A DNA stretch of 64,000 bases from assembly GCA_902805845.1 (NCBI GenBank), contig CADCUI010000001.1, positions 140,592 to 204,591 of the forward strand, given 5' to 3'. This document shows, in pieces, positions 1-64,000 of the stretch; positions within the stretch are counted from its first letter, which is position 1; every line of letters begins with the position of its first letter. Below the pieces are notes generated by a model. The model was not told the DNA's origin and did no database searches. It worked only from the letters and a program-made list of their open reading frames with translations. A program made the translations under genes and the position numbers. This DNA is from an uncultured Nocardioidaceae bacterium (GTDB lineage Bacteria; Actinomycetota; Actinomycetes; Propionibacteriales; Nocardioidaceae).

Positions 1-616
1 CGGCAAGGAGCTCGACCGCCGGGTGGCGGAGGTCCTGGAGCTGATCGGGCTGGAGGAGCGCGCCAAGGACCTGACGAAGGAGTACTCCGGCGGCATGAAG
101 CGCCGCCTCAACATCGGCGTGGGTCTCCTGCACCGCCCTGCGCTTCTCATCCTGGACGAGCCGACGGTGGGTGTGGACCCGCAGTCACGCAACGCGATCC
201 TGGAGTCCGTGGAGGCCTTGGCTGCCGAGGGGGTGGCGGTCCTCTACACCACGCACTACATGGAAGAGGCGGAGCGGCTCTGCGACCGGATCGCCGTCGT
301 CGACGCCGGCCGACTGCAGGCGGAGGGCACGCGGGACGAGCTCGTCCGCCTCACCGGTGGGGTCGACCACGTCCGCCTCTCCGGCGCCGGCGACATCGGC
401 GCGGCGGCCGCTGCGCTGCGCTCGCTGCCGACGGTCGTCGAGGTCGCCGCGGACCGCTCCGCGCTCACCCTGACCGTGCGTGACGCCGCGCGCGCGGTGG
501 CCCACCTCGTGACGGCCGCGACCGCCGCCGGCATGTCTCTCGACGGGGTCGAGGTCAGTCGACCGGACCTGGAGTCGGTCTTCCTGCACCTGACAGGCAA
601 GGCGCTCCGGGACTGA
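1..616 (+). CDS. ABC transporter ATP-binding protein (5' end outside window)
   Basis: The frame is open from the window edge. Translation has the ABC signature YSGGMKRRL, Walker B LLILDEPTVGVD and H-loop TTHYMEEA. Two ABC-2 permease genes follow. Confidence 0.9.
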   Translation, partial: GKELDRRVAEVLELIGLEERAKDLTKEYSGGMKRRLNIGVGLLHRPALLILDEPTVGVDPQSRNAILESVEALAAEGVAVLYTTHYMEEAERLCDRIAVVDAGRLQAEGTRDELVRLTGGVDHVRLSGAGDIGAAAAALRSLPTVVEVAADRSALTLTVRDAARAVAHLVTAATAAGMSLDGVEVSRPDLESVFLHLTGKALRD

Positions 617-618
617 CC

Positions 619-1782
619 GTGCGTCAGCTGCTCGTGATGACCGCCGCCGACCTGCGGCAGCGGCTGCGGGACCGGACCGTGCTGATCTTCGGGCTGCTGG
701 TGCCGCTGGGGCTCATGCTCGTCTTCAACCTGGTCTTCGGTGGCTCCGACGACGTGGAGCTGAGGCCGGTGGTCGTCGCGGTCAGCGCGCCGGCCGGCGA
801 CGCGTTCGCCGCTGTGGTGCTCGACGCGGTGGAGTCGGTGGACGCCGTCGACGTGACCGTGACCCGGGGCGATCCCGTCGAGGTCGCCGCGCGGACGCGA
901 TCGGGCGACGCCGACCTCGGGGTCGCCGTGCCGCAAGGGTTCACGGCCGCGCTCCAGGCGGGAGGGTCGACGGAGGTCGACATCACCGAAGGTGGCGAGG
1001 CCGGGCTCGAGACCGACATCGTGGTCTCGGTGGTGGACGGGGTCGTCGCCCGGCTGCACGCGGCGTCGGTGGCGGCACGTGCGGGTGCCGTCGCAGGGCT
1101 GCCGGCCGACCGCCTGGAGGGGCTTGCCGCCCGGGCCGCGGAGGGACCCGACATCACGCTCGTCCCCGGCGCGGCCGCCGACGAGCAGCTGTCGCCGGCA
1201 GGAGCAGTGGTCGCCGGTCAGGCGGGGCTCTTCTTGCTGTTCACCGTCGGCTTCGGGGTGCTGGGCCTGCTGGCCGAGCGGGAGCAGGGCACCCTCGACC
1301 GGCTCCGGTCCATGCCCATCCGGCCCGGCCTCGTCGTCGCCGCCAAGGCGCTCGCCGGCTTCGTCCTCGGTGTCCTTGCGACCGCGGTGCTCCTCGTCGC
1401 CGGCGCGCTGCTGTTCGACGTCGGGTTCGGCTCACCGGCCGGCGTGGCGGTCCTCGTGGTCGTCGCCGTCGCGGCGGCCACGTCCCTGACCTTCGTCGTC
1501 GTCCGCGTCGCGCGTACGGCGGAGCAGGCCAACGTCGCCCAGTCGATCCTCGCGCTGGTGCTGGGCGTGGCCGGTGGCGCCTTCTTCCCTCTCAGCGCCA
1601 CCGGGCCGGTGGGCGTGCTGCTCGACCTCAATCCCGTCGCCGCGCTGATCCGAGGGCTCGGCATCACCGCGGGCGGAGGGGGGCTCACCGACCTCGCCGG
1701 GCCGGTGACGACCCTCCTCGGGTTCGCGCTGGTCGCGACCCTGCTGTCGGGGCTGGTCCCGGACCGGGGCGCCGCCAGGTGA
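619..1782 (+). CDS. ABC-2 type transporter permease
   Basis: 387-aa ORF with a GTG start 3 nt after the ATPase stop. It has an N-terminal TM helix, a large extracytoplasmic loop and a C-terminal multi-TM bundle, which is typical of ABC-2 permeases. Confidence 0.8.
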   Translation: MRQLLVMTAADLRQRLRDRTVLIFGLLVPLGLMLVFNLVFGGSDDVELRPVVVAVSAPAGDAFAAVVLDAVESVDAVDVTVTRGDPVEVAARTRSGDADLGVAVPQGFTAALQAGGSTEVDITEGGEAGLETDIVVSVVDGVVARLHAASVAARAGAVAGLPADRLEGLAARAAEGPDITLVPGAAADEQLSPAGAVVAGQAGLFLLFTVGFGVLGLLAEREQGTLDRLRSMPIRPGLVVAAKALAGFVLGVLATAVLLVAGALLFDVGFGSPAGVAVLVVVAVAAATSLTFVVVRVARTAEQANVAQSILALVLGVAGGAFFPLSATGPVGVLLDLNPVAALIRGLGITAGGGGLTDLAGPVTTLLGFALVATLLSGLVPDRGAAR

Positions 1783-2942
1783 GGGCGGTCGTGGCCATCG
1801 CCGGCGTCGAGCTGCGCCGGTTCCTGAAGGACCGCTCGAACATCTTCTTCGTCTTCGTCTTCCCGCTGCTCCTCGTCGTGCTGCTGGGCAGCCAGTTCGG
1901 CGGTGAGGGACCGACCGGGAGGGCAGCCGTGGCGGGGCCGCCGAGCGAGCTCCGCTCCGACGTCGTGCACCGGCTCGAGGAGGCCGGGGTCGAGGTCACG
2001 CTCTCCGAGGCCGACGCCGTACGCCAGCAGATCGCCCGGGGTCGCACCGACGTGGGCCTCTTCCTGACTGCCGCCGACGGCACCAGTCTCGCGGCCGGCA
2101 GGGACGTGACGGTGGACCTCGTCGTCGGGTCGCAGGCCGGCTCCCGGCTGACGGTCCAGCACGTCCGCACGGCCATGGACGGCGTCGCCGACCAGGCCGG
2201 GCAGGTCGCGGCTCTCACCGGGGCGGGGATCGACGCAGCCACAGCCGAACGAGCACTGAGGACGGCCGCGGCCGACGCCTCGCGTCCGCGCGTGACGGTC
2301 ACCGACGCCGACGGGGAGGCGCAGCAGTTCGCGGGGCTGGGTCGGTTCGACCTCAGTGCGGCGACGCAGCTCCTGCTGTTCGTCTTCCTCATCTCGGTCG
2401 CCGGCTCCGCGACCCTCATCCAGGCGCGGCGGTACGGCGTGATGGCCCGCGTGCTGGCGGCACCGGTGTCGACCCGGCAGGCGATCTCGGGCGAGGCTCT
2501 CGGCCGGTTCTCGATCGCGATGGTCCAGGGCGTCTACATCATGGCCGGGACCGCGCTCCTCTTCGGCGTCGAGTGGGACAGCTGGCCGCTGTCCCTTCTC
2601 GTGCTCGCAGCGTTCGGCGCCGTGGCGGCGGCTGCGGCGATGGTCGTCGGCTCGGTCATGGACAACGACGCGGCAGCCAACGGCGTGGGAGTGGGAGCCG
2701 GTCTGGTGCTCGGCGCCCTGGGCGGGTGCATGACGCCCTTGGAGCTCTTCCCCGACACCCTGCGGACAGTCGCGCACCTCACCCCCCACGCCTGGGCCTA
2801 CGAGGCGTTCGCCGAGATCCAGCGGCACGAGGCCGGCCTGCTGGACGTCGCACCCCAGCTGGGGGTCCTGGCGGCCATGGCCACCGCGCTGCTGGTGCTC
2901 GGCGGCTGGCTGCTGGAGCGCAGCCTCGACCGGGCCCTGTGA
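1779..2942 (+). CDS. ABC-2 type transporter permease (paralog of previous gene)
   Basis: 387-aa ORF with a GTGA start/stop overlap with the upstream permease. It has the same length and architecture. Confidence 0.8.
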   Translation: MRAVVAIAGVELRRFLKDRSNIFFVFVFPLLLVVLLGSQFGGEGPTGRAAVAGPPSELRSDVVHRLEEAGVEVTLSEADAVRQQIARGRTDVGLFLTAADGTSLAAGRDVTVDLVVGSQAGSRLTVQHVRTAMDGVADQAGQVAALTGAGIDAATAERALRTAAADASRPRVTVTDADGEAQQFAGLGRFDLSAATQLLLFVFLISVAGSATLIQARRYGVMARVLAAPVSTRQAISGEALGRFSIAMVQGVYIMAGTALLFGVEWDSWPLSLLVLAAFGAVAAAAAMVVGSVMDNDAAANGVGVGAGLVLGALGGCMTPLELFPDTLRTVAHLTPHAWAYEAFAEIQRHEAGLLDVAPQLGVLAAMATALLVLGGWLLERSLDRAL

Positions 2943-2961
2943 ACCGCAGGGACAGCCGACG

Positions 2962-4074
2962 GTGCAGGCTCCTCCCATGAAGTCTTCGGCCTCCCGCAGG
3001 ACAGGGTTCGTCTGCGACGACAGCTACTTCGACCACCGGACCGACGAGGGGCTCGGGCCCTGGGTGGCGCCGGGGCCGGCGTTCGAGACACCGGAGGGGA
3101 AGAAGCGGATCCGCGACCTCGTGGTGGCCAGCGGCCTGGTGGCCGAGCTGGTCACGGTCCCGCCGTCGCCGTTGTCCCGGGACGACACACTGCGGTTCCA
3201 CACCGTTGCGTACCTCGACTCGATCGAGCGGATGTCGGCGGGAGAGGGCGGTGACGCCGGCGAGGTCACCTGGTTCGGGCCCGGTTCCTACGAGATCGCG
3301 CTGCTGTCCGCCGGCGGCACCTACGCGGCCGTTCGCGCGGTCGTCGACGGGGAGGTGGACAACGCCTACGCGCTCGTGCGGCCACCCGGCCACCATGCCG
3401 AGCGCGACCTCGGTCGCGGCTACTGCATGCTCGCCAACATCGCGCTGGCGATCCTCAAGGCCCGGGCAGAGCTGGGGGTGGGCCGGGTGGCGGTCGTGGA
3501 CTGGGACGTCCACCACGGCAACGGCACCGAGCAGGCCTTCTACGACGACCCGGAGACGTTGACGATCTCGCTGCACCAGGACCGGCTCTACCCGCGCGAC
3601 ACCGGCTTCGTCGAGCACCAGGGCGAGGGACCCGGCCGGATGGCGAACGTCAACCTGCCGCTGCCGGCGGGTTCGAGCCGCGGTGCTTACCTGGATGCGT
3701 TCGACAGGGTCGTGGAGCCGCTCGTGCGCCGGTTCCGGCCGGAGCTCATCGTGGTGGCCTGCGGCTTCGACGCGGGGTCGCTGGACCCGTTGGGACGGAT
3801 GATGCTCTCGGCCGGGGACTTCGGCGAGCTGACCCGGAGGGTGCGGGTGCTGGCCGAGGAGCTGTGCGGCGGTCGGCTGGTGCTCTCCCACGAGGGTGGC
3901 TACTCCGAGCTGCACGTGCCGTTCTGCGGGACGAGGGTGCTGGAGGAGCTGTCGGGCGCCTCGACCGGCATCGACGACCCGTTCGCGTGGGTGGAGGACC
4001 ACGGCGGGCAGGAGCTCCAGCCGCACCAGGCGGCGGCGGTGCAGGCCGTCGTCGACGCCCACCGGATCGGGTGA
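2962..4074 (+). CDS. Histone deacetylase-family amidohydrolase (class II HDAC-like / acetylpolyamine-type)
   Basis: Motifs RPPGHHAE, VDWDVHHGNGTEQAFYDD and ACGFDA in the translation. The start is ambiguous: GTG 2962 or ATG 2977. Confidence 0.85.
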   Translation: MQAPPMKSSASRRTGFVCDDSYFDHRTDEGLGPWVAPGPAFETPEGKKRIRDLVVASGLVAELVTVPPSPLSRDDTLRFHTVAYLDSIERMSAGEGGDAGEVTWFGPGSYEIALLSAGGTYAAVRAVVDGEVDNAYALVRPPGHHAERDLGRGYCMLANIALAILKARAELGVGRVAVVDWDVHHGNGTEQAFYDDPETLTISLHQDRLYPRDTGFVEHQGEGPGRMANVNLPLPAGSSRGAYLDAFDRVVEPLVRRFRPELIVVACGFDAGSLDPLGRMMLSAGDFGELTRRVRVLAEELCGGRLVLSHEGGYSELHVPFCGTRVLEELSGASTGIDDPFAWVEDHGGQELQPHQAAAVQAVVDAHRIG

Positions 4075-4159
4075 TCGGCACCCCCGCCTCATGTGGTGCA
4101 GATCTGCTCCTGGCGGCCGGTCCGGGGACGGTTCTGCACCAGATGAGCGCCCGGGACGG

Positions 4160-4450
4160 TCAGGGCTGCGCCGTGGACAGCAGCTCGGCGCCCAGCCACT
4201 CCTCGACCGTCACCCAGCGACCCGGCCGGAGCTCGGCGGCGTACGACACCCGCCCCTCCCATCGGCCGTCCGACGTCCTGCGCCACTCGAGCAGCAGCCC
4301 CGGCCGGGCGGCGGCCCCGTCGACGGGCGCCTTCACCCAGCAGTGCTTGACCGGGCACGGGGCGGTGACCGGCGGGGTCGGCTGCTCCTGCGCGCCCCGG
4401 CTGCGGGCGTGCAGCGGGAGCCCCTTGCCGCCGAACCCGCCTGCCATCAA
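4160..4450 (-). CDS. Small hypothetical protein
   Basis: 96-aa ORF in an otherwise unassigned gap, divergent from the VOC gene across an AT-richer patch (4446-4470). I recognise no family. Confidence 0.4.
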   Translation of the reverse strand: MMAGGFGGKGLPLHARSRGAQEQPTPPVTAPCPVKHCWVKAPVDGAAARPGLLLEWRRTSDGRWEGRVSYAAELRPGRWVTVEEWLGAELLSTAQP

Positions 4451-4478
4451 TCAAACATACGTGCGAACAGCCCTGCCC

Positions 4479-4544
4479 CGCGATCCGCCCTCGATGTCCG
4501 GCCGATCCGCCCGCGATGTCCGGCCGACTCGCCCCTCGTGCAGG
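4479..4544 (+). repeat. Family A 22-nt repeat, 3 tandem units, forward orientation
   Basis: Units are cgcgatccgccctcgatgtccg, gccgatccgcccgcgatgtccg and gccgactcgcccctcgtgcagg. The array ends 27 nt before the VOC start codon. Confidence 0.85.
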
Positions 4545-4571
4545 TGCCGACTGTCGGAGCGGTGAACGACA

Positions 4572-5267
4572 ATGACCGGCATGGTGCTCGCGACGTACAA
4601 GGACCTCTGCATCGACGCCGTCGACCCGGAGCGGATGGGGCGCTTCTGGGCCGAGGCGCTCGAGCTGGACCTCGAGCTGCTCGACGACGGCGACGCCAAG
4701 CTGACGGGCCCGACGCCCCAGCACACCGTGTGGGTCAACGGCGTCCCGGAGCCGTTGACCGTCAAGCAGCGGGTCCACCTCGACGTCTGGGCCGACGCGT
4801 ACGACGACGTGGAGGCGCTGGGAGCCACCATGGTCGACGCGGAGAGCTTCACGTGGGCGGTGCTGCGTGATCCGGAGGGCGGCGAGCTCTGCGTCTTCCG
4901 CACCCGCCCGGAGGGACGCCCGGGGCTGATGGAGGTCGTCCTCGACACCCGCGACGTCGAGAGCGCGAAGGCGATCTCGGTCTGGTGGGCGGACGTGCTC
5001 GGAGGCAAAGCCATGGACGCCGTCGAGGACGGGTTCTCCTACGTCGAGCAGGTGCCGGAGGCGCCCTTCGAGAGCCTGGTCTTCGTGCCGGTCCCGGAGC
5101 CCAAGACGGTCAAGAACCGCATCCACATCGACGTGAGCACCCCCGACCTGGATGCGCTGCTGACCAGGGGCGCCTCGGTGGTGAGGCCGCAGGACGACGA
5201 GATCGGCTGGACCGTCATGGCCGACCCCGACGGCAACGAGTTCTGCGCCTTCGTGCCGGCCCGCTGA
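4572..5267 (+). CDS. VOC (glyoxalase/bleomycin-resistance/dioxygenase) family protein, two-domain
   Basis: 231-aa ORF with two similar halves (...RVHLDVW... and ...RIHIDVS...), typical of glyoxalase-like domain proteins. Confidence 0.75.
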   Translation: MTGMVLATYKDLCIDAVDPERMGRFWAEALELDLELLDDGDAKLTGPTPQHTVWVNGVPEPLTVKQRVHLDVWADAYDDVEALGATMVDAESFTWAVLRDPEGGELCVFRTRPEGRPGLMEVVLDTRDVESAKAISVWWADVLGGKAMDAVEDGFSYVEQVPEAPFESLVFVPVPEPKTVKNRIHIDVSTPDLDALLTRGASVVRPQDDEIGWTVMADPDGNEFCAFVPAR

Positions 5268-5277
5268 CACAGCCGAC

Positions 5278-8200
5278 GTGGCACTCCACCTGCATCGCGG
5301 ACCGCGCACCGACCTGCTGGCGGACGCTCTCGGCGACCTGCTGTCGACGCCGCTGGCGGACCCGTTCGCCGAGGAGGTCGTGGTCGTCCCCGCGAAGGGT
5401 GTCGAGCGCTGGCTGACCCAGCGGCTCTCGCACCGGCTGGGCGTCGGCCCCCGGGGCGGCGACGGCGTGTGTGCCGGGGTCCGGTTCCTCAACCCGCGGT
5501 CCCTCGTGGCGCTGCTCACCGGCACCCTCGACGACGACCCCTGGGACCCCGACCAGTTCGTGTGGCCGCTGCTGGAGACCATCGACGCCTCCCTCGACGA
5601 GCCGTGGTGCCGGCCCCTGGCTCACCACCTCGGGCACGACACGCCGGGCGAGGGCGGCGAGCTGCGCCGGGACCGGCGCTACTCGGTGGCCCGGCGGCTC
5701 GCCGGCCTGTTTGCGTCGTACGCCGCTCAGCGCCCGCAGCTGCTGGTCGACTGGCGGGAGGAGCGGGACACCGACGGCGCAGGGGCGCCACTTCCGCAGG
5801 ACCTTGCCTGGCAGCCTCCCCTGTGGAGGGGGCTGATCGAGCGGGTCGACGCACCTGCTCCCGATGTCCGGCACCGGGACACCCTGGCGGCGATCAGGGG
5901 CGGTGCCGAGCTCGCGCTGCCGGACCGGCTGTCCATGTTCGGGCACACCCGCATGTCGGTCACCGAGCTGGAGCTGCTTCGGGCCGTCGGGGAGGTGCGC
6001 GACGTGCACCTGTGGCTACCGCAGGCCTCGCCGGGCGGATGGAGCCGGCTGGCCGACGGGACCTCGACGGGGCCGGTCCGGCGAGCCGACGACGCCAGCG
6101 GCCGGCTGCTGTCCCACCGGCTCCTGGCGTCGCTGGGCCGGGACTCGAGGGAGCTGCAACGCTCACTGGCGCTCCTCGGCGAGCTGACCGACACCGAGGT
6201 CCCGGACCCCGCCGAGCCCAACGACACCCTGCTGGGCTGGCTCCAGCAGGACCTGCGTCTGGACGCGGTGCCGTCCCGGCGCCGACTGCGCCCCTCGGAC
6301 CGGTCGGTCCAGGTGCACGCCTGTCACGGCCCGGCCCGCCAGGTCGAGGTGCTGCGCGAGGTGCTGGTCGGCCTGCTGCAGGACGACCCGACGCTGGAGC
6401 CCCGCGACGTCCTGGTGATGTGCCCCGACATCGAGGCCTACGCACCCCTGTTCTCGGCGACCTTCGGCCTCGCCGACGTCGTGGGCTCACAGGGACATCC
6501 TGGCCACCAGCTGCGGGTGCGGCTGGCCGACCGGGGACTCGCGAGCACCAACGGCCTGATGGCGCTGGCCGGCTCACTGGTGCACCTCGCCGGCGGCCGG
6601 GCCACGGCGAGCGAGGTGCTCGACCTGGCTGCCAGCGCCCCGGTCAGGCACCGGTTCGCCTTCGACGACGAGGACCTGGCCGAGCTCACGAGCTGGGTCG
6701 AGAGGTCGGGCACCCGGTGGGGGCTCTCGGCCGGGCTACGCGCGCCGTACGGGCTGCAGGAGTTCGCGGAGAACACCTGGGAGGCCGGACTCCACCGGGT
6801 GCTGCTGGGGGTCGCGATGGCCGAGGGGGACGGCTTCCTGGGGGGACAGGTGCCGCTGGACGACATCGGGAGCTCGAGCATCGACCTGGCGGGTCGCCTC
6901 GCCGAGCTCGTCGACCGGCTGGAGTCAGCGGTGGTGGCCCTGCGGTCGGCGACGACGCCGGTGACCTGGATGGCGGCCCTGCGGGACGGGGTGGCCTCGC
7001 TCGGCTCCGTGAGCTCGTACGACGCATGGCAGTCGGCTCAGCTCGACCGGGAGATCGAGTCGGTGCTCCGGGCCGCAGCGGTGGGGCCGAGGGCCGGGCG
7101 GGGAGCCGGGCCGGGGGGCGCGGGGCGCACCGGCACCGTGCTCCGGCTGGCCGACGTCCGCCGGCTGCTCGAGCAGCGTCTGCAGCCGCGACCGACCCGG
7201 GCGAACTTCCGTACCGGCCATCTCACTGTCTGCACCATGGTCCCGATGCGGTCGGTGCCGCACCGCGTGGTGTGCCTGGTCGGCCTCGACGACGGGGTCT
7301 TCCCCCGCTCGACGGTGGCCGACGGCGACGACGCCCTGCTCCGCGACCCGGTCACCGGGGAGCGCGATGCCCGGGGCGAGGACCGGCAGCTGCTCCTCGA
7401 CGCGATCCTGGCCGCGAGGGAGACCCTCGTGATGGCCTACACCGGCGCGAACGTCACCACCAACCAGCCGGTGCCACCCGCGGTCCCCCTCGACGAGCTC
7501 CTGGACGCGGTCGAGGCCACCGCCCCCGGCGCCCGTGAGGCAGTGCTGCAACGTCAGCCGCTGCAGCCCTTCGACCCTCGCAACTTCCAGGTGGGCGAGG
7601 GACGGCCGCCCTTCAGCTTCGACCGGGCGGCGGCGGGCGCGGCGCTCGCGCTCCAGCAGGTACGGCGCCCGGTGCGGCCCTTCCTCGCCACGCCGCTCCC
7701 CCGCCGGCCGGAGGCAGACGTGACCCTGGCCGCCCTGCAGTCCTTCTTCAAGAGCCCGGTGCGCGGCTTCCTCCGACAAGGGCTGGACGTCGCGGTCGGC
7801 GAGGAGCACGCCGAGGGCAAGGACTCCATGCCGGTGTCGCTCGACCACCTCGAGGAGTGGGAGCTGGGGGACCGGGTCCTCCGACGGATCCTCGACGGGG
7901 CGGACCCGGAGGAGGTGCTGCAGGCGGAGCTCCTGCGCGGCGACCTGCCGCCCCGGAGCCTCGGCGAGCAGGCGCTGCGCGGGGTGTGCGCCAAGGTGCA
8001 GGTGGTCCGGGACGCCGCAGCAGCCGACCGTGAGCCGGCCGTGACGGCACTCGACGTCACCCTCGACCTCGGCGGCGGCCGCCGCCTCACCGGGGTGGTG
8101 CCGGACGTGCGCGGGCAGCGGATCGTGCGGGTCAACTACTCCAAGCTGTCCGCCAAGCACCGGCTCGCCTCGTGGATCGACCTCCTGGCCCTGTCCGTGG

Positions 8201-8643
8201 CGTTTCCGGACCAGTCGTGGACGGCGGCGACGTACGGCTGGTTCAAGCAGTGGGGCAGAGAGGGCTGCGCCTGGTCGGTGCTGGGCCCCGTCGGCGACGG
8301 TGCGGCGGACCACCTCCGCGACCTCGTCGACGTCTACGACCGCGGGCTGCGCGAGCCGCTCCCGCTGTTCGCCAAGACGTCGTCGGCGTGGGCCACCGCG
8401 CTGCACAAGGGCAAGAACGCCGAGGACTCCGCCGGGAGCGCCTGGCGCGACCGTGACACCTATCCGGGGGAGCAGTCGGCGCCCGAGCACGTGCGCGTCT
8501 TCGGGCGGGGTTGCGAGCTCGAGCGGCTCCTGGGCGTCCCTCGACCCGACGAGCAGTGGTCGGAGGAGCCCACGCGCCTGGGCCGCTACGCGCGCCACGT
8601 GTGGGAGCCGCTGCTCCGGCACGAGAAGGGGAGGAACCTGTGA
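5278..8643 (+). CDS. recC: Exodeoxyribonuclease V gamma subunit RecC
   Basis: 1121 aa. The N-terminus (ALHLHRGPRTDLLADAL) and overall length are typical of RecC. It lies directly upstream of recB-recD with a start/stop overlap. Confidence 0.9.
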   Translation: MALHLHRGPRTDLLADALGDLLSTPLADPFAEEVVVVPAKGVERWLTQRLSHRLGVGPRGGDGVCAGVRFLNPRSLVALLTGTLDDDPWDPDQFVWPLLETIDASLDEPWCRPLAHHLGHDTPGEGGELRRDRRYSVARRLAGLFASYAAQRPQLLVDWREERDTDGAGAPLPQDLAWQPPLWRGLIERVDAPAPDVRHRDTLAAIRGGAELALPDRLSMFGHTRMSVTELELLRAVGEVRDVHLWLPQASPGGWSRLADGTSTGPVRRADDASGRLLSHRLLASLGRDSRELQRSLALLGELTDTEVPDPAEPNDTLLGWLQQDLRLDAVPSRRRLRPSDRSVQVHACHGPARQVEVLREVLVGLLQDDPTLEPRDVLVMCPDIEAYAPLFSATFGLADVVGSQGHPGHQLRVRLADRGLASTNGLMALAGSLVHLAGGRATASEVLDLAASAPVRHRFAFDDEDLAELTSWVERSGTRWGLSAGLRAPYGLQEFAENTWEAGLHRVLLGVAMAEGDGFLGGQVPLDDIGSSSIDLAGRLAELVDRLESAVVALRSATTPVTWMAALRDGVASLGSVSSYDAWQSAQLDREIESVLRAAAVGPRAGRGAGPGGAGRTGTVLRLADVRRLLEQRLQPRPTRANFRTGHLTVCTMVPMRSVPHRVVCLVGLDDGVFPRSTVADGDDALLRDPVTGERDARGEDRQLLLDAILAARETLVMAYTGANVTTNQPVPPAVPLDELLDAVEATAPGAREAVLQRQPLQPFDPRNFQVGEGRPPFSFDRAAAGAALALQQVRRPVRPFLATPLPRRPEADVTLAALQSFFKSPVRGFLRQGLDVAVGEEHAEGKDSMPVSLDHLEEWELGDRVLRRILDGADPEEVLQAELLRGDLPPRSLGEQALRGVCAKVQVVRDAAAADREPAVTALDVTLDLGGGRRLTGVVPDVRGQRIVRVNYSKLSAKHRLASWIDLLALSVAFPDQSWTAATYGWFKQWGREGCAWSVLGPVGDGAADHLRDLVDVYDRGLREPLPLFAKTSSAWATALHKGKNAEDSAGSAWRDRDTYPGEQSAPEHVRVFGRGCELERLLGVPRPDEQWSEEPTRLGRYARHVWEPLLRHEKGRNL

Positions 8644-11600
8644 CCGACGCCGGTCGGCTCCACACGACTGCCGCCGCACCGAGGCTGTTCGACATCGACG
8701 ACCCCCTTCCGCGTCCGGGCTCCACCACCCTGCTCGAGGCGAGCGCCGGCACGGGGAAGACCTGGGCCATCGCGGCCCTCGTCGCCCGTTACGTGATCGA
8801 GGACGGGTTGCCGCTCGAGCGGCTGCTCGTGGTGACCTTCGGGCGTGCCGCCAGCCAGGAGCTGAGAAGCAGGGTCCGCGAGCGGCTCGTCGAGGCCGAC
8901 CGCCACCTCGAGGCGGCGGTGGCCGACCGTCCGCTCCCGACCGGTGACGACGAGCTGCTCGCCCGTCTCGTGGTGGGCGATCCGGCCGTTCTGGTCGTGC
9001 GCCGTGACCGTGCCCGGCGGGCGCTGGCCGACTTCGACGCCGCGACGATCGCCACGATCCACCAGTTCTGCCAGCTGGTGCTCAAGGGCCTGGGGGTCGC
9101 TGGTGACCACGACTCGGCCGCCGAGCTCGTGGAGGACCTCCAGGAGCTGCGCGACCAGGTGGTCGACGACCTCTTCGTCGCCTCGTTCGCCGGCCTCGAG
9201 GAGGCTCCTCCCCTGGACAGGAACACCGTCGCCGCCCTGGCCAGGGAGGCGGTCGTCGACCCTGCGGCCGCCCTTCGGCCGGACGCCACGGTCGAGGGGC
9301 TGGCGGGTCTGCGGGTCCGGCTGGCCGAACAGGTCCGCGAGCAGATGCAGACCCGCAAGCGTCGGCTCGGCATCCTCAGCTACGACGACCTGCTCTCGCG
9401 CCTCGCCGACGCGCTCGAGCACGAGGACTCGGCCGCCCGGCTGCGGATGCGGGCCCGGTGGGACGTCGTCCTCGTCGACGAGTTCCAGGACACCGACCCG
9501 GTGCAGTGGGAGGTCTTCGACCGCGCGTTCTCCGGTCACGCCGCGATGGTCCTGATCGGCGACCCGAAGCAGGCCATCTACGCCTTCCGCGGCGGCGACA
9601 TCACGACGTACGGGCGGGCCAAGCGGTCTGCCACCGCGGAAGCCACGCTGGGCGTGAACTACCGCAGTGACGCACCGTTGGTGGAGTCCGTGGTGACACT
9701 TCTCGGCGGCGCTCGGCTCGGCGAGGACATCGTGGCGCGGCCGGTGAGCGCGCACTGCCGCGGCCAGCGACTGGCCGGCGCTCCCAGCACCGCCCCGCTG
9801 CGGCTGCGGCTGGTCAACCGTTCCCAGTTCGGAAGTCCGAGACCGCCGGCCATCGGCCCGGCACGCGCCGCGGTGGCCGCCGACCTGGCCCAGGACGTCG
9901 CCGCGCTGCTCGCCTCCGGGGCCACCCACGGTGGCCGGGCGCTGCGGGCCGAGGACGTCGCCGTGCTGTGTGCGACCGCCGCCCAGTGCGACCTGGTGCG
10001 TGCCGCCCTGGGGGAGGTGGGGGTGCCTGCCGTGGTGCTGGGCTCGGCGAGCGTGTTCGGTTCGGCCGCGGCCGACGACTGGCTGACGGTGCTGGAGGCG
10101 ATGGAGCGGCCTCACCGCAGCGACCGGGTCCGGGCAGCGGCGCTCACCGCGTTCTTCGACCTGACGCCCGAACAGCTGGCGTCCGGTGGGGACCAGGTCA
10201 CCGAGTCCATGGCCGAGACGATGAGGGACTGGGCACAGCTGATGAGCCGGCGCGGTGTCGCCGCGGTCTTCGAGGCGGCGGCCTCCGGAGGCGGGATGAA
10301 CCGTCGGCTCCTGCTGTACCAGGGTGGCGAGCGGCTGGCGACGGACCTGCGGCACCTCGCCCAGCTGCTCCACGAGCTCGTGGCCCGCGAGGGGCTGGCG
10401 CTGCCCGGTCTGCTCACGTGGCTGCGTGCCCAGATCGCCGAGACCCGTCGGGAGGCCCCCGAGGACCGGGCCCGTCGGCTGGACTCCGACGCCTTGGCGG
10501 TGCAGATCCTCACCATCCACAAGAGCAAGGGGCTCCAGTACCCCGTCGTCTACCTTCCCTTCGCCTCCGACCACAAGCAGAAGCGTGAGCTGCTTCCCCG
10601 GTTCCACGACGACGACGGCAACCGGTGCCTCGACGTCGGCGGCTCGCCCGCCGACGAGCACACCGCTCGAGCCCAGGCCGAGCTCGCCGACGAGCGGCTC
10701 AGGCTTCTCTATGTCGCGATGACCCGAGCGCAGAGCCAGGTGGTCACCTGGTGGTTCGCCAGCAAGCAGAACGTCGAGGCGTCGAGCCTCCACCGGGTCG
10801 TCATGGGGCGCGGACCGGGCCAGGCCGAGGTGCCGCTGTCCGTCGACGCGGTCTCCGACGAGGATGCGCTGGCGCGGGCGCGCCAGTGGGAGGAGCAGGG
10901 GGCGGTGTCGGTGGAGCTGGTCCGGCCGCGGTCCTCCCTCGCGGAGCCGCCGGCCCGGTCGCCGGTGGACGTCGAGCCCCGGGCGTGGACCCGGTCGGTG
11001 GACGACACCTGGGGACGCACGTCGTACACCGGGCTCAGCGGCGCCGCGTCGGCTCACGAGGCGGCGGGGGTGCCGTTCGGAAGCGAGCCCGAGGCGCCGG
11101 TCAAGGAGGACGAACCTGAGATCGTCGTGGCCGACGCCGTGGCGGAGCAGGACGCGGTGCGCTCGCCGATGACCGACCTCCCGGTCGGGGCCACCTTCGG
11201 CTCCCTGGTGCACGCCGTCCTCGAGCACGCGGACCCCGACGCGCCCGGCCACGACGGCGACCTGCGTGCTGAGCTCCTCCAGCACATCGGCGACCAGCTG
11301 GTCCGGTGGCCCGTGGCGCTCGACAAGAACGAGCTCGCCGACGCGCTGGTGGCGGTGCTCGACTCATCGATGGGCCCGCTTGCCGGTGACCGCACTCTCC
11401 GCCAGGTCGGCGTGCGGGACAGGATGACCGAGCTCGACTTCGAGCTTCCGCTCGCGGGCGGTGACCGGGACGAGCATCCCTGGACCTCCGCGCGGCTGTC
11501 AGGGATCGCGCCGCTGCTGCGGGAGCACCTGCCTGCCGACGACCCGCTGCTCCCGTACGCCGACGTGCTCGAGGGGCCCGGGCACGCCGCCCAGGTGCTG

Positions 11601-12020
11601 CACGGCTACCTGGCCGGCTCCGTCGACGTGGTGCTGCGAGTCGACGGCCGCTACCTGGTCGTCGACTACAAGACGAACCACCTCGGTCCGCGCACCGAGC
11701 CGCCGACCGAGCTGACGTCCGCGCACTACGCCCCGTCACGGCTGGCGGCCGCGATGACCCACTCCAGCTATCCGTTGCAGGCGCTGCTGTACGCCGTGGT
11801 GCTGCACCGTTTCCTCCGCTGGCGGCTGCCCGGCTACGACCCCGAGCAGCACCTCGGCGGTGTGCTGTACCTCTACCTCCGGGGGATGTGCGGGCCCGCG
11901 ACGCCGATGACCGACGGACAGCCCTGCGGGGTCTTCGCCTGGCGTCCGCCGGTGATTCTCGTCGAGGCGGTCTCGGACCTCCTCGACGGTGTGGACGAGC
12001 GGGCAGAGGGCACGGCATGA
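8640..12020 (+). CDS. recB: Exodeoxyribonuclease V beta subunit RecB (UvrD-like helicase plus PD-(D/E)xK nuclease)
   Basis: GTG at 8640 overlaps the recC stop (GTGA). Translation has Walker A EASAGTGKTW, VDEFQDTD, and the C-terminal nuclease motif VDVVLRVDGRYLVVDYKTN. The 8511 start in the ORF track is an upstream extension. Confidence 0.92.
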   Translation: MTDAGRLHTTAAAPRLFDIDDPLPRPGSTTLLEASAGTGKTWAIAALVARYVIEDGLPLERLLVVTFGRAASQELRSRVRERLVEADRHLEAAVADRPLPTGDDELLARLVVGDPAVLVVRRDRARRALADFDAATIATIHQFCQLVLKGLGVAGDHDSAAELVEDLQELRDQVVDDLFVASFAGLEEAPPLDRNTVAALAREAVVDPAAALRPDATVEGLAGLRVRLAEQVREQMQTRKRRLGILSYDDLLSRLADALEHEDSAARLRMRARWDVVLVDEFQDTDPVQWEVFDRAFSGHAAMVLIGDPKQAIYAFRGGDITTYGRAKRSATAEATLGVNYRSDAPLVESVVTLLGGARLGEDIVARPVSAHCRGQRLAGAPSTAPLRLRLVNRSQFGSPRPPAIGPARAAVAADLAQDVAALLASGATHGGRALRAEDVAVLCATAAQCDLVRAALGEVGVPAVVLGSASVFGSAAADDWLTVLEAMERPHRSDRVRAAALTAFFDLTPEQLASGGDQVTESMAETMRDWAQLMSRRGVAAVFEAAASGGGMNRRLLLYQGGERLATDLRHLAQLLHELVAREGLALPGLLTWLRAQIAETRREAPEDRARRLDSDALAVQILTIHKSKGLQYPVVYLPFASDHKQKRELLPRFHDDDGNRCLDVGGSPADEHTARAQAELADERLRLLYVAMTRAQSQVVTWWFASKQNVEASSLHRVVMGRGPGQAEVPLSVDAVSDEDALARARQWEEQGAVSVELVRPRSSLAEPPARSPVDVEPRAWTRSVDDTWGRTSYTGLSGAASAHEAAGVPFGSEPEAPVKEDEPEIVVADAVAEQDAVRSPMTDLPVGATFGSLVHAVLEHADPDAPGHDGDLRAELLQHIGDQLVRWPVALDKNELADALVAVLDSSMGPLAGDRTLRQVGVRDRMTELDFELPLAGGDRDEHPWTSARLSGIAPLLREHLPADDPLLPYADVLEGPGHAAQVLHGYLAGSVDVVLRVDGRYLVVDYKTNHLGPRTEPPTELTSAHYAPSRLAAAMTHSSYPLQALLYAVVLHRFLRWRLPGYDPEQHLGGVLYLYLRGMCGPATPMTDGQPCGVFAWRPPVILVEAVSDLLDGVDERAEGTA

Positions 12021-13870
12021 CCGCGGCGACGGCCTTCGTCCCCCTCGATGACCACGACCGGCGTCGTGCACGCCGGGCCCGGGGGCTCCTCGCCGAGATC
12101 AACGACGCCGGGTTCCTGGAGGCGGCCGACGTCCACGTCGCCCAACGCCTCGCTCGGCTGGGTGGCGAGACGTCCCCGGAGGTGCTGCTGGCGGTGGCGG
12201 TGGCCGTGCGGGCGGTCCGGGCGGGGTCGGTGTGCGTCGACCTCCGGTCGGTCGGTGACCTGGCTCCCGGGGTGCGCTGGCCGGACCCCGACTCGTGGGT
12301 CTCGTCGGTGCGGGGAAGCGCCCTGGTCGCCGACGGTGTGCTGTGCCTGGAGGGGACGGACCTCTACCTCAGGCGCTACTGGGAGGAGGAGCGCCAGGTC
12401 GTCGAGGACCTGCGCCGACGTGACGAGAGCGAACCCGTCGCCCTCGACCCCGGCATGGTGGCCGCTGCTCTTGCGGCGTACTTTCCCGACGACGACTCCA
12501 CCGACCAGCGGCTGGCGGCGGCGCTCTCCTGCCGCCGGTGGACCAGCGTCATCACCGGAGGTCCCGGCACGGGCAAGACGACGACGATCGCGCGGCTGCT
12601 GGGGGTGCTGCTGACGGTCGCGGGTGATCAGCCGCTCCGGGTGGCGCTCGCCGCGCCGACCGGCAAGGCGGCGGCCAGGATGGGGCAGGCGCTGCGGGAG
12701 GCCACCGACGTGCCGGGCTTCCCCGGGCGGGACGGGGCGGCCGACGGCGCGGTCGACTGGGCGGGCGACGGGGCGGCCGACGGGGCGGCCGACGCGGCTG
12801 CTGCCCGTCGGCGTGACCAGATCCGCGGCTACCAGGCGTCGACGATCCACCGGCTGCTCGGCTGGCGGCCGGACAGCTCGACCCGGTTCCGCCATGACAG
12901 GTCGAACCCGCTCCCCTACGACGTCGTCGTGGTCGACGAGACCTCGATGGTCTCGCTCACGCTGATGGCCCGGCTGCTGGAGTCGATGCGGCCGCAGGCG
13001 CGACTCGTGCTGGTGGGTGACGCCGATCAGCTTGCGTCCGTGGAGGCGGGCGCGGTGCTCGGTGACGTCGTCCGTGGCTGGAGCTCCACCGGCCCCGTGC
13101 GGCGCTTGGACAGGACCCGTCGGTTCGGCATGAACATCGCCGAGCTTGCCCAGGCGATCAGGGCAGGCGATGACGACGAGGTGGTCAGGGTCCTGCGTGA
13201 GGGCCGCGTCCCCGAGCAGCCGGACGACGGCAGGGTCGCCTGGGTGGAGGCCGACTCGCTCGACCCTCTCCTCGGGGACCAGGCGTTGCGGCTGTGGGAG
13301 GCCGGCCGAGGCGGCGAGGCAGAACGGGCCTGGCAGGTCTTCGAGGGCCACCGGTTGCTCTGTGCGCACCGGGACGGGCCGTACGGCGTCGGGACCTGGA
13401 ACCGGCGCGTCGAGCGGCTGCTGATGGCCGCCGTGGGACAGGACTGGCTCGAGGAGTGGTACCCGGGCCGCCCGTTCATCGTCAACGCGAACGATCGGGG
13501 GCTCGACCTCTGGAACGGCGACACCGGTGTCGCCTGCCTCGCCGCGCCCTCCGCTTCGAGGCCCGGTGCACGGACCGTCGGGGTGATCGGCAAGGGGGGC
13601 GGCGGGACGAGGTCGCTTCCGACGACGCGGCTGTCCGACGTGTCGACCGCTCACGCGATGACCGTGCACCGCAGCCAGGGCAGCCAGTTCGCGGACGTGA
13701 CGGTGCTGCTCCCCGAGCCGGACAGCCGCATCCTCACGCGCGAGCTGTTCTACACCGCGGTGACGCGCGCCCGGGACACGGTGAGAGTGGTCGGCTCGGA
13801 GGAGGCCGTACGTGCCGCGGTGACCCGACGGGCCCAGCGGGCGACCGGCCTGGCTCGCCGGCTGGGCTGA
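12017..13870 (+). CDS. recD: Exodeoxyribonuclease V alpha subunit RecD
   Basis: ATG at 12017 overlaps the recB stop (ATGA). Motifs: ITGGPGTGKTTT, VVVVDETSMV and AMTVHRSQGSQF. Confidence 0.92.
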   Translation: MTAATAFVPLDDHDRRRARRARGLLAEINDAGFLEAADVHVAQRLARLGGETSPEVLLAVAVAVRAVRAGSVCVDLRSVGDLAPGVRWPDPDSWVSSVRGSALVADGVLCLEGTDLYLRRYWEEERQVVEDLRRRDESEPVALDPGMVAAALAAYFPDDDSTDQRLAAALSCRRWTSVITGGPGTGKTTTIARLLGVLLTVAGDQPLRVALAAPTGKAAARMGQALREATDVPGFPGRDGAADGAVDWAGDGAADGAADAAAARRRDQIRGYQASTIHRLLGWRPDSSTRFRHDRSNPLPYDVVVVDETSMVSLTLMARLLESMRPQARLVLVGDADQLASVEAGAVLGDVVRGWSSTGPVRRLDRTRRFGMNIAELAQAIRAGDDDEVVRVLREGRVPEQPDDGRVAWVEADSLDPLLGDQALRLWEAGRGGEAERAWQVFEGHRLLCAHRDGPYGVGTWNRRVERLLMAAVGQDWLEEWYPGRPFIVNANDRGLDLWNGDTGVACLAAPSASRPGARTVGVIGKGGGGTRSLPTTRLSDVSTAHAMTVHRSQGSQFADVTVLLPEPDSRILTRELFYTAVTRARDTVRVVGSEEAVRAAVTRRAQRATGLARRLG

Positions 13871-13910
13871 CGAGGCCTGACCCGGGCTGACCCGGACTGA
13901 CGCGGGCTGT
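13861..13910 (+). repeat. Five phased 10-nt repeats (consensus CSSGGSCTGA)
   Basis: The five consecutive units are gctgggctga, cgaggcctga, cccgggctga, cccggactga and cgcgggctgt. The first contains the recD stop codon. The 10-nt spacing places TGA in all three frames. Confidence 0.7.
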
Positions 13911-13962
13911 GCCGATCCCAGCCGGGTGGTCGGACCTCCGGGCTGACCGGCACAATCGCCCC

Positions 13963-15051
13963 ATGGCCGACGTCGTCTACCTGCACGTGGGTGCGCCCAA
14001 GACGGGCACCACCTACCTGCAGGACCGGCTCCACGCCAACATCGCGACGCTGGCCCGGCACGGCGTGCGCTATCCCGTCGGCCCTCACCGGGACATGTTC
14101 CCGGCCGCCCTCGACCTCCTCGACCGCCGGTGGGGCGGCCAGCGCGAGGACGTCCGCGGACAGTGGCCGGCCCTCGCGGAGCGGGTCCGTCGCACTCCCG
14201 GGACGGTGCTCGTCAGCCACGAGATCCTCGCCGGCGCCGGCGCCGAGCAGGCCGCCCGGGCGATGAGCGACCTGGGGGACGCCGAGCTGCACGTCGTCTA
14301 CTCGGCCCGCGACATCGCCCGCCAGGTCCCCGCCGAGTGGCAGGAGCTGGTCAAGCACCGCCACGAGCGCTCCTTCCGGACCTTCGTCAAGCAGGTCCGC
14401 ACCGCGGAGCGTCGCGACTCGCCGCTGTGGTTCTGGCGGGTCCAGGGGCTGCCCGACGTCCTCAACCGGTGGTCGCAGGGGCTCCCGCCGGAGCGGGTCC
14501 ACCTGGTGACGGTGCCCCATCCCGGGGCGCCGCCGGACGAGCTGTGGCACCGGTTCTGCCGGGCGCTGGGGATCGACCCCGGGTGGGCTCCCGAGGACGC
14601 CGCCCGGTCGAACCCGTCGCTCGGCATCGACGAGACCGCGTTGCTGCGCGAGCTCAACCGGCGACTGCGCAAGGCCGGGCTGGACTCCGCGTCGTACCGG
14701 CACCTGGTCCGTCACCTCGTGGCCCACGAGACGCTGGCCGACCGACCTGGCATGCGTCGCGTCGGACTGCCGCCGCGGCTGCACGCATGGGCGGGGGAGA
14801 TCGCCGAGGAGTGGGTCGGCTGGGTCGAAGGGTCCGGCGTGGACGTCGTCGGCGACCTGGCCGATCTCCGCCCCGTCCTCCCTGAGCCCGGGAGCTGGCA
14901 GAAGGCCGACCGGCCCCGACCGCAGCGGATGGTCGACGCCGCCCTCGACGCGCTGGTCGCGGTCGTCGCCGAGGCCGCGGCCCGACCGGCGGTGCAGGCG
15001 GCCCCGCCACCGCTGCTGGACCGGGCGACCCGGAGGCTGCGTGGCCAGTGA
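13963..15051 (+). CDS. Sulfotransferase-like P-loop protein
   Basis: N-terminal VYLHVGAPKTGTTYLQ resembles the PAPS 5'-phosphosulfate loop PKxGTT, and YSARDIARQVPAEW resembles the 3'-phosphate motif. It is a clear paralog of the 16288-17508 product. I prefer ATG 13963 over the 13909 ORF start. There is no SD; cacaat lies about 7 nt upstream, so the mRNA may be leaderless. Confidence 0.7.
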   Translation: MADVVYLHVGAPKTGTTYLQDRLHANIATLARHGVRYPVGPHRDMFPAALDLLDRRWGGQREDVRGQWPALAERVRRTPGTVLVSHEILAGAGAEQAARAMSDLGDAELHVVYSARDIARQVPAEWQELVKHRHERSFRTFVKQVRTAERRDSPLWFWRVQGLPDVLNRWSQGLPPERVHLVTVPHPGAPPDELWHRFCRALGIDPGWAPEDAARSNPSLGIDETALLRELNRRLRKAGLDSASYRHLVRHLVAHETLADRPGMRRVGLPPRLHAWAGEIAEEWVGWVEGSGVDVVGDLADLRPVLPEPGSWQKADRPRPQRMVDAALDALVAVVAEAAARPAVQAAPPPLLDRATRRLRGQ

Positions 15052-16291
15052 TCCCTCCGTGGACCCGGAGCTCGAGGCGGCCGCCCGGTCCTGGGCCGAG
15101 CACCTGCGGACCGGAGGGACGACGCCCTGGGCCGACTGGGTCGTCGCCGCTCCGGGCCCGGCGGTGCCGCGTGCAGCAGCACCCTCTCCGCACCTCCCGG
15201 GCGCCGCGCACCTCGAGCTGCTCCGCCGGCTCAACCTGGAAGGGCCCCTTCCCGGGCTCGTCGACCACGTGCTGACCCGGCCGGGTCCGGGTCGCGGTCG
15301 GGTGCACCTCCCGTTGTCCTGGCCACCGGAGCGGCCGGCGGCACCGGCCGCGGAGGTACGCCGGGTCGCGGTCGGCGTCCTCGCGGACCTGACCTCGAGG
15401 CTCGAATCTCGAGGCGTCGCCACGGGCGCAGAACAGCCGAGGGGCCCCGCGTCGGGGCGCCGCCGCCTGCGCGGCCGGTCCTTCGTCCTCGAGGGGCTCC
15501 CGATGACGGTGACCACGCTGCGTGCCGGGCTGGCGGCGGCCGGCCTGGTCGAGCATCGACCCAAGCGGCCGTGGTTCCGGCTGGGACGCCGCGGAAGCAG
15601 CCGTCCCGACGCGGTGATCCTGGTCGCCGGCCCCCTCGACCAGGCGCTGCGGGAGGCCTGGGCCCGTCGCGTGCTCGAGGGGTCACCGCGGTCGTGGCGC
15701 GGATTCCTCACGATGTGGTCGACGCGCGAGGCCCTGCCCCCCTCCGCCGAGCTCGACCGGGTGCTGCAGAACTGGGTCCCCCGCGTCGGACCCGGACAGG
15801 TGCACGTCGTCGTCACCTCGGTGACGGAGGCCGCCGCACCGCTGGTCGACCGGGTCGCACAGATCCTCGGCGTACGCCCCGCTCAGGACGCCCAGGACGC
15901 GGGCCCGGCCCCCCTGACGCCGGTCATGCTCGACCTGCTGCGCCGGGTCAACGGCGTCCTGCCCTTCCTGGTCCCCGAGGAGGCGCGAGCGGTGCGGCGC
16001 GACGCCCTGGCCGACCTCATGCGCACCGAGCCGCTGGGTCCCCGGTGGGTGGGGCTGCCTCGTGGCCGGCGGTCCTGGGTGGTCGCCGCCGGCGCCCGCC
16101 AGGTCGAGACGGTCCGCGACGCGGGTGTGACCGTGCACGGGGACCTCGCCGCGCTGGCGCGTCCGTCGCGACGAGGACGCGGTGTGCGCGCCGAGGACAC
16201 CGTCGCGGCGGCGATCCGTATGATCCACCGCGTCGAGCGCCGCGCCGTCGCCACGGACGGCGGGCCGGTCGGCGGAGGGACGGACACGTGA
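15041..16291 (+). CDS. Hypothetical protein, possibly a degenerate member of the same fold
   Basis: 416 aa. The GTG start overlaps the upstream stop by 11 nt, and its stop overlaps the next start (GTGA). The segment FVLEGLPMTVTTLRAGLAAAGL aligns by eye with YLHVGAPKTGTTYLQDRL of its neighbours but lacks the Lys. Confidence 0.6.
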   Translation: MASDPSVDPELEAAARSWAEHLRTGGTTPWADWVVAAPGPAVPRAAAPSPHLPGAAHLELLRRLNLEGPLPGLVDHVLTRPGPGRGRVHLPLSWPPERPAAPAAEVRRVAVGVLADLTSRLESRGVATGAEQPRGPASGRRRLRGRSFVLEGLPMTVTTLRAGLAAAGLVEHRPKRPWFRLGRRGSSRPDAVILVAGPLDQALREAWARRVLEGSPRSWRGFLTMWSTREALPPSAELDRVLQNWVPRVGPGQVHVVVTSVTEAAAPLVDRVAQILGVRPAQDAQDAGPAPLTPVMLDLLRRVNGVLPFLVPEEARAVRRDALADLMRTEPLGPRWVGLPRGRRSWVVAAGARQVETVRDAGVTVHGDLAALARPSRRGRGVRAEDTVAAAIRMIHRVERRAVATDGGPVGGGTDT

Positions 16292-17508
16292 GCGGCGCGG
16301 CACGCACGATCCTGGTGCACGTGGGCGCACCCAAGACCGGTACCTCGTTCCTGCAGGACCTGCTCCTCCACAGCCAGGCCACGCTCGCCGAGCGGGGCGT
16401 GCTCTACCCGGCCGATCGCTTCGACGCCCACTTCCTCGCCGCACTCGACCTCATGGAGCTCCCGTGGGGCGGGCTGGAGCGCGAGGCCGTCGGCGCGTGG
16501 GACCGGCTCGCGGAGCAGGTGAGGGCGTGGGAGGGCACGGTGATCATCTCGCACGAGATCCTCGCCACCGCCTCGGCGGCGCACGTGGCGCGGGCTCTCT
16601 CCTCGTTCGGCGAGGACAGCGAGGTGCACATCGTGATGTCGGCCCGGGACCTGGTCCGACAGATCCCCGCGGAGTGGCAGGAGAACGTGAAGCACCGGCG
16701 GACGGTGGGCTACCGCGAGTTCCTCGACGCCATCCGCGACCCCGACTCCACCAGCAAGGTCGCGGCCTGGTTCTGGGGCGTCCAGGACATCCCCGCGACG
16801 CTGGGCCGCTGGGCCGCCGACGTGCCCCCGGAGCGGGTCCACCTGGTGACCGTGCCGGGGAGCGGCGCGCCCCGCGAGCTGCTGTGGGAGCGCTTCGCGA
16901 CGGTCTTCGGCCTCGACCCCGCTGACTTCGACACCGCTGTCGCGCAGCGGGCGAACCCCTCGCTCGGCGTGGCCGAGAGCGCGCTCGTGCGCCGCCTCAA
17001 CACGCGCGTCAACAACGGCGTCCTCCGCAACGAGCACTACCGCGAGTTCGTCCGTGAGCTGCTCGCGCACCGCACCCTCTCGTGGCGGCAGGAGGTGGTC
17101 CGGCTGCGGCTGCCGGCCGACGTCCAGGCCTGGGCCGTCGACCTCTCCCGGCAGTGGATCGACGAGCTCGGCGCACGCGGGTACGACGTCGTCGGCTCGC
17201 TGGAGGACCTCCGTCCGGTGGCGAGCCACGAGGGCGACTACCTCGACCCGGACGGCGAGCTGGACCTCACCGAGCCCGCGCTGCAGGGGCTGGCGGCGCT
17301 GCTCGTGCGGGCCGGCGAGATGCGCGACGAGATCGACGGGCTGCACCGCCACGTGGGGTTCCTCTCCGAGGAACGGGACCAGGCACGGAGGGAGGTCGGG
17401 CTGCTGCTGCGCAAGCGGCGCCAGTTCGTGGCGATGGCGGACCGCAGCCGGTCAGCGGCACTGGCGCTCGGCGCCTACCGGCGGGTCAAGCGGCTCGCCC
17501 GCGGCTAG
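16288..17508 (+). CDS. Sulfotransferase-like P-loop protein with C-terminal coiled-coil tail
   Basis: ILVHVGAPKTGTSFLQ and MSARDLVRQIPAEWQENVKHRR are colinear with the 13963 gene product. The C-terminal ~90 aa are charged and helical. The 15571 start in the ORF track is an artefactual extension. Confidence 0.7.
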   Translation: MSGAARTILVHVGAPKTGTSFLQDLLLHSQATLAERGVLYPADRFDAHFLAALDLMELPWGGLEREAVGAWDRLAEQVRAWEGTVIISHEILATASAAHVARALSSFGEDSEVHIVMSARDLVRQIPAEWQENVKHRRTVGYREFLDAIRDPDSTSKVAAWFWGVQDIPATLGRWAADVPPERVHLVTVPGSGAPRELLWERFATVFGLDPADFDTAVAQRANPSLGVAESALVRRLNTRVNNGVLRNEHYREFVRELLAHRTLSWRQEVVRLRLPADVQAWAVDLSRQWIDELGARGYDVVGSLEDLRPVASHEGDYLDPDGELDLTEPALQGLAALLVRAGEMRDEIDGLHRHVGFLSEERDQARREVGLLLRKRRQFVAMADRSRSAALALGAYRRVKRLARG

Positions 17509-17521
17509 GGCCTCCGGCTGG

Positions 17522-18304
17522 TCAGGGACGTGGCTGCTGGCCCGGCTGGTGACTGGCTCGGGGGACGACGGTGCCCTTCACGGCCGGCCGGGGCCGCAGC
17601 TCGCGCCCGGCGTACTTGCCGATCTGCCAGGTGGCGTAGGCGTCCGCGCTCCCGCTCCACACCCCGCCGGCGAGCGGTATCCGCCGCAGGACGGTGCCGG
17701 CGGCCCGCTTGCCGACCACGCGACCGACGAGGGCCGAGGTCGTCTCGGCGGCGACCAGCTTGTCGAGCTCCGGGTCGTGTGCCGGTGCGGTGGCGACCAC
17801 CATCGGGGTGCCGGGGACCTTGCCCTCCTTGACCAGGCCCCTCACGGTCTCCTCGCCCAGCGTGCAGAGCAGGATCGCGTTGCGCACCCGACCGTCGGAC
17901 AGGTCGTAGCCGCGGAGGTGCGCGATGCCCGCCACCATCCGGCACTGCAGCAGCGCCAGCCCGGTGATGTTCACCGGGATCGTCGCGGCGGCGGTCACGA
18001 ATCCGCCGACGTTGCTGACGAAGCCCTGGGCCGCAGCGAAGCTGGCGTGGTTCTCGATGAGCTCGTTGATCGCCGCGTCGACGTCGCCGTGCTGCTCCTC
18101 GAGCTGCTTGGTGGCCGCCCGCGCCGCGCCGGGGAGCGGCCCGATGCCGTGGATCGCGCGATGCACGGTCTGGTGCACGAAGCCGCTGTTGAGGTCCGGC
18201 GCCATCCGGTGCAGGTCGGGAGCGACCCTCTTCACGATGGCCTGCCTGATCTTCACGCGTCTGCCCTTCCCTCGCCGGACCCCCAGTCTGCCCAGGAACC
18301 GCAA
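17522..18304 (-). CDS. EcsC-family-like protein (probable)
   Basis: 260 aa. The central AAQGFVSNVGGFVTAAATIPVNITGLALLQCRMVAGIAHLRGYD resembles the EcsC family core. The start codon is uncertain. Confidence 0.6.
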   Translation of the reverse strand: MRFLGRLGVRRGKGRRVKIRQAIVKRVAPDLHRMAPDLNSGFVHQTVHRAIHGIGPLPGAARAATKQLEEQHGDVDAAINELIENHASFAAAQGFVSNVGGFVTAAATIPVNITGLALLQCRMVAGIAHLRGYDLSDGRVRNAILLCTLGEETVRGLVKEGKVPGTPMVVATAPAHDPELDKLVAAETTSALVGRVVGKRAAGTVLRRIPLAGGVWSGSADAYATWQIGKYAGRELRPRPAVKGTVVPRASHQPGQQPRP

Positions 18305-18404
18305 CCCCGACTCCTCGGCCGGTCACTTCCGCCCTGTCCGTCGACCCTGTCCGTCGGCGCCGCACGTTGCCCCCGTCCGTTGGCCAGGACGGGACAATGA
18401 GCAC

Positions 18405-19085
18405 ATGCCGACCGAGCCGCCGCCGTCGCCGTGGCTCTTCCCGGACTTCACCCGGCCCGACCAGGACGCCGCCTGCACCGACGACCTGGTCGGGCGCGGC
18501 GCCGACCTGGCTCCGGGGACCCTCCTGTCGGCCTACCGGTCCGGTCTCTTCCCGATGCCGGACGGTGGCTCCGGCATGAGCTGGTGGTCACCTCGGGACC
18601 GGGGCGTGCTGCCCCTCGACGCGATGTGCGTGTCGCGCTCGCTCGCGAAGTCGTGCCGCCGGATGGAGCTGCGGGTCGACACGTCCTTCGAGGACGTGGT
18701 CGCCGCCTGCGCCGACCCGGCACGCGACGGGGGCTGGATCGACGCCGACATCGCCGCGGCGTACACCCGTCTCCACCGGCTGGGCTGGGCGCACTCGGTG
18801 GAGACGTGGCAGCACGGGGAGCTCGTGGGAGGGCTGTACGGGGTCGCCATCGGCGGGCTGTTCGCCGGCGAGTCGATGTTCCACCGGGTCACCGACGCCT
18901 CGAAGGTGGCGCTGGTGGGGCTGGTCGACCTGCTCTCCGACGAGTACGCCGGGGCCCGGCTGCTCGACGTTCAGTGGCGCACCCCGCACCTCGCCTCGCT
19001 GGGGGTGGTGGAGGTGCCGAGAGCCGGCTACGTCCGAGCCCTCCACGCCGCCCTCCAGGTGCCGTTGCCGACCCCCTGGCGCTGA
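18405..19085 (+). CDS. aat: Leucyl/phenylalanyl-tRNA--protein transferase
   Basis: LLSAYRSGLFPM, WWSPRDRGVLPLD and GGLYGVAIGGLFAGESMFH are typical of Aat. I chose ATG 18405 within the longer 17925 ORF. Confidence 0.85.
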   Translation: MPTEPPPSPWLFPDFTRPDQDAACTDDLVGRGADLAPGTLLSAYRSGLFPMPDGGSGMSWWSPRDRGVLPLDAMCVSRSLAKSCRRMELRVDTSFEDVVAACADPARDGGWIDADIAAAYTRLHRLGWAHSVETWQHGELVGGLYGVAIGGLFAGESMFHRVTDASKVALVGLVDLLSDEYAGARLLDVQWRTPHLASLGVVEVPRAGYVRALHAALQVPLPTPWR

Positions 19086-19156
19086 CCCGCCCCTCAGGTC
19101 TGGCCGAGCCGCCCAACATGTTGGGCGGCTCGGCCAGACATGAGGGGCGGCTCGAC
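19083..19156. repeat. Family A palindromic element (2 forward plus 2 reverse units); probable bidirectional terminator
   Basis: CCGCCCCTCAGGTCTGGCCGAGCCGCCCAAC-AT-GTTGGGCGGCTCGGCCAGACATGAGGGGCGG forms 31-nt arms with one mismatch. It fills the whole gap between the convergent aat and fpg-like stops. Confidence 0.85.
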
Positions 19157-19161
19157 CGGGG

Positions 19162-20034
19162 CTACTTGAGCAGGCGCGAGAGCCGACGGTCGGCGAGCGG
19201 CTTTCCGCCGGTCTGGCACGTCGGGCAGTACTGCAGGGACGAGTCCGCGAACGAGACCTCCCGCACCGTGTCGCCGCAGACCGGGCACGGCAGCCCGGCG
19301 CGGCCGTGCACCGCGAGGTTGCTCTTCTTCTCGCTCTTCAGCTCGGCCGCTGCGAGGCCGGAGGACCGGGCTACCGCGTCGGAGAGCACCCCGCGGATCG
19401 CGTCGTACAAGGTGCGGAGCTCCTCGGGCGACTCCGCCACCGTCACCGCCGGCTTGAACGGCGACATGCGGGCCGCGTGGAGCAGCTCGTCGGAGTAGGC
19501 GTTGCCGATCCCGGCGATGGTCGACTGGGAGCGCAGGACGCCCTTGAGCTGCGCCCGCCCGGCGTCGCGGAGGATCTGCTCGAGGACCCCGATCGTGAAC
19601 TCGTCGGCCAGGGGATCCGGACCCAGCCGTGCCACCCCGGGCACCTCCTGGACGTCGCGCACGACGTAGATCGCCAGCCGCTTCTGCGTGCCGGCCTCGG
19701 TGATGTCCATGCCGGAGTCGTCGTCGAGCACGATCCGGGCGGCTAGCGGTGACTTGTTGCTCGGTCGCGGCGGCGCCGCCGGGACGGTGTCGCGCCACCG
19801 CAGCCAGCCGGCCCGGGAGAGGTGGATGACGAGGTGGAGCCCCGACGCGGTGATGTCGAGGAACTTGCCGTGCCTGGCCACGTCCTCGACCAGGGTGCCG
19901 GTCAGCGCGCTGAGCGGCGGGTCGAAGGTCTTGAGCGCACTGAAGGCGGCGACGTCCACCCGGACGATCGCGCGGTCGGCGAGGCGGCCGCGGAGGTCGT
20001 TGACGAGCGCCTCCACCTCGGGAAGCTCGGGCAT
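19162..20034 (-). CDS. Fpg/Nei family DNA glycosylase / AP lyase
   Basis: The start MPELPEVE carries the catalytic Pro2. The C-terminal zinc finger is CPVCGDTV...CPTCQ. The 20067 start in the ORF track would bury Pro2. Confidence 0.88.
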   Translation of the reverse strand: MPELPEVEALVNDLRGRLADRAIVRVDVAAFSALKTFDPPLSALTGTLVEDVARHGKFLDITASGLHLVIHLSRAGWLRWRDTVPAAPPRPSNKSPLAARIVLDDDSGMDITEAGTQKRLAIYVVRDVQEVPGVARLGPDPLADEFTIGVLEQILRDAGRAQLKGVLRSQSTIAGIGNAYSDELLHAARMSPFKPAVTVAESPEELRTLYDAIRGVLSDAVARSSGLAAAELKSEKKSNLAVHGRAGLPCPVCGDTVREVSFADSSLQYCPTCQTGGKPLADRRLSRLLK

Positions 20035-20133
20035 GGCGTCAGTGTAGGGGCCGGTTTCGGCCGTCACGGCGACACGATTCGCGCCGATAGCGATGTCTAC
20101 GACGAACCCTAGACGGCCCGATACGGTGCGATC

Positions 20134-21366
20134 GTGGACCCGATCAGGAACCCCTACGCGCCGGGCGCCGGGCAGCGCCCGCCCGTGCTGGCCGGCCGCG
20201 ATCGCGAGCTCGCCCAGTTCGACGTGACGCTGGAGCGGGTGGCCGCCGGCCGCCCGGAGCGCAGCATGGTCGTCTCAGGGCTGCGCGGCGTCGGCAAGAC
20301 GGTGCTGCTCAACGCACTGCGCGGCCAGGCCCTCGGGCGGGCCTGGGGCACCGGCAAGATCGAGGCCCGCCCGGACCAGTCGGTGCGGTTGCCGATCGCC
20401 CAGGCCGTCCACGCCGCCGTCCGCGAGGTCGGCCACCGTCACCGGAACCCCGACCGGGTCGACGAGGTGGCCGGCGTGGTCAAGGCCTTCGCGCTCCGCA
20501 CCGAGCTCAAGGACCGCAAGGGCATCCGGTGGAACGGCGCCACCGACGTGGCCGCAGCCAAGGGACGGGCCGACTCCGGCGACCTCGAGCTCGATCTCGT
20601 CGAGCTCTTCAGCGATGTCGGGGAGCTGGCCCGGGACCTCGGCGTCGGAGTGGGCCTCTTCGTGGACGAGATGCAGGACATCGCCTCCTCCGAGCTGGCC
20701 GCCCTCTGTGGCGCCGTGCACGAGCTGAGCCAGCAGGGGGCGCCGGTGGTCGTCGTGGGCGCCGGGCTGCCGCACCTGCCCGTGGCGCTCGCGGCCTCCA
20801 GGTCCTACGCCGAGCGGCTGTTCCGCTACGTCGTCGTCGACCGGCTCCCGCGCGAGATGGCCGAGCGGGCACTGCTGCGCCCCGCCGCCGAGGAGGGTGT
20901 CGGCTACGACCAGGAGGCGCTGGACGAGCTCTACGCCCTCACCGACGGCTACCCCTACTTCGTGCAGGCCTACGGCAAGGTCACCTGGGACCTCGCGGTG
21001 GGCAGCCCGATCCGGCTGACCGACGTGCACGAGGCCGCCCCCGAGGCGGAGGCGGAGCTGGGCACCGGCTTCTTCGGGGCACGCTACGACCGGGCCACCC
21101 CCGCCGAGCGCGACTACATGCGCACCATGGCCGAGCTCGGTGCCGACCACACCGGCGCCGACGGCGCGGCCGGCAGCCCTGATGTACCGGTGACGACGGC
21201 CGCGGTCGCCAAGGCGCTCGGCCGCAAGCCGCAGTCGCTCAGCCCGGCGCGCGACGGACTTCTCAAGAAGGGACTCGTCTACTCCTCCGAGCGGGGGACC
21301 GTGGCGTTCACGGTCCCCCACTTCGGCACGTTCCTGCGCTCCCAGCGGGCGGTCGCCGACCGCTGA
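20134..21366 (+). CDS. AAA-type ATP-binding protein with C-terminal winged-helix-like region
   Basis: Walker A SGLRGVGKTVLLN, Walker B GLFVDEMQD, and a C-terminal segment VTTAAVAKALGRKPQSLSPARDGLLKKGLVY resembling a wHTH. Confidence 0.75.
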   Translation: MDPIRNPYAPGAGQRPPVLAGRDRELAQFDVTLERVAAGRPERSMVVSGLRGVGKTVLLNALRGQALGRAWGTGKIEARPDQSVRLPIAQAVHAAVREVGHRHRNPDRVDEVAGVVKAFALRTELKDRKGIRWNGATDVAAAKGRADSGDLELDLVELFSDVGELARDLGVGVGLFVDEMQDIASSELAALCGAVHELSQQGAPVVVVGAGLPHLPVALAASRSYAERLFRYVVVDRLPREMAERALLRPAAEEGVGYDQEALDELYALTDGYPYFVQAYGKVTWDLAVGSPIRLTDVHEAAPEAEAELGTGFFGARYDRATPAERDYMRTMAELGADHTGADGAAGSPDVPVTTAAVAKALGRKPQSLSPARDGLLKKGLVYSSERGTVAFTVPHFGTFLRSQRAVADR

Positions 21367-21402
21367 CCCGAGACGGCAGGGCTCCCGAGCCCGGATCCGT
21401 GG

Positions 21403-21993
21403 TTGGCTGAGCTCGTGGACGTCGTGGCCGCTGCCTTCCAGGCAGTCCCCCGGGTGGGCTTCCTGCCCGCGCAGGCGCGCCCGCAGGCGGCGCACGACGG
21501 ACCGATCGACATCGGTCACGGGCAGACCAACTCCCAGCCCCGCACCGTCGCGAACATGCTGACCCTCCTGCAGGTACGGCGCGGGCAGCGGGTCCTCGAC
21601 GTCGGCGCGGGATCGGGATGGACGACGGCGCTCCTGGCCTACCTCACCGGCTCCACCGGCCAGGTGTGCGGTGTGGAAGCGGTGCCCGAGCTGGTCGAGG
21701 TGGGCCAGGCGAACCTTGCCGCGACCGGGCAGCCCTGGGCCTCGATCACCCAGTCGTCCGAGGAGGTGCTCGGCCTGCCGGACGAGGCGCCGTTCGAGCG
21801 GATCCTGGTCTCGGCGGAGGCGCGGACACTGCCCGAGCAGCTCGCGGCGCAGCTCGGCGACGGTGGCCGCATGGTGATCCCCGTCGCCGGCACGATGCTG
21901 GTCGTCGTGCGCCGGGGCAGCGAGCTCGACGTCTCCCGGCACGGCAGCTACCGGTTCGTCCCCCTGCGGTCGGGTCAGACGGAGACTTCCTGA
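21403..21993 (+). CDS. pcm: Protein-L-isoaspartate O-methyltransferase-like SAM methyltransferase
   Basis: SAM motif VLDVGAGSGWTTALLA and a length of about 196 aa. The start is non-ATG. Confidence 0.7.
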   Translation: MAELVDVVAAAFQAVPRVGFLPAQARPQAAHDGPIDIGHGQTNSQPRTVANMLTLLQVRRGQRVLDVGAGSGWTTALLAYLTGSTGQVCGVEAVPELVEVGQANLAATGQPWASITQSSEEVLGLPDEAPFERILVSAEARTLPEQLAAQLGDGGRMVIPVAGTMLVVVRRGSELDVSRHGSYRFVPLRSGQTETS

Positions 21994-22015
21994 CCGAAGG
22001 TGCCACGATGAGGGG

Positions 22016-22810
22016 ATGCACCACCCGGAGGGCCGGCCGCAGATCGTTGCGCACCGCGGGGCGAACCTCAGGCGTGCCGAGCACACGCTCGGGGCCTACG
22101 TGCAGGCGCTCGACGAGGGCGCCGACGCGCTGGAGTGCGACGTCCGGCTGAGTGCCGACGGCCACCTCGTGTGCGTCCACGACCGGCGGGTGGACCGCAC
22201 CACGAACTCCCGCGGCGTGGTCTCGACGATGACCCTGGCCGAGCTGAACCGGCTCGACGCGGCGTACTCGAAGAACCCGTGGGCCGAGCTGGACGACGAG
22301 GCGGAGGAGGTGGACAGCGACCACAACCGGGTGCTGACCCTGCGCCGGTTGTGCGAGGTCGTGCGGGACTACGACCGGGTGGTCGACCTCGCGATCGAGA
22401 CCAAGCACCCCACGCGTTACGGAGGTCTCGTGGAACGGCGGCTGGTGCAGCTGCTCGACGAGTTCGGCTGGGCGGGGGGCGACTCCCCGGCCCGGGTGAT
22501 GAGCTTCTCCGGAGTGGCTCTGACCCGCGTGCAGCGGCTGGCGCCGCAGCTGGACATCGTGCTGCTGATCGAGGGCGCGGTCTCCTGGCAGGTCACCCGC
22601 GCGATGCTGAGGCCGGGCTGGATCGCGGGGCCCGGGATCGACGAGCTGCGTGGCCGGCCGCGCCTCGGTCCGCGCTTGCTCGCCGCAGGGCACCGCATCC
22701 ACGTCTGGACGGTGAACACGCGGGACGATCTCGACCGTGCCCTCGAGGTCGGCGCGGAGGCCGTGATCACCGACGACCCTGCCACCCTGCACGCCATGGC
22801 CCGTGGGTGA
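22016..22810 (+). CDS. Glycerophosphodiester phosphodiesterase
   Basis: IVAHRGA, the ECDVRLSADGHLVCVHD motif, and the C-terminal HVWTVN. Confidence 0.85.
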   Translation: MHHPEGRPQIVAHRGANLRRAEHTLGAYVQALDEGADALECDVRLSADGHLVCVHDRRVDRTTNSRGVVSTMTLAELNRLDAAYSKNPWAELDDEAEEVDSDHNRVLTLRRLCEVVRDYDRVVDLAIETKHPTRYGGLVERRLVQLLDEFGWAGGDSPARVMSFSGVALTRVQRLAPQLDIVLLIEGAVSWQVTRAMLRPGWIAGPGIDELRGRPRLGPRLLAAGHRIHVWTVNTRDDLDRALEVGAEAVITDDPATLHAMARG

Positions 22811-22888
22811 GTGCGGGTTTGCGCCCCTGAAGGCAGGGAAGCATCCCGAGGACGGTCGAGTAGCCCGAGGCGGAGGAACGTCGTGATC

Positions 22889-23308
22889 ATGGAGCGTGAC
22901 GTGGAGGCCGAGGCAGACTCGGTCAACCTGCGCGTGCCCTTCCATGCCCCGGCCGCCTCGGTGGTGCGCAGCGAGCTGCGCGGCTGGCTCCAGTCGAAGG
23001 GCTTCCAGGGCGAGACCGTCGACGACGCCCGTGTCGTCGTCTCCGAGCTGGTCGGCAACAGCGTTCGGCACGCCGTACCGCTGCCGATCAACGACCTGGT
23101 GGTCTCCTGGTCCGTCGACGGCGGCGACCTCGTCATCTCGGTGAGCGACGGTGGCAGCGCCAACACCAGCCCGCACGTGGTCGAGGCGCCGGGCTCCGCC
23201 ATCTCCGGCAGAGGCCTGAGCATCGTCGAGGCCCTGGTGGAGCGTTGGTGGGTCGAGGCCGACCGTGGCCGTACGACCGTCCACGTCCGGATCCCGCTGT
23301 CCGACTGA
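22889..23308 (+). CDS. ATP-binding protein of the RsbW/SpoIIAB-like anti-sigma serine kinase fold (HATPase_c_2-like)
   Basis: ELVGNSVRHA and GRGLSIVEAL motifs. A GGAGGA RBS lies at 22872. The start is GTG 22883 or ATG 22889. Confidence 0.7.
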   Translation: MERDVEAEADSVNLRVPFHAPAASVVRSELRGWLQSKGFQGETVDDARVVVSELVGNSVRHAVPLPINDLVVSWSVDGGDLVISVSDGGSANTSPHVVEAPGSAISGRGLSIVEALVERWWVEADRGRTTVHVRIPLSD

Positions 23309-23405
23309 CGCCCACGCCCATGCCAGGCCACCGGCCACCGGCCACGGCCCGGGGTGATGGGCAGTGGTCATCGACCGGATGGAGTGACCGGTAGGTTGAC
23401 CTGCC

Positions 23406-24389
23406 ATGGGCAAGCGTGCTCGGGCCAGGTCCCGCGAGGAGTCGTCCCATCCGGAGGGGAGCGGCGTGGGCCGTGACGACGGCCCGGCCCCGCGGCAGCC
23501 GTGCCCGTGCGGTTCCGGGCGTCGCTACAAGGCCTGCCACGGCGCGGCCGGCGGTCCGGTGACGATCCGGGTCGCCCGTCCGTTCGCCGGCCTGCCCAGT
23601 GAGTGCGACCTCGTCGCGTTGCGCGAGTTCGTGCCGGCCGCGACCGCGCCGGCCACCCTCGCCGCCGAGCACGCGCCGCCGGGGGAGGACGCCGACCGCG
23701 CCGTCCAGCTGTGCTCGCTGCTGCCGATGGCCGCACCCGCGATGAAGCGTCAGGACGGGTCTGTCTGGGTGGGGCTCCAGGTGCAGCACGCCTTCGGCGA
23801 CCCGAGCCGCGAGCACGCGGCCGTGCTGCTCGACGCGTTGAGCGCGGAGCCGGGAGCGACGGTGGGGCTCACCGAGGGGCCGGGCGAGGGCCCGAGGCTG
23901 CAGGACGTGCTCGTCGACGAACCGCTGGCGGTGACCGTGCACGCCGGCTTCGACTTCTGGGTCGCCGACGTCGACGACCCGACCGGCAGCGTGGCGGCCT
24001 CGCTGGAACAGGCCAACGCTGCGGCGGCCCCCACGGCCCGGCTGACCTCGGTCGAGGCGGCGTACTGGACCGCGGTGGCGGCCAAGGAGCACCTGCGCTG
24101 GGTGCTTCCGCACGACGAGGACGCCCTGCTCACCGCCTTGGCGCGGCTGCACGCCGCCGGAGCCGACGCCCTGGTCCCCGACGGCCGGCTGGTGGGGATG
24201 TTCCGGGCGCACGGGCTGCTCGTGCCGGTCTGGGACCTGCCTGCCGGCACCGGCGCCGAGGCCCTGGAGGACCCGGCGTCGGAGTTCGCCGCGAGGCTCG
24301 ACGAGGCGCTCGCCGATGACACCGCGCTGTCGGAGCCGCAGCGCTCGGCCCGCATGGGACTGGCCAACCGACAGCTCACGATCCGCTGA
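23406..24389 (+). CDS. SEC-C motif protein (DUF5926-like)
   Basis: The N-terminal CPCGSGRRYKACHG is a SEC-C metal-binding motif. The remainder is a conserved actinobacterial-looking domain. Confidence 0.7.
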   Translation: MGKRARARSREESSHPEGSGVGRDDGPAPRQPCPCGSGRRYKACHGAAGGPVTIRVARPFAGLPSECDLVALREFVPAATAPATLAAEHAPPGEDADRAVQLCSLLPMAAPAMKRQDGSVWVGLQVQHAFGDPSREHAAVLLDALSAEPGATVGLTEGPGEGPRLQDVLVDEPLAVTVHAGFDFWVADVDDPTGSVAASLEQANAAAAPTARLTSVEAAYWTAVAAKEHLRWVLPHDEDALLTALARLHAAGADALVPDGRLVGMFRAHGLLVPVWDLPAGTGAEALEDPASEFAARLDEALADDTALSEPQRSARMGLANRQLTIR

Positions 24390-24656
24390 CCGCCGAGACC
24401 ACGTCGACCTGTCCGGAACGGGACCTCGGGCCTCGCAGGACGGGTCGTCACGGGACGCCGAGAAGTTGTGGAAAGGCTTGGCGGGTCATATGATCGGCGT
24501 GCCCGGTCGTTGCTGTATCCCCCGTCAGCAACGGCCGGGTTTCGCGTCCTTCAACCGCGCCGCGCGCACGTCGCGCGGCCCTGCGTCCGGGCACCAGACG
24601 CTCCGCCACATTCTGGAACAGTGCAGTTCGTCCCGCCTTGTGGTTTCGTTCGTGCG

Positions 24657-25763
24657 GTGATCAGGTTCGAGGGCGCCACCAAGACGTTCCCCGACGGGAC
24701 CGTGGCCGTGGGTGGGCTCGACCTGCTGGCGGCGACCGGCAGCATCACCGTCCTGGTGGGGCCGTCCGGCTGCGGCAAGACGACGTCGTTGCGGATGGTC
24801 AACCGCATGATCGAGCCGACCGGCGGCCGGATCATGATCGACGACCGTGACACCGCCTCGATGGACGCCGCCCAGCTGCGTCGTGGCATCGGCTACGTCA
24901 TCCAGCACGCCGGCCTCTTCCCGCACCGCACGATCGTCGACAACATCGCCACCGTCCCTCGTCTCCTCGGGTGGGACCGGTCGACGACGCGCAACCGTGC
25001 CCTCGAGCTCATCGAGCGGGTCGGCTTGCCGGCCTCGTTCGCCGGCCGCTACCCGCACCAGCTGTCCGGGGGCCAGCAGCAGCGGGTGGGGGTGGCCCGG
25101 GCGCTGGCCGCCGACCCGCCCGTCATGCTCATGGACGAGCCGTTCAGTGCTGTCGACCCCGTGGTGCGCGAGCAGCTGCAGGAGGAGTTCCTCCGGCTGC
25201 AGTCCGAGCTCGGCAAGACGATCCTCTTCGTCACCCACGACATCGACGAGGCGGTCAAGCTCGGCGACCAGGTGGCGGTGCTACGGGTGGGCGGCGTCCT
25301 GGCGCAGGTGGCCGACCCTGCGACGCTGCTACGCGACCCCGTCGACGACTTCGTGGCGGACTTCGCGGGACGCGACCGCGGCTACCGCGGTCTCGGCTTC
25401 CGCCCCGCCCCGTCGCTGACGCCGCGGTCGGAGCCGGCGGTGACGTTGGGCACCTCTCCGGAGGAGGTACGCCGGTCAGGCAACGCGTGGGTGCTCGTGG
25501 TGGACGACGACCGGCGACCGCTCGGATGGGTCGAGCCGGCCCGCGTCACCGAGCCGGTCGCGACCGACCGGCTCCACCGAGGCGGGACCGTCGCCCGGCT
25601 GGACGGGTCGTCGCGCGCGATCCTCGACGCCGCCCTGTCCTCGCCGTCGGGTCGCGGTGTGGTCGTCGACGACGACGGCTGCCTCCTCGGCACCGTCACG
25701 TCCGCCGAGGTCGTCGCCGCGCTGCAGTCACCGCCCGGCCCGGACTCGTCGGGGCAGCCGTGA
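24657..25763 (+). CDS. Glycine betaine/osmoprotectant-type ABC transporter ATP-binding protein with C-terminal CBS-like region
   Basis: GPSGCGKTT, LSGGQQQRVGVARAL and LLMDEPFSAVD. A ~120-aa C-terminal extension follows. GTG 24657 lies within the longer 24468 ORF. Confidence 0.88.
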   Translation: MIRFEGATKTFPDGTVAVGGLDLLAATGSITVLVGPSGCGKTTSLRMVNRMIEPTGGRIMIDDRDTASMDAAQLRRGIGYVIQHAGLFPHRTIVDNIATVPRLLGWDRSTTRNRALELIERVGLPASFAGRYPHQLSGGQQQRVGVARALAADPPVMLMDEPFSAVDPVVREQLQEEFLRLQSELGKTILFVTHDIDEAVKLGDQVAVLRVGGVLAQVADPATLLRDPVDDFVADFAGRDRGYRGLGFRPAPSLTPRSEPAVTLGTSPEEVRRSGNAWVLVVDDDRRPLGWVEPARVTEPVATDRLHRGGTVARLDGSSRAILDAALSSPSGRGVVVDDDGCLLGTVTSAEVVAALQSPPGPDSSGQP

Positions 25764-26404
25764 CCTGGATCCTGGACCACCTCGACGACATCGGCTACTA
25801 CACGCTCCAGCACGCCTGGCTGGCGGCGCTCCCTCTCCTCCTCGGGCTGCTGCTCGCCACCCCTCTCGGCTGGGCGGCACGCCGGTACCGCGGCCTCTAC
25901 ACACCGGTGGTCGCCGGCACCGGCCTTCTCTACACGATCCCGTCGCTGGCGCTGTTCATCCTGATGCCGCTGATCCTCGGCACCCAGATCCTCGACCCGG
26001 TCAACGTGGTCGTCGCGATGACGATCTACACCGTCGCGCTGCTCACCAGGACGGTGGCCGACGGGCTGGGGGCGGTCCCCGACTCCGTGATCGCCTCGGC
26101 GACCGCGATGGGCCTGGGTCCGGTGCGCCGGTTGTTCACCGTCGAGCTGCCGCTCGCCGTACCGGTCATCGCGGCCGGACTCAGGGTCGCGGCGGTCAGC
26201 AACGTCAGCATCGTCAGCGTCGCCGCCCTCATCGGCGTACCGCAGCTCGGGTCGCTGTTCACCGACGGCTTCTACCGCGACTTCCTCGACCCGATCGTGG
26301 CCGGCCTGGTGGCGTGCGTGGTGCTGGCGCTGCTGTTCGACCTCGTCATCGTCGTCCTCGCACGGCTGCTGACACCGTGGCTGCGCACGGGGGGTGCTCC
26401 GTGA
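25760..26404 (+). CDS. ABC transporter permease (osmoprotectant type)
   Basis: GTGA overlap with the ATPase stop. The translation is multi-TM with a binding-protein-dependent permease look. Confidence 0.85.
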   Translation: MTWILDHLDDIGYYTLQHAWLAALPLLLGLLLATPLGWAARRYRGLYTPVVAGTGLLYTIPSLALFILMPLILGTQILDPVNVVVAMTIYTVALLTRTVADGLGAVPDSVIASATAMGLGPVRRLFTVELPLAVPVIAAGLRVAAVSNVSIVSVAALIGVPQLGSLFTDGFYRDFLDPIVAGLVACVVLALLFDLVIVVLARLLTPWLRTGGAP

Positions 26405-27138
26405 ACGACGTCCTGAAGTGGCTCACCGACGGCGCCCACTGGCGCGGCGGCGAGGGCATCCCGCTGCGGCTCGGGGAGCATCTCCTCTACTCCGGTCTGG
26501 CCCTGCTCGTCGCCGCCGTGCTGGCGGTGCCGCTCGGCCTCTGGGTCGGTCACACCGGTCGCGGCCGCTACCTCGCCGTGAACGTCAGCGGCGGCCTCCG
26601 CGCCGTACCGAGCCTGGGGCTGCTCTTCGCAGCGATCATGCTGCTGGGCCCGCGGCTCAGCGGCGAGGCCGGCGTCTTCATCCCGAGCGAGCTGGTGCTC
26701 GTCGTCCTGGCGGTGCCGCCGATCCTCGCCGGCGCCTATGCCGGGGTGGAGCAGGTCGACGCCGCCGCGCGCGACGCCGCCCGCGGCATGGGCATGCGCG
26801 GCTGGCAGGTGCTGTGGCAGGTCGAGGTCCCCAACGCGATGCCCCTGGTCATCTCGGGGCTGCGCTCGGCGGCGCTGCAGGTCGTGGCCACGGCGACGCT
26901 GGCGGCCACGGTGGGGCTCGGCGGGCTCGGTCGGTTCCTCATCGACGGGCTGTCGGTGCGCGACTACGCCCAGATGGCCGGAGGCGCGGTCCTGGTGGCC
27001 GCGCTGGCCCTGCTCGTCGATCTCCTCGGCGCCACGCTGCAGCGCCTGGTGGTCTCGCCTGGTGTGACCGGACAGACTGGCCGAAGCACCGCTCGCACCC
27101 GACGGGGCGGCCGGCTACGGCTGGCGCTCCGGTCCTGA
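26401..27138 (+). CDS. ABC transporter permease (osmoprotectant type), second subunit
   Basis: GTGA overlap with the previous permease. Multi-TM. Confidence 0.85.
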   Translation: MNDVLKWLTDGAHWRGGEGIPLRLGEHLLYSGLALLVAAVLAVPLGLWVGHTGRGRYLAVNVSGGLRAVPSLGLLFAAIMLLGPRLSGEAGVFIPSELVLVVLAVPPILAGAYAGVEQVDAAARDAARGMGMRGWQVLWQVEVPNAMPLVISGLRSAALQVVATATLAATVGLGGLGRFLIDGLSVRDYAQMAGGAVLVAALALLVDLLGATLQRLVVSPGVTGQTGRSTARTRRGGRLRLALRS

Positions 27139-27154
27139 CGAAAGGCGACTTCTC

Positions 27155-28069
27155 GTGAAGCGCACCCGCCTGCTCCCTGTCCTCCCGGCCGTGGCCGCAC
27201 TCGTCCTGGCCGGTTGCGGCGGTGGCTCCGACCCGCTCGCGGAGGACACCGGCGACGGCGGGAACTCCTCGTCGGTCGTCGTCGGCTCCGCCAACTTCCC
27301 CGAGGCCGTGCTGCTGATGGAGATCTACGCCGGCGCCCTGGAGGCCGCCGGCCTCGAGGTGGAGACGAAGCCGAACATCGGCGCTCGCGAGGCCTACATC
27401 ACCGGCATCCAGGACGAGTCGGTCGACGTGCTCCCGGAGTACACCGGCAACCTGCGGCTCTACTTCGACGAGGACGCCACCGCCTCCGACCCCGAGGCGG
27501 TCTACAAGGAGCTCCAGGCGGCGCTGCCGGAGGAGCTCACCGTGCTCGACTACGCCGAGGCGCAGGACAAGGACGCCGTGGTGGTCACCCAGGACGTCGC
27601 CGACGAGTACTCGCTGACCAGCATCGAGGACCTCGCCCCGGTGGCCGGGGACCTCACGCTGGGGGGTCCGCCGGAGTGGAAGACCCGGTCGACCGGCATC
27701 CCGGGCCTGGAGAAGCTCTACGGCGTGACCTTCGGGGACTTCATCGAGCTCGACGCCGGTGGACCGCTGACCCTCAAGGCGCTCCAGGACGGGCGGATCG
27801 ACGCGGGCAACCTCTTCACCACCAACCCGAACATCGCCGGCGAGGACCTGGTGCCGCTCGAGGACCCGGAGTTCTTGTTCGCCGCGCAGAACATCGTGCC
27901 GCTCGTCCGCACCGACGCGGTGACCGACGACCTCGAGACGGCTCTCAACGACGTCTCCGCTGCCCTCGACACCGCCACGCTCGCCGACATGGTCGCCCAG
28001 GTCGAGATCGACAAGGAGGACCCGCAGGACGTCGCCGATCAGTTCCTCTCCGACGCCGGCCTCAACTGA
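27155..28069 (+). CDS. Glycine betaine-type ABC substrate-binding lipoprotein
   Basis: Signal peptide with lipobox LAGC. The mature domain is acidic and typical of OpuAC/OpuCC-like binding proteins. Confidence 0.88.
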   Translation: MKRTRLLPVLPAVAALVLAGCGGGSDPLAEDTGDGGNSSSVVVGSANFPEAVLLMEIYAGALEAAGLEVETKPNIGAREAYITGIQDESVDVLPEYTGNLRLYFDEDATASDPEAVYKELQAALPEELTVLDYAEAQDKDAVVVTQDVADEYSLTSIEDLAPVAGDLTLGGPPEWKTRSTGIPGLEKLYGVTFGDFIELDAGGPLTLKALQDGRIDAGNLFTTNPNIAGEDLVPLEDPEFLFAAQNIVPLVRTDAVTDDLETALNDVSAALDTATLADMVAQVEIDKEDPQDVADQFLSDAGLN

Positions 28070-28098
28070 CGCCCGCCCGGCGACTCGGGGGGTAGACG

Positions 28099-28827
28099 AT
28101 GCGCCCGCTGGTGATCCCCGCGCGGTTCAACGGCCCGCCCGGGTCCGCGAACGGTGGCTACGCCGCCGGAGTCCTGGCACGTGCGGCTCGGCCGGCCACA
28201 GGGTGGGACGGTGAGGTGACCGTCAGGCTGCGGCAGCCGCCGCCGCTCGAACGGCCGCTCGCTCCCACCGTCGTCGACGGGACCGTGGAGCTGAGGGACG
28301 CGGAGAAGACCGTGGCAGTGGCCTACGACTACGGGCCGGAGGCATGGACCGATCCCGAGCCGGTGGCCCTCGCCACCGCTCGTGGAGCCGAGAGCCGGTA
28401 CGCCGGGGCGCGGTCCCACCCGTTCCCGACCTGCTTCTCCTGCGGGCCCGCCCGGGAGGCCGGTGACGGGCTCCGGATCTTCCCCGGGCGCGTCGACGGC
28501 GACCGGGTGGCGGCGACCTGGACTCCGCTGGCGGGGCTCGACGGGCCGATCGGTGACGTCGACGAGCCGGTGACGTGGGCCGCCCTCGACTGCGTCGGCG
28601 CCTGGTCGTCGGACCTGGAGCACCGACCTCTGGTGCTGGGGGAGGTGTCGGCGCGGGTTGTCTCCCCGCCGAGCCTGGGCGCGACGTACGTCGTCGTGGG
28701 GACCCACCTGCGCACGGAGGGCCGGAAGACCTGGACGGCGACGGCGATGTTCGACGAGGACGGTTCAGTGGTGGGGCAGGCCGAGCAGCTGTGGATCGCC
28801 GTCGACTGGGCCCGCTCCGTCAGCTGA
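28099..28827 (+). CDS. Hotdog-fold thioesterase-like protein
   Basis: NGGYAAG and the CFSCGP...GDGLRIF motif are typical of PaaI-like hotdog proteins. Confidence 0.6.
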   Translation: MRPLVIPARFNGPPGSANGGYAAGVLARAARPATGWDGEVTVRLRQPPPLERPLAPTVVDGTVELRDAEKTVAVAYDYGPEAWTDPEPVALATARGAESRYAGARSHPFPTCFSCGPAREAGDGLRIFPGRVDGDRVAATWTPLAGLDGPIGDVDEPVTWAALDCVGAWSSDLEHRPLVLGEVSARVVSPPSLGATYVVVGTHLRTEGRKTWTATAMFDEDGSVVGQAEQLWIAVDWARSVS

Positions 28828-28833
28828 CCCCTG

Positions 28834-28890
28834 CCGAGTCGGCGCGAATGCACGCCGGCTCGTGCATTCACGCCGACTGGGCCTGCTTTT
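28834..28890 (+). terminator. Hairpin formed by the first forward/reverse Family B pair, followed by a CTTTT run
   Basis: An ~18-bp stem (agtcggcgcgaatgcacg / cgtgcattcacgccgact, one mismatch), loop ccggct, then gcctgcttttc. On the other strand the same palindrome follows the arcA stop. Confidence 0.45.
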
Positions 28891-28942
28891 CGCGTGCATT
28901 CGCGCCGACTCGGCGTGCGGGGCGTGCGTTCGCGCCGACTCG
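28834..28942. repeat. Family B repeat cluster (1 forward plus 3 reverse units)
   Basis: ccgagtcggcgcgaatgcacg (forward), then cgtgcattcacgccgactgg, gcgtgcattcgcgccgactcg and cgtgcgttcgcgccgactcg (reverse). It lies between the convergent thioesterase and arcA stops. Confidence 0.85.
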
Positions 28943-30163
28943 TCAGACGGGGTCGCGGGAGATCGGGCACGACATGCACCGGGGCCCGCCGCGCCCGGAT
29001 CCGAGCTCGGACCCGGCGATCGCGATGACCTCGATGCCGGCGGCCTCGAGCCGGGCGTTGGTCTCGACGTTCCGCTCGTAGGCCACCGCGACCCGCGGCG
29101 CGATCGCCAGGGTGTTGTTGCCGTCGTCCCACTGCTCGCGCTCGGCGGTGACGGGGTCGAGGCCGGTGTCGATCTGGTGCAGCGTGTCGATGCGCATGGC
29201 CTTGGCGGCGGCCACGAGGAAGGGCTCCTCCGGCGCCATGTCGAGCACCATGCCGCCGTCGTCCCCGCGGTCGGCGACGGTCACGGCGTAGGCCGACAGG
29301 GAGTCGGCGAGGTTGGGATACATCACGATCTTGTCGACGTCGACCATCGTGCAGACGGTGTCCAGGTGCATGGTGGCCCGCTGCTGGGCGATGGGCACCG
29401 CCAGCACGGTCTCGGCCAGGTCCGCGGCGAACATCTGCCGCGCCAGCCGCTCCGCACCGGCCGGTGTGGTGCGCTCGCCGACACCGACGGCGACGACACC
29501 CGGCGCCAGGAGGAGGACGTCGCCGCCCTCGACGTACTCCTGGTGCCAGCCGTGGATCCGGGGTACGCCGGCGAAGCGCGGATGCAGGGAGTAGATGAGC
29601 TCGGTCAGCTGGCTCTCCCGGTCCCGCGCCTCCATCTTCAACGACGTGATGGCGACGTGGTCGCGGACCCACACGCTCGAGTCACGCGTGAACAGCAGGT
29701 TGGGCAGCGGGTCGACGAGGAAGTCGTCGGAGGGCAGCAGCGTGGTGACCAGGCCGTGGCCGCCGCGGACCTCGTCGTTGCGGACGCCCTCGCAGAGCAC
29801 CCGGGTGAGCTCTGCCGGGCCGAGCTCGGTGAGCGCCGTGGTGAGGTAGTCGCGCAGGGTGTCGCCCAGCCCGAGGTTCTGCATCACCGCGGTGATCGCG
29901 CGCGACCGGGCCTCCTCCGACTCCAGCGTCTCGGCCAGCAGCTCCACCAGGTAGAGCACCTCGACCCCACGCGCCCGCAGCGCCTCGGCGAACGCGTCGT
30001 GCTCCTCCTGTGCCCGGCTCACCCACGGGATGCCGTCGTAGAGCAGCTTGTCGTTGTTGCGGGGCGTGAGCCGTTTCAGCTCCGGCCCGGGCCGGTGAAG
30101 CATCACCGTGCGCAGCCGTCCGACCTCGCTGTCGACCCCTGGGGGCGCTCCCGCCGCGTCCAT
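28943..30163 (-). CDS. arcA: Arginine deiminase
   Basis: [17 protein letters not shown] at the N-terminus, a catalytic Cys near the C-terminus ([10 protein letters not shown]), and 406 aa. Confidence 0.92.
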
Positions 30164-30172
30164 GCCGACACC

Positions 30173-31375
30173 CTAGTCGCGGCTGACGGCCTCGTCCCCG
30201 GGGAGGCCGCGGGCCGCTGCCAGCGCGAGGGCCAGCACGTCCTTGGCCGGCCGGCCCGTCGTAGTCGCGACCGCGGTGACGTCGTCGTACTCCGGCTGCG
30301 CGTTCATGAGCTCGCCGTCGAGCCAGGCGAGCTTGACCCGCACCGGGTGGCCGGCCACCTCGACCACCCGGATCTCCCGGTCGAGCGCGGTCTTGACGTA
30401 GTGCTTCTCGCGCACGCCGATCGTCGAGGTCTGCTCGAAGACCACGCGGCGTACGGCGGGGAGCAGCTCTTCCCGTGCCAGGACCGACAGCGTGTGCGCG
30501 GGGCGTCCCTTCTTCATGAGGATCGGTGTCAGCCAGGCGTCCGAGGCACCGGCCTCGAGGAGGGCCCGGATCACGTCGGGCCACAGCCGGGGGTCGAGGT
30601 CGTCGACGTTGGTCTCCAGCACCACGGCCGCCTCGTCACCTCCGACGGGCGGACCCGTCTCGACCGGCTCGCCGACCAGCAGCCGCACCACGTTGGCATG
30701 GCTGGCCGGGTCCCGCCCCCCGGCGCCGACGCCCACCGCGGTCACGGTCATCGGCGGCTGCGGGCCGAACGACGACGCCATGGTGGCGAGCAAGGCGGCC
30801 CCGGTCGGCGTGCAGGACTCACCGGCACCCGGACCGGCGTACGACGGGCTGCCGCGCAGCAGCTGCACCACGGCGGGCACCGGGACGGGAAGGTCGCCGT
30901 GCGACGCGTTCGTCCTGCCGGACCCCACCGCCACCGGCGAGACCACCACCGAGGTCAGTCCCAGGTGCACCAGCCCGGCGCAGGCGGCGACGACGTCGGC
31001 GATCGCGTCGAGCGCGCCCACCTCGTGGAAGTGCACCTCGTCGACCGAGCACCCGTGCACGGTCGCCTCGGCTTCCGCAAGCCGGGTGAACACCGCCTCG
31101 GCGAGGGCGGCGACCGGTGGGGCAAGGTCTGCCGAGGCCAGCAGCGCCAGCACGTCCGACAAACCGCGCTGCTGTGTGGAGTCCGGGACCGCCACGCGGC
31201 ACCGGGTTGCGCTGAGGCCCCCGCGGCTGACGGTCTCCACGTCGAGCGTCACGGGCTCGGGAGCGACCGCGTCGACCGCGTCGCGCAGGACGGTCACCGG
31301 CACCCCCACGCCGACCAGCGCGCCGAGGAGCATGTCACCGGAGGCGCCGGCGGAGGCGTCGACCCAGCCGATCAT
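30173..31375 (-). CDS. larC: LarC-family nickel insertion protein (DUF111)
   Basis: N-terminal DASAGASGDMLLGAL and HFHEVGALDAIADV are typical of LarC. 400 aa. Confidence 0.85.
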   Translation of the reverse strand: MIGWVDASAGASGDMLLGALVGVGVPVTVLRDAVDAVAPEPVTLDVETVSRGGLSATRCRVAVPDSTQQRGLSDVLALLASADLAPPVAALAEAVFTRLAEAEATVHGCSVDEVHFHEVGALDAIADVVAACAGLVHLGLTSVVVSPVAVGSGRTNASHGDLPVPVPAVVQLLRGSPSYAGPGAGESCTPTGAALLATMASSFGPQPPMTVTAVGVGAGGRDPASHANVVRLLVGEPVETGPPVGGDEAAVVLETNVDDLDPRLWPDVIRALLEAGASDAWLTPILMKKGRPAHTLSVLAREELLPAVRRVVFEQTSTIGVREKHYVKTALDREIRVVEVAGHPVRVKLAWLDGELMNAQPEYDDVTAVATTTGRPAKDVLALALAAARGLPGDEAVSRD

Positions 31376-31403
31376 GGCCGACTTCCGTACTGAGCCGCGC
31401 GGG

Positions 31404-32126
31404 TCATCCGTCTCGCTCCTCCGGGGGTTCCCGCCGAGGATGGGCGTGAGCCCGCCGGGCGACCCGGGCAGCGAAGACCCCCGCCCCGTAGCCGTTGTCG
31501 ATGTTGACCACGCTCACCCCCGGGGCGCAGGAGTTGAGCATGGCGAGGAGGGCGGCCAGCCCGCCGAAGGACGCGCCGTACCCGACGGACGTCGGCACCG
31601 CCACGATCGGCACGCCCACGAGGCCGCCGACGACGCTGGGAAGTGCGCCCTCCATGCCGGCCACCACCACCAGGCAGTCGGCGGCCGCCAAGGAGTCCCG
31701 CACCGCCAGCAGCCGGTGCAGGCCGGCCACGCCGACGTCCTGGACCAGCCGCACGCCGGTGCCGTGGACGGTCGCGGTCAACGCGGCCTCCCGCGCCACC
31801 GGAGCGTCGGAGGTGCCGGCCGACACCACGGCGACAGTGCCGACCGGCGACGGCGGTGTGCCGAGCGTGGCGCACCGGGCGCCCTCGTCGACCGAGGCCG
31901 CCGGGAGGTCGGCTCGCACCCTGGCCATCGCCTCGGGCGTCAGCCGGGTGGCCAGGACCGCACGGTCGGGGTGGGCCTGGTGCAGCTTGCGCAGGATCGA
32001 CACCACCTGGTCGGGGGTCTTTCCGGCGCCGAAGACGACCTCCGGATCACCGGTCCGCGGTGCGCGGTCGAGGTCGAGCTTGGCGAAGCCGAGATCGGCG
32101 GTAGGGACAGGCGCTTCAGGCTCCAC
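31404..32126 (-). CDS. larB: LarB-family nickel pincer cofactor biosynthesis protein (AIR carboxylase-like)
   Basis: VAVVSAGTSDAPVAREA and the PurE-like VVAGMEGALPSVVGGL. Confidence 0.85.
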   Translation of the reverse strand: MEPEAPVPTADLGFAKLDLDRAPRTGDPEVVFGAGKTPDQVVSILRKLHQAHPDRAVLATRLTPEAMARVRADLPAASVDEGARCATLGTPPSPVGTVAVVSAGTSDAPVAREAALTATVHGTGVRLVQDVGVAGLHRLLAVRDSLAAADCLVVVAGMEGALPSVVGGLVGVPIVAVPTSVGYGASFGGLAALLAMLNSCAPGVSVVNIDNGYGAGVFAARVARRAHAHPRREPPEERDG

Positions 32127-32187
32127 CGGCCCAGGCTAGGCGACGCCGGGGACCGGCCCGCGACGGCCGACGGCTCCTGCTCTCGTC

Positions 32188-32246
32188 GCGTGCATTGGCG
32201 CCGACTCGAGGGGGTGGGCGCGTGCATTGGCGCCGACTCGAGGGGG
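32188..32246 (-). repeat. Family B repeat, 2 tandem units (32-nt period)
   Basis: gcgtgcattggcgccgactcgaggggg occurs twice (starts 32188 and 32220). It lies between the DUF2235 stop and the larB start. Confidence 0.85.
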
Positions 32247-32252
32247 ACTGCG

Positions 32253-33539
32253 TCAGGCGGTCTGGCGCGGTCGAGGGGCTGTGCGTCCGCCCTGGCCAGG
32301 CAGCCCCTGGCCAGGCAGCCCCTGGCCAGGCAGCCCCTGGCCAGGCAGCCCCTGGCCAGGCAGCCCCTGGCCTGCGCCGAGGGCGATGCCCCGTTCGCAC
32401 AGCCACGTCGAGATCCGCTCGTACGTCGGTTCGGGCAGGGCGACCACCGGCTCGATGCAGTCGGCGAACCGGCCGCACGCCTCGGACCACACCGCCAGAT
32501 TTCGCGGGCCGTAGTCCTCGCCCGCTGCGAAGTGGTCGGCAGCCGCCGACGAGATCCGCACCGTCACGCACTCGGGGCGGTCGAGCCGCCGCTGATGACC
32601 GAGGAACGCCTTGCCGCTCTTGATGCCGAGCACGATCTTGAGCCGGATCACCAAGTCGAGCAGCCAGAACATCGGGGTCATCGAGTGGTGCCGGATCGCT
32701 GAGGAGCCGCTCGCGACGTACCGCCGCAGCAGGGACTCGTCGAAGGCCAGCCCCAGCCGGTTGGCCTCGCCCACCATCCACAGCAGCGCGGTGTCGGAGA
32801 GCCCCGCCTCGGCGTAGCCGCCGCCGACGTCGGAGTGCACGCCTTCGAACCACACCTGGCGGACCCGCTCGTCCTCGTTGTCGCCGCCCTTCACGGCCTC
32901 CCAGAGGCAGGGCTCGAACTTCATCCGCTGCTCGTCGGCGGCCAGCGCCTGCCGGGCACAGAGCACCGCGTCGCTGAGCTGCACGTCGTGGAACTGGTGA
33001 GCACGGCGGACGGCGCCGGGCACGCCGAGCGCGCCGACGGTGTCGAACACGCCGAGGAACTGGATAGGTGTCGCGTCGTGGCAGTAGTCGTGGCGGAACT
33101 CTGCGGCGCTGGAGCCGAACATGCCACCGGCGGGATCGCGCTGCCTGTAGCGCGCCACCGCCTCGGGCAGCCGCTCGTCTACGAGGGCCCGCCTGGTCAG
33201 CAGTCCGACCTTTCCGATCATCCCCACCATCGACCGGGCGGTGTAGGCGCCGCGGCTGAAGCCGAACACGAAGATCTCGTCGCCCGGCTCGTAGTTGAGG
33301 GCCAGGAAGCGGTAGCCGGCCAGCACGTTGGTGAAGAGGCCCAGCCCGAACGCGCCGCCGAGGAACCGGTCCACGCGGTAGCTGCCGCCCACCCCGCTGA
33401 GGTAGAGCACCAGCTGCTGCACGCCGTCCGTGGCGGCGAGGTCGGTCTGCACGGTCCGAGCGATCTTCTCGATGTTGGTGACACACCGGCTGTCGGGGCG
33501 GTTCCACGTCCCGTCGCAGCAGATCACCAGCCGCTTCAT
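32253..33539 (-). CDS. DUF2235 (Tle1-like alpha/beta hydrolase) protein with C-terminal (GQGLP)5 repeat
   Basis: MKRLVICCDGTWN and FGFSRGAYTARS (GxSxG). The start at 33539 is preceded by GGGAGGAG. The 33605 start in the ORF track is an extension. Confidence 0.8.
   Translation of the reverse strand: MKRLVICCDGTWNRPDSRCVTNIEKIARTVQTDLAATDGVQQLVLYLSGVGGSYRVDRFLGGAFGLGLFTNVLAGYRFLALNYEPGDEIFVFGFSRGAYTARSMVGMIGKVGLLTRRALVDERLPEAVARYRQRDPAGGMFGSSAAEFRHDYCHDATPIQFLGVFDTVGALGVPGAVRRAHQFHDVQLSDAVLCARQALAADEQRMKFEPCLWEAVKGGDNEDERVRQVWFEGVHSDVGGGYAEAGLSDTALLWMVGEANRLGLAFDESLLRRYVASGSSAIRHHSMTPMFWLLDLVIRLKIVLGIKSGKAFLGHQRRLDRPECVTVRISSAAADHFAAGEDYGPRNLAVWSEACGRFADCIEPVVALPEPTYERISTWLCERGIALGAGQGLPGQGLPGQGLPGQGLPGQGLPGQGGRTAPRPRQTA
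32290..32370. repeat. 15-nt tandem repeat ccaggcagcccctgg, x5.4, in frame in the DUF2235 gene
   Basis: Five perfect units from 32296 to 32370 plus a partial leading unit. It encodes GQGLP x5 near the C-terminus. The unit ends (ccagg/cctgg) are self-complementary. Confidence 0.95.
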
Positions 33540-33649
33540 AGCTGGATGCTCCTCCCTTGGCCTGCCACCTGTCACGGTGCCTGCAACGACACGCAGCATG
33601 AGCATTTCGACTCAGGCGGCGGGACCATCGGCGGTGGGACGATCACGCC

Positions 33650-34732
33650 ATGAGCAACCCAGCGGAGCGCGTGGTGGAGGAGCTGGTCTCGGCCGGCCTG
33701 GTCGACCCGGCTCGGTCCGGCGACGCCCGGAGCGTGGTGGCGCACGCGCTCGCCGACCCAGGAGCCCCCGGAGCGGCGGCCCCGGGCCGGCGGACCGGGA
33801 CCCGCAGCCGACTCGTCGAGATCGCCGGTTACGCCGGCGGGGCCCTGGTGATGGCCGCGGTCGGGCTGTTCCTGGCGCAGGAGTGGTCCTCGCTGTCCGG
33901 AGCCGCGCAGGTCGGGGCGCTCGCCGGCATCGCCGTGGTGCTCGCGGTCGCCGGGGTCGCGGTCTCGCGTGTCGGCGGTGGCCCCGCCGTGATGCGGTCG
34001 GGGCGCGACGAGGTACGCCGCCGCCTCGCCTCCGCACTGCTCGTCGGCGCCGCGGTGGCAGCTGCCCTGGCGGTCAACCGCCAGGTCGAGCTCCTCCTCG
34101 ACGACGAGTTCTCCGACTGGCCCACGCTGGCGGGCGTCGTCACGTTGATCGTGCTCGGGATCGCCGCCTACGCCTTTGCGCCGTCCGCGCTGGCGCTGGT
34201 GGTGATCGCCGCCGCCGGCTTCCAGGGCGTCATCACCGGATGGGTCCTCCCTGACCGGCTCGAGGCGTCATCGGTCTGGCAGGGCCTGACGCTCATGGTC
34301 CTGGGCGCCGTGTGGCTGGGGTGGGCCGAGACGCGGGGCTTCCGCGAGGACGCCGTCGGGAGGACCATCGGCGTCGGCTACCTGCTGTTCGGCGCGCAGA
34401 TGATCCTGGTCGAGGGCTCCTACGCCAACCTCGCCTACGCGTTGACCGCGGTGGTCGCGGTGGCCGGCTTCGTCCTCTACGTCCGCACGGTCGCCTGGCC
34501 CTACCTCGTCGCCGGGGTGCTGGGCATCACGCTGGTCGTGCCCGAGGCCGTCATCGACTGGACCGGCGGAGCGCTCGGGCCCGCCGGTGCCGTCCTGGTC
34601 GCGGGGCTCACCCTGCTGGGTGCGGCCGTCGTCGGCCTGCGGGTGCGCAAGGAGGCCGGCGACGCGCCGGACCAGCCGCCCGCGGAGCAGCAGCCCCGGG
34701 ACTCCGGTCACCGGGTCGGCACCGCCTCCTGA
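33650..34732 (+). CDS. Integral membrane protein (hypothetical)
   Basis: 360 aa with a soluble N-terminal ~50 aa, then about 9 hydrophobic helices. It is divergent from the DUF2235 gene. Confidence 0.6.
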   Translation: MSNPAERVVEELVSAGLVDPARSGDARSVVAHALADPGAPGAAAPGRRTGTRSRLVEIAGYAGGALVMAAVGLFLAQEWSSLSGAAQVGALAGIAVVLAVAGVAVSRVGGGPAVMRSGRDEVRRRLASALLVGAAVAAALAVNRQVELLLDDEFSDWPTLAGVVTLIVLGIAAYAFAPSALALVVIAAAGFQGVITGWVLPDRLEASSVWQGLTLMVLGAVWLGWAETRGFREDAVGRTIGVGYLLFGAQMILVEGSYANLAYALTAVVAVAGFVLYVRTVAWPYLVAGVLGITLVVPEAVIDWTGGALGPAGAVLVAGLTLLGAAVVGLRVRKEAGDAPDQPPAEQQPRDSGHRVGTAS

Positions 34733-35754
34733 CGGCGGTCGGCGACCAGGCTCGTCACGGTCGTGATCACGAGCACGCCGACGATCACCGCGAGCGACCA
34801 CAGGGTCGGGATCTCCGGGACCTCCTCCCAGCGCAGGTGCGCCCAGTGCAGCCCCAGCTTCACCCCGATGAACCCCAGGATCGCCGCCAGCCCGTAGCCG
34901 AGGTGGCGCAGCTTCGACAGTGCCCCCTCGAGCACGAAGTACAGCGCCCGCAGGCCGAGCAGCGCGAAGGCGTTCGTGGCGAAGACGAGGAACGGGTCGC
35001 CGGTGATGCCGTAGACGGCGGGAACCGAGTCGACCGCGAACACGATGTCCGTGGCGAAGACCGCCACCACCACGAGCGCGAGCGGCGTCACGGCGCGGCG
35101 GCCGTGCAGGCGCGTGAACAGCCGCGGACCGTCGTAGGAGTCGGTGACCGGGATGACCCGGCGTACGAGCCGGACGCTGCGCATCGAGTCCACATCGAGC
35201 TCCTGCTCGTGACCGGCGAGCGCGTCGCGCAGGATCTTGACCGCGGTGACCACGAGGACAGCCCCGAACACGAGGAACATCCAGTCGAACCGCGAGAGCG
35301 CGGCCGCCCCCATCGCGATGAAGATGCCGCGCAGCACCAGTGCGCCCACGATGCCGTAGAGCAGCACCCGCTGCTGCAGCTCGCGCGGCACGGCGAAGGC
35401 GGCCATGAGCAGCAGGAACACGAACAGGTTGTCGACGCTCAGCGACTTCTCGACGAGGTAGCCGGTGAGGTACTCCAGGCCCCGTTCGGACCCGTGACCG
35501 GCGAAGACGTAGCCCGCAAAGGCCAGCGGCAGCGCCACGTAGAAGACCGACCAGCCGACGGCCTCGCGCATCGACACCTCGTGCGGCTTGCGCGTGATGA
35601 CGAAGTCGAGGGCGAGCAGCACGACGACGGCGCCGATGACGGCGGCCCACAGGGTGGGAGTGCCGATCGTGTCGAGGGCGCCGCCGCCCGGCTCCGCGGC
35701 GACGACACGGTGGAACGGGTACGACGTGGTGGGTGCGGCCAAGGGCGGGGCCAT
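34708..35754 (-). CDS. terC: TerC family integral membrane protein
   Basis: GYLVEKSLSVDNLFVFLL and FATDIVFAVDSVPA are TerC motifs. ATG at 35754 is preceded by GAGGAG. The 35916 start in the ORF track would run through the riboswitch-like leader. Confidence 0.85.
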   Translation of the reverse strand: MAPPLAAPTTSYPFHRVVAAEPGGGALDTIGTPTLWAAVIGAVVVLLALDFVITRKPHEVSMREAVGWSVFYVALPLAFAGYVFAGHGSERGLEYLTGYLVEKSLSVDNLFVFLLLMAAFAVPRELQQRVLLYGIVGALVLRGIFIAMGAAALSRFDWMFLVFGAVLVVTAVKILRDALAGHEQELDVDSMRSVRLVRRVIPVTDSYDGPRLFTRLHGRRAVTPLALVVVAVFATDIVFAVDSVPAVYGITGDPFLVFATNAFALLGLRALYFVLEGALSKLRHLGYGLAAILGFIGVKLGLHWAHLRWEEVPEIPTLWSLAVIVGVLVITTVTSLVADRRQEAVPTR

Positions 35755-35776
35755 GGGTCTCCTCAGGTCTGTCAGG

Positions 35777-35895
35777 CCTGAGGTCTCCTCCACCCTGCCT
35801 CCCGGAGTCGGGCGGCGGGCGACTGCCCGGGATGCCACTGGCGGCATCGAACTGACCGGGCGGGTCCGGACGGGAGTACTCCCCTCGAGGACCGA
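35777..35895 (-). promoter_or_regulatory. Probable yybP-ykoY (Mn2+) riboswitch in the terC leader
   Basis: The minus-strand RNA reads ...GGUCCUCGAGGGGAGUACUCCCGUCC...GGAGGAGACCUCAGG. This matches the conserved GGGGAGUA 5' element and the GAGACC 3' element, with GAGG/CCUC closing P1. Downstream, CCUCAGG-N9-CCUGAGG can sequester the GAGGAG RBS. Confidence 0.55.
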
Positions 35896-35952
35896 GAATA
35901 CAGCATCGGAGGCCACCCTGACGGTGGTGGCGACGAGGGGAGAAGGGTGCCG

Positions 35953-36495
35953 ATGAGTGGACTGTCGATCGGCGGGTTGACCGCCGTACCGGTGTCGGAA
36001 CGACCCGACCTGGTGCCGGACGTGGTGCGCTCCGCGCTGGCGGCGTGGCCCGCGGGCGCCGACGTCGGCGTCGTCGAGATCGACCCGGACCTGGCCGACA
36101 CCGCGGCGCTCACCGATGCCTACGACCTGCCGCTCGCCGCCAGCGGCAACTGCGTCGTGGTCGGCGGTCGCCGTGAGGGCGTGGAACGGGTCGCGGCCTG
36201 CGTCGTCGGCGCCGACACCCGGGCCGACGTCAACAACGCGGTCAAGCGCCGGCTCGACGTCCGGAAGGCCTCGTTCCTCGCGATGGCGGAGGCCGTGGAC
36301 CGGACCGGCATGGAGTACGGCGGGATCACACCGATCGGGCTGCCGGTGCAGTGGCGGCTGTTCGTCGACGCGTCACTGACGGCCATGCCGGTCGTGGTGA
36401 TCGGGAGCGGCCTGCGGCGTTCGAAGCTGCTGCTGTCGGGAGAGGTGCTCGCGACGCTCGACCGCGCCGAGGTGGTGGCCGGCCTCGGGATCTGA
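35953..36495 (+). CDS. YbaK/EbsC-family aminoacyl-tRNA editing (deacylase) domain protein
   Basis: NCVVVGG...ADVNNAVKRRLDVRKASF...GMEYGGITPIGLP resembles the YbaK domain. A GGAGAAGG RBS lies before ATG 35953. Confidence 0.7.
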   Translation: MSGLSIGGLTAVPVSERPDLVPDVVRSALAAWPAGADVGVVEIDPDLADTAALTDAYDLPLAASGNCVVVGGRREGVERVAACVVGADTRADVNNAVKRRLDVRKASFLAMAEAVDRTGMEYGGITPIGLPVQWRLFVDASLTAMPVVVIGSGLRRSKLLLSGEVLATLDRAEVVAGLGI

Positions 36496-36501
36496 CCCGG
36501 G

Positions 36502-36876
36502 TCAGACCTTCTTCCTCTTCCTCTTCTGCTGACCGAGCGCGACCAGCCCCGCCACGACCGCGGACGCGGGCACGCCGGTGAGGACCGCTCCCAGGGCGGG
36601 CTTGACGGCGTGGGCGCGCAGCGCCAGTGCCCCCGCTCCGGCGTCGCCGGCGTCGACCAGCATCCCCAGCCTCACCAGCGCCGGCTTGTGCTCGGGCCTG
36701 GCCAGCAGCGTCGCCACCCCGAGGGCCAGGTCGCGGATGCCGAAGATCCGCATCAGGAAGGGGGCCTCGTGGTGCGTGTGGTCCAGCATCATCGCCTTCA
36801 GGCTCCGCTCCGGAACGGCGTACGCGGCGGCGCCGACGGCGATCCGGGCGAGCGAGAGGGAGGTGGCGTTGTCCAT
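36502..36876 (-). CDS. Small membrane protein with KRKRKK tail (hypothetical)
   Basis: 124-aa ORF with hydrophobic segments and a basic C-terminus. I recognise no family. Confidence 0.5.
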   Translation of the reverse strand: MDNATSLSLARIAVGAAAYAVPERSLKAMMLDHTHHEAPFLMRIFGIRDLALGVATLLARPEHKPALVRLGMLVDAGDAGAGALALRAHAVKPALGAVLTGVPASAVVAGLVALGQQKRKRKKV

Positions 36877-36895
36877 GGGCCGACCCTAGCCAGCC

Positions 36896-36981
36896 CGAGT
36901 CGGCGCTTGTGCACGCCGGAACCCCGTCGAGTCGGCGCTTGTGCACGCCGGAACCCCGTCGAGTCGGCGCTTGTGCACGCC
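36896..36981 (+). repeat. Family B repeat, 2.7 tandem units (32-nt period)
   Basis: cgagtcggcgcttgtgcacgccggaaccccgt occurs twice, then cgagtcggcgcttgtgcacgcc. It lies between the pirin stop and the start of the small membrane gene. Confidence 0.9.
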
Positions 36982-36994
36982 GACAGCGCCGAGG

Positions 36995-37750
36995 TCAGGT
37001 CGGATGCATCTCCCACACGAGCAGCTCGGCTTCCGTACCCGCCGCCACACCCCGACCACCGGAGGCGAACAGCTTCGCCGCGTCCCCCTCGCCGAGTCGG
37101 CGCGAAGGCACGCCCTCCACGTCGACGTCCCCCCGGGCCACGAAGAGGTGCATCAGTCCGGCGTCCGGCAGCGGCACCGAGTGGCCAGGGCCGAGGCGGA
37201 TGACGTGCAGCGCCGCCCGACTGTTGCCCAGGCGGACCGCCGTACGGTCGGCCTGGGAACGCAGGCCCGAGGCCAGCGTCAGCCACCGACCACCGTCGAG
37301 CTCGGCGTGGACGTCGGACTGGGCGTAGTCCGGCGACCGCCCCGGCTCGTCGGGCAGCACCCACATCTGCACGAAGTGCACCGGCTGGTCGCCCTCGGTG
37401 ACCTCGGTGTGGACGACGCCGCTGCCGGCACTCAGCCGCTGCACGACGCCGGGTACGACGGTGCCACCGCGGCCGGTCGAGTCCTCGTGCCGGAGGCACC
37501 CGCCCAGGACCCAGGTGACGATCTCGAGGTCGCGGTGCGGGTGCGGCGGGTAGCCGTGACCGGGCGCCACCCGGTCCTCGTTGTGGCAGACCAGGAAGCC
37601 CAGCGACACCTCGGCCGGGTCGTAGTGCCGGTCGAAGGAGAACAAGTGCCGCGTGGTGCGGCCCGGTACGTCGGTGGCGAACCGGTCGCTGCTCCGGCGC
37701 ACCTCGATCCGCGGCTGTCCCCCGCTCCGGCCTGACGCTTCGCCCCGCAT
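36995..37750 (-). CDS. Pirin family protein
   Basis: GYPPHPHRDLEIVTWVL and QRLSAGSGVVHTE are pirin cupin motifs. I chose ATG 37750. The 576-aa ORF (to 38725) is read-through antisense to the CDF gene. Confidence 0.85.
   Translation of the reverse strand: MRGEASGRSGGQPRIEVRRSSDRFATDVPGRTTRHLFSFDRHYDPAEVSLGFLVCHNEDRVAPGHGYPPHPHRDLEIVTWVLGGCLRHEDSTGRGGTVVPGVVQRLSAGSGVVHTEVTEGDQPVHFVQMWVLPDEPGRSPDYAQSDVHAELDGGRWLTLASGLRSQADRTAVRLGNSRAALHVIRLGPGHSVPLPDAGLMHLFVARGDVDVEGVPSRRLGEGDAAKLFASGGRGVAAGTEAELLVWEMHPT
37084..37114 (+). repeat. Single Family B unit embedded in the pirin CDS
   Basis: ccccctcgccgagtcggcgcgaaggcacgcc matches cccctgccgagtcggcgcgaatgcacgcc at 28828. It is translated on the minus strand as GVPSRRLGEG. 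Confidence 0.75.
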
Positions 37751-37780
37751 GCCTCTTTGGTAGCACCTACGCTGGCGGCC

Positions 37781-38704
37781 ATGGGGCACGGCCACGGGCA
37801 CGGGCACACGGCCGGGCGCGCCACGGACCGGTCGCGGCTGCGCGCAGTCCTGGCGATCACGGTCGTGGTGCTCGTCGCCGAGCTCGTGGGCGCGTGGTGG
37901 AGCGGCTCGCTGGCGCTGCTGGCCGACGCCGGTCACCTCGCGACGGACGCGGGAGCACTGACGCTCGCGCTCGCCGCGCTGCTCGTGGCCGGTCGACCCG
38001 CGTCGAACCGGCGTACGTTCGGCCTCCACCGAGCCGAGATCCTGGCTGCGCTCGCGAACGCCCTGGTGCTGCTCGTCGTCTGCGGCTACCTCGCGTTCGA
38101 GGGGGTACGGCGGCTCGCCGACCCGCCCTCCGTGCAGGGCCAGCCGATGCTGTGGTTCGGGGTGGTGGGTCTGGTCGCCAACCTGCTCGGGGTGGCGCTG
38201 CTGCACCGGAGGCGCGGCTCGTCGCTCAACATGCGCGGCGCCTACCTCGAGGTGGTCAGCGACCTGGCCGGCTCGGTGGCCGTCGTGGTCGCCGCGGTGC
38301 TGGTCCTCGGGCCCGGGTACCTCCGTGCGGACGCGATCGCCTCGCTGCTCATCGCCGCGGCGATCCTGCCCCGGGCGGTGGTGCTGGCGCGGGACGCCGT
38401 CGAGGTGCTCCTCGAGGCGACCCCTGCCCACATCGACCCCGACGACGTCCGCGACCACCTCCTGCAGGCGCCCGGGGTGCTCGACGTCCACGACCTGCAC
38501 GTGTGGACGATCACCAGCGGCATGCCGTCGTTGTCTGTCCACGTCACGGTCGACGACCGCACGCTCGAGCGGCTGGGGGTGGGTGCACTCCTGGACCGTT
38601 TCAGCGACTGCGTCGCCGACCACTTCGACGTCGACCACACCACCTTCCAGATCGAGCCGGGATCGCACCGGGACCACGAGCACCTGGGCGAGGTGCACCG
38701 CTGA
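37781..38704 (+). CDS. Cation diffusion facilitator family transporter (CzcD/ZitB-like) with His-rich N-terminus
   Basis: MGHGHGHGH, then SLALLADAGHLATD (the TM2 HxxxD site). The C-terminal domain is DVHDLHVWTITSG. Confidence 0.88.
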   Translation: MGHGHGHGHTAGRATDRSRLRAVLAITVVVLVAELVGAWWSGSLALLADAGHLATDAGALTLALAALLVAGRPASNRRTFGLHRAEILAALANALVLLVVCGYLAFEGVRRLADPPSVQGQPMLWFGVVGLVANLLGVALLHRRRGSSLNMRGAYLEVVSDLAGSVAVVVAAVLVLGPGYLRADAIASLLIAAAILPRAVVLARDAVEVLLEATPAHIDPDDVRDHLLQAPGVLDVHDLHVWTITSGMPSLSVHVTVDDRTLERLGVGALLDRFSDCVADHFDVDHTTFQIEPGSHRDHEHLGEVHR

Positions 38705-38780
38705 ACCGGGTGGTCCGGCACGCATGACCGGCGGCCGGTCATCACCCCCTCCTACGCCGTGGCGTCACTAGGCTGAGCGC

Positions 38781-39656
38781 ATGCGTCGCCGACCCCTCGC
38801 CCTGCTCGCCGTACCGCTCCTGATCGCCGCCGCTGCGTGCGCGCCGCAGGAGGAGAGCCCCCAGGCCGGCGGCGGCAGCGACAGCCCGTCCCCGAGCGGG
38901 GATGCGTGTGCGGTCGACCAGCTGCCCCTCGAGAAGCCGGGGACGCTCACCATCGGCACCGACACCCCTGCCTTCGAGCCGTGGTTCGTGGACAACGATC
39001 CGACCAACGGCAAGGGGTTCGAGTCCGCGGTGGCGTACGCCGTCGCCGAGCAGCTCGGCTTCGACGCGGGCCAGGTGGAGTGGGTGGACGTCCGTTTCAA
39101 CAACTCCTACAAGCCCGGGCCGAAGAGCTTCGACTTCGACATCAACCAGATCTCGATCACCCCGGAGCGCGAGAAGGTCGTGGACTTCTCCGAGGGCTAC
39201 TACTCCGCGGCGCAGGGCGTCATCGCCCTCGGCGACTCCCCGGTCGCCGACGCCACCTCGGTCGCGGACCTGGCCGAGTTCAAGCTCGGCGCCCAGACCG
39301 GCACCACGAGCCTCACCGCGATCCGCGACGTCATCCAGCCGGCCGAGGACCCGCTCGTGTTCACCGACACCAATGCAGCGAAGCAGGCCCTGCAGAACGG
39401 GCAGGTCGACGCGATCCTCGCCGACGTGCCGACCGCCTTCTACATCACCGCGGTCGAGATCCCGGGCTCGTCGATCGTCGGGCAGTTCCAGCCCGAGACC
39501 GGTCAGCAGGAGCAGTTCGGCATGTTGTTCGAGCAGGACAGCGGCTTGGTGCCGTGCGTCAACGAGGCGCTCGCCGCACTGACCGCCGACGGCACGCTGG
39601 AGTCGATCGAGAAGCGGTGGCTCTCCGACGTGGTGGACGTCCCGGTCCTCGACTGA
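38781..39656 (+). CDS. Polar amino acid ABC transporter substrate-binding lipoprotein
   Basis: Lipobox AAAC. FDFDINQISITPEREKVVDFS is typical of family 3 binding proteins. Confidence 0.85.
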   Translation: MRRRPLALLAVPLLIAAAACAPQEESPQAGGGSDSPSPSGDACAVDQLPLEKPGTLTIGTDTPAFEPWFVDNDPTNGKGFESAVAYAVAEQLGFDAGQVEWVDVRFNNSYKPGPKSFDFDINQISITPEREKVVDFSEGYYSAAQGVIALGDSPVADATSVADLAEFKLGAQTGTTSLTAIRDVIQPAEDPLVFTDTNAAKQALQNGQVDAILADVPTAFYITAVEIPGSSIVGQFQPETGQQEQFGMLFEQDSGLVPCVNEALAALTADGTLESIEKRWLSDVVDVPVLD

Positions 39657-39707
39657 CCCGTCGGGTCCTGGGCGGGGTGCTTGCGGTGAGCTGTCGGACG
39701 GAGATGC

Positions 39708-40556
39708 GTGGCTGACTGGCGGCCGAGCGAGGCGCAGCAGCAGCGCCTCGTGGTCGCACGACGGATGCACCGGCGTTCCTCGCTGCTGGCCTCGGCCTCG
39801 GCCGTGGTCTTCTTCGCCGTCGTCGCTTTGGCCCTCGTCTCGTCCCCGGGATGGCCGACGGTGCGGGCCACCTTCTTCGACTGGTCGCAGGCGGTCGAGG
39901 CCTGGCCCGACGTGGTGGAGGGCTTCTGGGTCAACGTCCGGCTGTTCCTCCTCGCGGAGCCGCTGATCCTCCTGCTCGGGCTGGCCGTGGCCGCGGTCCG
40001 GGTGAGCAGGTCCCCGGTGCTGGTGCCGTTGCGGATGATCGCGATCGGGTACACCGACCTGTTCCGAGGTCTTCCGACGATCCTCGTCGTCTTCCTGGTC
40101 TGCTTCGGCGTACCGGCGCTGCAGCTGCAGGGTGTGACCACCTCGCTGTTCTGGCTGGCGTTGGTGGCGCTGGTGCTCTCCTACGGGGCCTACGTCGCGG
40201 AGGTGTTCCGTGCCGGCATCGAGTCCGTGCACCCGTCACAGGTCGCCAGCGCCACGGCGCTCGGTCTGTCCAACGCGCAGACGCTCCGGCACGTGGTGGT
40301 GCCACAGGCGGTACGCCGCGTCCTCCCGCCGCTGCTGAACGACTTCATCTCGCTGCAGAAGGACACCGCGCTGGTGGCGACCGTGGGGCTGCTCGACGCC
40401 CTGGGCACCGCCTCGGACGCGGCGAACTACTCCTTCAACTTCACCCCCTACCTGGTGGCGGCGGCCCTCTTCGTGGCGCTGACCGTCCCGCTCGCCCGGC
40501 TCACCGACTGGTTGGGACGGCGCGCGATGCAGCGCGAGCGGGCAGGTGTCCCGTGA
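39708..40556 (+). CDS. Polar amino acid ABC transporter permease
   Basis: The EAA-like loop ATALGLSNAQTLRHVVVPQA and a multi-TM translation. Confidence 0.85.
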   Translation: MADWRPSEAQQQRLVVARRMHRRSSLLASASAVVFFAVVALALVSSPGWPTVRATFFDWSQAVEAWPDVVEGFWVNVRLFLLAEPLILLLGLAVAAVRVSRSPVLVPLRMIAIGYTDLFRGLPTILVVFLVCFGVPALQLQGVTTSLFWLALVALVLSYGAYVAEVFRAGIESVHPSQVASATALGLSNAQTLRHVVVPQAVRRVLPPLLNDFISLQKDTALVATVGLLDALGTASDAANYSFNFTPYLVAAALFVALTVPLARLTDWLGRRAMQRERAGVP

Positions 40557-41290
40557 GCAGCCCGCCGGTGCTCAGGATCGAACGGCTCCGCAAGACGTAC
40601 GGCGACCGCACGGTCCTCCGTGATCTCGACCTCACCGTCGAGGCGCACGACGTCGTCTGCCTGATCGGCGCCTCGGGCAGCGGCAAGTCCACGCTGCTCA
40701 GGTGCATCGACCTCCTCGAGCCGACCCAGGACGGCACGATCTGGTTCGAGGGCCAGGACGTGTCGGATCCGCGGGTCGATGCCCGTGCCGTCCGCAAGCG
40801 GATCGGCGTGGTCTTCCAGGCCTACAACCTCTTCCCGCACCTCACCGTGCTCGACAACGTGATGCTCGCGCCCCGCAAGGTGCACGGGCTGTCGGCTGAC
40901 CAGGCCAGGGCCAGGGCGACCGAGCTGCTGGAGCAGTTCGGCCTGGCCGACAAGGCCGACGCGCACCCCGACCGGTTGTCGGGCGGCCAGCAGCAGCGAG
41001 CCGCGGTGGTGCGTGCGTTGGCGACCAGTCCTTCCCTGCTGCTGCTGGACGAGGTGACCGCGGCGCTGGATCCGCTGCTCGTCGGCGAGGTGCTGGAGAT
41101 CCTCCGGCGGCTGGCCGAGCAGGGCACCACCATGGTGCTCGCCACCCACGAGATGGGCTTCGCCCGGGACGTCGCGACCAAGGTGTGCTTCCTCGACGAC
41201 GGCTGCGTCCTCGAGGAGGGCTCGCCGGCCGCCATGTTCTCGGCGCCGCGTGAGCAGCGCACCCGTCAGTTCCTCCGCCGCATCCTCTGA
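40553..41290 (+). CDS. Polar amino acid ABC transporter ATP-binding protein (GlnQ-like)
   Basis: GASGSGKSTLL, LSGGQQQRAAVVRAL and LLLDEVTAALD. GTGA overlap with the permease stop. Confidence 0.9.
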   Translation: MSSPPVLRIERLRKTYGDRTVLRDLDLTVEAHDVVCLIGASGSGKSTLLRCIDLLEPTQDGTIWFEGQDVSDPRVDARAVRKRIGVVFQAYNLFPHLTVLDNVMLAPRKVHGLSADQARARATELLEQFGLADKADAHPDRLSGGQQQRAAVVRALATSPSLLLLDEVTAALDPLLVGEVLEILRRLAEQGTTMVLATHEMGFARDVATKVCFLDDGCVLEEGSPAAMFSAPREQRTRQFLRRIL

Positions 41291-41299
41291 CCCCCCGTC

Positions 41300-41387
41300 G
41301 CCGACCCGCCCCTCATGTCTGGCCGACCCGCCCCTCATGTCTGGCCGACCCGCCCGTCATGTCCGGTCGACCCGCCTTTCGTGCAGA
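41300..41387 (+). repeat. Family A 22-nt repeat, 4 tandem units, forward
   Basis: gccgacccgcccctcatgtctg x2, then gccgacccgcccgtcatgtccg and gtcgacccgcctttcgtgcaga. The array ends 10 nt before the CoA-transferase ATG. Confidence 0.9.
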
Positions 41388-41397
41388 ATCCCCACGC

Positions 41398-42555
41398 ATG
41401 GCCTACGCGCTGGACCAGGGGACGGGACCACTCAGGGGCATCAGGGTCGTCGAGATCGCCGGCATCGGTCCTGGCCCACACGCGGCGACGATCCTGGCCG
41501 ACCTGGGGGCCGACGTCGTCCGGATCGAGAAGCCGGGGGGTGCGGCGAGTGCCGGCCCACGCAGGACCGACCTGCTCACCCGGGGCCGACCGAGCGTCGT
41601 CCTCGACCTCAAGCACCCGGCCGCCCTCGCGGCCGTGCTCGAACTGGTGGCCGAGGCGGACGTCCTCATCGAAGGCATGCGCCCCGGTGTCGCCGAGCGT
41701 CTCGGCTTCGGGCCCGAGGACTGCTTCGCGCGAAACGGCAGGCTGGTCTACGGCCGGATGACGGGGTGGGGCCAGGACGGCCCTCTCGCGCAGGCCGCCG
41801 GCCATGACCTGAACTACATCGCCGTCAACGGGTTGCTCCACGGGCTCGGTCAGGACCCCAGCCGCCCACACTTCCCGAGCAACCTCCTTGGCGACTTCGG
41901 AGGTGGTTCGACGTACCTCGTGATCGGCGTGCTCGCCGCCGTCCTCGAGGCGCGCACAAGCGGGACGGGGCAGGTGGTGGACGCCGCGATCGTCGACGGC
42001 ACTGCTCACCTGAACCTGATGTGGGCCTCCCTGCTCGCCGGTGGCCTCGGCCAGGAACGGCGGGCGTCCAACATGCTCGACGGAGGCATCCCGCACTACG
42101 ACCTCTACGAGACCGCCGACGGCGAGCACATGGCCGTCGGGGCGCTGGAGCCGCGCTTCTACGCCGACCTGCTGGCACGCCTCGGCATCGCAGGGGTGGC
42201 GCCCGACCGCCACGACGCCGACCGGCTGGGCGAGCTCCGCCAGCTCCTCACCGACACGTTCCTGACCAGGACGCAGGCGGAGTGGACTGCGATCTTCGCC
42301 GGCAGCGACGCCTGCTGCACCCCGGTCCTGCCGCTGACCGAGGCACGCGAGCATCCCCACCTCGAGGCGCGCGGGGTGTACGTCGACCGCGGTGGTGTCG
42401 TGCAGCCGGCCCCTGCTCCCCGGTTCTCCCGGACCGGGGCAACCCTGTCCACCGGGCCGTCCACGCCCGGGGCGGACACCCGCGCGGTGCTCGAGGCGTG
42501 GGGCGTCGCCGACGTCGACGTACTGCTCAACTCAGGTGCCGCCGTCCAAGCCTGA
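41398..42555 (+). CDS. CaiB/BaiF family III CoA-transferase (alpha-methylacyl-CoA racemase-like)
   Basis: GIRVVEIAGIGPGPHAATILADLGADVVRIE and GWGQDGP...AGHDLNY are typical of family III CoA-transferases and racemases. Confidence 0.88.
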   Translation: MAYALDQGTGPLRGIRVVEIAGIGPGPHAATILADLGADVVRIEKPGGAASAGPRRTDLLTRGRPSVVLDLKHPAALAAVLELVAEADVLIEGMRPGVAERLGFGPEDCFARNGRLVYGRMTGWGQDGPLAQAAGHDLNYIAVNGLLHGLGQDPSRPHFPSNLLGDFGGGSTYLVIGVLAAVLEARTSGTGQVVDAAIVDGTAHLNLMWASLLAGGLGQERRASNMLDGGIPHYDLYETADGEHMAVGALEPRFYADLLARLGIAGVAPDRHDADRLGELRQLLTDTFLTRTQAEWTAIFAGSDACCTPVLPLTEAREHPHLEARGVYVDRGGVVQPAPAPRFSRTGATLSTGPSTPGADTRAVLEAWGVADVDVLLNSGAAVQA

Positions 42556-42556
42556 C

Positions 42557-42643
42557 CAGCATCCCGGGCGGGTCGGGCAGACATGAGGGGCGGGTCGAGC
42601 AGACATGAGGGGCGGGTCGGGCAGACATGAAGGGCGGGTCGGC
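42557..42643 (-). repeat. Family A 22-nt repeat, 4 tandem units, reverse
   Basis: cagcatcccgggcgggtcggg, cagacatgaggggcgggtcgag, cagacatgaggggcgggtcggg and cagacatgaagggcgggtcggc. The array starts 2 nt after the CoA-transferase stop. Confidence 0.9.
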
Positions 42644-42767
42644 ACCGTGGCCAGAGGGGCTGAGGAGGGCCCGGCCATGGCCACCGTGACAGCCGCGGTG
42701 CCAGAGTTGGATACTCACCGGTAACCGCGCCTGTCGGGTCGCGGACGCCGCACCGAAAGTGGGGAGC

Positions 42768-43985
42768 ATGACTGACGCGCCGCAGGCGATCGTGTACGAC
42801 GCAATCCGAACCCCGCGGGGCAAGGGCAAGAAGGACGGGTCGCTCCACGAGGTGAAGCCGATCGACCTGGTCGTCACGCTCCTCGACGAGATCCGCAAGC
42901 GCAATGACGGCTTCGACCCCGCGCGGGTCGACGACGTGGTGCTCGGGATCGTCACCCCGATCGGGGACCAGGGTGGCGACCTCGCCAGGACCGCCGCCCT
43001 CGCGGCTGGCTATCCCGAGACCACCGCCGGCGTGCAGCTCAACCGGTTCTGCGCCTCCGGCCTCGAGGCGGTCAACCAGGCCGCGGCCCGGGTCCGCTCC
43101 GGATGGGAGGACCTCGTCCTCGCCGGCGGGGTCGAGTCGATGAGCCGGGTGCCGATGGGCTCCGACGGTGGCGCCTGGGCCTGCGACCCGGCGACGGCGT
43201 TCCAGACCGCCTTCGTGCCGCAGGGCATCGGTGCCGACCTCGTCGCCACCCTCGAGGGATTCAGCCGCAGGGACGTCGACGCCTACGCCGCCGAGTCACA
43301 GGCACGTGCGGCCAAGGCGCAGGCCAACGGGTACTTCGACGGTTCCGTCGTCCCGGTCCGAGACATGAACGGGCTCACGATCCTCGAGCGCGACGAGCTC
43401 ATCCGGCCCGGCACCACCGTCGAGACCCTCGCGGCCCTCAAGCCCAGCTTCGCCTTCCACGGCGACCTCGGGTTCGACGCCGTCGCGCTCGAGAAGTACC
43501 ACTGGGTCGAGCGCATCAACCACGTCCACCACGCCGGCAACTCCTCCGGCATCGTCGACGGCGCGGCGATCGTCGTCGTCGGCACCGAGCAGGTCGGTGA
43601 GGAGCTGGGGCTGCGCCCGCGTGCCCGCATCCTGTCGACAGCCGTCTCCGGCTCCGAGCCGACGATCATGCTCACCGGCCCCGCGCCGGCGGCTCGCAAG
43701 GCGCTCGCGAAGGCAGGTCTCACCATTGGTGACATCGACCTCTGGGAGATGAACGAGGCCTTCGCCGCCGTGGTCCTCCGCTTCATGCGCGACCTGGAGC
43801 TCGACTCCGAGGTCGTCAACGTCAACGGCGGTGCGATCGCCATGGGCCACCCGCTCGGCGCCACCGGCGCGATGCTCATCGGCACCCTGGTCGACGAGCT
43901 CGAGCGGCGCGACCTGCGCCGCGGGCTGGCCACTCTCTGCGTCGGTGGCGGGATGGGCATCGCCACCGTCGTCGAGCGCATCTGA
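42768..43985 (+). CDS. fadA: Acetyl-CoA C-acyltransferase (thiolase)
   Basis: [12 protein letters not shown] (active-site Cys), [17 protein letters not shown] and CVGGGMG. Confidence 0.9.
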
Positions 43986-44015
43986 CCGACCTCCTCCCAC
44001 CGAAGGATTCTTGTC

Positions 44016-46214
44016 GTGACCGAGCAAAACCACGTCGTGCGTTACGAGCGCGACGAAGACGGGATCGTCACGCTCACCATGGACGAGCCGGGGGCCGGCG
44101 CCAACACCATGAACGAGGCCTACCGCGACGGCATGCGGACGGCCGTCGACCGGCTGGTGCACGAGGTGGCGGCCACCGGCGACGTCGTCGGCGTCGTCCT
44201 CGCCAGCGGCAAGAAGACGTTCTTCGCCGGTGGCAACCTCAACCTGCTGGTGCAGGCGCGGCCCGAGGACGCCCGGCAGCTCTTCGACCAGAGCATGACC
44301 ATCAAGGCCGACCTACGGCGGCTCGAGACTCTCGGAGTCCCGGTCGTGGCCGCGATCAACGGCGCCGCGCTCGGGGGAGGGCTGGAGATCGCGCTGGCCT
44401 GTCACCGGCGGATCGCCGCGGAGGGACGCTACGAGATCGGGCTGCCGGAGGTGACGCTCGGGCTGCTGCCCGGAGGTGGGGGCGTCGTACGCACGGTGCG
44501 GATGCTCGGCCTGCAGACTGCGCTCACCGAGGTGCTGCTGCAGGGCCAGCGGTACAAGCCTGCCGTCGCCCTGGAGAAGGGGCTGGTCGACGAGGTCGTC
44601 CCGGCGCCCGACCTGCTGGGTCGGGCGAAGGCGTGGTTGCTGGAGAGCAGGGGCGACGAGAGCGCCGCCACGCAGCCGTGGGACCGGCAGGGCTACAAGA
44701 TGCCCGGCGGCACCCCGTCGCACCCGAGCCTGGCCGCGATGCTCCCGGTCTTCCCCGCGACGCTGCGCAAGCAGACCAAGGGCGCCGACTACCCCGCGCC
44801 GAAGGCGATCATGTCGGCGGCCGTGGAGGGCGCCCAGCTCGACGTCGAGGGTGCACAGCGGGTGGAGGCCCGCTACTTCACCAAGCTCGCGACAAGCCAG
44901 AACGCGAAGAACATGATCCAGGCGTTCTTCTTCGACCTGCAGGCGATCAGCTCGGGCTCGCTGCGGCCACCGGGCTTCGACGCCTTCCGGGCGGCGAGGG
45001 TCGCAGTCCTCGGCGCCGGGATGATGGGCGCCGGCATCGCCTACGTCTGCGCCAGGTCGGGCATGGAGGTCGTGCTCAAGGACGTCAGTCTCGAGGCCGC
45101 CGTGCGCGGCAAGGACTACTCGGCGAAGCTCAACGACAAGGCGATCTCGCGCGGCCGGTTGACGGCTGAGGGGTCCGCGGAGCTGCTCCGCCGGATCACC
45201 CCGACCGACAACACCGAGGACCTCAAGGGCTGCGACCTCGTCATCGAGGCGGTCTTCGAGGATCCTGCGCTGAAGCACAAGGTCCTCGCCGAGGTGCTGG
45301 ACGTCGTCAACGCCGATGCGCTGCTGTGCTCCAACACCTCGACGCTGCCGATCACCGAGCTCGCCGAGGGCGTCGACCGGCCGGCGGACTTCGTCGGCCT
45401 GCACTTCTTCTCCCCCGTCGACAAGATGCCGCTGGTGGAGATCGTCCGGGGCGCGGAGACCTCCGACGCCGCCGTCGCCAGGGCGATCGACGTCGTCCAA
45501 CAGATCCGCAAGACCCCCATCGTGGTCAACGACAGTCGCGGCTTCTTCACCTCCCGAGTCATCGGCACCCAGATCAACGAGGGCCTCGCGATGCTCAGCG
45601 AGGGTGTCCACCCGGTGAGCATCGAACGGGCGGCCCTCCAGGCCGGTTACCCGGTGGGGCCGCTGCAGATCAGCGACGAGCTCAACATGGAGCTCATGGT
45701 CAAGATCCGCAACGCCACGAGGGCCGCGGTCGAGCGCGAGGGCGGCGCCTACGCCCCGCATCCCGCCGAGCGGGTCATCGATCGGATGATCGAAGTGGGC
45801 CGGCCCAGCAAGCTGAGGGGCGCCGGCTTCTACGAGTACGACGAGGCGGGCAGTCGTCAGGGGCTCTGGACCGGGTTGCCGGGAGAGTTCCCGACCGCGG
45901 CCGATCAGCCGGACTTCCGGGAGCTGCAGGAGCGCTACCTCTTCATCGAGGCCGTGGAGACCGCGCGCTGCTTCGACGAAGGCGTGCTCACCTCGACAGC
46001 AGAGGCGAACATCGGCTCGATCTTCGGGATCGGCTACCCGGCCCTCACCGGCGGCGCCGCCCAGTTCATCGACGGCTACGAGGGCCCCGCCGGGACGGGG
46101 CTGACGGCGTTCGTGGCCCGGGCCCAGGAGCTGGCGGCGACGTACGGCGAACGCTTCCGGCCGCCGGCGAGCCTGCTGGGGAAGGCTGAACGGGGCGAGC
46201 GCTTCAAGGGCTGA
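44016..46214 (+). CDS. fadB: Fatty acid oxidation complex alpha subunit (enoyl-CoA hydratase / 3-hydroxyacyl-CoA dehydrogenase)
   Basis: An N-terminal crotonase fold ([18 protein letters not shown]) and a central NAD-binding [14 protein letters not shown]. 732 aa, downstream of the thiolase. Confidence 0.9.
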
Positions 46215-46297
46215 CCGTCGCCCGGGCCGTGGAGGGCCGGGGTGCCCTGTTCCGCGAACCGGCCACGCCGGACGCCGGTCGTGGAGACACTGGTGCC

Positions 46298-47005
46298 ATG
46301 TCGCAGCCGGTGGTGGACGTCCGCTCGCTGCAGGTCCGATTCGGCCGGGTCGACGCCGTCCGCGGGATCAGCTTCGCGGTGGAGGCGGGTGCGGCGACGG
46401 CCCTGCTCGGCCGCAACGGTGCCGGCAAGTCCACGACCATGCGGGTCCTGGCGGGGGTCATCGCTCCCACCGCCGGGCAGGTTCTGGTGGCGGGACGCGA
46501 CGTCGCTACGGAGACCCTTGCGGTCAAGCGGCTGACCGGCTACTGCCCCGACGTGGGCGGCCTGGTCCCCCGGGCCACCCCCTGGGAACACCTCCAGCTC
46601 GCCGCCCGGCTGCGGCGGCTCACCGACTGGGAGGACACCGCGCGCGACCTGCTCGAGCGCTTCGACCTGGGCGCAGCCGCGCACCGGGTCACCGCCGGCT
46701 TCAGCCACGGTATGGGCCGCCGGATGTCGGTCGTGCTGGCGGCCTTCCACGCTCCCGCGGTGCTGCTGCTCGACGAGCCGTTCGACGGCGTGGACCCGCT
46801 CGGCGTCGAGGCCACCATGGAGGTGATCGCCGACGCCCGGGCCCGCGGTGCTGCCGTCCTGGTCTCCACCCACCTGCGAGAGCTGGCCATCGACGCCTGC
46901 CAGGACGCGATCGTCCTCCGGGGCGGCTCCGCGGTCGCGGAGCTGTCGGCGGCGGAGATGGCGGGAGAGGCGGGCGCGGGTGTCTACCGCGGTCTCCTCG
47001 ACTGA
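46298..47005 (+). CDS. ABC transporter ATP-binding protein
   Basis: GRNGAGKSTTM, a degenerate signature FSHGMGRRM, and LLLDEPFDGVD. I chose ATG 46298 within the 46229 ORF. Confidence 0.85.
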   Translation: MSQPVVDVRSLQVRFGRVDAVRGISFAVEAGAATALLGRNGAGKSTTMRVLAGVIAPTAGQVLVAGRDVATETLAVKRLTGYCPDVGGLVPRATPWEHLQLAARLRRLTDWEDTARDLLERFDLGAAAHRVTAGFSHGMGRRMSVVLAAFHAPAVLLLDEPFDGVDPLGVEATMEVIADARARGAAVLVSTHLRELAIDACQDAIVLRGGSAVAELSAAEMAGEAGAGVYRGLLD

Positions 47006-47024
47006 GCCCAGTCGGCGCCGGCAG

Positions 47025-48536
47025 GTGGACCGGGTGTGGCGCCCGGTGGCCGACACCGGCGCGCTGCTGCGTTTCCGTGCCGGCATGGTTCGGGACGGGT
47101 CGAGGGCGCTCGCCCTGGCAGGATCCGCGGGACTGGTGCTGATCACGGTCCTGGCCGGCTGGCTGCCGGCGTACCTCCCTGACGGGGAGTCGCGCCGCAC
47201 CGACGTGCTGAGCCTGTTGCCGAGCGCGATGGTGGGCGTGTTCGTCGTCGCCGCGATCTCCGCGGCCGCTTCGGGTGGCGGACGTGAGCTGCTGCCGCGG
47301 GAGGAGGCGGTGGCGTTCCCGCTCAGTGCTGTCACCGACCACCTCGGGGCGCTGGTGATGGCGCCGCTGAACATCGCCTGGCTGCTGCAGTCCTGGACGT
47401 TGCTGGGCGCCACGGCGTACGTCGCGGGCCCGACGCCGAGGCTGCTGCTCAGCCAGGTTGTCGTGGTGACCTGGCTGGTGACCGCCACCGCGCTCGCCCA
47501 GGTCGTCGGGTGGGCCTTCGAGCTGCTCCGTCGCAGCCGTCACGGCGTGTGGGGGAGCCGCATCGTGCTGGTCGCCGTGGGAGCCGCCGCAGTGCAGCTG
47601 GTGGCGACCGATCGGCTGGTCCCGCTGCTGCAGCGCAGCCCTACCCTCCACGTCACGATCGCCAGCCTGCGGGTGCGCACGGAGGTGACCGCCGGCTTCT
47701 TCGCGACGGTCGCCTCGCTGCTGGCGGTGACGGCGCTCGCGGTGGCCGTCGGCGTCGCGCTCGCCGACGTGGTGAGCCGGCGCCCCGCTCGCGACGAGCT
47801 GCGGCTGGAGACGGCGGCGCAGGAACCGCGTCGCGACCCGGGGTCGGACCTCGTCGCCGTCATGCGCACCGACCGGGTCGGCATCTGGCGCTCCTTGCCG
47901 CTGCGACGCGGCCTGCTGGTGCTCACGGTGATGCCCGGAGGGGTGGCCATCGCCGGCGACCTGCCGTGGCAGCTGCTCACGATCCTGCCGGGGTTGGTGG
48001 CCTCCGGCGGCGCACTGCTCTTCGGGGTGAACTCCTGGTGCCTCGATGGTCGCGGCGCGTTGTGGCGTGACAGCCTGCCGGTCGGCCCGGAGCTGGCATT
48101 CGTGGCCCGAGCGCTCGTGCTGGTCGAGGTGCTGCTCGTCGCCACCGCCGGCACGGTGGCGATGGCCGCGATGCGCGCCGGGGTACCTACCGCTGCCGAG
48201 CTGGCAGCCGTGAGCTGCGGAGCACTCGTGGTCGTCGGTCAGGTGGTGTCGGCGTCCTTGCGATGGTCGGTGCGCCGGCCGTTCGCGGTCGACCTGCGGA
48301 GCGCCCGGGCCACGCCCGCGCCGCCGCTGGTGATGGTCGCCTACTCGGCGCGGCTTGCGGTGTCGACCACGCTGGTGGGGCTGGGCTTCTCGGTGCTGGC
48401 GCTGGTGCCGTGGGAGTGGTCGGTCGTCGTCGCCCTGCCGATGCTGCTGCTCTCCGCCTGGCGGTTGAGCCGCACGGCTGCGGCGTGGGGTGATCCGGTG
48501 ACCCGGGGGCGCGTCGTCGCGACCGTCGCGAGCTGA
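47025..48536 (+). CDS. Large polytopic membrane protein, putative permease partner of the preceding ATPase
   Basis: About 500 aa with more than 10 hydrophobic helices, immediately downstream of the ATPase. The start is GTG 47025 or 47034. The 46848 start in the ORF track overlaps the ATPase gene. Confidence 0.55.
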   Translation: MDRVWRPVADTGALLRFRAGMVRDGSRALALAGSAGLVLITVLAGWLPAYLPDGESRRTDVLSLLPSAMVGVFVVAAISAAASGGGRELLPREEAVAFPLSAVTDHLGALVMAPLNIAWLLQSWTLLGATAYVAGPTPRLLLSQVVVVTWLVTATALAQVVGWAFELLRRSRHGVWGSRIVLVAVGAAAVQLVATDRLVPLLQRSPTLHVTIASLRVRTEVTAGFFATVASLLAVTALAVAVGVALADVVSRRPARDELRLETAAQEPRRDPGSDLVAVMRTDRVGIWRSLPLRRGLLVLTVMPGGVAIAGDLPWQLLTILPGLVASGGALLFGVNSWCLDGRGALWRDSLPVGPELAFVARALVLVEVLLVATAGTVAMAAMRAGVPTAAELAAVSCGALVVVGQVVSASLRWSVRRPFAVDLRSARATPAPPLVMVAYSARLAVSTTLVGLGFSVLALVPWEWSVVVALPMLLLSAWRLSRTAAAWGDPVTRGRVVATVAS

Positions 48537-48564
48537 CGGCGACCCCCGGCCGCCCCCTGTCAGG

Positions 48565-49098
48565 TCACTTCTTGTTGTCGGTGCCTCCGCCCGAGATGCA
48601 GGCGAGCAGTGCGCCCTGCATGTCGGTCATCGGGTTCGCGGACTTGCCCTGGAAGGTGGCCGAGAGGCCCTCCTTGATGGCGTCCTCGTTGATGGCCTCG
48701 TCAACGCAGGCGGCCTGCTCCGCGTCGAGGTCGGTCTCGGCGGTGGTGTTGATCTGGTCGGTGATCAGCTTCTTCATGTCGACGCACCGCACGATCACGT
48801 CGGCGGTGGCGTCGGCGTCCCCCTGCGACATGTCAGTGGGAGTGGCGTCCTGAGCGATCTCGAGGTCGTCGTTGAGCAACTTGTACTTCTGCATGTCCGC
48901 GACGCCGACGTCGTCGACCATCCCGTTGGCGAAGCACTCGGCCTGCTCATCGGTGAGCTTGGCGCCCCCGGCGACGCTCGCATCCCCCTCGAGCACGCTG
49001 GCCTTGATGTTCTCCTTGGCCTTGTCGTCCTCGCTGTTGCCGCAGGCGCTCAGCGAGATCAGCAGTGTCGCGCAGAGCGCGGTCACGGTCTTCTTCAT
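48565..49098 (-). CDS. Secreted acidic lipoprotein with an internal two-module duplication
   Basis: MKKTVTALCATLLISLSAC is a lipobox. Two modules start with DEQAECF and AEQAACV, each with a second Cys. The gene is visibly richer in A/T than its surroundings. Confidence 0.7.
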   Translation of the reverse strand: MKKTVTALCATLLISLSACGNSEDDKAKENIKASVLEGDASVAGGAKLTDEQAECFANGMVDDVGVADMQKYKLLNDDLEIAQDATPTDMSQGDADATADVIVRCVDMKKLITDQINTTAETDLDAEQAACVDEAINEDAIKEGLSATFQGKSANPMTDMQGALLACISGGGTDNKK

Positions 49099-49243
49099 GG
49101 ATTCTCCTGATCGGGGTGTGCACGCAGCCTACTGACCGCCGCCTTGTGGACCGCGGACCGAAAATCGATCGCGGAGTGCGAGGGCGGCCGCGGCCGTCCA
49201 GGGGCTCACCGGGACTCAGAGATCCACCGACCCGACTGGTCCC

Positions 49244-49603
49244 TCACTCGACGACGACGTCATCCCCGCGGCGAAGGGCGCGACGGACCCGCAGCTTGAG
49301 GACCTTGCCATAGCTGAGCACGAGCTGGGTGTAGCCGGGCGTGGGGCCGTGGTACCCGAGGAACCCGCGCGGCCCCTCGACCATCGCGCCGGTCTCGACG
49401 TCGTACTTGCTCTGGTGCCACGGGCACACCAGGCACCCGTCGGCGTCGACCGTGCCCTGGGAGAGGTCGCCGAGCTGGTGCCGGCACCGAGGTGAGACCG
49501 CGAACAGCTCCCCGTCCCGGCGGTGACCGACCGCCCACTGCCCGACGCGGCGTACCGCCCCTGGTGGCAGGTCACGGGCAGGGATGCGGTTCTCGTCGGT
49601 CAT
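49244..49603 (-). CDS. Rieske [2Fe-2S] domain protein
   Basis: CRHQ...CPWHQ (CxH / CxxH ligands). ATG 49603 is preceded by AGGAGG. The 351-aa ORF in the track is an extension through the repeat arrays. Confidence 0.8.
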   Translation of the reverse strand: MTDENRIPARDLPPGAVRRVGQWAVGHRRDGELFAVSPRCRHQLGDLSQGTVDADGCLVCPWHQSKYDVETGAMVEGPRGFLGYHGPTPGYTQLVLSYGKVLKLRVRRALRRGDDVVVE

Positions 49604-49677
49604 CGGTCCTCCTGGTGGGTGCGCGTGGCGCGGGTCGATGGGCGGGGCAGTGCTCCCCAGATACCCCATCTCACCCA

Positions 49678-49787
49678 GCCGACCCGCCCTCGATGTCTGG
49701 TCGACCCGCCCACGATGTCTGGCCGAGCCGCCCACGATGTCTGGCCGAGCCGCCCACGATGTCTGGCCGAGCCGCCCACGATGTCGG
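49678..49787 (+). repeat. Family A 22-nt repeat, 5 tandem units, forward (CGATG subtype)
   Basis: gccgacccgccctcgatgtctg, gtcgacccgcccacgatgtctg, gccgagccgcccacgatgtctg x2 and gccgagccgcccacgatgtcgg. Confidence 0.92.
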
Positions 49788-49864
49788 TTGACGGCTTGCG
49801 CCGCGGCGGCGTTGGCTGAGGGAAGGGCGCGGCGCCAGGTCGCGCCGACATCAGGAGGTAAACC

Positions 49865-50245
49865 GTGAGCAACCGCGTCGTGCACTTCGAGATCCCGTAC
49901 GACGACCCGGACCGCGCGTCGAAGTTCTACGCCGACACGTTCGGCTGGGAGCTCACGTCGATGCCCGAGATGGGCTACGTGCTGGCGTCGACCGGTCCCA
50001 GCGGCGAGCAGGGACCGACCGAGCCCGGCTTCATCAACGGGGGGATGCTCCAGCGGGGGAGTCACTGGACGGCACCCAACGTCGTCATCGACGTCGCCAA
50101 CATCGAGGACGCGCTCACGGCAGTGGGGGAGCACGGCGGCAGCACCGTGGTCGAGCGGGAGCCCGTCGGGGACATGGGTTTCAGCGCCTACTTCAAGGAC
50201 AGCGAGGGCAACCTGATCGGCCTCTGGGAGACCGCCAGCGGCTGA
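49865..50245 (+). CDS. VOC (glyoxalase) family protein
   Basis: VVHFEIPYDDPDRASKFYADTFGW and FKDSEGNLIGLWE are typical of single-domain VOC proteins. A GGAGG RBS lies before the GTG. Confidence 0.8.
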   Translation: MSNRVVHFEIPYDDPDRASKFYADTFGWELTSMPEMGYVLASTGPSGEQGPTEPGFINGGMLQRGSHWTAPNVVIDVANIEDALTAVGEHGGSTVVEREPVGDMGFSAYFKDSEGNLIGLWETASG

Positions 50246-50248
50246 TTG

Positions 50249-50314
50249 CCGGTACGCCGGGCGGGTCGGCCAGACATCGTGGGCGGGTCGGCCGGACATC
50301 GCGGGCGGGTCGGC
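50249..50314 (-). repeat. Family A 22-nt repeat, 3 tandem units, reverse (CGATG subtype)
   Basis: ccggtacgccgggcgggtcggc, cagacatcgtgggcgggtcggc and cggacatcgcgggcgggtcggc. It lies between the VOC stop and the convergent kinase stop. Confidence 0.88.
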
Positions 50315-50325
50315 GGGACGGGCAC

Positions 50326-51960
50326 CTAGTCCGAGACGGTCCGCTGCCGCGGGAAGGGCACGACCCAGGTGAGGGCGGTACCCGCACCGGGGGCGGTCTC
50401 GACCTCGAAGGTGCCGCCGTGCTGGGCCGCTCGCTCGGCCAGGTTCGCCAGACCACTGCGACGGGTGCTGCGGATCCCCACGCCGTCGTCGCGCACGGTG
50501 AGCCGCACACCGCCGCGGTCGACGGTGGCGACCACCTCGACGTGGCTGGCCGAGGCGTGCCGCACGACGTTCGACAGCCCTTCGCGCACGCAGGCCGCGA
50601 GGTCCGCGGCCAGCGCTCCGGCGACCTCCCCCGAGGGCGCCTCGAGCGACACCAGCGGCTCGAAGCCCAGCAACGGCGCGGCCTCGCTGACGATCTCCGA
50701 GACCAGCTTCTCCAACGTCACGTGGTGCTCGTCGGCGGTGCGCAGGCTCATGATCGTGGTGCGGATCTGGCTGATCGTCTCGTCCAGCGAGCTCACCGCC
50801 GTCTCGAGCCGTGCCTGGACGTCGCCGTCGACCCGGCCGGCGAGCTGCTGCAGGGACATGCCGGTCCCGTAGAGCCGCTGGATGACGTGGTCGTGCAGGT
50901 CGCGGGCCAACCGGTTGCGGTCCTCCAGCCGCTGCACCTTGTCGGCCACCTCACGCGCCGCCGCCAGCTCCAGCACGATCGCGGCGTGCCGGGCGAACGT
51001 CCCGGCGACCTCCACGTCGGCCTCGGTGAACCGCGGGGCCTCCGACAGCCGGCCGAGGAAGAGTGCGCCCAGCACGCTGTCCTGACCCTGGAGCGGGATG
51101 AGCATCCCGGGGCCGAGATCGGCGCCGCTCATCTCGTGGAAGCCGCCCCGCTCCACGTCAGGAAGGTGGGCCACCACCTGGCCCCGGCGGCTGCGCAGGA
51201 CGCGGCGTACCCACGCGCTGTCCTCGAGCGCGAACTCGCGACCGAGCAGCGCCTCCTCGCTGTGCAGCCCCCGCGCGTAGCGGATCCTGACCCGGTCGTG
51301 CTCGCCCAGCAGCATCACCGCGACCAGGTGGGCCTCCGACAGCTCGCGGGCCCGGTCCGAGACCAGACGCAGCGGCTCGTCGAGGTCCGGCGCGAGGAGG
51401 TCTCGGGTCATGCTCGTCGCCGCGCTCATCCACCGGCGCGCCTTGAGCGCGTCGCGCAGCAGCTGCACCCCGGCGACGGCCTCACCCAGCCCGGCACCCA
51501 GCTCGCCGGCCAGGGCCTCGTCCTCCTCGGTCCAGGCCGGACCGGGTCGTCGTTGCCCGACGTAGAGGATGCCGACGGTCCGGCCGTTGCCGCACAGCCG
51601 CGTGCCGAGGAAAGTGTGCAGCTCGGGGTGGCCCGGCGGCAGCCTGAGGGCGGACAGGGCCGCGGGGCCGCTGAGGCGGAGCGTCCCGCCGGCTTCCTCC
51701 ACCTCCTGCAGCAGCCGCTCGCTGAAGGGGTCGACGGGCCCTCGGCCGACCGCGACCGGCGGCATCCCGGCGAAGCAGGGCGGGCCGAGGGTGCCGTCGT
51801 CCTGGAGGAGGGCGGCTCCGGCGACGTCGGCGCCGAAGACGGACCGGCCGAGCTCTGCCACCCGCGCCACCCGTGCTGCGTGGGGGCGGTCGGCCCTCAT
51901 GAGCTCGGGCAGGGCAGCAAGCAGCCTGCTCACCTTCGAGTCTCCGCTCGAGAACCCCAC
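50326..51960 (-). CDS. GAF-domain sensor histidine kinase (HisKA_3 / NarL-partner type)
   Basis: Two GAF-like N-terminal regions, the H-box ERNRLARDLHDHVIQRLYG, and a C-terminal HATPase (VRDDGVGI). No response regulator gene is adjacent. Confidence 0.85.
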   Translation of the reverse strand: MGFSSGDSKVSRLLAALPELMRADRPHAARVARVAELGRSVFGADVAGAALLQDDGTLGPPCFAGMPPVAVGRGPVDPFSERLLQEVEEAGGTLRLSGPAALSALRLPPGHPELHTFLGTRLCGNGRTVGILYVGQRRPGPAWTEEDEALAGELGAGLGEAVAGVQLLRDALKARRWMSAATSMTRDLLAPDLDEPLRLVSDRARELSEAHLVAVMLLGEHDRVRIRYARGLHSEEALLGREFALEDSAWVRRVLRSRRGQVVAHLPDVERGGFHEMSGADLGPGMLIPLQGQDSVLGALFLGRLSEAPRFTEADVEVAGTFARHAAIVLELAAAREVADKVQRLEDRNRLARDLHDHVIQRLYGTGMSLQQLAGRVDGDVQARLETAVSSLDETISQIRTTIMSLRTADEHHVTLEKLVSEIVSEAAPLLGFEPLVSLEAPSGEVAGALAADLAACVREGLSNVVRHASASHVEVVATVDRGGVRLTVRDDGVGIRSTRRSGLANLAERAAQHGGTFEVETAPGAGTALTWVVPFPRQRTVSD

Positions 51961-52239
51961 GCTTCGCGGCCCCTGCTCACCCGGTCACCCGGGCGCACCC
52001 CGAGTGTCCTTTCACCCATTCAGGACACTAGTCCCCCCGAAGTCGGGCGGGAAGGGGCAACGGGGCAAAAACCACGGCATCGGACAACCAGGCTTGACGG
52101 CTTGTTTCGGCCCATCTGAGGATGTCCCGGTGACCTCGTCCCGCGCGCGAGTGCCGCAGACGGCGTGCAATCTTCGGGGAGGCCGCTTCATGACCGAGCG
52201 CGCTCCAGCCTCGGGGTGCCGACGACCTGCTGAGCGCCG

Positions 52240-52995
52240 GTGACGAACGCGCTCGTGCAGTACGCCGTGTCCGACGGTGTCGCGACCCTGATCCTCGACA
52301 GCCCGCACAACCGCAACGCGCTGAGCCGTCGGCTGGTGTCCGAGCTGTTCGAGGGATTCGACCGGGCGGAGGCCGACGACGACGTGCGAGTCGTCGTGCT
52401 CACGGCCTCCGGGTCGGTGTTCTGCTCCGGCGCCGACCTCGCCGAGGCATCCGACGACGGCATGGAGGACGGCGCCCGTCGCATCGTCGACCTGCAGCGG
52501 CGGATCGTCGGCTCGGACAAGCCTGTCGTCGCTCGGGTGCAGGGTGCCGTCCGTGCCGGCGGCACCGGCGTCGTCGCCGCAGCGGACATCGCCATCTGCG
52601 CGGACGACGTGACGTTCGCACTCACGGAGGTCCGGCTGGGACTGGCGGCGGCGGTGATCTCGTTGACGGTGCTTCCGCGGCTGACCAGCAGGGCGGCCGC
52701 GCGCACCTTCCTCACCGGCGAGACGTTCGACGCCGGGGCAGCGGCTGCGATGGGCCTGGTGACGACAGCGGTCCCGCAGGAGCAGCTCGACGACGAGGTC
52801 GGCCGCGTGGTCGACGACCTGCGCAAGGGCCATCCTCAGGGGCTGCGGGAGAGCAAGCGGCTGGTGAACGCCGAGCTCCTGGCCCGCATCGACGAGTCGG
52901 GGGCGGACGTCGCGGACCTGTCGGCGCGGCTCTTCGGCTCCGAGGACGCCCGCGAGGCGATGGCAGCGTTCCTGGCCCGCCGCCAGGAACGCTGA
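52240..52995 (+). CDS. Enoyl-CoA hydratase/isomerase family protein
   Basis: VFCSGADL and VQGAVRAGGTGV crotonase motifs. 251 aa. Confidence 0.88.
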   Translation: MTNALVQYAVSDGVATLILDSPHNRNALSRRLVSELFEGFDRAEADDDVRVVVLTASGSVFCSGADLAEASDDGMEDGARRIVDLQRRIVGSDKPVVARVQGAVRAGGTGVVAAADIAICADDVTFALTEVRLGLAAAVISLTVLPRLTSRAAARTFLTGETFDAGAAAAMGLVTTAVPQEQLDDEVGRVVDDLRKGHPQGLRESKRLVNAELLARIDESGADVADLSARLFGSEDAREAMAAFLARRQER

Positions 52996-53005
52996 AATCA
53001 GCGGG

Positions 53006-53803
53006 TCAGCCTCCCAGGGCGTCGAGCGTCGCCATCTCGTCGTCGGAGAGGAAGAAGCCGGCGACGTCGGCGTTGGCGCGGATCCGCTCGGGGTCCCCTG
53101 ACTTGGGGATCACCACGACACCGTGCTGCACGTGCCAACGCACGATGACCTGCGCCGGCGTGCGCTCGCGGCGCTCGGCGATGTCTCGGATCGTCGGGTG
53201 GTCGAGGGTCCCACCCCGCAGCGCGCTGTAGCCCTCGACGGCGACCTTGCGCGCCCGGTGCTCCTCGAGAACGGCCCTGTCGAACAGCAACGGGCTCCAC
53301 TCGATCTGGTTCACCGCCGGGGTGGCGCCGGTCTCCGCGGCCAGCCGGTCGATCAGGTCGACACCGAAGTTGCTCACACCGATGTCCCGGGCCAGCCCTG
53401 CCGCACGCGCCTCGACGAGCGCCGTCCACAGCCGCACGTCGTCGTCGCCCTGCGCCGGCCAGTGCACCAGCCACAGGTCGACGTGGTCGGTCCCGAGCAG
53501 CTCCAGGCTGCGTTGGAGAGTCTCCCGCTCCTTGCCCACCTGGTGCGGTGGGCACTTCGTGGTGAGAAAGACGTCCTCCCGAGGGACGCCGCTGTCCCGC
53601 AGCCCGCGGCCGACCTCCCCCTCGTTGCCGTAGACCGTCGCGGTGTCGAGGTGGCGGTAGCCGGCCTCCAGGGCTGCCGTCACGGCGGTCGTCGCCGCCT
53701 CACCCTTGAGCTGCCAGGTGCCGAAACCGAGGAGCGGCATGCGGCCGCTCTCGAGCGTGACGGCGTCGGAGGGGATGTTCGGGTGCGGCGGGTTCGCGGT
53801 CAT
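53006..53803 (-). CDS. Aldo/keto reductase (2,5-diketo-D-gluconate reductase-like)
   Basis: LGFGTWQL, YRHLDTATVYGNE, LVHWP and VIPKS motifs. I chose ATG 53803 within the longer ORF. Confidence 0.88.
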   Translation of the reverse strand: MTANPPHPNIPSDAVTLESGRMPLLGFGTWQLKGEAATTAVTAALEAGYRHLDTATVYGNEGEVGRGLRDSGVPREDVFLTTKCPPHQVGKERETLQRSLELLGTDHVDLWLVHWPAQGDDDVRLWTALVEARAAGLARDIGVSNFGVDLIDRLAAETGATPAVNQIEWSPLLFDRAVLEEHRARKVAVEGYSALRGGTLDHPTIRDIAERRERTPAQVIVRWHVQHGVVVIPKSGDPERIRANADVAGFFLSDDEMATLDALGG

Positions 53804-53835
53804 GCCGGTCGATGCTAGTCGGGTAGCGTCGGGGC

Positions 53836-54030
53836 ATGACCGAGCCCGCCGACGACGCCCGGATCGACACCAGGGCCGAGCTGCTGCCCGAGGAGGCCGC
53901 CGTCGGGAGCGAGGTCCCGCGGGAGCAGGCCAGCGCGATCCTCGAGGAGTCAGAGGAGCGGACCCTGCACCCCGAGGAGACGCAGCTGGCGTCGACCCAG
54001 ACGCCCGACGAGGGCCGCTCCTCGGACTGA
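53836..54030 (+). CDS. Small acidic hypothetical protein
   Basis: 64-aa E/D-rich ORF in the divergent gap upstream of helD. I recognise no family, and coding status is uncertain. Confidence 0.35.
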   Translation: MTEPADDARIDTRAELLPEEAAVGSEVPREQASAILEESEERTLHPEETQLASTQTPDEGRSSD

Positions 54031-54159
54031 ACGGTCTGCGAGCGTCTGCGCCCGCGGACCGCGCCTGCTCGGTAGAGTGGCGCGTTCCCCAGTCGGCAGG
54101 GTCGCCCTGCCTGGCAACCACTCAGCTGTCCAGCAACCGCACGAGGGAGATCGGCTCCG

Positions 54160-56307
54160 GTGACCGACGAGGTGGTGGCGGCCGACGTCACCGCGCAGGA
54201 GGTGGCGCACGAGCAGGAGTTCGTCGACACCGTCTACCGACGCCTGTCCGAGGCCACCCGCAACGCAGAGGCACTGGCGCGTGAAGGGCACGGCAGGGCC
54301 AGGCTCGGCCACGAGGGTGGACTCGTCGAGCGCGACGCGATGGTCTTCCAGGCCGCCAAGCGCATCGCCACGCTCAACGCCGCCCACGAGGGCTTGGTGT
54401 TCGGGCGGCTGGACCTCAAGGACCCGACCGAGCAGCCCCGCTACATCGGCCGCATCGGCCTGCGCGACGAGCACCGCGACACCCTGCTGATCGACTGGCG
54501 GGCGCCGGCCGCCGCGGTGTTCTACCAGGCGACGGCCGCCGAGCCCCAAGGCGTCGTACGCCGTCGGGTGCTCAGGTGCTCGGGCAAGGTGGTCGTCGGC
54601 ATCGAGGACGACCTGCTCGACGCCGAGACCGGCTCGGACCTGCCCGTGGTCGGTGAGGGCGCACTCATCGCCCAGCTGTCCCGGGCCCGCGACCGCTCCA
54701 TGCACTCCATCGTCGCGACGATCCAGGCGCAGCAGGACAAGGCGATCCGGGCGCCGGCCAAGGGCGTCGTCGAGATCAGCGGTGGACCAGGTACCGGCAA
54801 GACCGTGGTGGCCCTGCACCGGGCGGCGTACCTGCTCTACACCGACCGCGCCCGTTACGAGCGGGGCGGGGTGCTCGTCGTCGGCCCGTCCGGGGTCTTC
54901 ATGCGCTACATCGAGCGGGTGCTGCCGTCGCTCGGCGAGACAGCGGTGGCGCTGCGCTCGTTGGGCGAGGTCGTCGACGGCATCCGGGCCGACCGGCACG
55001 ACGACCCTGCGGTGGCGGCGGTCAAGGGCAGCTCCCGGATGGCGGAGGTCGTGCGTCGGGCCTGCCGGCAGGCCGTGCCCGGCGCGCCGCGGGAGTTCCG
55101 CTACTTCTACCGCGACGACACCCTGGTGCTGGACTCGCGTGAGCTCAGCCGGATCCGGCGGGGGCTGCTCGGGCAGGGCAGGCGCAACCGCCAGGTCGGC
55201 CGCGTCGCCAGCGCCCTGGTCGACGCACTGTGGCGGCAGGTCCGGGGGGAGCGCGCTCAGGAACGCAGCAAGGAGGAGTTCACCGACACCCTGCTGGGAG
55301 ACGACCGGTTCCTGCTCTTCGTCCGTGACTGGTGGCCGGCCCTGGACGCCACCGAGGTGCTTCCCTGGCTGCGCGACCCGGAGTTCCTCGGCGTCGTCGC
55401 CGAGGGCGTGCTGACGCCCGCGGAGATCCAGACCGTGGCCCGCGGGTGGGGCGACGACCTGTCCGTGGAGGACGTGGCCCTGGTCGACGAGGTCCGCTAC
55501 CAGATCGGCGACCCGCCGGCGAGGACCGACGACGAGGAGGCCGATCCGCTGGCCGGCCTGGTCGACGCCAACATGCCGGAGCTGACCACGGTCACCGATC
55601 GCGAGTTCTCCGGTCCGCGCACGGCCGGCCGGACCGATGACGACGGCTACGCCCACGTGCTCGTCGACGAGGCCCAGGACCTGACCCCGATGCAGTGGCG
55701 CATGGTGGGCCGCCGAGGGGCCGCGGCCACCTGGACCGTCGTCGGCGACCCGGCCCAGTCGTCCTGGCCGCATCCGGAGGAGTCCCGGCAGGCGAAGGAC
55801 GACGCGCTGTTCCGCATCGGGCCGCTGCGCCGGCCGCGCCACCGGTTCCACCTCGGCACCAACTACCGCAACAGCGCCGAGATCTACCGTTACGCCGCGG
55901 CGTACGCCGAGCGGGTGGGGCTCTCCGCCGACCTGCCCGACGCCGTCCGCTCCACCGGCGCGGATCCTGTCGAGGTCGTCGTCGACGTCCTCGAGGACGG
56001 AGTCCGGGAAGCGGTCGACGAGCTGCTCGGCGTCGTCGACGGCACCGTGGCCGTCGTCGTGCCCGCCGCGCGGCGCCAGGAGGTCACCCGCTGGGTCGGC
56101 GACTGGCCGGAGGTGGCCGACGCGCTGGCCGGCGGCGACGCTGCTCGGCTGGCGGTGCTGGGAGGCCTGGACACCAAGGGGCTGGAGTTCGACGGCATCG
56201 TGGTCGTGGAGCCGGGGGAGATCCAGCAGGAGTCCCCGACGGGACGAGCGACGCTCTACGTGGTGCTGACCCGTGCCACGCAGCGGCTGGTCACCGTCAG
56301 GTCCTGA
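54160..56307 (+). CDS. helD: HelD-like (class II, HelR-type) UvrD-family helicase / RNA polymerase-associated ATPase
   Basis: An N-terminal coiled-coil-like region, then FGRLDL...YIGRIGL...LLIDWRAP, Walker A GGPGTGKT and VLVDEAQDL. The C-terminus is GLEFDGIVVVEP...LYVVLTRAT. Confidence 0.85.
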   Translation: MTDEVVAADVTAQEVAHEQEFVDTVYRRLSEATRNAEALAREGHGRARLGHEGGLVERDAMVFQAAKRIATLNAAHEGLVFGRLDLKDPTEQPRYIGRIGLRDEHRDTLLIDWRAPAAAVFYQATAAEPQGVVRRRVLRCSGKVVVGIEDDLLDAETGSDLPVVGEGALIAQLSRARDRSMHSIVATIQAQQDKAIRAPAKGVVEISGGPGTGKTVVALHRAAYLLYTDRARYERGGVLVVGPSGVFMRYIERVLPSLGETAVALRSLGEVVDGIRADRHDDPAVAAVKGSSRMAEVVRRACRQAVPGAPREFRYFYRDDTLVLDSRELSRIRRGLLGQGRRNRQVGRVASALVDALWRQVRGERAQERSKEEFTDTLLGDDRFLLFVRDWWPALDATEVLPWLRDPEFLGVVAEGVLTPAEIQTVARGWGDDLSVEDVALVDEVRYQIGDPPARTDDEEADPLAGLVDANMPELTTVTDREFSGPRTAGRTDDDGYAHVLVDEAQDLTPMQWRMVGRRGAAATWTVVGDPAQSSWPHPEESRQAKDDALFRIGPLRRPRHRFHLGTNYRNSAEIYRYAAAYAERVGLSADLPDAVRSTGADPVEVVVDVLEDGVREAVDELLGVVDGTVAVVVPAARRQEVTRWVGDWPEVADALAGGDAARLAVLGGLDTKGLEFDGIVVVEPGEIQQESPTGRATLYVVLTRATQRLVTVRS

Positions 56308-56389
56308 GCAGGTCCCTGGGCAGATTCCTGGGCAGTACGCACGTCGTGGCGCGCGCAGGGCCGGATCCCCGAGAGATCCGGTCCCTGTC

Positions 56390-56580
56390 CTGCGCTGCCG
56401 TGCCCCCCGGCCGGCCACCCCCACGCAGTGCCAGACCCCCCGGTCCGGCGTCTCCACGGCACCCCCCAAGGCCACCGTGGGTCCTTGCAGACCGGTCGCC
56501 CCCCGACGGCCGGTCAACCACCCCCTTCCGCCACTACAGACGGCGTCTGCACCGGCCCGGGTCCGAGCCCCCCGGCTCGT
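56390..56580 (+). ncRNA. Candidate C-rich-loop sRNA region (6C-like hairpin cluster)
   Basis: Five exact CCCCCC runs and one CCCCC run in about 190 nt of non-coding DNA. Most sit in the loops of short GC stems, e.g. GACCGGTCG-CCCCCC-GACGGCCGGTC and CGAGCC-CCCC-GGCTCG. No credible ORF is present. Confidence 0.35.
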
Positions 56581-56708
56581 TCCCTTCTGAGGACAACTCT
56601 GGGCCACGCACAGGTCCCGAGGTAAGGGCAGTATGTCCGGTTTCCTGAGCCGTACGGGGGGGTGCTCGCGGGCCCAAGGTCCCGGTTGAAGGTTGATACC
56701 GTCTCGGC

Positions 56709-58616
56709 ATGGCCGACCTCCCCGACGCCCAGGCCGCCCTGGAGCGGCTGCGGGGACACGAGGCCTGGGCGGTGATCCGCACCCGCGACGCGGACTCGGT
56801 CACCCTGGTCGGCGGTGCCCGGTCGGAGGCCGGGTCGCTGCTCGACGTACCCCTCGAGCAGGGGTCGCCGCCCGTGGGCCGCAGGTACGACCGGCTCCTC
56901 GCCGTACCGTTCCGGCAGGTGGCCGAGCGGGGGTTCGAGGCGCACGACGACGGCACGCCGCTGGTGGTGGTCGACGTCGACTTCGAGGCCGAGGTGCCCT
57001 TCGCCGACCTCGTCGCCGCGCTGCCGCAGCAGCAGGTCGCGCTCGAGCGTCCCGGCGGCTTCGAGACCTCCGACGAGGAGTACGCCGCCGTCGTACGCCG
57101 CATCATCGACGACGAGATCGGGAACGGCGAGGGCGCCAACCTCGTGGTGGGTCGCAGCTATCGCGCCCAGCTGCGTGACTGGGGACCGGAGGCCGCGCTC
57201 GGCGTGCTGCGGCGGCTGCTCGAGCGCGAGCGCGGCGCCTACTGGACCTACTGCTTCTTCACCGGTGACCGCTACCTGGTCGGCGCGAGCCCCGAGCGGC
57301 ACGTCTCGGTGCACGGCGGTGACGTGCGGATGAACCCGATCAGTGGCACGTTCCGGCTGCGCGGGCTGCCCGTCGCCGAGCGCAAGCAGCGGCTGCTGCA
57401 GTTCCTGGCCGACGAGAAGGAGATCTACGAGCTCTTCATGGTCGTCGACGAGGAGCTCAAGATGATGTGCGACGTCTGCAACGAGGGCGGCCAGGTGCTG
57501 GGTCCGTTCCTCAAGCCGATGAGCCACCTGGTGCACACCGAGTACCTCCTCGCCGGCCGCACCACCCGCGACGTCCGCGAGGTGCTCCGGGACACGATGT
57601 ACGCCGCGACGGTCACCGGTGCTCCGGTCGAGAACGCCTGCCGGCTCATCCGCAGGTACGAGTCCGAGGGGCGTGGCTACTACGGCGCGGCGCTCGCGCT
57701 CCTCGGCAGGGACGCCAGCGGGGCGCCGACGGCAGACAGCCCGATCGTGATCCGCACCGCCGACGTGTCGACCTCCGGGGCGCTGCGGGTCACCGCGGGG
57801 GCGACGCTCGTGCGTGACTCCGACCCCGCTTCCGAGGTCGCCGAGACGTGGTCGAAGGCCGGAGGCATCCTCACCGCGTTCGGGCTCCTCGAGGCTCCGG
57901 AGACCCCGGACGGCGGCATCGAGGCGCTCACCCGCGACGAGGACGTGCTCATCGCGCTCGCCTCACGCAACCAGCGGCTGAGCAAGTTCTGGCTCACCGA
58001 CCAGGGCGGCGCCGCCCCGGAACCGCAGCTCAAGGGTCGCAGCGTGGCCGTGCTCGAGGGCGAGGACGACTTCGTCAACATGCTCCGTCACGTCTTCACC
58101 GTGCTCGGCATGAACGTGGCGGTGCTGGCCCACGACGAGTACGCAGCAGGTGCCTTCGACGCCTTCGATCTCGTCGTCGTGGGTCCTGGTCCTGGCGACC
58201 CCCGCGACGGTGAGCAGCCCAAGATCGCCGCGTTCCGACAAGCCACGGACGACCTGCTGGCCGCGGGCAAGCCCTTCCTCAGCGTGTGCCTGGGCCACCA
58301 GGTGCTGTGCGACAGGCTGGGGATTCCCCTTGCCTACAAGGACATCGTCTTCCAGGGCACGCAGTCCCGGGTGAGCCTGGGAGGAGTGCGCGGCGACGCC
58401 CGTGACGAGGTCGTCGGCTTCTACAACACCTTCGTCGGGCGCCCGGACGGGTCGCTGGCGCCGGGGGTCAGGGTCTCAGCCGACCCTGTCAGCGGCGACA
58501 TCCACATGGTCGCCGGACCACACTTCCGCGGGGTCCAGTTCCATGCCGAGTCGATCCTGACCGAGAACGGCTTCGCGCTGCTGCGCGACCTCGTGCTGGA
58601 TCTCCTGGCGCCCTGA
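56709..58616 (+). CDS. Anthranilate synthase family protein, fused chorismate-binding and glutamine amidotransferase domains (PhzE-like architecture)
   Basis: SPERHVS, MNPISGT and the GRGYYGAA...IRTA...AGATLVRDSDP chorismate-enzyme motifs. The C-terminal GATase has SVCLGHQ and VQFHAES. Confidence 0.85.
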   Translation: MADLPDAQAALERLRGHEAWAVIRTRDADSVTLVGGARSEAGSLLDVPLEQGSPPVGRRYDRLLAVPFRQVAERGFEAHDDGTPLVVVDVDFEAEVPFADLVAALPQQQVALERPGGFETSDEEYAAVVRRIIDDEIGNGEGANLVVGRSYRAQLRDWGPEAALGVLRRLLERERGAYWTYCFFTGDRYLVGASPERHVSVHGGDVRMNPISGTFRLRGLPVAERKQRLLQFLADEKEIYELFMVVDEELKMMCDVCNEGGQVLGPFLKPMSHLVHTEYLLAGRTTRDVREVLRDTMYAATVTGAPVENACRLIRRYESEGRGYYGAALALLGRDASGAPTADSPIVIRTADVSTSGALRVTAGATLVRDSDPASEVAETWSKAGGILTAFGLLEAPETPDGGIEALTRDEDVLIALASRNQRLSKFWLTDQGGAAPEPQLKGRSVAVLEGEDDFVNMLRHVFTVLGMNVAVLAHDEYAAGAFDAFDLVVVGPGPGDPRDGEQPKIAAFRQATDDLLAAGKPFLSVCLGHQVLCDRLGIPLAYKDIVFQGTQSRVSLGGVRGDARDEVVGFYNTFVGRPDGSLAPGVRVSADPVSGDIHMVAGPHFRGVQFHAESILTENGFALLRDLVLDLLAP

Positions 58617-58618
58617 CC

Positions 58619-59197
58619 ATGGGCGACCGCCCGAGCGTCGTGGTCGTCGACCACCAGGACTCCTACACCTTCAACCTGGTGCACCTGGTCGCCGCGGTGA
58701 CCGGCGAGCTCCCGGTGGTCGTCGACCACCACGAGGTGACGTCGACCGACCTCCTCGGGTTCAGCCACGTCGTCCTGTCGCCCGGACCCGGCAACCCCGA
58801 CGAGCCCGGCGACTTCGGGGTCGGCCGGGACGTGCTGCGCCACGCCGCCGTGCCGGTGCTCGGGGTGTGCCTGGGCATGCAGGGCCTCGTGGCCGGCTAC
58901 GGCGGCCGGGTGGCCGCTGTCAACCCGGCGCACGGTGACGTCGCCTCGGTGAGGCACGCAGGGACCGGGCTCTTCGAGGGCATCCCCTCGCCGTTCCAGG
59001 CGGTCCGCTACCACTCGCTGGCCGCTGTCAGCGTGCCGGCGGTCCTGGAGACCACCGCGTGGAGCGAGGACGGGACGGTGATGGCGGTCGCCCACCGGAC
59101 GCTGCCGCTGGTGGGCGTGCAGTTCCACCCGGAGTCGGTGCTGACCACCCATGGTGCGGTGATCGTCGAGAACTTCCTGTCCGGCCGGCTGCGGTGA
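58619..59197 (+). CDS. pabA: Glutamine amidotransferase component II (PabA/TrpG type)
   Basis: VVDHQDSYTFNL, the GVCLGMQ catalytic Cys, and VQFHPESVLT. Confidence 0.88.
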   Translation: MGDRPSVVVVDHQDSYTFNLVHLVAAVTGELPVVVDHHEVTSTDLLGFSHVVLSPGPGNPDEPGDFGVGRDVLRHAAVPVLGVCLGMQGLVAGYGGRVAAVNPAHGDVASVRHAGTGLFEGIPSPFQAVRYHSLAAVSVPAVLETTAWSEDGTVMAVAHRTLPLVGVQFHPESVLTTHGAVIVENFLSGRLR

Positions 59198-60549
59198 CCG
59201 GGCCGCCGGAGGCCTTCCAGGCGGCCGCGGGCTCCTCGGACAGGCTGGTGTGGCTGGACGGTCACGTGGCCGAGCACCCGTGGTCCGGCCGGGGCTCGCT
59301 GCTCGGTGTCCTCGGGGCCGACGACGTGTCGCTCACCTTCGACGCGGGTCGGCGACAGGTGCTCCGCCACCGTGGAGAGAACTCCCAGCCGGTCGGGGAC
59401 GACATCTTCGACGTCCTGGAGGCCGAGGTGGCTCGGGACGCCGGCGACCCGTCGGTGGTGTGGGTGGGCTACCTCGGTTACGCCTGCCGGACCGACCTGC
59501 CCGGCAGACCGGCCGACCCGGGTTCCGGCGTACCCGACGCGGTGTGGCTGCGGCTGGTCGACCCCCTCACCCTGCCGACCCGCCCTTCATGTCTGGCCGA
59601 GCCGCCCACGATGCTGGGCGATCGCAGCATCGTGGGCGGCTCGAACGAACATGAAGGGCGGGTCGACGAGGGGTACGCCGCGGCGTACGCCGAGGTGCAA
59701 CGGCAGCTGCGGCTCGGGAACTCCTACGAGGTCAACCTCACCTACCGGGAGAGGCTCGCCTCCGACGTCGACCCGGTGACGGCGTACCTTCGCTTGCGCG
59801 AGATCAACCCGGCGCCCTACTCCGGCTACCTGCGGCACCGCGGTGTCCACCTGCTCAGCTCGAGCCCCGAGCGGTTCGCGGCCGTGGACGGGGAGCGGGT
59901 GCTCGAGGCCCGGCCGATCAAGGGCACGACGCGGCGTGGCGCGACCCCGGCGGAGGACGCCGAGGAGGCGCGACGGCTGGCCGCCGACCCGCGGTTCCGC
60001 GCCGAGAACCTCATGGTCGTCGACCTGCTGCGCAATGACCTGTCGATGGTGTGCGACCCCGGCACCGTCACGGTGCCGGCGCTGATGGCGGTGGAGTCCT
60101 ACCCCTCGGTGCACCAGCTCGTCTCGACGATCCGCGGCCGGCTGCACGACGGCGTCTCGACGGTGCGGGCGGTGCGGGCGCTCTTCCCGGCCGGGTCGAT
60201 GACCGGGGCGCCGAAACGCCGGACGATGGAGATCATCGACGCCGTCGAGGCCACCCCGAGGGGCGCGTACGCCGGGGCCTTCGGCTGGCTCTCCGGTGAC
60301 GGCCGGGCCGACCTCAGCGTCGTCATCCGGACCCTCGTCGCGACGCGGAGCGGCGTGTCGACCAGCATCCTGGGCGGCTCGACCGGACATGAGGGGCGGG
60401 TCGGCGGGTGGACCTACGAGCTCGGCACCGGCGGGGGGATCACCGTGCGCTCCACCCTGCACGAGGAGTACGACGAGACGCGCTGGAAGGCCGCCCGGCT
60501 CCGGGCGGCCCTCCACGTGGATCCTGGGTCGGACCTCTCGACGCCCTGA
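59194..60549 (+). CDS. pabB: Aminodeoxychorismate synthase component I-like chorismate-binding enzyme carrying two in-frame Family A repeat segments
   Basis: GTGA overlap with the pabA stop. Motifs: SYEVNLT, SSSPERF, RPIKGT, AENLMVVDLLRND, FPAGSMTGAPK, PRGAYAGAFGW and GGGIT. Repeat-derived peptides lie at about residues 127-158 and 390-404. Confidence 0.85.
   Translation: MTGPPEAFQAAAGSSDRLVWLDGHVAEHPWSGRGSLLGVLGADDVSLTFDAGRRQVLRHRGENSQPVGDDIFDVLEAEVARDAGDPSVVWVGYLGYACRTDLPGRPADPGSGVPDAVWLRLVDPLTLPTRPSCLAEPPTMLGDRSIVGGSNEHEGRVDEGYAAAYAEVQRQLRLGNSYEVNLTYRERLASDVDPVTAYLRLREINPAPYSGYLRHRGVHLLSSSPERFAAVDGERVLEARPIKGTTRRGATPAEDAEEARRLAADPRFRAENLMVVDLLRNDLSMVCDPGTVTVPALMAVESYPSVHQLVSTIRGRLHDGVSTVRAVRALFPAGSMTGAPKRRTMEIIDAVEATPRGAYAGAFGWLSGDGRADLSVVIRTLVATRSGVSTSILGGSTGHEGRVGGWTYELGTGGGITVRSTLHEEYDETRWKAARLRAALHVDPGSDLSTP
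59574..59667. repeat. Family A palindromic element (2 forward plus 2 reverse units around GCGATCG) inside the pabB CDS
   Basis: gccgacccgcccttcatgtctg and gccgagccgcccacgatgctgg, then gcgatcg, then cagcatcgtgggcggctcgaac and gaacatgaagggcgggtcgac. The ~40-nt arms have about 4 mismatches. Confidence 0.9.
60363..60405 (-). repeat. Family A half-element (2 reverse units) inside the pabB CDS
   Basis: cagcatcctgggcggctcgac and cggacatgaggggcgggtcggc. This is the same inner-unit variant (CAGCATCC) as at 42557. Confidence 0.85.
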
Positions 60550-60550
60550 C

Positions 60551-60653
60551 GGCGCAGGGCGGCCCAGCGAGGGCGGCCCGGCGCAGGGCGGCCCAGCGAG
60601 GGCGGGCCAGCGAGGCGGGCCAGCGAGGCAGTCCAGCGAGGCAGCCCAGCGAT
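60551..60653. repeat. Short tandem repeats: a 29-nt duplication followed by about 4 copies of a 13-nt unit (CCAGCGAGGCRGB)
   Basis: CCAGCGA recurs at 60564, 60593, 60607, 60620, 60633 and 60646. It fills the convergent gap between pabB and the protease gene. Confidence 0.85.
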
Positions 60654-62024
60654 CTACTGCTCCTCGTCACTGTCGAGCGTGGCTGTCAACGTGACGCTCT
60701 CGCCGGAGCGGCTCACGGTGAGCTCGACCTCGTCCCCCGGCCGGTAGCCGCGGATGGTGGCCACCAGGGACTCCACCCCGGTGATGGCGTGGTCGTCGAC
60801 ACGGGTGACCACGTCGCTGGCCCGCAACCCGGCCGCCTCGGCGGCGGAGCCCTCGTTGACCGACGCGATCCGGGCGCCGGTCACGAGACCGCCGTCGACG
60901 CCGTCCTGGCCATCTCCTCCGAGGTCGTCGCCCTCGAGACCGCCCTCGGAACCGCCCTGAGCGCCCGCGTTGGCCGCGGTGACGCCGAGCTGGGCGTGGG
61001 TCGGGGTCTCCTCGTTGCGCAGCTGCTCGACGATCGGCAGCACGTTGGTCAGCGGGATCGCGAAGCCCAGGCCGATGGAGCCGCCTTCGCTCCCGAGCCC
61101 GGCGCTGGCGGTCCGGATCGAGGAGTTGATCCCGACGACCTGGCCGGCAAGGTTGACCAGCGGGCCTCCGGAGTTGCCGGGGTTGATCGCCGCGTCGGTC
61201 TGGACCGCGGGGTAGACGGTGGCCTCCTCGTCGCTCCCGCCCACCGTGACCGGCCGGTTGAGCGAGCTGACGATGCCGCTGGTCACGGTGGCGTCGAGCC
61301 CGAACGGCGAACCGATCGCGACCACACCCTCCCCGACGTCGAGCGCGTCGGAGTCGCCGAGCTCGGCCGCCGTGAGGCCGGAGACGTCCTGGGCCCTGAT
61401 GACCGCGAGATCGGTGACCGGATCGGTGCCGACGACCGTGGCAGGAGCGGTGCTGCCGTCGTCGAAGCTCACCGTCAGCTGGCCGCCGTCGGCGGCCACG
61501 TCCACGACGTGGTTGTTGGTGAGGATGTCGCCGTCCTCACTGAGGATGACTCCCGAGCCGGACCCCGCGCCGCCGGAGCTGACGACGTCGATCTTGACCA
61601 CCGAGGGCAGCACCCGAGCCGCGACCGCCTCCGGCGAGCCCTCAGGGGCGGTCGCGTCGGTCGCGTCGGTAGAGCCGGACGACGATCCGCGGTTCAACGA
61701 GGTCGACGACCCCTCCTCGGACCGGGCAACCGTGGACGTGCCGGTCGCCGACGTCGTGTCGTCGTCGACCGCGTCGTAGGCCGCTGCGCCTGCGAAGCCG
61801 CCGGCGCCGCCCGCCACCAGCGCCGCCGCGAGCAGGGCTGCGGCGCCGGCGCGCGAGCGGCGCCGTGGGGCAGGGGACGGGGGGCTCCCCGGAGGGGTGC
61901 TGCCCCCCGGGGCGTCCCATGAGGGAGGGATCACGGTGGTGTGCTCCGTGGTCGTCTGCGCAGCAGTAGGCGCGGCGGGGTCTGGCCGGTCGGCAGGGCC
62001 GTACCCGGAGGGATTCGAGGTCAT
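60654..62024 (-). CDS. pepD: HtrA/PepD-like S1C serine protease with PDZ domain
   Basis: ILTNNHVV (His), TDAAINPGNSGGPLV (Ser) and a C-terminal PDZ-like region. ATGA overlap with the upstream kinase stop. Confidence 0.85.
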   Translation of the reverse strand: MTSNPSGYGPADRPDPAAPTAAQTTTEHTTVIPPSWDAPGGSTPPGSPPSPAPRRRSRAGAAALLAAALVAGGAGGFAGAAAYDAVDDDTTSATGTSTVARSEEGSSTSLNRGSSSGSTDATDATAPEGSPEAVAARVLPSVVKIDVVSSGGAGSGSGVILSEDGDILTNNHVVDVAADGGQLTVSFDDGSTAPATVVGTDPVTDLAVIRAQDVSGLTAAELGDSDALDVGEGVVAIGSPFGLDATVTSGIVSSLNRPVTVGGSDEEATVYPAVQTDAAINPGNSGGPLVNLAGQVVGINSSIRTASAGLGSEGGSIGLGFAIPLTNVLPIVEQLRNEETPTHAQLGVTAANAGAQGGSEGGLEGDDLGGDGQDGVDGGLVTGARIASVNEGSAAEAAGLRASDVVTRVDDHAITGVESLVATIRGYRPGDEVELTVSRSGESVTLTATLDSDEEQ

Positions 62025-63412
62025 GCATCGAGGATGACCGGCGATGCTGAGCCCTCACTGAAAGCCGGATAGTCCTTCGCTGGCAGCCGCAACCAGAACG
62101 CCGCACCGCCACCAGGTGCCGCGCCGGCCCACGCCGCCCCGCCGTGGCGCTCGGCGACAGCCCGGACGATCGACAGTCCGAGCCCGGAGCCGGGCATGGT
62201 CCGCGACTCCGGGGACCGGTAGAACCGCTCGAACACCTGCGGCAGGTCCTCCTCGGCGATCCCGGGCCCCTCGTCGGCGACGTAGAGGGTCCCGTCCGCG
62301 AGCTGGACCGTCACCACCCCTCCGGGCGGGCTCCACTTCGCGGCGTTGTCGAGCAGGTTGGTGACGGCCCGCTCCAACGACACCGGCTCCCCGGTCAAGG
62401 GGTGCGGTTCCACGTGCACGTCGAACCCGATACCGGTCGCCCGGCGACGCACCCGCTCCACGGCGTGCTCGACGACGTCGGCCAGGTCGACCGGCTGGAG
62501 GCGCGCCTCCACGTGATCGTCCCGGGCCAGCTCGGTGAGGTCACCGATCAGCGTGGTCAGCTCGTCGATCTGGAAGCGGACGTCGGCCATCAGCTCGGCG
62601 CGTGCCTCCTCCGACAAGCCGCCGCGGGAGTCGGCCTGGATCAGGAGGTCGAGGTTGGTGCGCATGGAGGTGAGGGGGGTGCGCAGCTCGTGGCCGGCGT
62701 CGGCGACCAGCTGACGTTGCCGGCGACGGCTGCCCTCGAGCGCGGTCAGCATCGTGTTGAAGGCGACCGCGAGCCTGCTCACCTCGTCGTTGCCCTGCAC
62801 GGCGATCGGCTCCAGCCGTTCGGTGCGCGCAATCTCCGCGACCGCCTCGCTCAGCCGGCGCACCGGTCGCAGGCCGTTGCGTGCCACCGCCCAGCCGGCG
62901 ATACCCGCACCGACCACCCCGAGCAGCCCGAAGGTCGTGAGGATGAGACCGAGGCGCCTCAACGACTCCTCGGTGGCGTCGAGTGACTGGCTGAGCACGA
63001 ACGCGGTGCCGGGCTGGAGCCCGACCGCGGCCACCCGCCAGCGCTGGCCGTCGCTGGTGACGGTGCGCAGGGAGTACTCCCGCTCGCCGGCGGCGACCGC
63101 GACCTCCTCCGGTGAGGGGTCGACGGAGCTGTTGTCCGACGGCTCGTCGAGCCTGCCGTCGGCGTAGACGACGCCGTACCGCATGTCGGCGATCTCCAGC
63201 ATCCACATCGAGGCCGGCGGGTCACTCAGCCGCACCGCTTCCGGGTTGCGGGCCAGCCTGGCCGCCCGCTCGACGAGTGACTGGTCGAGCGTCGAGACGA
63301 GCTGGTGCTGCACGGTGAGGTACGCCGCCGCGGCGACCCCGGCCACCGACAGCGCGACCGCGATCGACGCCAGCAACGCCACCCGGGCGGCGAGCGTGCC
63401 CCGGAACCTCAT
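62021..63412 (-). CDS. mprB: Two-component sensor histidine kinase (MprB-like)
   Basis: Two TM segments, a HAMP domain, the H-box ADAGHELRTPLTS, and HATPase motifs (DNAAKWS, DEGPGI, GSGLGLSIV). Confidence 0.85.
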   Translation of the reverse strand: MRFRGTLAARVALLASIAVALSVAGVAAAAYLTVQHQLVSTLDQSLVERAARLARNPEAVRLSDPPASMWMLEIADMRYGVVYADGRLDEPSDNSSVDPSPEEVAVAAGEREYSLRTVTSDGQRWRVAAVGLQPGTAFVLSQSLDATEESLRRLGLILTTFGLLGVVGAGIAGWAVARNGLRPVRRLSEAVAEIARTERLEPIAVQGNDEVSRLAVAFNTMLTALEGSRRRQRQLVADAGHELRTPLTSMRTNLDLLIQADSRGGLSEEARAELMADVRFQIDELTTLIGDLTELARDDHVEARLQPVDLADVVEHAVERVRRRATGIGFDVHVEPHPLTGEPVSLERAVTNLLDNAAKWSPPGGVVTVQLADGTLYVADEGPGIAEEDLPQVFERFYRSPESRTMPGSGLGLSIVRAVAERHGGAAWAGAAPGGGAAFWLRLPAKDYPAFSEGSASPVILDA

Positions 63413-63430
63413 GCGGGCCTCACGCGGGGC

Positions 63431-64000
63431 TCATCCGCTCTCCCGGAGCACGTAGCCGACGCCGCGGACGGTGTGCAGCAGCCGTGACTCACCCTCTGCC
63501 TCGGTCTTGCGGCGGAGGTAGCCGATGTAGACCTCCAAGGAGTTCGCGGTCGTCGGGAAGTCGTAGCCCCACACCTCCTCCAGGATGAACGACCGGTCGA
63601 GCACCCGACGGGGCCGGCGCATGAACATCTCGAGCAGCGCGAACTCCGTGCGGGTGAGGTCGATGGGCCGCTCGCTCCGGCGTACCTCCCGGGTGGCGGG
63701 GTTCAGCATGAGGTCGGCGAACGTCAGCGTCTCCGCGTCGAGGTCCTCCCCGCCGTGCCGGTCGTCCCCGGCCGGCGTACGCCGCAGCAGTGCCCTGAGC
63801 CTGGCCAGCAGCTCCTCGAGCGCGAACGGCTTGGTGAGGTAGTCGTCGGCGCCGGCGTCGAGGCCGTCGACGCGGTCGCCGACGGAGTCCCGAGCGGTCA
63901 GCACCAGGATCGGCAGGTCGTTGCCCGCCGACCGGAGGGCCTTGGTGGCCTCGATCCCGTCCAGCCGGGGCATCATCACGTCCATGACGACGACGTCCGG
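63431..64000 (-). CDS. mprA: OmpR-family response regulator (MprA-like), N-terminus outside window
   Basis: A receiver-domain remainder ([18 protein letters not shown]) and a winged-helix output domain ([10 protein letters not shown]...VRGVGYVL). The frame is open to the window edge. Confidence 0.88.

Follow-up and report, generated by a model that had tools for sequence, protein, structure and literature searches.

Palindromic repeats translated in frame are a textbook feature of Rickettsia, with scattered cases among proteobacterial REPs, and the Rickettsia palindromic elements (RPEs) were reportedly described by Ogata et al. in 2000. Mycobacterial interspersed repetitive units (MIRUs) are direct repeats of 40-100 bp that are not palindromic, and to our knowledge they do not form in-frame loops of enzymes. 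RPEs are about 100-150 bp long, and in AT-rich, obligately intracellular alphaproteobacteria dozens of unrelated genes carry copies of them (PMC10969869). In-frame fusions are also described for the bacterial MITEs ERIC, BOX, Correia and the Coxiella QMITE (PMC10969869), and REP, BIME and REPIN sequences are short GC-rich palindromes tagged by GTAG or CGTC, most of which are found past the ends of ORFs or where two ORFs converge (PMC3733652). The literature that we searched (Nocardioides or Actinobacteria with palindromic, MITE, REP or RAYT) contains no description of the 22-bp repeat family reported here or of in-frame palindromes of Actinomycetota, in agreement with the first-pass annotation of this DNA, which knew of no actinobacterial equivalent; none of the Nocardioidaceae is named in the REP literature searched.

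The palindrome lies within a gene related to pabB (Table 1). An inverted-repeat search identifies arms of 41 nt each (59576-59616 and 59625-59665) that are 90% complementary, which with the 8 nt between them gives a length of 90 nt. The first-pass annotation had reported 94 nt at 59574-59667; the palindrome is real and falls inside that span but is slightly shorter. It is composed of four 22-bp units, two forward (59576-59597 and 59598-59619) and two reverse (59622-59643 and 59644-59665), around a centre of 2 nt. The palindrome is far above chance expectation: in the window (the whole 64,000-nt stretch of DNA that was analysed), a 17-mer from the outer unit has 22 matches with 0.35 expected, and an 18-mer from the inner unit has 9 with 0.34 expected. 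The element is about 73% GC, and its RNA folds with -90.5 kcal/mol (z = -12.3), as good a fold being reached by 0 of 200 shuffled sequences. The PabB-like ORF reads it as the peptide PTRPSCLAEPPTMLGDRSIVGGSNEHEGRVD, located, as had been claimed, between the variable N-terminal part and a block (NSYEVNLTYR) that is invariant in the ortholog alignment. Two of the three reading frames of the 90-nt element are open. It had been argued that coding insertions are survivable when a forward unit has no stop in any frame and a reverse unit has one in a single frame; this is correct for single 22-bp units, but since the unit length is not divisible by three, a tandem run of three reverse units closes every frame.

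Table 1. Coordinates of the PabB-like locus and of related repeat arrays in the window.
Feature	Coordinates	Strand	Description	Evidence
Palindromic element	59576..59665	+	90 nt, residues 128-158 of PabB-like protein	Inverted repeat, unit census, RNA fold, translation, model
Half copy, two reverse units, right arm only	60360..60403	+	Translated TSILGGSTGHEGRVG, residues 390-404	Pattern matches 60363-60380, 60387-60403
PabB-like CDS (aminodeoxychorismate synthase component I family)	59194..60549	+	451 aa, GTG start	ORF, NCBIfam, PDB, Foldseek, PIKGT
Glutamine amidotransferase (PabA/TrpG type)	58619..59197	+		TIGR00566 trpG_papA 150 bits, above cut-off
Full palindrome, forward-forward-reverse-reverse	19083..19154	+	Intergenic, convergent ORFs	Fold -77.7 kcal/mol, z -9.8
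Four forward units	41302..41389	+	10 nt past ABC-ATPase stop, just upstream of CoA-transferase gene	22-bp period, 3.5 copies, 94% matches
Four reverse units	42554..42641	+	Begins at CoA-transferase stop	Census, sequence
Five forward units	49680..49789	+	Upstream of glyoxalase-family gene	22-bp period, 4.9 copies, 95% matches
Two to three reverse units	50260..50312	+	Downstream of glyoxalase-family gene, 13 nt from convergent gene's stop	
2.5 forward units, variant CGATCCGCCC...	4481..4534	+	Divergent intergenic region	

The same gene contains a second, half copy that was absent from the first-pass annotation. Its units differ at 2-3 positions from intergenic ones (42554-42597 and 41346), and this segment (60360-60403) has no hairpin of its own (fold z 0.06). 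The peptide GGS(T/N)xHEGRV is present at both repeat sites of the protein. The C-terminal copy is missing from the orthologs L001 (75% identity) and L003 (73%), which are the most identical to the window protein among those whose DNA was read.

The host gene comes from a metagenome contig, and the annotation of the source assembly includes an identical 451-aa protein. Its best NCBIfam match is TIGR00553 (pabB) with 300.4 bits, below the curated equivalog cut-off of 328.4, and we therefore use the name PabB-like. The protein nonetheless matches PF00425, consistent with a chorismate-binding fold, it matches aminodeoxychorismate (ADC) synthases in the PDB (E from 5.5e-66 to 2.7e-54), and ADC synthases are also the best Foldseek matches of its model (TMq 0.75-0.76). 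The sequence RPIKGTTRRG is present, with the motif columns invariant in 35 orthologs; the PIKGT lysine is the equivalent of the nucleophile K274 of Escherichia coli PabB, a position occupied by alanine in TrpE. The GTG start codon overlaps the stop codon of the upstream amidotransferase gene (GTGA), the two genes are translationally coupled, and an amidotransferase gene neighbours pabB in all related loci; its product is likely the partner subunit of the PabB-like protein. Synteny is conserved, the ortholog alignment has over 100 invariant columns, PIKGT is kept, and the core has a dN/dS of 0.26-0.38. Judged by these sequence comparisons, the core is intact and under purifying selection. The open ORF and intact catalytic motifs described previously are thus confirmed, and we see no sign of a pseudogene in what is a single contig, with a second pabB possible elsewhere in the genome.

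The AlphaFold model of the PabB-like protein has a mean pLDDT of 83 and a pTM of 0.85, and its only internal low-confidence coil segments are residues 24-32, 133-153 and 390-402. The second of these belongs to the full palindrome copy (pLDDT <50), for which the first-pass annotation had raised the question of a surface loop, and the third to the C-terminal copy (pLDDT <50), between strands at 379-385 and 406-416. Both repeat-encoded segments are modelled without secondary structure, and at both of them the sequence and structure alignments with solved ADC synthases are interrupted. The model thus predicts that they are permissive loops compatible with the fold, the low pLDDT values being themselves a prediction of disorder.

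By its units, the element is a member of a palindromic family dispersed over at least seven other loci of the window. Each 22-bp unit consists of a conserved 10-bp core, CGA(G/C)CCGCCC, followed by 12 lineage-specific bases, with the core CGAGCCGCCC recurring at 22-bp spacing. Compared with intergenic units of the window, those in pabB have on average 3.2 differences in 22 bases (minimum 1), which bears out the earlier assignment of two forward and two reverse units to a repeat Family A, and their layout, with outer units of the TCATGTC type and inner units of the GATGCTG type, matches the arrays at 42554-42641 and 49680-49789. The palindrome at 19083-19154 shares the architecture of 59576-59665, each folding into one long stem, and the TGA of its first unit is the stop codon of the upstream ORF. 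The arrays at 41302-41389 and 42554-42641 bracket a single CoA-transferase gene in inverted orientation. Many arrays begin no more than 20 nt from a stop codon, and many metagenome arrays lie no farther than that from a TGA; one-armed arrays are common, and the number of units per arm varies. Among 111 arrays from the window, the ortholog loci and soil metagenome contigs, convincing in-frame coding copies are found only in pabB. The exact unit dimer of the window has no match in the JGI metagenomes; a degenerate two-core pattern was used for the metagenomes, and its 120 matches are in part chance or other repeats.

The relationship of this family to the described systems is one of partial likeness. 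As in RPEs, a dispersed palindrome lies in frame in a housekeeping gene and is translated as an extra peptide in a fold-compatible segment of an otherwise intact gene, and the mode of tolerance that the first-pass annotation drew from Rickettsia is apt. The analogy does not extend to other features: the element is 90 nt of about 73% GC built from tandem 22-bp units, its family is mostly intergenic, linker residues are replaced, other genomes show the event as well, and coding copies are confined to one gene in the sampled sequence (111 arrays, 1.64 Mb) rather than spread over many. Sequence homology to RPE families 1-10 is implausible given the GC content, and the two are likened by description only. 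REP-like properties include placement past ORF ends and between convergent ORFs, clustering in tandem, the occasional supply of stop codons, occasional location inside ORFs and arrays flanking genes, all of which are seen in the 22-bp family. However, a REP unit is itself an imperfect palindrome of 20-40 bp, whereas the 22-bp unit is not self-complementary and forms no hairpin alone (as seen in the two reverse units of the half copy), only oppositely oriented arrays pair, and the units begin with CGAC or CGAG rather than GTAG or CGTC. With MITEs the element shares small size, terminal inverted repeats (41-nt arms in 90 nt), non-autonomy and the ability to extend or fuse ORFs, but it differs in the variable number of units per arm and the frequency of one-armed arrays. 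With MIRUs it shares an actinobacterial setting and short tandem repeats that lie between operon genes and are sometimes translated through.

Comparison with 80 species-level orthologs shows that the segment from DAVW to NSYEVN is 67 residues long here and 56-59 in most Nocardioidaceae; the repeat therefore replaces part of a variable linker and lengthens it by about 10 residues net. An insertion of about 30 residues had been predicted, which is correct as to the variable location but not as to the gain. The first-pass annotation would have abandoned its reading had repeat-free orthologs carried a homologous segment of the same length; their shorter linkers are instead Pro/Ala-rich, non-homologous and unstructured (fold z about 0). 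Five related loci (L001, L003, L005, L084 and L085) carry elements of the same superfamily whose site and reading frame match those of the window element; the four that were folded (L001, L003, L005 and L085) reach between -52 and -99 kcal/mol, with z from -6 to -11. The units cluster by genome and not by locus, with 8.7 of 22 bases different between orthologous in-gene copies, and in L085 the pabB unit variant is also present in nearby intergenic DNA. Three further loci (L008, L046 and L074) have unrelated palindromes in the same linker, which also occur elsewhere in their own 21-kb loci. The 1.64 Mb of related loci contain 92 strong inverted repeats, and 10 of them fall in the linker, which represents 0.62% of that sequence (an enrichment of about 17-fold); all of the other coding sequence contains only 9 in-frame inverted repeats, most of them weak. 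Analogous elements are present in independent assemblies, including Mb-scale contigs and the cultured isolate N. caldifontis.

We consider it quite probable that the element is a selfish, REP/MITE-like non-coding palindrome of the Nocardioidaceae, of which one full and one half copy have become coding sequence of the PabB-like gene and are tolerated in permissive loops. The family usually resides between genes, often directly past stop codons; insertion would have brought it into this gene, and re-insertion or gene conversion is the likely route by which the in-gene copy is kept in step with the other copies in the genome. The enzyme would then be made with two extra floppy peptides, including …SSRPSWRETAPR… in the linker, whose sequences are set by the repeat rather than by protein function; the protein is presumably both made and active. 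The copies would persist because the two loops in which they landed are structurally unconstrained (one is the linker joining the N-terminal part to the catalytic core, the other a beta-hairpin loop close to the C-terminus), because the length of the element preserves the reading frame and because the frame used is free of stops. Mobility of the family is suggested by its distribution. Mere tolerance predicts palindromes in other permissive loops as well, and the strong bias to one linker is not fully explained by it. A more tentative extension is that the linker acts as a landing pad, with unrelated palindrome families repeatedly targeted to it or swapped in by gene conversion, in-gene copies evolving in concert with the repeats of the genome, and the linker peptide being repeat-derived across much of the Nocardioidaceae; we regard this as possible but doubtful.

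Could the hairpin instead be a cis-acting element of pabB expression, such as a pause site for ribosome or polymerase or a processing site, whose palindrome is kept by selection? Near-perfect stems in five lineages despite sequence differences, with compensatory-looking changes and folds of -52 to -99 kcal/mol, would fit such a role, as would the enrichment of strong inverted repeats in the linker. Most orthologs, however, are unstructured at this site, and the enzyme can therefore do without the structure. The sequences also belong to dispersed families whose copies lie mainly in intergenic DNA, and the second copy at 60360-60403 forms no hairpin. The stem of 59576-59665 is followed by ACGAGGGGTACGCC, with no T-run and thus without the signature of an intrinsic terminator; a terminator scan found no terminator-like site in 59000-60700, and no Rfam family matches anywhere in the window. 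We therefore think a selected cis-acting element unlikely.

It is similarly improbable that a single ancient insertion in a clade ancestor was inherited vertically, with gene conversion and arm-to-arm correction but no new insertions. The shared site and frame could mean one old insertion: the window and L001 agree in left boundary, right boundary (…GGGCGGGTCGACGAG…TAC GCC) and frame, and L003, L005 and L085 are nearly the same in these respects. Against this, element-bearing sequences are not monophyletic, and N. caldifontis, which carries a copy, falls among element-free sequences, in a rough NJ tree whose topology and midpoint root are too unreliable for counting gains and losses. Independent insertions into the linker do occur, because unrelated families occupy it in other lineages. 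This account differs from the tolerated-repeat explanation in history only and not in the nature of the element.

An assembly artefact or a decaying pseudogene might be suspected of a short-read metagenome contig, but is very improbable, since the flanks are two halves of one conserved gene with conserved synteny, independent assemblies (Mb-scale contigs and a cultured isolate among them) show analogous elements, and the gene retains an open frame and a core under purifying selection. Local origin through template switching within a linker free of constraint, or selection for a GGSxxHEGRV peptide, is favoured by the presence of this motif at both protein sites but has almost no probability left and is already contradicted, in that the same units occur at the non-coding loci of the window and mostly outside genes in soil contigs, the peptide varies among lineages exactly as the DNA unit does, and codon usage in the insert is atypical of the gene (7 of 31 codons end in A or T compared with 5% in the rest, p = 9e-4).

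In this soil lineage, which is free-living and high in GC, a conserved enzyme gene thus tolerates an internal hairpin of about -90 kcal/mol. Different repeat families have independently occupied one protein loop, and the in-gene copies track the genome-specific repeat variant. The locus offers a defined system for studying the movement and homogenisation of repeats, the handling of stable intragenic hairpins by ribosomes, and the conversion of selfish DNA to new loop sequence. For annotation, length-variable 'linkers' of Nocardioidaceae proteins may be repeat insertions. The landing pad, if true, would mean that selfish hairpins engage in natural 'protein loop writing' that is recurrent and biased to one site, in a high-GC bacterium with a free-living habit, which goes beyond passive tolerance.

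Several minor features of the arrays were also considered. In its centre, GCGATCGC, the element is similar to the HIP1 octamer of cyanobacteria, but this holds for the pabB copy alone, other copies having different centres, and we regard the likeness as a coincidence. Translational bypass of the type in T4 gene 60 or the yeast mitochondrial 'byps' is unneeded with the frame open, and no matching pair of take-off and landing codons is present in the sequence flanking the PabB-like hairpin. No target-site duplication is evident flanking 59576-59665, 19083-19154, 41302/42641 or 49680/50312; no near-identical strain with an empty site and no parent transposase were found, and the window contains no parent insertion sequence with the same ends. 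The C-rich 'leader' ahead of the first unit resembles a degenerate partial unit rather than a duplication. The genes adjacent to arrays are ordinary metabolic genes, and the idea that genes between forward and reverse arrays form mobile cassettes is neither supported nor contradicted: the four bracketed genes (CoA-transferase, glyoxalase-family, PNPOx-like and REase-like, with no transposase among them) are unrelated and ordinary, and in L127 at least, each of two arrays simply follows the stop codon of a convergent neighbour.

The palindrome in the PabB-like gene (coordinates of features are collected in the table) has arms of 41 nt that are 90% complementary and a spacer of 8 nt (inverted-repeat search), and consists of four 22-bp units (consensus CGACCCGCCCCTCATGTCTGGC), two of them forward and two reverse, the inner two being of a GATGCTG-type variant. 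The first-pass annotation had described a Family A palindrome of this composition translated in frame; the composition is confirmed at a length of 90 nt, and the reading as a translated Family A repeat is supported with the refinements that follow. There are 22 matches to the outer-unit 17-mer in the window (0.35 expected) and nine to the inner-unit 18-mer (0.34 expected; pattern search), and a chance origin of the element is ruled out by a wide margin. Two of its three frames are open, and the one used gives the peptide PTRPSCLAEPPTMLGDRSIVGGSNEHEGRVD (residues 128-158); an inner unit also contains an in-frame ATG (59611). The predicted RNA fold is strong (-90.5 kcal/mol, z = -12.3), and one explanation is a selected regulatory hairpin. 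This is less well supported: the repeat has no Rfam match, no T-run terminator signature was found, and a half copy in the same gene, consisting of the right arm only and encoding TSILGGSTGHEGRVG (residues 390-404), gives no hairpin on RNA folding (z 0.06).

The source is a soil metagenome contig from ENA, and the relatives are Nocardioides and Marmoricola. In five ortholog loci (L001, L003, L005 from N. caldifontis, L084 and L085; orthologs 65-75% identical), elements of the same superfamily share both the position and the reading frame of the window palindrome; stems of -52 to -99 kcal/mol form in the four that were folded (L001, L003, L005 and L085). The C-terminal copy is found in the window, L084 and L085; L004 has half of it, and it is missing from the ortholog DNA of L001 and L003. 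In each relative the in-gene element is of that genome's own unit variant, and the L085 variant (TCGAGCCGTCACTCGTGCCGG) occupies both pabB loops and two nearby intergenic regions. Units in the window pabB differ from window intergenic copies at 3.2 of 22 positions, whereas orthologous pabB copies differ from one another at 8.7 of 22; the in-gene units are thus closer to their own genome's copies, implying either that an element re-inserted there recently or that gene conversion homogenised the copies. One old insertion that conversion has kept similar to the other copies is a less well supported explanation.

In 80 species-level genomes the DAVW and NSYEVN anchors are typically separated by a linker of 56-59 residues with a Pro/Ala-rich, unstructured middle (fold z ~0); the window linker has 67, so that 31 repeat-coded residues stand in for ~21 variable ones. 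The net gain is thus ~10 residues rather than the ~30 considered earlier. Three other lineages have far longer linkers (83-96 residues) with a common peptide, …GTPARS..ARPP.PGHSP…. In distant lineages the linker contains palindromes of unrelated sequence that are themselves dispersed in those genomes: that of L008 occurs four times within 21 kb, those of L046 and L074 have further copies elsewhere within their own loci, and L071, L014 and L062 have linker hairpins too. The linker makes up 0.62% of the 1.64 Mb in the 84 loci and holds 10 of their 92 strong inverted repeats (~0.6 expected; p roughly 1e-9 by Poisson arithmetic). All other coding sequence has only nine in-frame inverted repeats, mostly weak; independent linker insertions therefore do occur, with a strong bias. 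A perfect loop-free palindrome in two different MAGs (L063 and L054) is a second candidate intragenic palindrome in Nocardioidaceae. Codons ending in A or T make up 7 of 31 in the first insert and 5% in the remainder of the gene (p = 9e-4), marking the insert as foreign to it; a local origin, or a selected peptide motif, is less well supported.

The preferred start is the GTG at 59194, which shares bases with the stop codon of the amidotransferase gene lying upstream (GTGA); the gene call of the source assembly gives the same 451-aa product. We call this chorismate-binding family member PabB-like because its top NCBIfam match is pabB (300 bits, just under the cut-off of 328), its closest solved structures are ADC synthases (8hx6, 4grh, 1k0e) and it has the PIKGT lysine that separates PabB from TrpE. 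Gene order is the same in all relatives examined, with a helicase, a 635-aa chorismate-binding and amidotransferase fusion, an amidotransferase and the PabB-like gene, followed on the other strand by HtrA and a two-component system. The fusion (56709-58616), always directly upstream of the amidotransferase and PabB-like genes in Nocardioidaceae, has PISGT in place of the PIKGT of PabB or PIAGT of TrpE and scores far under all NCBIfam equivalog cut-offs. The PabB-like core gives dN/dS of 0.26-0.38 in comparisons with four relatives and has over 100 invariant alignment columns, values that indicate purifying selection, and an artefact or pseudogene is less well supported.

In an AlphaFold model that used 35 orthologs (mean pLDDT 83, pTM 0.85), low-confidence coil is confined to 24-32, the C-terminal tail, 133-153 and 390-402, the last two being the repeat-coded pieces. 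The palindrome segment is predicted as coil, with strand 125-128 before it and helix 159-173 after it, and the second piece as a beta-hairpin loop between strands 379-385 and 406-416. A structure search pairs the model with ADC synthases at TMq 0.75-0.76, and sequence alignments to solved structures begin past the first insert and are interrupted at the second.

We consider the element probably to be a selfish REP- or MITE-like palindrome that an apparently functional enzyme tolerates in two permissive loops. Tolerance does not fully account for the preference for this particular linker. Movement may have been by transposition or conversion; neither a target duplication nor a transposase nor an empty site was recognised in the sequence examined. 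The element behaves like the Rickettsia palindromic elements, although it is unlikely to belong to their family. In a full-text literature search of incomplete coverage, where a lack of hits is only absence of evidence, such repeats were not described for Nocardioidaceae, nor were palindromic elements read in frame for Actinomycetota. Recurrent colonisation of one protein loop by multiple families, and in-gene copies that track the genome-specific repeat variant, add to the significance of the finding.

Proteobacterial REPs lie downstream of ORFs and between convergent ORFs, form tandem clusters and gene-flanking arrays, supply stop codons and have occasional intragenic copies (PMC3733652). 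The window family parallels all of these features, but its 22-bp unit is not itself a hairpin and lacks a GTAG or CGTC tag. Independent evidence for 22-bp arrays comes from Tandem Repeats Finder, which calls them at 4481, 41300, 42566, 49678 and 50258. A degenerate two-core pattern matches many soil metagenome contigs (70-76% GC), which contain runs of 2-6 units in tandem as well as palindromes of the order forward-forward-reverse-reverse; a 10-bp core of the unit is conserved and the remaining 12 bases vary by lineage. Arrays usually start within ~20 nt of a stop codon, and among 111 arrays pabB gives the only convincing in-frame coding cases. The TGA of ORF 17910-19085 (19083-19085) is the first three bases of a first unit that reads TGACCCGCCCC where CGACCCGCCCC is usual, so the repeat supplies the stop. 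Several arrays form long inverted repeats 0.5-1.2 kb apart, forward on one side and reverse on the other, around single ordinary genes (CoA-transferase III, glyoxalase-family, PNPOx-like and REase-like). The arrangement may be cassette-like, or the arrays may lie after the stop codons of neighbours merely by chance.

Repeat features in the window and in other loci
Location	Feature	Details
Window 59576-59665	Palindrome in PabB-like gene	
Window 60360-60403	Half copy in PabB-like gene	
Window 41302-41389 (forward), 42554-42641 (reverse)	Inverted array pair	Brackets CoA-transferase III gene
Window 49680-49789 (forward), 50260-50312 (reverse)	Inverted array pair	Brackets glyoxalase-family gene
L127 5046-5121, 5754-5807	Inverted array pair	Brackets one gene
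L149 1-50, 1103-1134	Inverted array pair	Brackets one gene
L063 2082-2127; L054 2326-2353	Perfect palindrome	No loop, score 23; translated in frame as …FRQAQPTSVELVETQ… within a further long ORF, ~8 kb from pabB
L012 10367-10558; L020 10370-10540; L013 2147-2299	Long PabB linkers	Imperfect palindromes of 130-190 nt, -75 to -117 kcal/mol
Window 60550-60652	Different tandem repeat	AGGGCGGCCCAGCG, period 13-14 or 29 bp, ~7 copies
Window 36896-36982	Tandem repeat	32-bp unit, 2.7 copies, 100% identity
Window 28856-28952	Array of 30-32 bp	Length related to the 36896-36982 repeat
Window 32290-32372	Perfect 15-bp repeat	5.5 copies

At 41359-41400, an ATG within a forward unit (GTCATGTCC) shares the frame of the CoA-transferase gene; this gene probably starts at the ATG at 41398, and the ORF therefore reaches 13 codons into the array; the unit ATG is possibly an alternative start or an annotation trap. 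The tandem repeat that directly follows the PabB-like stop takes up all 100 bp before the convergent htrA-like gene. The 15-bp repeat probably encodes a 5-residue protein repeat, since it lies within a stop-free high-GC3 interval (32253-33611, minus strand).
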